From positions 1 to 32,292 of the forward strand of contig RDNZ01000030.1 in assembly GCA_011364905.1 (NCBI GenBank): a stretch of 32,292 nucleotides of DNA, read 5' to 3'. The stretch comes from Candidatus Thorarchaeota archaeon. GTDB lineage: Archaea; Asgardarchaeota; Thorarchaeia; Thorarchaeales; Thorarchaeaceae. Under the pieces are notes generated by a model. The model did no database searches. It saw nothing but the letters and a program-made list of their open reading frames with translations, and had not been told where the DNA came from. The position numbers and the translations under genes are program-made. This document shows, in pieces, positions 1-32,292 of the stretch. The stretch's first letter is position 1. Every line of letters starts with the position of its first letter.

Positions 1-1335
1 GGCAACCTCATAGAGGCCCCATTCACGGTCTATCGTAGCGAGAACTGTCCTCTCACGAGCAAACTTATGCATATCTTCCATCCATGTATCGCGTTGCTTC
101 TTGCTCATCAACCACGAGAGCACAAGTGGATACTTGGTGAATGGCCCCGCATTTGGATGATCAGTACTCATGATACAACGCCAAACATCATCGACACTCA
201 GCGCGAACTCAAGAGGAATTGCCCATTGGACAGAGTTTCCTGCAGCTTTCGGTGAATAAGTATAGGGCACAATTCCAGCACCACCGGGGAGTTCGACATC
301 AACGGCGAGGTTTGTCCACTTCCCTCCGGTAAGCTGATGGAGATAGAATTCGAAGGGTCCATCTCCGGTCATGGTTGTGGCAGGGCCAAATGTGATCTGA
401 CCCATGTCTGCAGTAAAGTGTTTGTTCTTGTTGAAGTACTTCGCGAATTCTAGACCACCAGATTGGATATCCTTCCATTCCTCGCTGTTCTCTTCAACAC
501 TACCAAGGGATTCAAAGGACATGTGTGTGAGATGGCAGATGTGCTTTCTCCCACCATGACCCTTGATGTTTCGGATTGAGTCAAGCTGCTGGATGGTGGT
601 CCTTATGTTGCCAACACGTCCAAGATTGTTAGGGTGATAGTGCATCACATGAGGGAGACCTAATAATTCAACAGCCTGACAAAGCCCTCTCATTACATCT
701 TTGGGTGAAATATCCCAGCCAGGAATCTCTCCCTCAGGGTCTCTGAGATCTACGCCATGCGCCCACGCATAGGTTCCTCCGGGATTCACTACCTTACAAC
801 CCAGACCACCCACCTTTTGATTGATCCATGCAATGTATGCTGCAAGTCCGTTGATATCGCGCTCTTTCACATAGTGGAAGGTGATCATGCTGTTACAGAA
901 CATGGGGAGCAAACCTGAGTTGATATTGTGCAAGTCTTCCATCTCTTCCCATGACCCAAGGCCTTTGAGCGCAGGGAGAGCCGGTTCAATCACAGTGGTG
1001 TAACCCATCGACGAATAACGATAACCAATGACATAGGAGTTAGGCATCGTGTATCCAACACCAGAACGAGTGTACGGGGTCTTCGGAACGGGATCCTTTC
1101 GGTGGTCCTCGGGACACATAGATCGACCAGCACCTACTTTGCTCCCGACAATATGCGAGTGCATGTCGACCCCACCAGCCATCACAAGACGCCCCTTGAG
1201 GTCAATCTTCTTGGCAGACCCATTGACTTTTTCTACAATCTTGCCATCAGATATACAGATGTCTTTGACTTCTCCGTCAACTCCGTTTGCTGGATCGTAG
1301 ACGCGACCATTTGCGAGGATTGTTTTTTTGCTCAT
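1..1335 (-). CDS. fwdA: Formylmethanofuran dehydrogenase subunit A (amidohydrolase), 3' end beyond the window edge
   Basis: Not in the ORF track because its stop lies outside the window. Manual translation from ATG 1335 gives MSKKTILANGRVYDPANGVDGEVKDICISDGKIV...GGVDMHSHIVG...PEDH...GYRYSSMGYTTVIEPA, and the same frame at the window edge reads ...ATIDREWGLYEVA. Start overlaps the fwdB stop (ATGA). Confidence 0.95.
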   Translation of the reverse strand, partial: MSKKTILANGRVYDPANGVDGEVKDICISDGKIVEKVNGSAKKIDLKGRLVMAGGVDMHSHIVGSKVGAGRSMCPEDHRKDPVPKTPYTRSGVGYTMPNSYVIGYRYSSMGYTTVIEPALPALKGLGSWEEMEDLHNINSGLLPMFCNSMITFHYVKERDINGLAAYIAWINQKVGGLGCKVVNPGGTYAWAHGVDLRDPEGEIPGWDISPKDVMRGLCQAVELLGLPHVMHYHPNNLGRVGNIRTTIQQLDSIRNIKGHGGRKHICHLTHMSFESLGSVEENSEEWKDIQSGGLEFAKYFNKNKHFTADMGQITFGPATTMTGDGPFEFYLHQLTGGKWTNLAVDVELPGGAGIVPYTYSPKAAGNSVQWAIPLEFALSVDDVWRCIMSTDHPNAGPFTKYPLVLSWLMSKKQRDTWMEDMHKFARERTVLATIDREWGLYEVA

Positions 1336-2609
1336 TTCTTCATCCTCCTTACTTCTTCATATATCATTCTCAAGACATCACGGTCCGGAAGCATACCTTC
1401 CGGAGGATCAACCACCTTCTTAAGATACAGTGGAAGTCCATCCATTCTTGTGGCCGCGCCATCGCATTCAATACCGGCAATTGCAGTCGGGATGTTGACT
1501 GCTGCCAGAAGTGATGTCATGTTCCGTTTGGGATCTATATTGATAACCGGAATTTTCGAGAGATGTTTTACAGCTTCTTTGGGGAAATGTGCAGCCGGAT
1601 CAGCAGCTATATTGAGAACCGCATCAGGCTCACCCCTCACAAGCATATCAACTGCGGTGTATTCTCCAGGTTGGTATCTTGGATATCCTCTAGCATAGTC
1701 CACTGCATAGGGATAGCCAGTCTGCCATGTTGATGTCTTGTTTGCTCCAGCAACATTATAGTGCCCTCGCATGGGCATCATTCCCCACTTTGTGTAGACG
1801 TTCATGTCTTGAATCAATCTAATTGCGGCATCTATGTTTCTGTGACGACCTTTTGATTGGGTCAGACCCAAACCAAAGAAGAGTACTCCATACTTGGCAT
1901 TCTTCATAGCTTCGACAATCTCTGTCAGCTCTTTGACGGAAATCCCTCCAATCTCATCAACATCGAGCACCTTGCCTCTGGCAATTGCACGAAGTGCACA
2001 GAGGACTTCTAGGTCGGATCCAGGTGCGACTCTTACAAACCTGTTAGCGACCGTAGCGCTGATGGTCTTTCTTACATCAACCACCCAGATCTGACGATCT
2101 TTCTTTCCATCCTTAATGTAGAAACCTGGTGCCCTGGTATAGCGGCTCAAGTGTCGAGGATGAGCGAACTGGGGATTGGAACCCCAATAGATTACCAAGT
2201 CAGCTCTATGACGGGTTTCCGCTAACGCTGCGTGTGCTTCACCCGACTCTTGTGCGCCCAGGATGGTTGGACCGTGACATACAGATGAGGTGTTGTCGAC
2301 TACTCCACCAGCTACTTCTGCAATCTTGTACGCTTCCCGATGGGCATCGTTTTCTGTTGAACTCAAACCGTATACTAACAGTCGTTTAGAGTTGGCAATG
2401 ATTTTAGCTGCTTTCTCTACCAATTCATCAAGCGGGGCATTCATTTCCAATCGGTCATCATGGTGATTCAAGAACTTGGCCTTGCTTATCGCACATCCAT
2501 TCTTGTTCTCTTTGATCTGGTTGCCTTCAAGACCTATTATTATGTCGTCACAAAGGCACCCGCAGAAGGGACACACGATGTGCTCTTTCATGTCAGTGTC
2601 TTCAACCAT
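1332..2609 (-). CDS. fwdB: Formylmethanofuran dehydrogenase subunit B (Mo/W-bisPGD)
   Basis: CPFCGCLCDD 4Fe-4S motif, SSVCHGP metal-ligand Cys, HPRH, MRGHYNVAG and TGYP motifs; lies between fwdD and fwdA. Confidence 0.95.
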   Translation of the reverse strand: MVEDTDMKEHIVCPFCGCLCDDIIIGLEGNQIKENKNGCAISKAKFLNHHDDRLEMNAPLDELVEKAAKIIANSKRLLVYGLSSTENDAHREAYKIAEVAGGVVDNTSSVCHGPTILGAQESGEAHAALAETRHRADLVIYWGSNPQFAHPRHLSRYTRAPGFYIKDGKKDRQIWVVDVRKTISATVANRFVRVAPGSDLEVLCALRAIARGKVLDVDEIGGISVKELTEIVEAMKNAKYGVLFFGLGLTQSKGRHRNIDAAIRLIQDMNVYTKWGMMPMRGHYNVAGANKTSTWQTGYPYAVDYARGYPRYQPGEYTAVDMLVRGEPDAVLNIAADPAAHFPKEAVKHLSKIPVINIDPKRNMTSLLAAVNIPTAIAGIECDGAATRMDGLPLYLKKVVDPPEGMLPDRDVLRMIYEEVRRMKK

Positions 2610-3019
2610 TATGCTCCCTCCACCATTTTCTTGAGCAGTTTCTCCACATCAAGAACCGTCTTACCTTTGGCGGCAAACAATTGCGCCGTTATTCCCTTGA
2701 ACTTGGGCATCCCTGTGCTCTCTGTTTCAGACCCTATGACAGCGTTGGCATAAGGACCACATGGTATGAATACCACCCCAGGTTCAGCCCTTCGATCAAC
2801 CTTACTAGACACGATTACACTGCCATACTGTGTTTCTACAAGGACAGGGTCCCCTTCTTCCAAACCTAGACTCTCAAGAGTGACTGTGTCCATTTCGCAA
2901 TATGCAACTTCCTTCAAATACTCTGGACCAAGCTTCCCTAGCTCCATAGCGCGACCTTGCTTTAACGTCCGACCTGAAGTTAGCAAAGCTTCTACTCCGA
3001 CACGACTCATGCAAGACAT
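2609..3019 (-). CDS. fwdD: Formylmethanofuran dehydrogenase subunit D (molybdopterin dinucleotide-binding)
   Basis: SGRTLKQG, GVVFIPCGPYAN and TGMPKFKG motifs; stop overlaps the fwdB start. True start may be ATG 3010. Confidence 0.92.
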   Translation of the reverse strand: MSCMSRVGVEALLTSGRTLKQGRAMELGKLGPEYLKEVAYCEMDTVTLESLGLEEGDPVLVETQYGSVIVSSKVDRRAEPGVVFIPCGPYANAVIGSETESTGMPKFKGITAQLFAAKGKTVLDVEKLLKKMVEGA

Positions 3020-3097
3020 CTCCGGAAACGTATGATTTCACAAATCAAACGGCAATAAGAATTCTTGGGGAACAACACTGTTTATGAGAGCGTATGA

Positions 3098-3178
3098 AGT
3101 AGGGACATGGAGGGGGTTCCAATCCTTTCAGATTGTCATCCATAGCGCAACTTCTATTTTTTGCTCCACATCCCTACT
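3098..3178 (-). ncRNA. Candidate structured RNA or leader upstream of fwdDBA
   Basis: 15-bp outer stem (3098-3112 with 3164-3178) whose two non-Watson-Crick pairs are G-U only on the minus strand; inner CAAUCU-GAAA-GGAUUG hairpin (3120-3135); AT-rich TATA-like tract near 3199-3211. Confidence 0.4.
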
Positions 3179-3383
3179 ACTGAGGTGCGAACAAACCGAT
3201 TATTTACATTAATGTGTACGAAGACACACCATAAAACTGGAGAATTGTTCAAAAACATCTTTTAATAAAACGCTGTATCGTCTTATCGGAGTATTACATC
3301 TGCCACTTCGAAGCCTTTATCAGACAAAGAGCGCGGAGGGCGCCAAGAGTGCTCTCGTTACGACTAGGTTGTTGATTGATACT

Positions 3384-4358
3384 ATGACAGTAGATAAGAA
3401 AACGCTAAAGGAACTCTATACTAGAACCCTGAAAGTGCGTAGATTCGAGGAAAAAGTCTGGGACTTGTTTGGTGAGAATGTAGTTCCTGGGACCCTCCAT
3501 CTCTATTTGGGCCAAGAAGCTGTCGCAGCTGGGGTCACGACAGCCCTCAAGAAAACAGATTGGATCCAGAGCACTCATAGAGGGCATGGCCATGTTGTCG
3601 CTAAGGGGGCAGACATGAATGCGGCCCTTGCAGAGTTGCTTGGAAAAGAAACGGGATCCTGCAAAGGAAAAGGCGGTTCTATGCACATCACACAGTTTAA
3701 TGTTGGTGTGCTTGGGGCCACCGGAGTCGTTGCTTCAGGTCTCCCGATTGCTGTTGGTGCTGCCTTGTCATGTCAAATGAGAGGCACTGATGATGTTGTG
3801 GCATGTTTCTTTGGAGATGGTGCATCAAACAATGGAACCTTTGGTGAGTCGCTCAATATGTCAGCAATCTGGAAACTACCGTTAATCTGGATTGTCGAAA
3901 ACAACCTGTATGCTATGGGAACACCTATCAAAATGATGTGCCCAAGCGCAACAATTGCACAGAGAGCTGATGGCTATTGCATCCCGAATGTTGTTGTGGA
4001 CGGAAACAACGCGCTTGCCGTCTACGAGGCGACTGTTGAGGCAGTCAAACGAGCCAGAGCAGGAGAAGGACCCACACTAATCGAGTGCCAGACATACAGA
4101 ATGAAAGGACATTCACGATTTGATGCTGCAAAGTACAGACCAGAAAAAGAAACAAAATACTGGCTCAGCGAAGAACGAGATGCAGTCAGAATAATCAGAG
4201 AGATGGCGATCGAACAGGGTGCATTGACTGAGACACAAGCTGAGAAGATTGATGCCAAGATTTCAAAAGATGTTGAAAAAGCTGCAGACTTCGCCAAGAA
4301 ATCAGACTTTCCAAAACCCGAGGAAACACTGGACGATGTCTTTGCGGAGGTGGCATAG
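3384..4358 (+). CDS. TPP-dependent 2-oxoacid/acetoin dehydrogenase E1 alpha (PdhA/AcoA-like)
   Basis: HLYLGQEA, STHRGHGH, KGKGGSMH, GDGASNNG...ENN TPP motif, TYRMKGHS. ATG 3384 preferred over TTG 3369. Confidence 0.93.
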   Translation: MTVDKKTLKELYTRTLKVRRFEEKVWDLFGENVVPGTLHLYLGQEAVAAGVTTALKKTDWIQSTHRGHGHVVAKGADMNAALAELLGKETGSCKGKGGSMHITQFNVGVLGATGVVASGLPIAVGAALSCQMRGTDDVVACFFGDGASNNGTFGESLNMSAIWKLPLIWIVENNLYAMGTPIKMMCPSATIAQRADGYCIPNVVVDGNNALAVYEATVEAVKRARAGEGPTLIECQTYRMKGHSRFDAAKYRPEKETKYWLSEERDAVRIIREMAIEQGALTETQAEKIDAKISKDVEKAADFAKKSDFPKPEETLDDVFAEVA

Positions 4359-5333
4359 ATGCCAGAGAAGACATATAGAGACGCTCTCAAAGATGGACTC
4401 CGTGAGGAGATGATTAGGGACGAACGTGTCTTCATTATGGGGGAAGATGTTGGTCTGAACTGGGGTGGCGCATTTAAGGTAACAAAAGGACTTGCAGATG
4501 AGTTTGGCGAGGCTAGAGTACGAGACACGCCCATATCTGAGAACACCATTGCAGGCACAGCTGTGGGTGCCGCCATTACTGGGATGATCCCTGTAGCAGA
4601 GATCATGTTTGGGGACCTCATCACACTTGCGATGGACCAAGTCTGCAATCAAGCTGCGAAGATGAGATACATGTTTGGCGGGCAAACATCTGTACCATTG
4701 GTTCTTCGTACTGTCTTTGGCGGGGGTAAAAACATTGCATCACATCACTCGCAGAGCCTAGAGTCCTGGTTCATGCACACACCAGGTCTCAAGATAGCAG
4801 TTCCTGCGTTTGCATATGACGTAAAGGGCCTCATCAAGACAGCCATCAGAGACCCCAATCCTGTGTTATTCCTTGAGCACAAACTCGTTTACGACAAGAA
4901 GGAAGATGTACCTGATGAGGACTACACCGTCCCATTTGGCCAAGCTAAGGTGAGGAGAGAGGGTGAAGATGTGACAGTCTGGGGGACCTTTTTCATGCTT
5001 CATAAAGCTCTAGAAGTGGCTGATGAACTCGCCAAAGATGGCATAAGTGTAGAGGTTATCGACCCACGGACACTGGCACCATTGGACAAGAAAACTCTTA
5101 TCGAGTCAGTCAAGAAGACAGGCAGATTAGTCCTCGTGACTGAGGAAACCAAGACAGGAGCGACAACCGCGGAAATCGCAGCCACTGTCCAAGAGGAGGC
5201 TTTTGACTGGTTGGATGCTCCAATAAAGAGAGTGAATGCTCCTGATACACCAGTTCCATTCAGTCCACCACTTGAGGGCTATTTCATTCCGGATAACAAG
5301 CGTATAGCCCAAGCGATTCGAGAGATTGTATAG
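4359..5333 (+). CDS. 2-oxoacid/acetoin dehydrogenase E1 beta (PdhB/AcoB-like)
   Basis: GEDVG, DTPISE, NQAAK, HSQSLE and DPRTLAPLD motifs; abuts the E1 alpha gene. Confidence 0.95.
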   Translation: MPEKTYRDALKDGLREEMIRDERVFIMGEDVGLNWGGAFKVTKGLADEFGEARVRDTPISENTIAGTAVGAAITGMIPVAEIMFGDLITLAMDQVCNQAAKMRYMFGGQTSVPLVLRTVFGGGKNIASHHSQSLESWFMHTPGLKIAVPAFAYDVKGLIKTAIRDPNPVLFLEHKLVYDKKEDVPDEDYTVPFGQAKVRREGEDVTVWGTFFMLHKALEVADELAKDGISVEVIDPRTLAPLDKKTLIESVKKTGRLVLVTEETKTGATTAEIAATVQEEAFDWLDAPIKRVNAPDTPVPFSPPLEGYFIPDNKRIAQAIREIV

Positions 5334-5342
5334 GTGAAGTAA

Positions 5343-6578
5343 ATGGTATCAACCATGATAATGCAACGTATGAGCGTAGCAATGGAGTATGGCGTCATTC
5401 TCAAGTGGCTAAAAAAAGAAGGCGATACTGTAAAGCAGGGAGAACCTATTGTAGAGATTTTTGGTGAGAAGAACGAGTTCGAGCTGGAGGCACCAGCAGA
5501 CGGAGTCCTGCTCAAGATTCTATGCGATGTCGATGATGAGATTCCTATCAGTGAACCAATTGCCTACATTGGAAAGAAAGACGAAAAAGTTCCAGATGTC
5601 ATGCCAAGAAAGTTGAATGAGTCCGCTGCAATTGCGCCTACTACTCTTTCAGCAGCACCGGTAGTTGCCCCACTAGGAACGAAGACCTCCGCAAAAGCAG
5701 GAGCAGCAGTTGCTGAAACTCGTCTACCAAGTGGGAAGATCAAAGCTTCACCTCGTGCAAAGAAGAGAGCAGAGGAAATGGGAATCGACCTGGCCATACT
5801 GGTCGGAAGTGGACCCAATGGGAGGATAGTAGAGAAGGATGTACTTGCTGCACAAAGCCTTCCTCAGGCTACGATTTCAGATGAACGGAAAATCAAACAA
5901 GTCACATCTATGACACCACTGCGAAGGACTATTGCACGAAGAATGACCCAGAGCTCTCAGAATCCGCACATCACTATGATCACCGAGATTGATATGACTG
6001 AAGTCGTGCAGCTGCGAGCGGAGATTAATGAACGTGTGGAGAAAAAACACGGAGTCAGAGTGTCTTTCAATGACATTATTGTGAAAGCAGTAGCGGACGT
6101 ACTAGAAAGATTTCCAAAGTTCAATGCAACCCTCTCAGGCAACGACCTATTCATATTTGATGAGATAAACATAGGAGTAGCGATGGCGACTGAGGAGGGT
6201 TTAATCGTACCAACTGTGAGAAGCGCCAACAAGAAATCAATCACGGAGATAGCGCTTGAAACAAAGGACTTTGGTGCTCGAGCAAAGAAAAACGAGTTAA
6301 AACCCGAAGAACTCACGGGAAGCACATTCACCGTTTCCAATCTTGGCCCCTTCTATGTGGACTTGTTTATCCCAGTCATTAATCCACCAGAATCGGCGAT
6401 TCTTGCACTTGGGCAGATCAAGAAGAAACCGGTTGTCATCGAGGATACGATAGCTATTAGATCAACTATGATGGCAAGCTGTGCCGTCGACCACAGAGTT
6501 CTGGATGGTGCTCCTGCAGGACAGTTCCTTGCTGCTCTCAAGGAAACTCTAGAGAATCCATTCATGATGAAAATCTAG
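5343..6578 (+). CDS. Dihydrolipoamide acyltransferase E2 (one lipoyl domain, subunit-binding domain, catalytic domain)
   Basis: N-terminal lipoyl domain (WLKKEGDTVKQGEPIVEIFGEK), ASPRAKK...GSGPNGRI binding domain, TFTVSNLG, DHRVLDG catalytic His. Confidence 0.93.
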   Translation: MVSTMIMQRMSVAMEYGVILKWLKKEGDTVKQGEPIVEIFGEKNEFELEAPADGVLLKILCDVDDEIPISEPIAYIGKKDEKVPDVMPRKLNESAAIAPTTLSAAPVVAPLGTKTSAKAGAAVAETRLPSGKIKASPRAKKRAEEMGIDLAILVGSGPNGRIVEKDVLAAQSLPQATISDERKIKQVTSMTPLRRTIARRMTQSSQNPHITMITEIDMTEVVQLRAEINERVEKKHGVRVSFNDIIVKAVADVLERFPKFNATLSGNDLFIFDEINIGVAMATEEGLIVPTVRSANKKSITEIALETKDFGARAKKNELKPEELTGSTFTVSNLGPFYVDLFIPVINPPESAILALGQIKKKPVVIEDTIAIRSTMMASCAVDHRVLDGAPAGQFLAALKETLENPFMMKI

Positions 6579-6579
6579 A

Positions 6580-6981
6580 CTACCTGGGAGAACGAGGCCC
6601 TATAGTCTCTGTGTTAACAATCCTCTTCATCCCTTGAAGAAATGCCATGAGATGTCTGTATTTCTGCAATGCTTGCCCAATGTTGCCTATACAGAAGAAG
6701 GGAAGCTCTTTGCTAAGCTTCGGACAAAGTTTGGGGTAAAAGACATTGACATGTTTGATCTCGGCATCAGAAGGACTGAGCACAAAGCAATCTGGCATTA
6801 TATTCGGAAAGTTGGTTAGGTCAATGAAGAGGTGATAGGGTATCTTTGTTTTGTTTCCTTGACCCTTTATCCCATCTAAAACCATGGTTACTGCGAAAAC
6901 AAAATCACCCTTTTGTGCAACAGGCTTCAAAGTCGGAAAGACCTCCTTTGTTTCCTCAATTTGCTGTATATGTACCGGCAT
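6580..6981 (-). CDS. Hypothetical protein with ubiquitin-conjugating enzyme (UBC/E2)-like motifs
   Basis: NFPNIMPDCFVL resembles DYPFKPPKVRF; IKHVNV resembles IYHPNV; Cys86 and Cys97 (FFCIG resembles KICLD); C-terminal amphipathic helix followed by GPRSP. Confidence 0.6.
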   Translation of the reverse strand: MPVHIQQIEETKEVFPTLKPVAQKGDFVFAVTMVLDGIKGQGNKTKIPYHLFIDLTNFPNIMPDCFVLSPSDAEIKHVNVFYPKLCPKLSKELPFFCIGNIGQALQKYRHLMAFLQGMKRIVNTETIGPRSPR

Positions 6982-7105
6982 GTCATAACTCCCTTCGAAA
7001 TTGCAATTCCAGACTTAGAAATGGGAGTGTATAAGTATTCTTTCCTGATGGGACTTCATGTTATTCCAAAGTATTATTTTCATTCAAACAAGAATCTTAC
7101 TCGAG

Positions 7106-7426
7106 ATGATTCATACACAGACTTGTCCCAAATGCGGGAGCAATAGAATCGCTGGTCCTCACAAGATAGCAGGACAGCACTATGTCAGAATCGACTTGCC
7201 TGGTTTTTCAACTGCTACATTGGAGAGTTTCACATGCGCTGACTGTGGATTCACAGAGCTATATGCAGACCAAGTAGGACTTCGGAATATCAATAATTCA
7301 GGGCGATTTGTTCTGGGTTCAGCACAACAAGAGCAGCAATTTGAGAAACGAACATGTCCATACTGCGGTTGTGAGTTGAGACCGGGTTCAATGACCTGTC
7401 ATGAATGTGGCCAGTTCATCTCATGA
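7106..7426 (+). CDS. Double zinc-ribbon protein
   Basis: CPKC...CADCGFTELY and CPYC...CHEC pairs; ATG 7106 preferred over 7058. Confidence 0.8.
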   Translation: MIHTQTCPKCGSNRIAGPHKIAGQHYVRIDLPGFSTATLESFTCADCGFTELYADQVGLRNINNSGRFVLGSAQQEQQFEKRTCPYCGCELRPGSMTCHECGQFIS

Positions 7427-7478
7427 TTTTCAGAGGTTGATTTCACGGGGACCTTATATTATTGGGAGCAAACCCTGT

Positions 7479-7623
7479 GTTGACACGAATGAATCGTGTC
7501 AGCCTCGAATACGACATCTGCTCCAAGCCTCACCTGTTGCTCTGAGGCCTTCGGCCGGTGGCGAGCAACCTATTTAGGCCATCGGCTAACCTGCTAATCA
7601 GATAGGTACAACAAGCTAATCAG
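7479..7623 (+). ncRNA. Candidate structured RNA or 5' leader upstream of lplA
   Basis: TTATATTA at 7454-7461; hairpins 7479-7503 (10 bp, G-U on the + strand), 7536-7569 and 7569-7606; GCTAATCAG repeated at 7593 and 7615. Confidence 0.35.
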
Positions 7624-7668
7624 GGATAGCGTATAGTAAGAGGAAAGGAGTAGACGAGAGTAGAGCTG

Positions 7669-8484
7669 ATGACCTGGCGCCTTATTCATGAGAATAGCAC
7701 AGATATTTACCGTAACCTTGCAGTTGATGAAGCAGTAGCTAGATCCAAAGCTGATCAGGAAGGAGTATCAAACTCACTTCGGTTTTGGCGCGCAAAGAGA
7801 GCAGTTGTGATTGGTCGGTTTCAGTGTGTCCATAAAGAGGTAGACTTGGCATACTGCAAGGAGAACAAAATTGGTATCGCCAGACGATTTACAGGCGGAG
7901 GTTCAGTCTATCACGATTTGGGCAACTTGAATTTCTCAATCTGTGTAGGTCGAGATGAGGACTATGTCCCAAGGACTTTGAAAGAAATATATGATCTATT
8001 CATTGGGAACATTTCTGCAGCTCTGCAATCACTTGGAGTCCCAACTAGATATGACCCAGTGCGATCATGTATCAGAATCAGTGACCTTAAAATCACCGGG
8101 ACAGCTGGATGGCTCAAGAGGGGGACTGCCTTCCTACATGGAACTCTCTTAGTCAAAGCCAATCTTGAGATGCTTGCCCAGAGCTTGGCTCCTCCGGCTC
8201 ACCAACCAGTTTTTCTCCGAGATAGAACAAGGGTTCGATGCATGGACAGCAAACGTGACTATGTGACAAACATTTCAGACCAGGTTGATGATTGCCCTTC
8301 AAAGGATGAAATCAAGAATGCAATAGTTCAGAGCCTAGAGAAGATATCAAATCAGAGGTTCCATAGTGGAGTTTTAACAAAAGAAGAGAAAGACACTGCA
8401 GAGGCTTTATATCAGAGTCGCTATTCCCAGACTGAGTGGAATCTGGGAACACCAGCTCAAAGAGATCGAGGAATAACAAAATGA
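7669..8484 (+). CDS. lplA: Lipoate-protein ligase A family, catalytic domain only
   Basis: NLAVDEA, RRFTGGGSVYHDLGNLNFS, KITGTA and HGTLL motifs; no C-terminal LplA domain. Confidence 0.9.
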   Translation: MTWRLIHENSTDIYRNLAVDEAVARSKADQEGVSNSLRFWRAKRAVVIGRFQCVHKEVDLAYCKENKIGIARRFTGGGSVYHDLGNLNFSICVGRDEDYVPRTLKEIYDLFIGNISAALQSLGVPTRYDPVRSCIRISDLKITGTAGWLKRGTAFLHGTLLVKANLEMLAQSLAPPAHQPVFLRDRTRVRCMDSKRDYVTNISDQVDDCPSKDEIKNAIVQSLEKISNQRFHSGVLTKEEKDTAEALYQSRYSQTEWNLGTPAQRDRGITK

Positions 8485-8831
8485 CTGATGACGTTGAAAA
8501 GACCCTAAAGAGTTTCATGAAGCACTTTGGTGCTCTCAACCGAGATATTCCTGAAACAAGAAATGCATTCACAGACCTCCAGAAGACGGTGCATAAGGAT
8601 GGCGCTCTCTCTGCGAAATTCAAAGAAATGATCTGCATAGTTGCTTCGATCCTCGACCCATGTGAGGAATGCATGGTCTACCACACTAAACAAGCGCTCA
8701 CACTTGGGGCAACACGAGAAGAAATCATGGAAGCCTGCTCAGTTGCAATAGTCATGGGCGGCGGTCCCGCAGCTTCACACATTGCAACAGTTCAAGACTG
8801 CCTTGACACATGGGCTCCTAGGACGAAGTAG
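8481..8831 (+). CDS. Carboxymuconolactone decarboxylase / AhpD-like protein with CxxC
   Basis: GALSAKFKEMI...CEECMVYH...GATREEIMEA...MGGGP. ATG 8481 overlaps the lplA stop (ATGA). Confidence 0.9.
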   Translation: MTDDVEKTLKSFMKHFGALNRDIPETRNAFTDLQKTVHKDGALSAKFKEMICIVASILDPCEECMVYHTKQALTLGATREEIMEACSVAIVMGGGPAASHIATVQDCLDTWAPRTK

Positions 8832-8942
8832 GGCCACTAACACAGAAAAAAATCGCAGGCGTGGAATCTCTACAAAAGAAATAGTAATGCTCACAGCTCC
8901 TGATGCAAAGATCATTATTCGACTTCAGTAGTAATTCTGCTT

Positions 8943-9986
8943 TCACTCGAAGTTAGTGAAGAGAACTTTGATTGCCTTTTGGTTTTCCATTAGATCAAAG
9001 CCCTTTTCCCACTCTGATAGCTTGATTCGATGAGTGACAAGTGGGGAAACATTCACTTTCCGAGAGGACATTAATCTGAGTGTAGTGACCCAAGTAGCAG
9101 GAAGTGTACCCCAAGTCCCAGACATTGTAAGCTCTTTTAATACGATAGGATCAAGGTCTAAATCCGCAGGCCGTCCACGCACTCCGAGTAGTGTTACATG
9201 GCCAGCAACCTTCACAAAATCAAAGGCCTGGGTACAGGCTACGCAGGCGCCTGATGCTTCAATAACAGCATCAGCACCACGACCATCAGTTTCGGCATGA
9301 ATGGTCTGAATGGGATTGCTGTCTGCTTGCACATCAATGGTCAAATCAGCTCCCACTTTCTTTGCGATATCAAAACGCCACTGGTCTGATGTAACACCTG
9401 TCACAATCACCTTTCCAGCACCCATGGCTTTCGCTACTTGAGTGGCCATCAAACCCATTGTTCCAGGACCTTGGACTACCACGACATCCCCCGGGTAAAT
9501 TGGTGTCTTGTCGATTACTGAATGAACGACACAAGCCATTGGCTCAGCAAGTGCCGCTTCTTCCAGAGTAACTCCCTTTGGGACTTGATGAACAATGTAT
9601 TCGGGTACAACAACATATTTCGCAAAGGCACCATTTGCTCTTGAGGTTCCAAGGATTCTCCTGTCATCAGCAGTGCATCTATTCATATGGCCGGTCTTAC
9701 ATTGATAGCACTTGCCGCAATACGCAGTGGCTGGAGACACCACAGAATCACCTATCTGAACAGACGAAACGTCAGATCCTACCTCCACAACAGTACCAGA
9801 GTATTCATGCCCAAGAATGACAGGGGGTGTATAGAAGGTCTGATCGTGTTTGATATGAATGTCTGTTCCGCAGAGACCAGCTGCAGCGACTTCAACGAGC
9901 ACCTCATCGCGTTTGGGTTTTGGATCCTTGACCTGTCTAAGCTCCAAATTACCAACGCCACGGGCTGTCTTCATCAATCCTCTCAA
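8943..9986 (-). CDS. Zn-dependent medium-chain dehydrogenase (threonine/sorbitol/butanediol DH-like)
   Basis: GLCGTD, GHE, CGKCYQC...C structural Zn site, GPGTMG nucleotide-binding motif. Confidence 0.92.
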   Translation of the reverse strand: MRGLMKTARGVGNLELRQVKDPKPKRDEVLVEVAAAGLCGTDIHIKHDQTFYTPPVILGHEYSGTVVEVGSDVSSVQIGDSVVSPATAYCGKCYQCKTGHMNRCTADDRRILGTSRANGAFAKYVVVPEYIVHQVPKGVTLEEAALAEPMACVVHSVIDKTPIYPGDVVVVQGPGTMGLMATQVAKAMGAGKVIVTGVTSDQWRFDIAKKVGADLTIDVQADSNPIQTIHAETDGRGADAVIEASGACVACTQAFDFVKVAGHVTLLGVRGRPADLDLDPIVLKELTMSGTWGTLPATWVTTLRLMSSRKVNVSPLVTHRIKLSEWEKGFDLMENQKAIKVLFTNFE

Positions 9987-10060
9987 ATTAGTGACCTCTA
10001 AGAAGCGATACTAGATAGTCTATAGAAGTTTGTGGCAATGACACGAAACCCACTGACCAG

Positions 10061-10336
10061 TCACTCATGAGTCAATGAGTTGAAAAAATCCTGAGTTTCA
10101 TCTCCTTGGTCCAATGAACGGACTCTAAAACCAGTACTCAGCTCTCCTCGAATCTTGCCAGCGACTGTTGCGCCGACAAATCGCTTACGAACATTCGCTT
10201 CCTTTCCCAACCAGATGTACACATTCTTGTTTGTGTCATCAACAATGCAAAACACTCGGTCTGGTAGCAGATTCTCCCTATTGATATCTACGGAGAGAGT
10301 TGTACCATCCTCCTGCATTTCGAGCGCATCGACCAT
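10061..10336 (-). CDS. Single-domain gelsolin-like protein (Asgard ProGel-type)
   Basis: LLPDRVFCIVDD...VYIWLGKEAN...RSLDQGDETQDFF matches the gelsolin repeat pattern. Start chosen at ATG 10336; 10354 and 10366 are possible. Confidence 0.82.
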   Translation of the reverse strand: MVDALEMQEDGTTLSVDINRENLLPDRVFCIVDDTNKNVYIWLGKEANVRKRFVGATVAGKIRGELSTGFRVRSLDQGDETQDFFNSLTHE

Positions 10337-10500
10337 TGGGTTTTCCTCGTGCATTGTGCAGCGCAAGTCTTAGCAATATGCAGAAAATGCTAGTGAAAAA
10401 GCTTCCTCATATTTAGATATATATTCCACTAGGATGTCCTCAACTGTTCTTGTTGGCTAGAATGAGCCCAACTCCACGATAACAAGGCTACAATTGGTCT

Positions 10501-10896
10501 TTAAACACGCTCAAAGGTCGCCCTCAAGGTTCCGCCACAATAATTGCATCTTGCCTCAAGAGGACCAGTCCAATCAATATCTTCTTGGCTGATCGCTGCT
10601 CCACATGAGGGACATTTGTCAGGGAGTCTCACGGTCCGAACTTCAGATCCATCTGAACGCACATGACCTCGATGACGTTCAGGAATTACAAATGATGGTG
10701 CCTCAACTGTGAAGCCACGAGCAACATTCGAAGCAACTGATGCGCCGGCTCTGCACACTGTAACTATCACGATTATTATAATGATAAAAGCAAAGATCGG
10801 GATGATGATGAATAATGCTCCGAATGCTCCAAAGAAATTATTGAACATATTCCAAGGATCGAACAATGATCTTACTCCTATTCTTGGTTCTTGCAA
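10501..10896 (-). CDS. Membrane-anchored protein with C-terminal zinc ribbon
   Basis: Long hydrophobic segment (FGALFIIIPIFAFIIIIIVIVTV), then CPSC...CNYC. Confidence 0.75.
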   Translation of the reverse strand: MQEPRIGVRSLFDPWNMFNNFFGAFGALFIIIPIFAFIIIIIVIVTVCRAGASVASNVARGFTVEAPSFVIPERHRGHVRSDGSEVRTVRLPDKCPSCGAAISQEDIDWTGPLEARCNYCGGTLRATFERV

Positions 10897-11052
10897 CTCA
10901 ACAGCTGAAATGAATACTTATTACTTTTTGTGGAAGAGCGGGATTATTCTGGGAATATAAACTCAGAGTGGACCTCGGGGGCTTCTTCGGAACTTATAAA
11001 AGAATGACTCCATAGCTGGCGAAACCAGAATTAGTTGGAGGCCAAATGACAA

Positions 11053-11412
11053 ATGCAAATTCCATCTTTCCTTCTTAGGAAACTCTACATTAAAGGAAGC
11101 CTTGAAAACGTCGAGGACGGCTTTTCGTTCAAACTGAAGAACTCATTGTCACCTGGGACTACAACCTATGTAGCGCCGATCAAGGTGGATGGCAACGAGT
11201 ATCCACTGGACTCCACCACCATCAAGTCAGTAGATGGGGAGGTTCTTGGCTCGGAAATCAATGAAAACAATTCATTCCCAATCAAAGTGGGCGTCGAGAT
11301 AGAAATCCATGTCAAAGGAGAAGCCCTTCCTGAAGGGGAGCATACTATAGATATTTCACTCAAGACAAAGGAAGCAGGTACCTTAGCTTTTGATGTAAAG
11401 GACGCTGTTTAG
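11053..11412 (+). CDS. Conserved beta-rich hypothetical protein, resembling the accessory domain seen with some HMG-CoA reductases
   Basis: IPSFLLRKLYIKGSLEN...GFSFKLKN signature recalled from that family; GGAGG upstream; TATA at 10993-11000. Confidence 0.65.
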   Translation: MQIPSFLLRKLYIKGSLENVEDGFSFKLKNSLSPGTTTYVAPIKVDGNEYPLDSTTIKSVDGEVLGSEINENNSFPIKVGVEIEIHVKGEALPEGEHTIDISLKTKEAGTLAFDVKDAV

Positions 11413-11423
11413 AATAGGGAACA

Positions 11424-11446
11424 GCAGAAGGTGAAACGCCTTCTGC
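11424..11446. terminator. Hairpin between convergent genes
   Basis: GCAGAAGGTG-AAA-CGCCTTCTGC, 10-bp stem with one G-U pair on the + strand. Confidence 0.55.
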
Positions 11447-11468
11447 GTTCAGCTAGTTTTGTCAATTA

Positions 11469-11645
11469 CTATGGATTAGACATGATAAGAGCGATTAGAA
11501 ATAGTACTGGAGTAATGAACAACATGATGAAGACAAGCGCATCTCCAGCTTTTTTCCAGCTCCCGTGACTAAATGGACAGGTTATTTGCTCATACGACCA
11601 TCCAGACACAACAAGTGACTGTTCTTGCGAATCTCTGTCTTGCAT
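11469..11645 (-). CDS. 58-aa small protein with C-terminal transmembrane helix
   Basis: Below the ORF-track cutoff: MQDRDSQEQSLVVSGWSYEQITCPFSHGSWKKAGDALVFIMLFITPVLFLIALIMSNP*. AGGAGGAG lies 5 nt before the ATG. Confidence 0.7.
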   Translation of the reverse strand: MQDRDSQEQSLVVSGWSYEQITCPFSHGSWKKAGDALVFIMLFITPVLFLIALIMSNP

Positions 11646-11753
11646 TGTTGCTCCTCCTACCTATTTTCAAACATCTTATGGCCATTCTCTTGTGGTCTGA
11701 TATCCCCACAATAGTTTTCAGTAAAAGATTCCAGTTTCGGTTGGTGACAGTTT

Positions 11754-12665
11754 GTGTTTGTGAAGATCAGAACTGATGGATCGCTTGGAATTGGCCGCGG
11801 AACCGAGGGAACCGCAGAGATCACCATGGGATATGGGGAAGCCCACATGGTTGCGGCAGCTTTGGACAAACTAGCTCAAACAGCACGCAGCTACACGCAG
11901 GAATACCTAAAGACAACAAGTGTAGGTGGAGGTAACAAGATAGTATTCAACCGAACTGATGATGGAACTATCACAATCTCAGGTGATAAACAGACCTATG
12001 TATGTACGGAATCTGAGGTCCGTCAGCTTTCAGAACGCCTGAAGCATTTACCGCCCGTAGAGGTCGCACCTCCCTCTGACTATGTCAAGAAAATAACCCC
12101 CACGGATGGATTGTGCCTAGTGATAACAAACGGAGGAAACTCGCTGAAAGTACGTCTCCCGGAAGCAGCCATAATCAAGACTGCCATCAAGAGTAGTATC
12201 AACTCAAGGTTTTTTGATGAGGCCATTGCTATTGGTCAAAGAAAGATTACCGTAAGTAGAAGTAGCGATCTCAAGTGGCAGATTGCTGGTGACGAAACAA
12301 CTGTGAGGTTCACAGCCTACGAGATCGAGGCGCTCGTCGCAGGACTGCATAATGGTATCCTTGATGTGCTAATGGACGTCGTGAAAAGTTTTGGTGCTGA
12401 TGATGTATCAGACATCAGAGTCAAGAGCCAACTGAAACGTGTTGAACAGGACGCAATCGACATCTTTGGCGAGGACAAAAATGCCAAAGGACTTGTAAGA
12501 GACATCACAAAAAGTGCAAAGAAAATCATTGGGATAGAGGAGCATGCTGATGAGCGCGCAAACAAGTTCATTGAGATGTGCAACCACGTGTATGCGAACC
12601 TGAACACAGATTACGTCGAACCTCTGTTTGATCTTTTCTCGAAAGTCTATGTCGCGCAGAAATGA
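11754..12665 (+). CDS. Hypothetical protein with four beta-beta-beta-alpha repeats and a helical C-terminus
   Basis: 303-aa ORF with internal similarity (KIVFNRTDDGTITISGDKQTYVCTESEVRQL vs KITVSRSSDLKWQIAGDETTVRFTAYEIEAL). Confidence 0.8.
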   Translation: MFVKIRTDGSLGIGRGTEGTAEITMGYGEAHMVAAALDKLAQTARSYTQEYLKTTSVGGGNKIVFNRTDDGTITISGDKQTYVCTESEVRQLSERLKHLPPVEVAPPSDYVKKITPTDGLCLVITNGGNSLKVRLPEAAIIKTAIKSSINSRFFDEAIAIGQRKITVSRSSDLKWQIAGDETTVRFTAYEIEALVAGLHNGILDVLMDVVKSFGADDVSDIRVKSQLKRVEQDAIDIFGEDKNAKGLVRDITKSAKKIIGIEEHADERANKFIEMCNHVYANLNTDYVEPLFDLFSKVYVAQK

Positions 12666-12674
12666 ACTCTGAGT

Positions 12675-13079
12675 TCAATGCTCATCTTCGACAAGTTCAA
12701 TCACATAGTGGTCTTTCGTGAAGAGAAAACATATCTTCCGATTATCAAAGAGCGGAGCTTCCACAGGTTTTGAGATTACGATGGCACCGCTCCTACGAGC
12801 TTCAGTCTTAGCCTTCTCAATATCGGGAACGGTATAGCATAAGTGATAGAGTGCTTGGCGCTTCTTAAGCAGGTCTGTGATAGGAGAGTCTTCGGTGAGA
12901 GGTGATATCAACTCGATCTTTACTGGATCGTTCTCAGAAGTGCCTAAGAGAACCACTCGGACCTTCTGAGCGTGGTCATCCACAATTGGACCAAGCTGCT
13001 TGTACCCAAAGAGTTTCTTATGGTTCTTTATCCCCTCGCGGATATCTTCAACAAGGATACCAATATGACTGAGCTTCAT
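12675..13079 (-). CDS. VOC / methylmalonyl-CoA epimerase-like protein
   Basis: HIGILV, Q.VRV, IELISP, LYHLCY and IELVE metal-ligand pattern; AGGTGAGG precedes ATG 13079. Confidence 0.88.
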   Translation of the reverse strand: MKLSHIGILVEDIREGIKNHKKLFGYKQLGPIVDDHAQKVRVVLLGTSENDPVKIELISPLTEDSPITDLLKKRQALYHLCYTVPDIEKAKTEARRSGAIVISKPVEAPLFDNRKICFLFTKDHYVIELVEDEH

Positions 13080-13183
13080 TTCCTCACCTAAATCCACGAA
13101 GTACTGTGGTTCATCCATAAGTCTGTCGGAATCCTTTTGAAAGAGTGCTCTGAGGCAAATGTATCAAGAAACTGGTGTAGATT

Positions 13184-14053
13184 GTGTCACGGTCGAACTA
13201 TCCAGGACAACTGGTAAAGAGATGGGGTTTCAGAGCTCCAAGGCAGTTGGTCCGTATGATGAAACTCCACAGGACACCATTCCAGACAATTCTACATAAC
13301 ATGTTCACAGTTCTCGAGGAGGTTGATGGACGCTTCGCATTCCCAACAATCGCAGCGGTGGCGAAGATGAAACCAGATCTTGTGAAGATGATTGTTGATG
13401 AGGGACACGAGGTTGCGAGTCACGGGTATAATCATGTGAGATATCCAACACTGACAAGCCAAGAACGAGAGAGAGACCTCAGACTGAGTCTTCAGGTCTT
13501 CAAGAAACTTGGTATCGATGTCAATGGATTCAGAGCACCATATGATAACTACACCGATGATATGCCAGAACTGATAGAACAGACTGGGCTTATCTGGGAT
13601 GGAGGATTTGGGTATAGAGCTGAGCACAGAGAGAAGACTCACTTCTTCCACGCAGATATCAGTGAGCAGAAATCAAGGGTGACATACATTCCACTCAATA
13701 TACAGAGTGATGATCGCTTGATTGATACTATGGGTCTGAATCCGCAAGAAGTGACCAAGACATTGAATACGGAAGTGAGTAATGCGGCAAAGACAAACGG
13801 GGTAATCATGTTTGACCTTCATCCAATTAGGATGGGTCAACCAGAATATGTTGGATGTCTCAGAGATGTGACACAACATGCTTTAGGTCTAGGTGCATGG
13901 TGTACAACACCAACAGAGGCAGTGAAATACTGGGAAGCACATAGAAGATGGAAGGGAGATAGTAAATTCTGCCTTCTTCTCACCGGCGATATTGATAACT
14001 GGGTCTTTTCAGATTATTTGCGAAGAATCTTATGGCGAAGAAGAATTGGGTGA
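13184..14053 (+). CDS. Polysaccharide deacetylase (CE4/NodB-like), apparently circularly permuted
   Basis: HEVASHGYNH, GFRAPY and FDLHP motifs; motif-1-like LLLTGDID sits at the C-terminus. Confidence 0.85.
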   Translation: MSRSNYPGQLVKRWGFRAPRQLVRMMKLHRTPFQTILHNMFTVLEEVDGRFAFPTIAAVAKMKPDLVKMIVDEGHEVASHGYNHVRYPTLTSQERERDLRLSLQVFKKLGIDVNGFRAPYDNYTDDMPELIEQTGLIWDGGFGYRAEHREKTHFFHADISEQKSRVTYIPLNIQSDDRLIDTMGLNPQEVTKTLNTEVSNAAKTNGVIMFDLHPIRMGQPEYVGCLRDVTQHALGLGAWCTTPTEAVKYWEAHRRWKGDSKFCLLLTGDIDNWVFSDYLRRILWRRRIG

Positions 14054-14059
14054 ACAGAA

Positions 14060-14506
14060 ATGGGGAAACTACTCGGCAGGATCCTACGTATTCTGGCTTG
14101 GACCGCACCAGCATATCAGTTCCGCGCTAGTGTGTATAGAAGATGTGGAGTGAAGATTGGAAAAGGAGTCTATATGGGATTTCAAGTTTTGATTGATGGA
14201 GAGTATCCTGAGTATATTGAAATTCATGATTGGGCGAGCATTGGTCCTGGTGTGAAAATCATGGCCCACTCAGGAGCAAGTCCTTATCATCAGAGAAACC
14301 GCATCTTCCATGAGGGACCGAAGAAGGTGGTGATTGGCAAAGGAGCCTGGTTGGCAGCTGGTTCGATAATTCTTCCAGGTGTCAAGATAGGAGAGGGAGC
14401 GATTGTTGCCGCAGGAGCTGTTGTGAGTAAGGATGTTCCTCCACTCACTCTTGTTGCAGGCAATCCGGCAAGAATGGTTCAGAAGCTAGAGCCAAAAAAG
14501 GATTAG
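14060..14506 (+). CDS. Left-handed beta-helix acyltransferase (maltose/sugar O-acetyltransferase-like)
   Basis: Hexapeptide repeats; VVIGKGAWLAAGSIILPGVKIGEGAIVAAGAVV...AGNPAR. Confidence 0.9.
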   Translation: MGKLLGRILRILAWTAPAYQFRASVYRRCGVKIGKGVYMGFQVLIDGEYPEYIEIHDWASIGPGVKIMAHSGASPYHQRNRIFHEGPKKVVIGKGAWLAAGSIILPGVKIGEGAIVAAGAVVSKDVPPLTLVAGNPARMVQKLEPKKD

Positions 14507-14742
14507 GACGAGAGTTTGGAAGCTAAGACTCTCTTTATGTCGCCCACTGTCCAGAGCTCAACAACCTCTTCGTCTTCAAAGAACATATCAAACTCGCTTT
14601 CGATCTCGCTTACAAGAATCAGATGAGCCATCGAATCCCATGGTTCAAAGTCCTTTCGTCGAAGATCATCAGTGATTTCATCTTTGTCAAGTAACAGAAC
14701 TTTTGAGATGATATCAAGAAGCTTGTCTTCAAACTCAGTCAA
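14503..14742 (-). CDS. Acyl carrier protein (79 aa)
   Basis: Acidic; WDSMAH phosphopantetheine-attachment Ser; EIESEFD...TVGDI. TTG 14742 with GGAGGA upstream, directly after fkbH. Confidence 0.88.
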   Translation of the reverse strand: MTEFEDKLLDIISKVLLLDKDEITDDLRRKDFEPWDSMAHLILVSEIESEFDMFFEDEEVVELWTVGDIKRVLASKLSS

Positions 14743-14746
14743 TTCT

Positions 14747-16579
14747 TTATTCCTCCTGTAAATCAATCCAATCCGGGATTTCCACCGTATCGGTATCAAT
14801 ATTCAATTCCCAAATGGTCCCATTGTTCTCAGTTTCTGAAGACATAGTAAATCCATGTCGCTCATAGAGGTCTGCTGCAGGAGGGTTCTTCTTTGTGGGG
14901 ATATACTCGCCTATCAGTTTCTTGGCTTTTGCCGCTCGTGCATCGGAAGCGATCTTGGCTAGCAGTGCAGTTTCAACAGACCTCCCGATGACCCTGCAGC
15001 TCATCAGAAGTGAGTCAATCCACCAATCGGTCCCTTTCATCTTGATAATAGACACACCTACAACCCCCTCATCGCCAAACTTGTCTGTCACAGCCATGCT
15101 ATATACAATCGCAGACTTGTCCTCACGGAACTGGCGAACCTCAGCATCTGTATATCGTCGTGTCGTGAGGTTGAACTGGTTGGTCTTTCCAATCAATTGG
15201 ACTACGCGTGGAGTGTCAAAATCATTTACGGGCTGTATTTTCACCTTAAGGTCCAAGGTTCTGAGAAAGTCCTCTATTGACTCGGCACTCTTTTCCAACT
15301 CAGCTCTTTTTCGCTTACCTGCATACATCTCACCCCTGACCAGGTCCTCCTTCGTGAGAGAGAGAACATCAAAGACAGTCAAGTGCTCCAGAGTTTCACG
15401 GTAGAGCCGAGGATTTTTGGGTAGTTCTACGACCAAGACCTCTGGATGCGCCAGAGACACCTGTGCTCGCTCAACGGGATTGTCATCAAAGAAGACCATA
15501 CTATCAAGGCCAATATTGATTTCCTCAGCTAGCTCGGCAATACTAGCAGCCTTATTCTGCCAATTGATTCGCATAGCGGCAAAGTGCTTTTCCTTTAGCA
15601 CTTGGTAGGGATGTTCCTGAAACACTTTGATGGCATCATCATAATTGTTCTTGCTACAGACTGCGAGAATGACTCCACGATTGTACAGACTGAGAAGTCC
15701 TCTTTGAAAGTCAACATATTCTATGCCGGGGGATACATTGCTGAGTTTGATACCCTCAAGACCATCTTCTCCAATGATGCCACCCCAGAGTGTATTATCA
15801 AGGTCCAGGACAATACACTTCTTTGCCCTACCCTTCAATGCTCGGATGTAACGTAGGTATTCATCAGCCAAAATCAGTGTGAACTCCTCGCTGAATGGCA
15901 CTGAACCCCGGTACCAAGTATTCCAATTAATAGTGCGGGATTTTCCGAAGTCCCCAGAGATTGATTCAAGATCCACGATGAAGACCTGGCTACTCTCTCT
16001 GAACGTATCTACTAAGTTCTCATTCGCGCCTTCAAAGAAGAGCTTCAGACCAAGTTTCTGTTTGTTGTCCACAATGCCAAGAGGCGAAAAAACAGGAACG
16101 AGGAAATTGTTAACGAGAATGATTGCTGAGGTGTTGTTCTTCAGAGTTTGGATAACAGCCACAACACTAGAAACTAGATCGTCTTGCAGACTTTTGCGCT
16201 CGTCTTCCGTTTTCCTCACATAGTCGGAAATGAACATCTTGTCTAGCACAGATGCAGCATCCACTGACAAAACGATGACATCTGGATTTGATTTGTACAG
16301 AAGGGAGTTCTTGTCAAGCGCTTCTTGACGATAAGTATTGAACCCACCAACGAATGTTCGAGTTTGAAATCCCTCAAGTCGTATCTTAATTTCAAGGCAG
16401 GCAGCCAAGGGTTCGAGTGTAGAAGATCCAATAACAGCGATACTCAACGTGTCTTTGTTTTCGAGTAATGGGAGGTCAAGAGCTTGAATTTTCTTGTATG
16501 CACTCCACAGGTTGAGGTAATTGGGATTTTCTCGGACTGGTTGTAGGATTTTTTCAACTTCTTGCGCAGTGTCTGTCAT
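14747..16579 (-). CDS. fkbH: FkbH-family glyceryl-ACP forming enzyme (N-terminal domain + HAD-IIIC + GNAT-like)
   Basis: DLDNTLWGG, SKN, INWQNK, DDNPVE, KTNQFN, DKFGDEG and LMSCRV motifs. Confidence 0.93.
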   Translation of the reverse strand: MTDTAQEVEKILQPVRENPNYLNLWSAYKKIQALDLPLLENKDTLSIAVIGSSTLEPLAACLEIKIRLEGFQTRTFVGGFNTYRQEALDKNSLLYKSNPDVIVLSVDAASVLDKMFISDYVRKTEDERKSLQDDLVSSVVAVIQTLKNNTSAIILVNNFLVPVFSPLGIVDNKQKLGLKLFFEGANENLVDTFRESSQVFIVDLESISGDFGKSRTINWNTWYRGSVPFSEEFTLILADEYLRYIRALKGRAKKCIVLDLDNTLWGGIIGEDGLEGIKLSNVSPGIEYVDFQRGLLSLYNRGVILAVCSKNNYDDAIKVFQEHPYQVLKEKHFAAMRINWQNKAASIAELAEEINIGLDSMVFFDDNPVERAQVSLAHPEVLVVELPKNPRLYRETLEHLTVFDVLSLTKEDLVRGEMYAGKRKRAELEKSAESIEDFLRTLDLKVKIQPVNDFDTPRVVQLIGKTNQFNLTTRRYTDAEVRQFREDKSAIVYSMAVTDKFGDEGVVGVSIIKMKGTDWWIDSLLMSCRVIGRSVETALLAKIASDARAAKAKKLIGEYIPTKKNPPAADLYERHGFTMSSETENNGTIWELNIDTDTVEIPDWIDLQEE

Positions 16580-17019
16580 CGAATATCACCTCTGGGAAGT
16601 ATCTGTTCTACAGTGTCTTCGAGCAAGCTCTGAATCTCTTCCATACTTGAAACATATGTTCTGTGAGCTGCAAGTGCGACAGCCACTGCATGAGAGGATG
16701 AATGTGACAGGCTGATGTAGATGTCGTGATTACACTTCTGATGATGTGTGACATATGGGGCTCCATCGTCATCCCGCAGTATCTCGATATCGCTTATCGA
16801 GAGTCCACAGTTTGAATTGGTGGCCTTCAGGACTGCTTCCTTACCTGCAAATGTTACGGCGATATGAGGATAGGGATCTGAGAATCCAAAACAATATGCA
16901 AGCTCCTTAGCTGAAAAGGTCCGTTGGTAGAAAGAGGACCCAGTCTTAAGACTTCGAAATCTATCTATCTCTACTATGTCAGTACCAATTGCTAAATCCA
17001 GCTCATTTCCGTCAATCAA
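16576..17019 (-). CDS. acpS: Holo-ACP synthase (4'-phosphopantetheinyl transferase)
   Basis: IGTDIVEIDRF, FAGKEAVLKA, GAP and ISLSHS motifs; stop overlaps the fkbH start. Confidence 0.9.
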   Translation of the reverse strand: MIDGNELDLAIGTDIVEIDRFRSLKTGSSFYQRTFSAKELAYCFGFSDPYPHIAVTFAGKEAVLKATNSNCGLSISDIEILRDDDGAPYVTHHQKCNHDIYISLSHSSSHAVAVALAAHRTYVSSMEEIQSLLEDTVEQILPRGDIR

Positions 17020-17070
17020 CTTGCTTCTGTTTCGAAACAGTCCGTGGCTCTTATAATCGTAATGACATGG

Positions 17071-18522
17071 CTAGCCCAGATGTTCGGATTGGCTTTCAAC
17101 AATGCTAGTGGACCATGGATATCGGTCTAGAATTCGTGTCATCAGACGATTGACTTTACGAATCTCTGAAGTCCCGGAATAAGCGAGGAGCATTACTAGT
17201 CCGCCTCTGGTCCTTTTGAACTTCTGATACATCGTCTTGGATGTGTTTATCGTGTCGCAAACAACCATGACCTCAGCCTGAGGTATGTCGAGGTCTCTCT
17301 CACCAACTGGGGACATGACAAGAACCTGTACTTCATTGTCTTCACGAAATGTCTTGAGGACGTCACCCTTATCACGCGTTTCGCCAGTTATGGTGAGGAC
17401 TTTTAGACCTGCTTTCTCAAGGACATCTTTTGTCTGAGACACCATCTCAAGATAAGATGTCAATACTACAGTCTTTTTGTACTTCAAAGCAATTTTCAGC
17501 ACGCGGGTAGTCTTCGAAGAAATATTTGGAAGGATTCTTCTTAGCTCACTGACATTGAAATAATGCGTAAGATAATCCCCATGAAACATACGGAGAAATG
17601 TCTTGGGAGGCATCGCATAGACATATTTTCGAAGCATTAGGAGACCTGTGTAGCGGCCTTTGAGTTCCTCAGTTATTGGTAGTTTCTCCAACATGAGGTG
17701 TACTCTCCTAGAATCACCATCGACGAGATGGAGATTATCATCCTCGGCCAACTCATTCATGATATCTGTCCGCGTGTTTCTGATTAGTTCATCAATGACT
17801 TGTGATATGGTCCGAATCTTAGGGTCATTGACAGTGCTCACTGTGAGAAAGGTTGGCTCGAGGTACTCCTCAACATCTGTATCGTAGAGATCATCCATCG
17901 TGATAAGCTCGGCACCCGGAAGAAACTGCTTCAGTGTATCTAGTTCTCGACGAATCTCAACTTGCTCATCATTGAATACAGCATGGTCATCACGAAGTGT
18001 CCCACTCATTCCAATGAGCCATTTCCCCTCAAGATACATGAGAAGTGTTGGCCATGGGAAAACAACTGCAGTTCGGTTGCTCGTACGTCGGATGAGGGTG
18101 TCAACCTCATTGATGATGACCATCTCAAATGGTTCGAGCAATGATGGGTCCTTTTTATACATTCCAGCAAGCACCTGGGGAGTCGCCACAATCACTCGTT
18201 TTTCCTGCAATATGCGAGGACGCCTTCCAGAAGGCACCCGAGAAGAGAGCTCTCCGAGCTCGTCCTCAAGACCACCATATTCGCCCATGAGATAGTCAAT
18301 GGTTTCGGCCAGAGAGGACGAGGAGTGGACAATGATGATGATTCTGGTGTTGGGATACTTCTTAGCAACCAGTTGATGAGTTATGAAACGCTTACCGAGA
18401 CCGCAGTCAAGCTCCAAAAGCAAGGGAGTACCCTCTTTCTCACCCACCTGCTCGAGAATATGGGTCTGATAGCCTCTTGGAGTGTACTTGGTCTTCGACA
18501 TCGCAAACTCATGTTGGCTCAA
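17071..18522 (-). CDS. SF2 helicase-like protein (Hef/Mph1-like) with degenerate motifs
   Basis: PRGYQ Q-motif, LDCGLGKR (I), ATPQ (Ib), INEVD (II), MSGT (III), GERDLDIP (V), QKFKRTRG (VI). Confidence 0.8.
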   Translation of the reverse strand: MSQHEFAMSKTKYTPRGYQTHILEQVGEKEGTPLLLELDCGLGKRFITHQLVAKKYPNTRIIIIVHSSSSLAETIDYLMGEYGGLEDELGELSSRVPSGRRPRILQEKRVIVATPQVLAGMYKKDPSLLEPFEMVIINEVDTLIRRTSNRTAVVFPWPTLLMYLEGKWLIGMSGTLRDDHAVFNDEQVEIRRELDTLKQFLPGAELITMDDLYDTDVEEYLEPTFLTVSTVNDPKIRTISQVIDELIRNTRTDIMNELAEDDNLHLVDGDSRRVHLMLEKLPITEELKGRYTGLLMLRKYVYAMPPKTFLRMFHGDYLTHYFNVSELRRILPNISSKTTRVLKIALKYKKTVVLTSYLEMVSQTKDVLEKAGLKVLTITGETRDKGDVLKTFREDNEVQVLVMSPVGERDLDIPQAEVMVVCDTINTSKTMYQKFKRTRGGLVMLLAYSGTSEIRKVNRLMTRILDRYPWSTSIVESQSEHLG

Positions 18523-18556
18523 GACGTTATGAACCCATCTGATAATCTCTTGACCT

Positions 18557-19642
18557 TTACTTGGTTTCCTTCAAGATGGCATCGATTTTCTCTGAGAACT
18601 CTTCATATGGCAGTCTCCAGCTCTCAGTGTCTTCACTATACATGTCAATCAGGTGGCAGTAACCCTTGTGTGATCCCTCTAGTATGAACTGAACAAACAT
18701 CTCATCAGTATATTGTCTGAGATTTCGTAGACGTTTCAAGAACTCATTTGCTTCTGTAGATGGCAGATAAATCTGTACAAAGAAGTGGCTTCTGCTCTCC
18801 ATAGTAATCTGATGGTAGAACGGAATCTTATCGAGCCAGAGCAGTATCTTTCCAGCATCTTTTGACTTGAAGAAGCATATGACGGCCATTTCGGATTCTG
18901 CAAAGGGCTTCATTGATGGTTTATAGCCTCTAATTATGCCTGACTCCTCCAGTTTCTTGACCCGATTATGGACCTGAGGTTGTGATAGGTCCAATATCTC
19001 CCCCAATTCACGTAGCGTGATATCAGGATTCTCTACCATATGTCTCAGAATCAGGGTGTCCTTCGCGTCGAAGCTAACGGTCTGTGGAAACTCCTCCATG
19101 TCTAGGTCAATCTCTTTGGTCTTCGACATTATCTTCGGGAGTGACTCAGACCACTTTTCCCAATCCCAGCCCTCAACCTCCGACAGCTTGGTTTGATATC
19201 GTTGATAGTCAACGACATCGAATAGATAGTAATCTTCAATCAGGTCCTTCTTCTTTAAGTCAGAGGCGAGATCGAGTATCACACGAGGAGTAGTGAGTGG
19301 ATAAACAGCGTATATGAAATACCCCTCATATTTTCCATATGTGGGTGCATAATAGTAAAAAACAGGGATTTCCTCCAAAACTCTCTTGAGTATCGGTTCG
19401 CTAGAAGGATTGCTTGTCACAACGAGTATGTATTCAGCCAGACCGAGTTTCCGTTCGTGGGTCATGACGCTGGCTTTGCGGAGAATTCCTTTTTCTTTCA
19501 ACTTCGAGATTCGATATCGGATGGTTCTACTCGGTTCATCCAAAAGCTCGCTAAGTTCTCTGGTTGATATCTTTGTTCCATGCTCTTCAAGAGCGCGAAG
19601 GATTTTAGAGTCTAGGGGGTCAAGTGAGGATTTCAGGGACAT
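18557..19642 (-). CDS. Tandem-duplicated Lrp/AsnC-family transcriptional regulator
   Basis: Two wHTH units (LDPLDSKIL...TIRYRISKLKEKGIL; FDAKDTLIL...QVHNRVKKLEESGII), each followed by a RAM-like alpha/beta domain. Confidence 0.88.
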   Translation of the reverse strand: MSLKSSLDPLDSKILRALEEHGTKISTRELSELLDEPSRTIRYRISKLKEKGILRKASVMTHERKLGLAEYILVVTSNPSSEPILKRVLEEIPVFYYYAPTYGKYEGYFIYAVYPLTTPRVILDLASDLKKKDLIEDYYLFDVVDYQRYQTKLSEVEGWDWEKWSESLPKIMSKTKEIDLDMEEFPQTVSFDAKDTLILRHMVENPDITLRELGEILDLSQPQVHNRVKKLEESGIIRGYKPSMKPFAESEMAVICFFKSKDAGKILLWLDKIPFYHQITMESRSHFFVQIYLPSTEANEFLKRLRNLRQYTDEMFVQFILEGSHKGYCHLIDMYSEDTESWRLPYEEFSEKIDAILKETK

Positions 19643-19689
19643 TGCGTGTGATCACCGCTCGGACTTATTACGTTGACAAATACACTTAT

Positions 19690-19835
19690 ACTTTGGCAAG
19701 CCTCTTTAAAAGTGATTCTACCAGTATATAAATCTCAAATTAAGTATTGGCCGAATCATGCATACTTATTTTGCCCAAATATCGGCCTAAGTATTGGCAA
19801 CATTTATATACAAATTTATGCCAGATATTTAGTAG
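19690..19835. promoter_or_regulatory. Divergent promoter region with repeated operator-like sites
   Basis: TAAGTATTGGC at 19741 and 19788; GCC-N8-GGC at 19773-19786 and 19785-19798; TTGGCAA at 19693 and 19794; TTTATATA at 19803-19810. Confidence 0.6.
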
Positions 19836-19846
19836 GTGCTTAAAAA

Positions 19847-19960
19847 ATGGCATTCGCGAAATTACGGAGAAAACTCCAACCTGAACCGGACCTGAAAGAG
19901 CTTCAAAGACTGAAGGCACAAGTTCGGACTGACGTCTACAGAACCTCTTTCCAGAGGTAG
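19847..19960 (+). CDS. 37-aa small basic protein
   Basis: MAFAKLRRKLQPEPDLKELQRLKAQVRTDVYRTSFQR*; TATA at 19803 and AGGTG at 19834; followed by a structured, pyrimidine-tailed element. Confidence 0.55.
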   Translation: MAFAKLRRKLQPEPDLKELQRLKAQVRTDVYRTSFQR

Positions 19961-19978
19961 AAACAAGTTATCCATCTC

Positions 19979-20040
19979 AAGAGAAAGAGCCATACCAATG
20001 GCGACGGTCGTGTGTGTATCACGACCTCTCTTCCTCTTTA
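19979..20040 (+). terminator. Structured 3' element with pyrimidine tail
   Basis: GCCAT/ATGGC hairpin, GGTCGTG/CACGACC hairpin (20006-20026), outer AAGAGAAAGAG/CTCTTCCTCTT pairing. Confidence 0.4.
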
Positions 20041-20141
20041 TTCTGAAACCGTGGATGTTGCCTGTCAATTGCAGTTCTGCGTATTTCAACGGCGAGTCCA
20101 ATTGACTGTCACATTCCACTGCAATCATTACGATAAAAGAA

Positions 20142-20357
20142 GTGATCAAATTGAATGCAACCACTCTCTCAGATCTTAGTAGAATAGCTGACCAGCGATT
20201 CACTGCAATAAGAAGAGAGGAAAGGAGAGCCCGGGAATACTGTGACAACTCAATTGAGCTCCGTAGATATTTGGCCGCAGAGATAGCAAACAGGATATTT
20301 GAGCAACGAAAAGACAAAGCCTTGATTGAGAATCACAGGGCAGGATTCATCAGATGA
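20142..20357 (+). CDS. Small helical Arg/Glu-rich protein (~68-71 aa)
   Basis: Charged helical ORF ending KALIENHRAGFIR and followed by a T-run; start may be TTG 20151. Confidence 0.6.
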   Translation: MIKLNATTLSDLSRIADQRFTAIRREERRAREYCDNSIELRRYLAAEIANRIFEQRKDKALIENHRAGFIR

Positions 20358-20391
20358 GATGTTTTTGTTTCCCAGTGCTATGCCGATTTCA

Positions 20392-20784
20392 TCAAATCTT
20401 CTTGAACACCTTTGCGAGTGATGGACCTTTTACATGCATATTGAACTCATTGAATTGACCAAAAGGCACGATATAGACCTCAAATCCCCTAGTACGTAGC
20501 CGGTCAGCTGTTTCTTCAATTACTGAGTCTGCAAATTCGGGTTCCGCTTTACTATCATCCAGATGAGCGAATGAGTGAAGAATCACTACATTGGATTCAA
20601 TTTTCTTAGCAAGCCATCGAATGTTCTTCACCATCTTTCGTAAGACACCTGTACGATTCTCTTCGTCCTCCTTCTCGGAATGGATCCAGACGAGTAAAGA
20701 CTCACCTATCTCTGTTCGAGTATCAGACTTAGATTCGTCAGGTCTGTACCAGAAACTCTCCACGTGAAGCATCAAAAGACGCAC
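20392..20784 (-). CDS. Stand-alone archaeal-type threonyl-tRNA synthetase editing domain
   Basis: RLLMLH, IHSEKEDE, HSFAHL, PFG..EFNMHVKGPSLA; GTG 20784 with GGTGA upstream. Confidence 0.88.
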   Translation of the reverse strand: MRLLMLHVESFWYRPDESKSDTRTEIGESLLVWIHSEKEDEENRTGVLRKMVKNIRWLAKKIESNVVILHSFAHLDDSKAEPEFADSVIEETADRLRTRGFEVYIVPFGQFNEFNMHVKGPSLAKVFKKI

Positions 20785-20809
20785 CAAGATCACCAGCTAC
20801 TACAGGGTA

Positions 20810-21715
20810 TCAAAACCTCTCACCATTTGAAGGAATTGTTGTGCCTTCCTCGCCTTCCTCATCTTGCTCGCCAACCTTTTCGATTTTCTCAAAGACCACT
20901 GTCGGTCCTCCAATTGGCTGGTGAAGCTCTTCAGCAACCCCGAGCGGTTCTCTTGGAATTGCCTTTCCATGGACCCAGATTGTGTTTGATGGGATCATCT
21001 TGTCCTTTGGTACAACAGAGTTTGCACCTATGATGACATTATCGCCAACGTCTGCACCAGGAAGTATGACAGCATTCGCTCCTACTGTGACATTATTACC
21101 CAGCTTCACAGTCTTGAGATAGAGACGTCGTCCTTCGTACACGTGGCCACTAAGAATCGCGTCATAACCGAAGAAGCAATTGTCACCAATGATTGTCCGT
21201 TCAGGGTTGAAGAGACGTCCATTTCCCACAATGGAGTTCTTTCCAATCTTCGCCCCGAAAACCTGATGACGTGGTTTTGTATCAAAGAAGATACTGAAGA
21301 AGCCTGCAAAATAGGGATAGATAATGTAGTAGACCTCATAGTACTCATAGAGCAACCAAGCCTCTGTTTCAGCCTCGTAATATCCATCTTCGAGAAAGGG
21401 TATTCCCCTTCGTGACAACATGAGGAAACCTAGTAGAAAGGCAAGAAAAACACCATAGCAGATCAAAGCAAGCGGAACAAAGAGAACTATCAACCACCAA
21501 TAGTCAAGAGCAAATGCTGGGATCCACTGAGAGAAGGTTTGAGTCACAAAAGCATGTATGAACGAGAAGGGCCAGATTGTATCGAGAAAGATAGTGAAGT
21601 TCTGAACCACTATTGAGAATAGAAGAATTCCAGGGATTGCAGCTAGGGTTAGACTAACCATGATTGAAAGAATGAGGTACATGGAGTAGGCTACGGATCT
21701 AGCTTTCATTGTCAA
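20810..21715 (-). CDS. Membrane protein with C-terminal left-handed beta-helix (acyltransferase-like)
   Basis: N-terminal hydrophobic helices; FGAKIGKNS...IGDNCFFG...SGH...LGNNVTVGANAVILPG hexapeptide repeats; acidic tail. Confidence 0.82.
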   Translation of the reverse strand: MTMKARSVAYSMYLILSIMVSLTLAAIPGILLFSIVVQNFTIFLDTIWPFSFIHAFVTQTFSQWIPAFALDYWWLIVLFVPLALICYGVFLAFLLGFLMLSRRGIPFLEDGYYEAETEAWLLYEYYEVYYIIYPYFAGFFSIFFDTKPRHQVFGAKIGKNSIVGNGRLFNPERTIIGDNCFFGYDAILSGHVYEGRRLYLKTVKLGNNVTVGANAVILPGADVGDNVIIGANSVVPKDKMIPSNTIWVHGKAIPREPLGVAEELHQPIGGPTVVFEKIEKVGEQDEEGEEGTTIPSNGERF

Positions 21716-21842
21716 CCCTGCTGAACACTTGTCTTCGGTTGTTGATTTGACTTTGTATTATAGATTGCGAATGAGGAGGGACCTCTTAGAAAGAGATATA
21801 GATGCCACCAAAAGGAGATGAGTCCAGCTAAGGAGCACCTAG

Positions 21843-23075
21843 ATGATGACGTTTGATGTAATTGTTGCGGGTACAGGTCCAGCTGGACTCATGACTGCAG
21901 AGAGGACTGCAAAGTACGGTTTGAAGACTCTAGTCCTGGAGAAGCGACAGAGTGTCACAAATTCACTCATGGGAGAACTGGTCACCGACAAAGCTTTGAA
22001 TTTTCTGCGGGTCAGACCAGATTCTGAGTACATTGGGAACAAGTTCTCATCGATTGTGGGAGAGAGTCTTGATACTGGATCAAAGATTGTTGTCGATAGG
22101 ACCCTCCTTGGAAATTCATACCTCTTCGATGAGGATAAGTGTCAAGAACTCATGAGAGATCGCGCACTCTCAGATGGTGCAGAGTTCCGATACAACTCCA
22201 GAGTCAAGTCAGTAGTCAAAGAGAATGATTCTGTTGTTGGAGTGAAGTACAATCAGGCGGAGGAAGAACGGGCAAGTCTGACAGTCGGAGCTGATGGCTC
22301 GTTTAGCAGGGTCTCTGAAACTGCTGGCTTTATACATCCAAAGTGGTTACTCAGCTATGGGTACAGATTTAAGCTCACAAATTGCAAGGGAATTGACCCG
22401 AGTACAGCGTACTTCTATGTTGGTGAAGACGTAGGCCTGGGTTATCTGTGGTTATATCCAAGATCTGAAACTGAAACCAATCTTGGGATTGGTCGAGTTC
22501 CGTCATCAAAATCAAAGTGGCAAGCGCTTCCTCCAATGAAGGAAGTCCTGAAGAAGTACATGAAGACGCATCCTGAAACAAAAGACGCAAAGATTGCTGC
22601 AGTGAATGGAGGCGTCGTCCCATGTGCAGGCATCATTCCCAGATTCACAGATGCAGGAGTCGCATTATGTGGGAACTCAGCTGGACAGGTCTCTTCAATC
22701 GTAGGTGGTGGGGTAACAACCTGTTTTCATGCCGGCCAGGTGCTAGCAAGACATGCGAAACGCATGGTGGACTCGAACGACTTTTCGAAACACAGTGTCA
22801 GACTATACGAGAAGGAGTACAGAAAGTCTAAATTGGCCTCTAACATCACTAACACAGGAAAGGGGATGTGGGCGGTTTCGAAGTATGCCATGTTTAATGA
22901 CCCGATCGAAGCAGCGGAGATTGTGCTTGGGCAACTCGATGCAAAGACTCTGAATGAACTTATTCAAGGACATGCCAGTGTGGGGACATTCATGACACTC
23001 ATGACAGATTTCCTCCCAATGGTCGCGAAGATTGGCGTAGGATATCTTCGAGCAATTGCTGTGAGCGGACTTTAA
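21843..23075 (+). CDS. Geranylgeranyl reductase family FAD oxidoreductase
   Basis: VAGTGPAG, GADG, GYLWLYP, GGVVP and GNSAGQV..GGG motifs. Confidence 0.9.
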   Translation: MMTFDVIVAGTGPAGLMTAERTAKYGLKTLVLEKRQSVTNSLMGELVTDKALNFLRVRPDSEYIGNKFSSIVGESLDTGSKIVVDRTLLGNSYLFDEDKCQELMRDRALSDGAEFRYNSRVKSVVKENDSVVGVKYNQAEEERASLTVGADGSFSRVSETAGFIHPKWLLSYGYRFKLTNCKGIDPSTAYFYVGEDVGLGYLWLYPRSETETNLGIGRVPSSKSKWQALPPMKEVLKKYMKTHPETKDAKIAAVNGGVVPCAGIIPRFTDAGVALCGNSAGQVSSIVGGGVTTCFHAGQVLARHAKRMVDSNDFSKHSVRLYEKEYRKSKLASNITNTGKGMWAVSKYAMFNDPIEAAEIVLGQLDAKTLNELIQGHASVGTFMTLMTDFLPMVAKIGVGYLRAIAVSGL

Positions 23076-23227
23076 AAAAAGAGAGAGAAGAGGAGATGAA
23101 GCAGGGGACACCCCCCCGCGCCGCCCTGCTTCGAGCCGATGGGTTTCCACCAGCCTGCCCTGTATCATGCCCGTTGTGGATTACCGTGAAGCATCCACCC
23201 GGAGTCAGCAGCAAACAGCTGCTGAAG
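23076..23227 (-). ncRNA. Candidate ~150-nt four-hairpin non-coding RNA
   Basis: TATA run 23246-23256; hairpins 23205-23225, 23171-23202, 23134-23155 and 23098-23132 with G-U pairs valid on the minus strand; ends in a C/U tract and oligo-U; GC-rich relative to flanks. Confidence 0.55.
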
Positions 23228-23316
23228 TAGGTATATCACTAGCAGTATATATATATCGTGTGGTTGTATACAGTCATAAAGTTAGTATAATGATGAATTT
23301 TGCGCCGTACTCATAA

Positions 23317-24372
23317 ATGAGTAAAGAGGGACGCACAATGACTCAAAATGATGAACTCTCAAAGGCTCTGGACCTTGTTGGACTAGCGGCCGGTGATAGA
23401 CAGGAGTCGCGTCTGATGAATCTGCTCAGTGTCATTCTTAGACTCCAGAAGGAGTCATCGACACCGCTAACCTTCTCAGAGATTTACGAAAAGTTGCTGA
23501 AAGATGAGCCGGAAACTAAGCTCACAAAGGCATGGGTTCATAGAGTGTTGAAATCGCTTGTTGACACCCAGTTAATCCGCTTGGAAAGCCCAAGCGTGCG
23601 GCGCAAGAGGTACATTGCTGACGTGAACACGGTGATGGCTGGACTTGAACATCTAAAGACGCAACGTCTTCATGCGTTGGAGGATCAAAAGACGGAAATC
23701 GATATTGCCATAGAAGAGGCCGCAAAACTGGAATGTGGAACTCTGGCTCAGGAGTTCGTCAAGGAAGTGACAGGTGCAACACAAGAGATTAGTTCACGGA
23801 TTGTCAAGGGTGTTGATGAACTTCATAGGGTACTCAAATACAATGTACTCGATGCAGCAAAGAAGGGAGATACAATCCGGGCTACCCTGCTTTGGGTGGG
23901 ACCGTTTTTTGGATCAGGGAGTCTAGAACGGGTACAAGAGTTCGTGGAAGCGGCGATGAGAGGCGTAGATGTGAGATATATGATCTCGCCTGATGTCCTA
24001 GGAGCAGAAGAAGCGATAGCACGAGAAAACGTAAATCAAGATAAAGCAGTTCAGTTGGTCCAAGGGCTTAATGAACTGAGGAAAAAAGGAGTGAAGTTTG
24101 ATTTTCGAATCTATATCGGTCCCAAGACATACTTTCAGGTGAGTCTGAATAATGACAACATGGCCCTAGTAATAACAGAGGACCCAATGACAGCCACTTG
24201 GATCACCAGAGACTTCAATCCAGATTTGATTGATAATGCAGTGAAGGCTTTTGATAGGGACTGGAAAAAAGCCAAATCAATTCTGGATATGACTCCTGAG
24301 GAACTAGTCGCCTTTGGTGCAGAACCCGGAGGATTAATTACCAAGATTTTAAGTAGCAGGAACGCTAACTAG
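23317..24372 (+). CDS. TrmB-like protein 1 (wHTH + coiled helix + PLD-like fold lacking HKD)
   Basis: LTFSEIY...TKAWVHRVLKSLVDTQLI wHTH; GVDVRYM; TYFQVSLN; NPDLIDNAVKAFDRDW. Alternative start ATG 23338. Confidence 0.75.
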   Translation: MSKEGRTMTQNDELSKALDLVGLAAGDRQESRLMNLLSVILRLQKESSTPLTFSEIYEKLLKDEPETKLTKAWVHRVLKSLVDTQLIRLESPSVRRKRYIADVNTVMAGLEHLKTQRLHALEDQKTEIDIAIEEAAKLECGTLAQEFVKEVTGATQEISSRIVKGVDELHRVLKYNVLDAAKKGDTIRATLLWVGPFFGSGSLERVQEFVEAAMRGVDVRYMISPDVLGAEEAIARENVNQDKAVQLVQGLNELRKKGVKFDFRIYIGPKTYFQVSLNNDNMALVITEDPMTATWITRDFNPDLIDNAVKAFDRDWKKAKSILDMTPEELVAFGAEPGGLITKILSSRNAN

Positions 24373-24397
24373 ATTGTATAGTGGGGGGTCGAGAGTT

Positions 24398-25306
24398 ATG
24401 ACGGAAATCCAGCATGAAAAAGTAATTGATATGATTGGATTAGATACAAAATCGAAGGACATGCTTGTTCTGAGAGCTTTGCTAAAGGCTCAAAATGATC
24501 CTACTGACTTTATCGATTTTGAATCGCTGCGCGAACAACTCGCAATTGAAGAGGGGTCTAGAAAGGGAAAAGATTCGCTCATATACAGAAGTCTTTCCTG
24601 GCTCGAATCTGAAGGATTCCTCAGGATTGATAAAAGCGGCCGCAAGCATGGGTACAATTCCAACATCGCAATTATCCAGACAGCACTGGCTAAGTTAGTG
24701 ACAAGAAGCATCAAGAATTCGGAGAAGGAGTTGAAAGATATCGACTCCAAGGTAGCAGTCCTCTCAGATATGAACCCAGATGTCATGGCTTCACGTCTGA
24801 TTGAGCTCTTAGCTGGAACAATGAAGATAGAGAAACCGGTTTTTGCTCAAGGCTGGGAGGATATTGTCAAACTACTCGATGACAAAGTGTACAATGGTTT
24901 GAAGAAGAGTGATGTTGTTAGAATCAAACTGGAATGGCTGTCTCACATCGACTATCTAGCTCGAGGCAGAATACTGAACATGAGAAAAATCGTCGAAAAA
25001 GGAGTGGATATACGAGCCTTGGATAATGACAGGGGGGAGGAGGAAATGCGACAACAATTGAAGAAGGTTCTTGTCAATTTGCGCGAAACCGGAGGAAATG
25101 TGGGATATATGATATTCCCACGCCAAGATGCAACCTATCAGTTCGTTTCGCGCAATACAGATGGTATCGTACTTATTGTGTCTGAAAGTCCACTCTCCGC
25201 AACATGGCTCCCAAGAACTGGCAATGCAGAGCTAGTTGACAATGCAATTGAGAACTTCGACAAGGATTACGAGTTGGGAACGGACCTCCTTGACTACAAG
25301 GGGTGA
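24398..25306 (+). CDS. TrmB-like protein 2 (paralogue)
   Basis: DSLIYRSLSWLESEGFL wHTH; GVDIRAL; TYQFVSRN; NAELVDNAIENFDKDY. Confidence 0.75.
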   Translation: MTEIQHEKVIDMIGLDTKSKDMLVLRALLKAQNDPTDFIDFESLREQLAIEEGSRKGKDSLIYRSLSWLESEGFLRIDKSGRKHGYNSNIAIIQTALAKLVTRSIKNSEKELKDIDSKVAVLSDMNPDVMASRLIELLAGTMKIEKPVFAQGWEDIVKLLDDKVYNGLKKSDVVRIKLEWLSHIDYLARGRILNMRKIVEKGVDIRALDNDRGEEEMRQQLKKVLVNLRETGGNVGYMIFPRQDATYQFVSRNTDGIVLIVSESPLSATWLPRTGNAELVDNAIENFDKDYELGTDLLDYKG

Positions 25307-26274
25307 GTAAGATGCCAAGCAAGAAAGTCAAAAGCGATCTTGAACTACTGGGAATTGACCTGAGTGCAAGTCAGATGCAGACCTTTCAGGCAGTTCTCTA
25401 TGCAGCAGGAAGCACAAGAAAAGCTGTCGAATATGATCAGATTGCGGAGCATCTTGAAACGCAGGCTGGTAAGAAATTCACAAAAGCCTACGTCTACAGA
25501 CAACTTCGGGACCTAGAGGAAATAGGATTAATCAAAACAGACACCATCGCGCGCCCAAGAAATTACAGCATCACGGAGTCTTCTGTGGCAAAAGCACTTG
25601 AATCGCAAAGACTGAAGAAAATATCTGAATATCTAACACTAAGACAAGACCTGACTACTAATCTTAATCGGCTTAGGGCAACCAACCCTCAAGATCTGGC
25701 AATTATGCTTCATAGAACATTGGTGGGATCTTCATCAGTCGGAAAATCAGGCGTCATTGAGGGAGTTGAGAACGTTAGACACACAATCATTCGAGAGTTT
25801 GCAGACGAAGCAAAAGAGGGTGACACAGTAAGAATTCTTGCCCATTCAAGCACTATAGTTGACGGACTTGGACCGCCTGGGGTCACTGAATTCAAAATTT
25901 TGGAAACTGGTTTTAGAGGTGTGAAGGTCATGGGACTCCTCACCCCGATAGGTCAAGACTCAGCTAATCCGAATCTTATGGCAGGTTTTCTGACACCGAT
26001 GATTGATATCTTCGACCAAGTAAGCAAAACGGGCAATATTCAACTCAAAATCTCTCAAGAGCCAGCCAATACATACAGAATGGTTTCTCTAAATGAAAGC
26101 AAGATGCTGCTCTATCTGACGCATGCCAAGGAGTCGGACATGGCTGCTTTGGTCCATCACGAAGACAACCCTGGGCTAATTGATGATGCGATTAGGACTT
26201 TTGACACACTCTGGGAAACTGGGGTAGATGTTCTTGATATTGTAAAGCAAATGTTACACAAGAAAAGCTCCTAG
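25303..26274 (+). CDS. TrmB-like protein 3 (paralogue)
   Basis: TKAYVYRQLRDLEEIGLI wHTH; GVKVMGL; TYRMVSLN; NPGLIDDAIRTFDTLW; start overlaps the previous stop. Confidence 0.75.
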   Translation: MSKMPSKKVKSDLELLGIDLSASQMQTFQAVLYAAGSTRKAVEYDQIAEHLETQAGKKFTKAYVYRQLRDLEEIGLIKTDTIARPRNYSITESSVAKALESQRLKKISEYLTLRQDLTTNLNRLRATNPQDLAIMLHRTLVGSSSVGKSGVIEGVENVRHTIIREFADEAKEGDTVRILAHSSTIVDGLGPPGVTEFKILETGFRGVKVMGLLTPIGQDSANPNLMAGFLTPMIDIFDQVSKTGNIQLKISQEPANTYRMVSLNESKMLLYLTHAKESDMAALVHHEDNPGLIDDAIRTFDTLWETGVDVLDIVKQMLHKKSS

Positions 26275-27344
26275 TTCTCTGATACCCAACTATTGTTCTT
26301 TGTAAGGGTCAAAAAGATATCATCACAGACAGCTGAGAAGTCCTCATAGAGACCGTACTCTCCGCCAGCGGCATAGGGATGTCCCCCGCCATTGAACAAC
26401 TTTGCTGCGGCATTGCATAGGACTCCATCGCTACCCCGTCTAAAACCAAGCATTCCACCTTGACTCAGCGATAGTAATAGGTCTGCAACCCTCAGCTCGG
26501 GATCGATAGAACTCAAAATCCCCGAGTCAGATGCGTACGTACCCATGTCTGTGGAGGTCAGTCCACTGGGTATCTCCACAATCCGAACAAGTTTCCCGTG
26601 AATTATCTGATCGTGATGGCCGGCCAATGCCTTTCTCATTTTCTTTGTTTTCTCTTTCCTATAGTTGTCTACCCTTTTATCAAGAAGCGTGTCCTTGAAT
26701 CTGTGTGTGTTCTTGTCCCATACACCGTCCATGCCACTCTCAGCTAGTTTCTCGAGGAGTACATATAGAGCATCTGTGACATCCTCCTTCCTATCTATAG
26801 CTCCAAAGCGGATGACGCTGACTGCATCTGTGAGTGCTGTCGCAGCCTCAATCTCACGGAGATTGAAATCTGTATCATGCGCAATCCGGGCAAGTTCCGT
26901 GCAGACTTCGTCTCGAGGCATAAGGACCTTGTGTGCAATCTCTGATGCACAAAAATCGTGGTTCACCTTCAACACAGGCTTATTCCCAAGAGAGAGAACC
27001 ATCTTAATCGAGCGGTCATGCCACTGGTGATGATCGAGCCAGACTATGCGGCATCCTTGAGAGATTGCTCTTTCGAGTCCAGCCTGAACCATCTCAATAA
27101 TAGCATCGTCCATTCCAAGATCTGTGATAACAATCAGCGTATCTCGTTGATTACCGATCATAGAGAATATCTGTTCGAAAGAGCCGTAGTCAGTGAGAAT
27201 TGCTTTGAAATCAAGACCCTTTGTCTTCGCATATCTCCAAACAATTGCCGCGGCGTTTAGTCCATCAACGTCTTTATCGTGAGAGATAGAGAGAAGTGAG
27301 GTAATTCTCTTCGTGTTCTGCTCGCTTTCTCGTTCATCAGGCAT
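26271..27344 (-). CDS. DHH/DHHA1 family phosphoesterase (nanoRNase-like)
   Basis: HDKDVDG, ITDLG, LDHH and GGGHPYAAG motifs. Confidence 0.9.
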   Translation of the reverse strand: MPDERESEQNTKRITSLLSISHDKDVDGLNAAAIVWRYAKTKGLDFKAILTDYGSFEQIFSMIGNQRDTLIVITDLGMDDAIIEMVQAGLERAISQGCRIVWLDHHQWHDRSIKMVLSLGNKPVLKVNHDFCASEIAHKVLMPRDEVCTELARIAHDTDFNLREIEAATALTDAVSVIRFGAIDRKEDVTDALYVLLEKLAESGMDGVWDKNTHRFKDTLLDKRVDNYRKEKTKKMRKALAGHHDQIIHGKLVRIVEIPSGLTSTDMGTYASDSGILSSIDPELRVADLLLSLSQGGMLGFRRGSDGVLCNAAAKLFNGGGHPYAAGGEYGLYEDFSAVCDDIFLTLTKNNSWVSEN

Positions 27345-27465
27345 TAGTGCTCGTGAACCGGTTAGAAGTAGGCTTATTTTATCTTATCGTGCGGTATCTA
27401 AACCGTTTTTGAGAATTCGAAAGGATTTTGTGATACAGAAATCGCTGTAAATCTGAGAGGATAGA

Positions 27466-29322
27466 ATGAGCAAATCCAAAGCCGATGTCATTATGAGTGG
27501 TAACGAAGCTATAGCAAGAGGAGCAGTAGAAGCGGGTATTGGATTCTGCGCATCTTATCCTGGAACACCATCAACCGAGATTCTTACTAGTCTCTTTGAA
27601 ACTGCCTCCAAAACAGACAGCCATGTGGAATGGTCCTCCAATGAGAAGGTGGCTATGGAATCTGCAGCTGCTGCCAGTTGGGCGGGAATTCCAGCCTTGT
27701 GTTCAATGAAATCTCTGGGGCTTAATGTTGCTTCTGATTTCCTTCTAAACCTGAACCTTTCAGGCACTGGCAAAGGAGGTCTTGTCATTGTTGTCTGTGA
27801 TGATCCAAAGGGACATAGTTCCAGCAATGAGCAAGACTCCAGATTCTACGCAAAGGCCGCTCAAATCCCACTCTTTGAACCATCCACCTATCAAGAAGCA
27901 AAGGACACTGTTGTTGAGGGATTAAGACTCTCGAAAAAGTATGAGATTCCAGTTCTCATTAGAAGCACAACCAGACTCTCGCATTCTAGAGGTCTGGTCA
28001 CCATAGGGAAGGTCAGTGCAAAGCCTCTGAAAGCGGGAGTCTTGCAGGAGCGACTCTATAATGTGCCAGCACCACATCTAAGACACAGAGACCTCTTGGG
28101 GAAGATAGAGAAAATCGCAGAGGAGTTTGAGAGATCACCATTCAACATTGAGGCAGACATTACAAACATGAAACTCCTATTAATCTCAAGCGGCATTAGT
28201 TCCAGCTACGTACGAGAAGCCTTACACTCCATACCATCTCATAGGATCGGGCACTTGAGCCTAGTGACAAGCTTTCCTTTGCCCAAGAAGACCATAATCA
28301 ATCTGCTTAAGCGGACAGACCGAGTGCTCTTCATTGAGGAAAACGACCCTTTCATTGAGGATGAAGTCAGGGGCTTATCTGCAGAACTAGAAGGGGTGCC
28401 ACACTTCTATGGAAAACGCTCTGGACATATTCCAAGCTATGGGGAGATGAATACTGATATTGTTTCGACTAGGCTCCAGCAACTGACTGGACAGCAGATG
28501 ATTAAAACTACCAAGAAAGAGAGCCATGTGTCAGACCTATTGATTGAACGACCACTCACGTTCTGCGCAGGATGCACGCATCGAAACTTCTACTGGGCTG
28601 TTCGCACAGTAAAGAAACGACTTGGTGGAAAACTCGTTGTAGCCGGAGACATTGGGTGCTACTCCCTTGGCGTGTTCTACGATGAGGCAATGGATACAAT
28701 GCAGGCAATGGGTTCAGGAGTCGGAGTTGGAAGCGGATTGGGGCAACTTCATCGGTATGGATTCGACTCAAAGGTCGTTTCAGTAGCAGGTGATTCGACT
28801 TTCTTCCATGCATGCTTGCCTGGACTCATCAATGCAAGGCACAAGAATGCAGACCTGACTTTTGTGATTCTTGACAATGCAACCACAGCTATGACCGGTT
28901 TCCAAGTGCACCCAGGGTCTAGTGAACAGGAGGATTCTCTTCGAAGAGTACGAGTTGAGGGCCTTGTAAAGGCAGTCGAACCAGATTTCTTCTCTTTGGG
29001 TGATGCAACCGACATCAAATCTCTTACAGACCTGCTCCATTCGACAGTTCAGAAGGAGGGGCTGAAGATCCTATTGTTGGACAGCGTTTGCAGGCTTGAG
29101 GAGGTTAAGAGAATACCCGGTTTCGTGGGTGCGACTCCAGTTCACATAGATAGAGACCTGTGTAAAGGAGAGAAGTGTAAGATTTGCGCCCGTGACTTCG
29201 GGTGCCCAGGATTGAGCTGGGACCAAGAAACCAACTATCCAATCGTTCTGGACCATGTGTGTGTCAGGTGTGGCGCGTGCATCAGCGTGTGTCCTCACGA
29301 TGCCATTGTGGAGGGCGAGTGA
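27466..29322 (+). CDS. iorA: Indolepyruvate:ferredoxin oxidoreductase alpha subunit
   Basis: GNEAIARG, YPGTPSTE, NEKVA, SSSNEQDSR, FCAGCTHR, GDIGCY, GDSTFFH, C-terminal ferredoxin Cys motifs. Confidence 0.95.
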   Translation: MSKSKADVIMSGNEAIARGAVEAGIGFCASYPGTPSTEILTSLFETASKTDSHVEWSSNEKVAMESAAAASWAGIPALCSMKSLGLNVASDFLLNLNLSGTGKGGLVIVVCDDPKGHSSSNEQDSRFYAKAAQIPLFEPSTYQEAKDTVVEGLRLSKKYEIPVLIRSTTRLSHSRGLVTIGKVSAKPLKAGVLQERLYNVPAPHLRHRDLLGKIEKIAEEFERSPFNIEADITNMKLLLISSGISSSYVREALHSIPSHRIGHLSLVTSFPLPKKTIINLLKRTDRVLFIEENDPFIEDEVRGLSAELEGVPHFYGKRSGHIPSYGEMNTDIVSTRLQQLTGQQMIKTTKKESHVSDLLIERPLTFCAGCTHRNFYWAVRTVKKRLGGKLVVAGDIGCYSLGVFYDEAMDTMQAMGSGVGVGSGLGQLHRYGFDSKVVSVAGDSTFFHACLPGLINARHKNADLTFVILDNATTAMTGFQVHPGSSEQEDSLRRVRVEGLVKAVEPDFFSLGDATDIKSLTDLLHSTVQKEGLKILLLDSVCRLEEVKRIPGFVGATPVHIDRDLCKGEKCKICARDFGCPGLSWDQETNYPIVLDHVCVRCGACISVCPHDAIVEGE

Positions 29323-29323
29323 T

Positions 29324-29908
29324 GTGAGAGACCCCTATTCCATTCTTGTGGCTGGTGTTGGCGGACAAGGTAACCTAGTCTGTGGGAGGATTATTGCAGA
29401 GGCTGCTGTGCTGCAGGGTTTGAGACCGGTGGTGGGAGACACGTTTGGCGCATCAAGAAGAGGCGGAAGTGTCATGACCCACATCAGGATTGGAAAACAG
29501 GACTGGGGGCCGCTGATACCAAAAGGAGAGGTAGATGTACTCCTTGGATTTGAGCCGGTGGAGGCACTCCGGGCTGCTGTAAAGTATGCTGGAGAGAGGA
29601 CCGTTGCGATAGTGAGTAAGATGGCGATACCACCTTCTAATGTGACATCAGGCGACCTGCGTTATCCCGCCATCAGCGACATCGCGCAAGGACTCGAATC
29701 AGTTTGTAGGAGTGTGCACATGCTTGACACAGAGCAGGTCCTTGAAGACATGGGTTCGACGCGAGTCCTGAACTCGTTTATGATCGGGGCACTCTCGTCT
29801 ATTGAAGACGTCCCTCTTGACTCAAAGAACCTGCGTAAGGCAATCTCAAATGTCTTGGAGTCTGAAAAGGACCTGGCTGCGTTTCAAAAGGGTGCAAAGG
29901 CCCTGTAG
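29324..29908 (+). CDS. iorB: Indolepyruvate:ferredoxin oxidoreductase beta subunit
   Basis: AGVGGQG, GASRRGGSV, FEPVEALR; GTG 29324 immediately after iorA. Confidence 0.92.
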   Translation: MRDPYSILVAGVGGQGNLVCGRIIAEAAVLQGLRPVVGDTFGASRRGGSVMTHIRIGKQDWGPLIPKGEVDVLLGFEPVEALRAAVKYAGERTVAIVSKMAIPPSNVTSGDLRYPAISDIAQGLESVCRSVHMLDTEQVLEDMGSTRVLNSFMIGALSSIEDVPLDSKNLRKAISNVLESEKDLAAFQKGAKAL

Positions 29909-29920
29909 TGAACTTGTGGG

Positions 29921-32263
29921 TTAATGCTCTTTCTTCTTGGCCTCGTGCATCTTCCGAGCTTCCTGCCACATGACATCAGCCAGTACAGTGAACATATCAG
30001 CGACACCCTCACCTGTCTTTGCTGAGGACTCCATGTACAGAAAACCATTGTCCTCAGCCCAGCGCTTTGCCTCATCAGATGGCACTGCACGGTCGGGGAG
30101 GTCTGTCTTGTTGCCTACGCATACCATGGGCACTCGCGTTCCAATCGACTCGTCAGCCTCTTCGACCCACTTGGCCAACTCTGTGAATGACCTGCGACGG
30201 GTCACATCGAACACCAGGATGATCCCTGCTGCACCGGAGTAGTACATCTTCCGGACTGCCTTGAATCGCGCTTGCCCAGCAACGTCCCACGCCTGGAGCT
30301 TAATGCCTATCGAGTACTCCTCCTTTGGCGGCGAGATGTGGGCGAGCTTGACTGCGAACTGACTCCCTATCGTGGTCTTGTAGTCTCGCTCGAACACTCC
30401 GGTGACGTACCGGTTCACGAGGGTTGTCTTGCCCACAGCCCCCTCTCCGATCACCATCGTTTTGAATAGGAATTGGTAGGAGTCTGGAGCGGTCCCGGGA
30501 CGTGGAGCCTTGGGGCTTCTGTTACGAATGTCAGCTACGAGTTGACTCTCAGTGTCACTCACAGCTGCAATCGTGACCGTTTCAGCAGGTGTTGGTTCAG
30601 CCGCAAGGGCAGCTAGGTCATCTAGCTCAGCCATTTGAGCCTCGGTTTCCTCAGCACCAAAGAGCTGGTCGAGGAGTTCCTCTGCAGCCTTCAATGATTC
30701 GGTAGCATCATCAGACATGGTCGTGTGCAAGATATCAGACGCCTTGTCACGTATCTCTGAGTCTCCAAATCCCGTACCGACAACAGGTCCAAATGGAGTC
30801 TCTTCGACGACTTCAGGAGTCTCATGGGTAACAACAGGTTCTACTGTGACAGGGGCGACAGCCGCTGGAGCAGCCACAGCCGCACCTTTCTCGACAAGAA
30901 TAGCGGTCTCAGGCGTCGTGACTTGCCGAACCTGACCAGCTGGGTCAGTCCACATCAGCACGATGGGTCGAACAATCACTGTTCCTTCCTCCTTTGGCAT
31001 CATCTGCACATCAATGCTGTTACTCTGTCCAGGAGCTAGATCGAAACGCAGTTGTTGGGGATCGACATCCATATGGTCTTTGGGGAACCAGTAGACTTTC
31101 CCAGAGATACCGTTGATTGTTTCATTGCTGACATTGTAGACCGTGATCTTGCCCCTGAGCTCAGCACCGGTCTTAGTCTCTGAACTCACTTCGAAGGTTG
31201 GGATTATCTTGTAGAGACCTTCAATGACTTGTAATGGGGCATCAGAGATACCAACTTGGACCTCCTTTCGTCCGTCCCCTCCAGCATCGCCAACATTGAT
31301 TGCAAGTATCTTCTTCCCAATGTTGACCGAGGCCAGCTGGTTAAGGTCCGCCATACGAAGGCTGTAGAAGTTGATCTTGAAGTCAGAGGTGGCAACCACA
31401 ATCTCATCCTGATGGTCAGCATTTATCTCTTCAATTCGTAATGATAATGCTTTCACATCCTCAAGCTTGGAGAATAGGTCTAGTTTGCTCTCTTCGTTGC
31501 GATATATCCGAACCGAGCCATCATGCGTGACGACACCAAGCTCCATTTTCCTATCGCCCAGCACATCACCTGATGCCACAGATATAACAGGGCTTGGTAG
31601 TTCGATGACCTCAATCTGGTCCACTGAGTGGTCACGCACCTTGAAAACACGAAGAGTACGGTCTCTGTTTCCTGTGACAATTTCTTCAATCTCATCGCCA
31701 ATCACGTCACATGTCCCAATCGCGATTGGCATGTCATCCAACTGATACTTGACGAACTCTGTGATCTTGTTGAAAGTGTCCATCTGTAGGATCCGGAGGG
31801 TCGAGTCGCTCCCACCGACGAGAATCTCGTTCTTCTCATCGCCGGTCACATCTGTGACATAGACAGCAGTGACGAATCGGTCCACAGGAAATTCTGCCAG
31901 AAGCTCAAGCCTGCCGCTTGGAGCATATCTAAAGACTTGGACTGTGCCGACTTCTCCGGGCCGCTCATTGCTTCCTACTGCTCGACCAATGACCAACTCC
32001 ATTTGCCCATCATTATTTGCATCAGCGACCTTGATGGAGAGGATACTTCCTCCCACATCATGCTGCGCAAGAAACGCAACAGAACTTTTGTTGGCATCAT
32101 AGAGACGGAGGACACCATCACGACCTCCTGTGCATAACTCAGCTGTCCCACTGCCAGTAACATCTCCCACTGCAATGGCGCTCGTGCTTTCGTCGTCTTC
32201 GATTTCGAACAGAACCTTAGGTGAATCCAAGTCAGCAACCTTCCTGTTAGTATCAGCATCCAT
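29921..32263 (-). CDS. Seven-repeat FG-GAP-like beta-propeller + beta-sandwich + acidic linker + C-terminal Rab-like GTPase
   Basis: Seven D-x-x-G/N-D-like repeats; GEGAVGKT, TTIG, WDVAGQ, NKTD, SAK. An in-frame stop upstream (32279-32281) shows the ORF is complete. Confidence 0.9.
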   Translation of the reverse strand: MDADTNRKVADLDSPKVLFEIEDDESTSAIAVGDVTGSGTAELCTGGRDGVLRLYDANKSSVAFLAQHDVGGSILSIKVADANNDGQMELVIGRAVGSNERPGEVGTVQVFRYAPSGRLELLAEFPVDRFVTAVYVTDVTGDEKNEILVGGSDSTLRILQMDTFNKITEFVKYQLDDMPIAIGTCDVIGDEIEEIVTGNRDRTLRVFKVRDHSVDQIEVIELPSPVISVASGDVLGDRKMELGVVTHDGSVRIYRNEESKLDLFSKLEDVKALSLRIEEINADHQDEIVVATSDFKINFYSLRMADLNQLASVNIGKKILAINVGDAGGDGRKEVQVGISDAPLQVIEGLYKIIPTFEVSSETKTGAELRGKITVYNVSNETINGISGKVYWFPKDHMDVDPQQLRFDLAPGQSNSIDVQMMPKEEGTVIVRPIVLMWTDPAGQVRQVTTPETAILVEKGAAVAAPAAVAPVTVEPVVTHETPEVVEETPFGPVVGTGFGDSEIRDKASDILHTTMSDDATESLKAAEELLDQLFGAEETEAQMAELDDLAALAAEPTPAETVTIAAVSDTESQLVADIRNRSPKAPRPGTAPDSYQFLFKTMVIGEGAVGKTTLVNRYVTGVFERDYKTTIGSQFAVKLAHISPPKEEYSIGIKLQAWDVAGQARFKAVRKMYYSGAAGIILVFDVTRRRSFTELAKWVEEADESIGTRVPMVCVGNKTDLPDRAVPSDEAKRWAEDNGFLYMESSAKTGEGVADMFTVLADVMWQEARKMHEAKKKEH

Positions 32264-32292
32264 GGGATTGACTATTAATTACGCTGCCTAGT

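Follow-up and report, generated by a model that had tools for sequence, protein, structure and literature searches.

A conserved structured RNA gene divergent from a TrmBL2-like operon in one family of Thorarchaeia

Introduction

A GC-rich element lies between a geranylgeranyl reductase family gene and three paralogous genes (here pA, pB and pC) in a Thorarchaeota contig, and the question is what it encodes and whether it has to do with its neighbours. The stretch of DNA analysed (the window) is 32,292 nt long. The reductase gene (21843-23075, plus strand; Pfam FAD_binding_3 and GGR_cat) is convergent with the element. An earlier examination of the DNA, which we call the sequence-only reading, had proposed a stand-alone structured small RNA next to tightly coupled genes for regulator-like proteins. 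Comparative analysis leads us to conclude that the minus strand of the element encodes a folded non-coding RNA, with a predicted transcript of about 150 nt, and that this RNA is a new, previously uncatalogued family found in one family of Thorarchaeia (Asgard archaea).

Results

Fold and covariation of the RNA

The RNA gene is placed at 23074-23228 on the minus strand by its fold, by 48 homologous loci and by a covariance-model match covering 23071-23228 (168-173 bits). Four consecutive minus-strand hairpins had been predicted; all four are found at the expected place and are supported by the homologues. Folding of 23076-23240 gave a minimum free energy of -67.5 kcal/mol for the minus strand (z -2.7 against 200 shuffles) and -52.5 kcal/mol for the plus strand (z -1.9), although such a single-sequence fold is modest evidence and the case is carried by the comparative data.

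In the alignment of homologues, 32 of the 43 base pairs show compensatory changes on both sides and 87% of cells are paired; since the homologues had been aligned by fitting to the structure model, these counts are biased towards the structure. None of 500 shuffles reached this level of covariation, and slid controls were only 36-47% paired. The orientation follows from the type of imperfect pair. Read on the minus strand, the alignment contains 160 G-U cells against 36 A-C cells, in agreement with the proposal that the imperfect pairs work on that strand only, and the minus-strand fold is the better one in 29 of 30 homologues. Together, the compensatory and G-U changes indicate RNA pairing on the minus strand.

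The hairpins differ in what is conserved. Hairpin 1 (H1, 23205-23225) has an 8-bp stem and a 5-nt loop; its pairing is kept while its sequence is free, with double-sided changes in six of seven modelled pairs and different stem sequences in other genera. Hairpin 2 (H2, 23170-23202) is preceded by an invariant ACUCCG and closed by a conserved G-U pair. It is followed by a nearly invariant unpaired linker (23157-23169, consensus GCAUGNUACAGGGC in alignments of the homologues). Hairpin 3 (H3, 23134-23156) varies in length and sequence, shows double changes at all nine pairs, and is missing in some genomes (L025, L054 and L056). The most conserved part is hairpin 4 (H4, 23098-23132), in which a 9-bp lower stem, GAAGCAGGG/CCCUGCUUC, supports an upper stem, which includes G-U pairs, and an apical loop rich in G. 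The lower stem is unbroken in most of the 48 loci and shows compensatory changes in L019/L020, L024, L049 and L066. Overall, H1 and H3 are free in sequence and H2, H4 and the intervening unpaired stretches are nearly invariant; helices 2-4 of the covariation count are 91-95% paired.

When covariation was calculated over all column pairs, no long-range or pseudoknot pair stood out, the candidate partners being invariant, which leaves this calculation without power. These invariant candidate partners are ACUCC with the G-run, and the same G-run with the CU-rich tail. The homologues contain no conserved open reading frame on either strand and their spacings vary by non-multiples of three, which also supports an RNA gene.

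Transcription signals and putative control region

The promoter, ends and transcript of the RNA are deduced from sequence, with the 5' end estimated from the distance to the TATA-like box and the 3' end placed within the oligo-U run. The TATA run that had been noted about 30 nt upstream is located at 23246-23256 on the minus strand, centred about 26 nt before H1. Across the 48 loci the AT fraction is 0.77-0.92 at positions -30 to -23 before H1, and lower on either side. At the other end, the expected polypyrimidine/oligo-U sequence is present as a pyrimidine-rich tail at 23074-23097 (minus strand) ending in U7, with T runs of 5-8 at this position in most loci of the same genus. On the plus strand, the U7 run corresponds to the reductase stop codon plus the subsequent A-run. 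With its fold, covariation, promoter-like box and U-rich end, the RNA has the features of the stand-alone structured small RNA that had been proposed.

The roughly 110 bp between the RNA and the pA start (23229-23337) form a putative control region common to the RNA and the three-gene operon. It holds a conserved 26-bp block between the predicted divergent promoters (23262-23287), a candidate operator or promoter of the operon, which is nearly invariant within the genus and recognisable in other genera. In the pA leader, a palindrome or hairpin (23308-23323, plus strand) directly precedes a Shine-Dalgarno-like AAGAGGG; it is conserved in the genus, and in several orthologues it pairs only with G-U pairs on the sense strand.

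Comparison with known RNA classes

The RNA was compared with known families and classes. The Rfam 15 search gave nothing at the gathering score in the window and only chance-level matches (E around 5) in 22950-23400, and no known family matched the RNA in 20 homologous loci at gathering or permissive thresholds. SRP RNA, RNase P RNA and 5S rRNA are accounted for elsewhere, as RF01857, RF00373 and RF00001 match other contigs in genomes that also carry the RNA (G001, G062, G030 and G028). A C/D box sRNA should have a C box (RUGAUGA) and a D box (CUGA) at its two ends and a K-turn; the consensus lacks RUGAUGA, and the CUGA that follows H1 here is CUAA in most homologues. An H/ACA sRNA should have an internal pseudouridylation pocket, a K-turn or K-loop, and ACA directly after the hairpin. 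The H2-H3 linker does contain a conserved ACA, but 6-7 nt past the H2 stem; H2 has neither a pocket nor a GA-type K-loop, and no Rfam H/ACA family matched. ARAGORN found no tRNA or tmRNA in the window. A riboswitch or other cis-acting 5' leader does not fit either, the only feature downstream on the minus strand being the 3' end of the convergent reductase gene. A dispersed repeat or mobile element is likewise rejected, with a single copy in its own genome and in 52 of 53 positive genomes. Thus the RNA is neither of the two things, a dispersed repeat or a known Rfam family, that had been named beforehand as incompatible with the proposal. In the literature we found nothing relevant on an RNA of this kind from Thorarchaeota or other Asgard archaea.

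Distribution and genomic setting

The covariance model detected the RNA in 53 of the 87 genomes of the order, all belonging to one Thorarchaeia family, and in none of 124 other Asgard genomes. The pA-pB-pC triplet is confined to the same family, with 71 of 76 family genomes carrying it and none of 225 others. Homologues of the RNA occupy the same position in 48 loci, and in 46 of these the RNA lies beside the triplet in the same place and orientation, bearing out the anticipated conservation and covariation next to orthologous triplets. The whole block, consisting of the reductase gene, the RNA, the triplet and a DHH gene, is syntenic within the family, and because of this, synteny in one family is weak evidence of function.

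The three TrmBL2-like proteins

The genes divergent from the RNA proved to be as closely coupled as had been described. They encode pA (23338-24372, plus strand; an alternative start lies upstream at 23317, and pA orthologues begin at the equivalent of 23338), pB (24374-25306, plus strand) and pC (25303-26274, plus strand). The three are paralogues, with 24-25% identity at E values of 1e-18 to 4e-29; pB is 25% identical to pA (E 4e-29). The pA stop lies 1-25 nt ahead of the pB start, depending on the choice of start codon, and between the pB stop and the pC start there is a 4-nt overlap, which is seen again in other genera.

Sequence similarity of pA, pB and pC stays under all Pfam and NCBIfam cut-offs. 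For TrmB (PF01978), only pC gave a match, below the gathering score (E 0.14; 12.5 bits against a cut-off of 25.6), and PLDc_2 matches pA at a sub-threshold E of 0.059. A profile search of PDB sequences returned only weak MarR/Fur-type matches for the triplet proteins. The AlphaFold2 model of pA (pLDDT 83) has the fold of the TrmB family, with a predicted N-terminal winged helix-turn-helix, a coiled-coil dimerisation helix and a PLD-like middle domain. The top Foldseek match was TrmBL2 (5box/5bpd; E 6.5e-11, about 310 columns), followed by TrmB (3qph; E 7.6e-7) and then by PLD-family folds for the C-terminal half, with Nuc, Zucchini and PLD3 among the matches. The resemblance to TrmBL2 and TrmB extends over winged helix, long coiled coil and PLD-like domain, but pA, pB and pC are about 80 residues longer than TrmBL2, form a fixed triplet of paralogues and adjoin a structured RNA gene, a setting of which our literature search found no description for TrmB proteins. 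TrmBL2 and TrmB are DNA-binding regulators (PMC3031468).

Discussion

Relation of the RNA to its neighbours

Because RNA and triplet are co-located in 46 of 48 loci and have the same narrow taxonomic range, we infer that they belong to one regulatory module. In the most likely arrangement, the TrmBL2-like proteins would bind the shared control region and set both promoters, so that the RNA would be the output of this circuit. It might then act in trans by way of its invariant single-stranded segments and the G-rich loop of H4, more probably as a protein binder than as the partner of a long antisense target. The linker, the H1-H2 junction, the H4 loop and the tail were compared with the organism's own genome (81% complete) to find long antisense targets; apart from the locus itself, only short matches at chance level came up. 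As a whole, this explanation, a structured RNA gene forming one putative regulatory module with a divergent TrmBL2-like operon, is the best we can offer, and we give it about an even chance of being right.

A few exceptional genomes bear on how far this linkage goes. In G001 (97% complete) the triplet is found nowhere in the genome and the 26-bp block was lost along with it, but the RNA is kept with a TATA-like box at the right distance. Hence the RNA can persist without the proteins, and its function may be unrelated to the triplet, with adjacency simply an inherited gene order in one family. The likewise syntenic flanking reductase and DHH genes fit this possibility, as does G094, which retains a weaker copy of the RNA between those two genes. 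Moreover, divergence of the RNA is no greater in G001 than in its closest relative G012, which has the triplet. H4 has a mismatch in G001 and is disrupted in G094, and H4 defects occur in some triplet-bearing genomes as well. On the other hand, an independent RNA would not be expected to have exactly the same taxonomic range as the triplet, or to stay with the promoter block and the triplet in G075, where an extra gene parts it from the reductase gene. Furthermore, G066, which is also 97% complete and lacks the triplet, has no detectable RNA. We therefore regard an RNA independent of the triplet as rather unlikely.

The sequence-only reading took the RNA for either the target of a heteromeric regulator or its ligand or scaffold. 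In the strong version of this idea, a closer relationship than a shared module, the RNA would bind a pA/pB/pC hetero-oligomer directly, as its ligand, decoy or scaffold, and form a ribonucleoprotein regulator with it. The invariant unpaired segments and G-rich loop suggest protein contacts, and the conserved gene order with overlapping stops and starts fits a hetero-oligomer. The PLD-like domain is degenerate, and this fold binds nucleic-acid phosphates in other families, Nuc, Zucchini and PLD3 being such cases among those matched. Co-location and co-distribution of RNA and triplet agree with direct binding too. However, the RNA outlives the proteins in G001, and the literature search found no TrmB-family member reported to require RNA and nothing on RNA binding by TrmBL2. 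A ligand role is unlikely in our view, somewhat more so than an independent function. We rate no higher the more specific idea that the RNA would titrate or assemble a chromatin-type regulator made of the three TrmBL2-like proteins by way of their degenerate PLD-like domains.

The RNA might instead serve the reductase gene in cis, either as antisense to the 3' end of its mRNA or as a barrier to convergent transcription. In nearly all loci there is overlap between the U-run of the RNA and the stop codon of the reductase gene, and it is beside this gene that the RNA remains in G001 and G094. No T5 run occurs on the plus strand from the stop codon to about 23297, and transcription of the reductase gene may therefore continue across the RNA gene. 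A simple antisense RNA, however, could do without a conserved fold, invariant loops and G-U pairs; the RNA and reductase gene are separated by the inserted gene in G075; and reductase orthologues in the searched genomes outside the family have no such RNA nearby. These observations make a reductase element improbable. There is finally a very slight chance that no RNA gene is present and that the element is a small coding sequence or acts at the DNA level. In this genome a plus-strand frame of 44 codons begins at 23096 with an ATG after GAGGAG, but only 5 of 30 homologues have an opposite-strand frame of at least 25 codons, and these differ in frame and sequence. The indels are not multiples of three, and the compensatory and G-U changes indicate pairing of a minus-strand RNA.

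Comparison with known systems

The statement in the sequence-only reading that no described system has this layout goes too far, since bacterial small RNA genes divergent from their own regulator, such as oxyS/oxyR and gcvB/gcvA, are arranged in the same way. As at those loci, a short structured RNA with a promoter and a terminator to itself, here predicted ones, faces a regulator gene head-to-head across one putative control region. The Thorarchaeia locus differs in its archaeal promoter type and in the number and kind of its regulators, three TrmBL2-like paralogues in place of a single LysR-type protein. For the Thorarchaeia RNA no antisense seed or target was found, and it has no sequence or structural relation to OxyS or GcvB. 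As to OxyS/OxyR-type regulation, the sequence displays no more than the conserved 26-bp block and the shared region, and control of the RNA by the regulators is a proposal. TrmB-family proteins bind inverted repeats near promoters, e.g., the TGM motif of Thermococcales.

To our knowledge, few structured non-coding RNAs other than the universal ones have been described from Asgard archaea. The Thorarchaeia RNA combines unusually clear comparative support with a fixed genomic address and defined candidate protein partners, which makes it directly testable. Should the triplet turn out to bind or control it, it would become the first RNA to be linked with the TrmB family, whose members are archaeal regulators and chromatin proteins; and as a dedicated partner of the three proteins it would provide the archaea with a counterpart, specific to this lineage, of transcription regulators controlled by RNA. 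Even if there is no link to the triplet, the comparative support for a new RNA family is good, and the family deserves an entry in Rfam as well as inclusion in the annotation of Thorarchaeia genomes.

The Hgc RNAs of methanogens, orphan structured non-coding RNAs that were found as GC-rich islands, offer a parallel within the archaea. Like these, the Thorarchaeia RNA is a GC-rich island in AT-richer intergenic DNA and has a covarying multi-hairpin fold. Unlike them, it has no Rfam family, occurs in a single Thorarchaeia family and is tied to one genomic position.

A conserved structured RNA beside the reductase gene

The geranylgeranyl reductase family gene (21843-23075, plus strand; Pfam FAD_binding_3 and GGR_cat) is followed by a 241-nt gap before the next plus-strand gene, and this gap contains a GC-rich island with up to 65% G+C against 34-36% elsewhere in the gap. 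Folding of 23076-23240 as minus-strand RNA gave exactly the four consecutive hairpins (H1-H4, 5' to 3') claimed by the sequence-only reading, with an MFE of -67.5 kcal/mol (z -2.7), whereas the plus strand adopted a different and poorer structure (-52.5 kcal/mol, z -1.9). Since a single-sequence fold is only modest evidence, the case for an RNA gene (23074-23228, minus strand) rests on comparison across genomes.

The element is present in a single copy in its own genome and is not a dispersed repeat. Copies with 70-89% identity were found by BLAST in about 20 of the 27 same-genus genomes. A covariance model built from these copies (R1) and a second, broader model (R2) gave one match per genome in 53 of the 87 genomes of the order. 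All matches fall in one Thorarchaeia family, in 8 of its 16 genera; two more of its genera carry a weaker look-alike in the corresponding position and orientation. Zero matches were obtained when R2 was run on 124 Asgard genomes outside the family.

The order H1-H2-H3-H4 was recovered when homologues were folded individually, and a plain MAFFT alignment already shows compensatory changes in H1, H3 and H4. The structure is borne out by covariation: in a 30-sequence model alignment, which was fitted to the structure and is therefore biased in its favour, standard pairs occupy 87% of cells and 32 of 43 pairs show changes on both sides. The observed values were not reached in any of 500 column shuffles, and a control in which the 3' partners were displaced by 1-3 columns lowered pairing to 36-47%. 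That imperfect pairs are G-U on the minus strand also holds among homologues, with 160 G-U versus 36 A-C cells on that strand; because the minus strand is in addition the better fold in 29 of 30 homologues, the RNA is assigned to it. The sequences of H1 and H3 vary freely, and H3 is absent from some genomes. Nearly invariant are the ACUCCG lead-in to H2, the linker after H2, and the lower stem and G-rich apical loop of H4.

Transcription signals and RNA class

In 48 loci placed in register at the 5' base of H1, the A+T fraction was 0.77-0.92 at -30 to -23 and about 0.5 on either side, consistent with an archaeal TATA box whose centre is near -26. In the window this box, the TATA run noticed earlier, occupies 23246-23256 (minus strand). 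The 22 nt that separate it from H1 show no conservation, as a start of transcription at H1 would predict. The proposed oligo-U end is found as T6-T8 abutting the reductase stop codon in most same-genus copies, but in more distant copies the runs are shorter or displaced. We infer from the sequences that the RNA is transcribed.

A 44-codon plus-strand frame opens at 23096 in the window genome, but a small ORF was rejected: opposite-strand ORFs of at least 25 codons occur in only 5 of 30 homologues, their frames differ, and spacings between conserved anchors differ by non-multiples of three. Rfam searches with the locus and with 20 homologues gave no match, either at the gathering score or at E values up to 5-10, and ARAGORN found no tRNA. 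SRP RNA, RNase P RNA and 5S rRNA were ruled out because they occur elsewhere in relatives that also carry the RNA, C/D box RNA because the boxes are not conserved, and H/ACA RNA because the conserved linker ACA is not positioned as in that class. No description of such an RNA was found in the literature. The RNA is outside known Rfam families, but the view that no described system has this layout proved too strong, since the RNA and its divergent gene triplet resemble bacterial sRNA-regulator pairs. Separately, genome G001 has two matches to the archaeal RNase P RNA model above the gathering score, 2.3 kb apart on one contig (G001:C7:28603-28942 and 31249-31574; 157 and 110 bits).

Three TrmBL2-like neighbours

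The plus-strand genes pA (23338-24372), pB (24374-25306) and pC (25303-26274) are paralogues with 24-25% identity (E 1e-18 to 4e-29). Their description as TrmB-like wHTH plus PLD-like proteins is supported by fold and not by sequence models: no Pfam or NCBIfam model passed its threshold, with sub-threshold wHTH and PLDc_2 matches only, whereas an AlphaFold2 model of pA (27 input sequences, pLDDT 83) best matched TrmBL2 (5box/5bpd; E 6.5e-11, about 310 columns) and TrmB (3qph), followed for its C-terminal half by PLD-fold proteins. A protein profile matched 71 of 76 family genomes, usually three times each, and none of 225 other Asgard genomes. The gene order and the overlapping stops and starts are repeated in other genera. 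Downstream, a DHH/DHHA1 phosphoesterase gene (26271-27344, minus strand) is convergent with pC and overlaps it by 4 nt.

At its longest, the pA ORF begins at 23317, inside a leader palindrome, but both the orthologues and the Shine-Dalgarno spacing favour 23338 as the true start. The palindrome (23308-23323, plus strand; arms of 6-7 nt, spacer of 2-4 nt) is conserved in the genus and lies just 5' of the Shine-Dalgarno-like AAGAGGG. In several orthologues its arms pair solely via sense-strand G-U, pointing to a hairpin in the pA leader RNA, instead of or alongside a protein operator. One pA orthologue, in a 98%-complete genome (G068:C73:72002-72991), contains three in-frame TGA codons; the gene may be broken, recoded or affected by a sequencing problem.

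Possible link to the triplet and mode of action

Several observations favour a link between the RNA and the triplet. Of 48 loci, 46 have the RNA divergent from pA (head-to-head) and convergent with the reductase gene (tail-to-tail); RNA and triplet occupy the same narrow taxonomic range, and in G066 (97% complete) the triplet is absent and the RNA was undetected. Between the TATA box of the RNA and the pA leader lies a 26-bp block (23262-23287) containing the palindrome TGTATACA, nearly invariant within the genus and recognisable across other genera. In G075, where an extra pA-like gene sits between reductase and RNA, the RNA remains with the promoter block and triplet.

Against a strict link, the same-genus genome G001 (97% complete) lacks pABC altogether and has the order reductase, RNA, DHH gene; it retains the RNA (75 bits) together with a suitably spaced TATA-like box, while the 26-bp block was deleted along with the three genes. 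G094 represents a second, independent triplet deletion with a weaker RNA copy (19 bits). In genomes that lost pABC, the DHH gene comes to lie immediately upstream of the RNA. A comparison for faster RNA decay after triplet loss showed damage to H4 in both G001 and G094, but H4 is likewise damaged in a few genomes with the triplet, and G012, the closest relative of G001, has the triplet and an RNA as diverged as that of G001.

The most economical model would be a bidirectional control region between the RNA gene and the pABC operon, through which the TrmBL2-like proteins would set both, the RNA being a trans-acting output. Protein recognition is favoured over antisense targeting as its mode of action, because the window genome has no further site with long complementarity to the unpaired, invariant segments and no extra long-range covariation was seen. 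The pABC proteins could possibly bind the RNA directly, as the scaffold or ligand of a heteromeric regulator that the sequence-only reading proposed. A lesser alternative is that the RNA acts in cis as an antisense to the reductase 3' end; the conserved fold speaks against it, as does the extra gene that parts RNA and reductase in G075. At locus L067 of that genome (G075:C2), a further GC-rich stretch, apparently structured and containing a G-run, is located at about 5330-5450 on the minus strand, between the RNA promoter block and the pA gene that follows.
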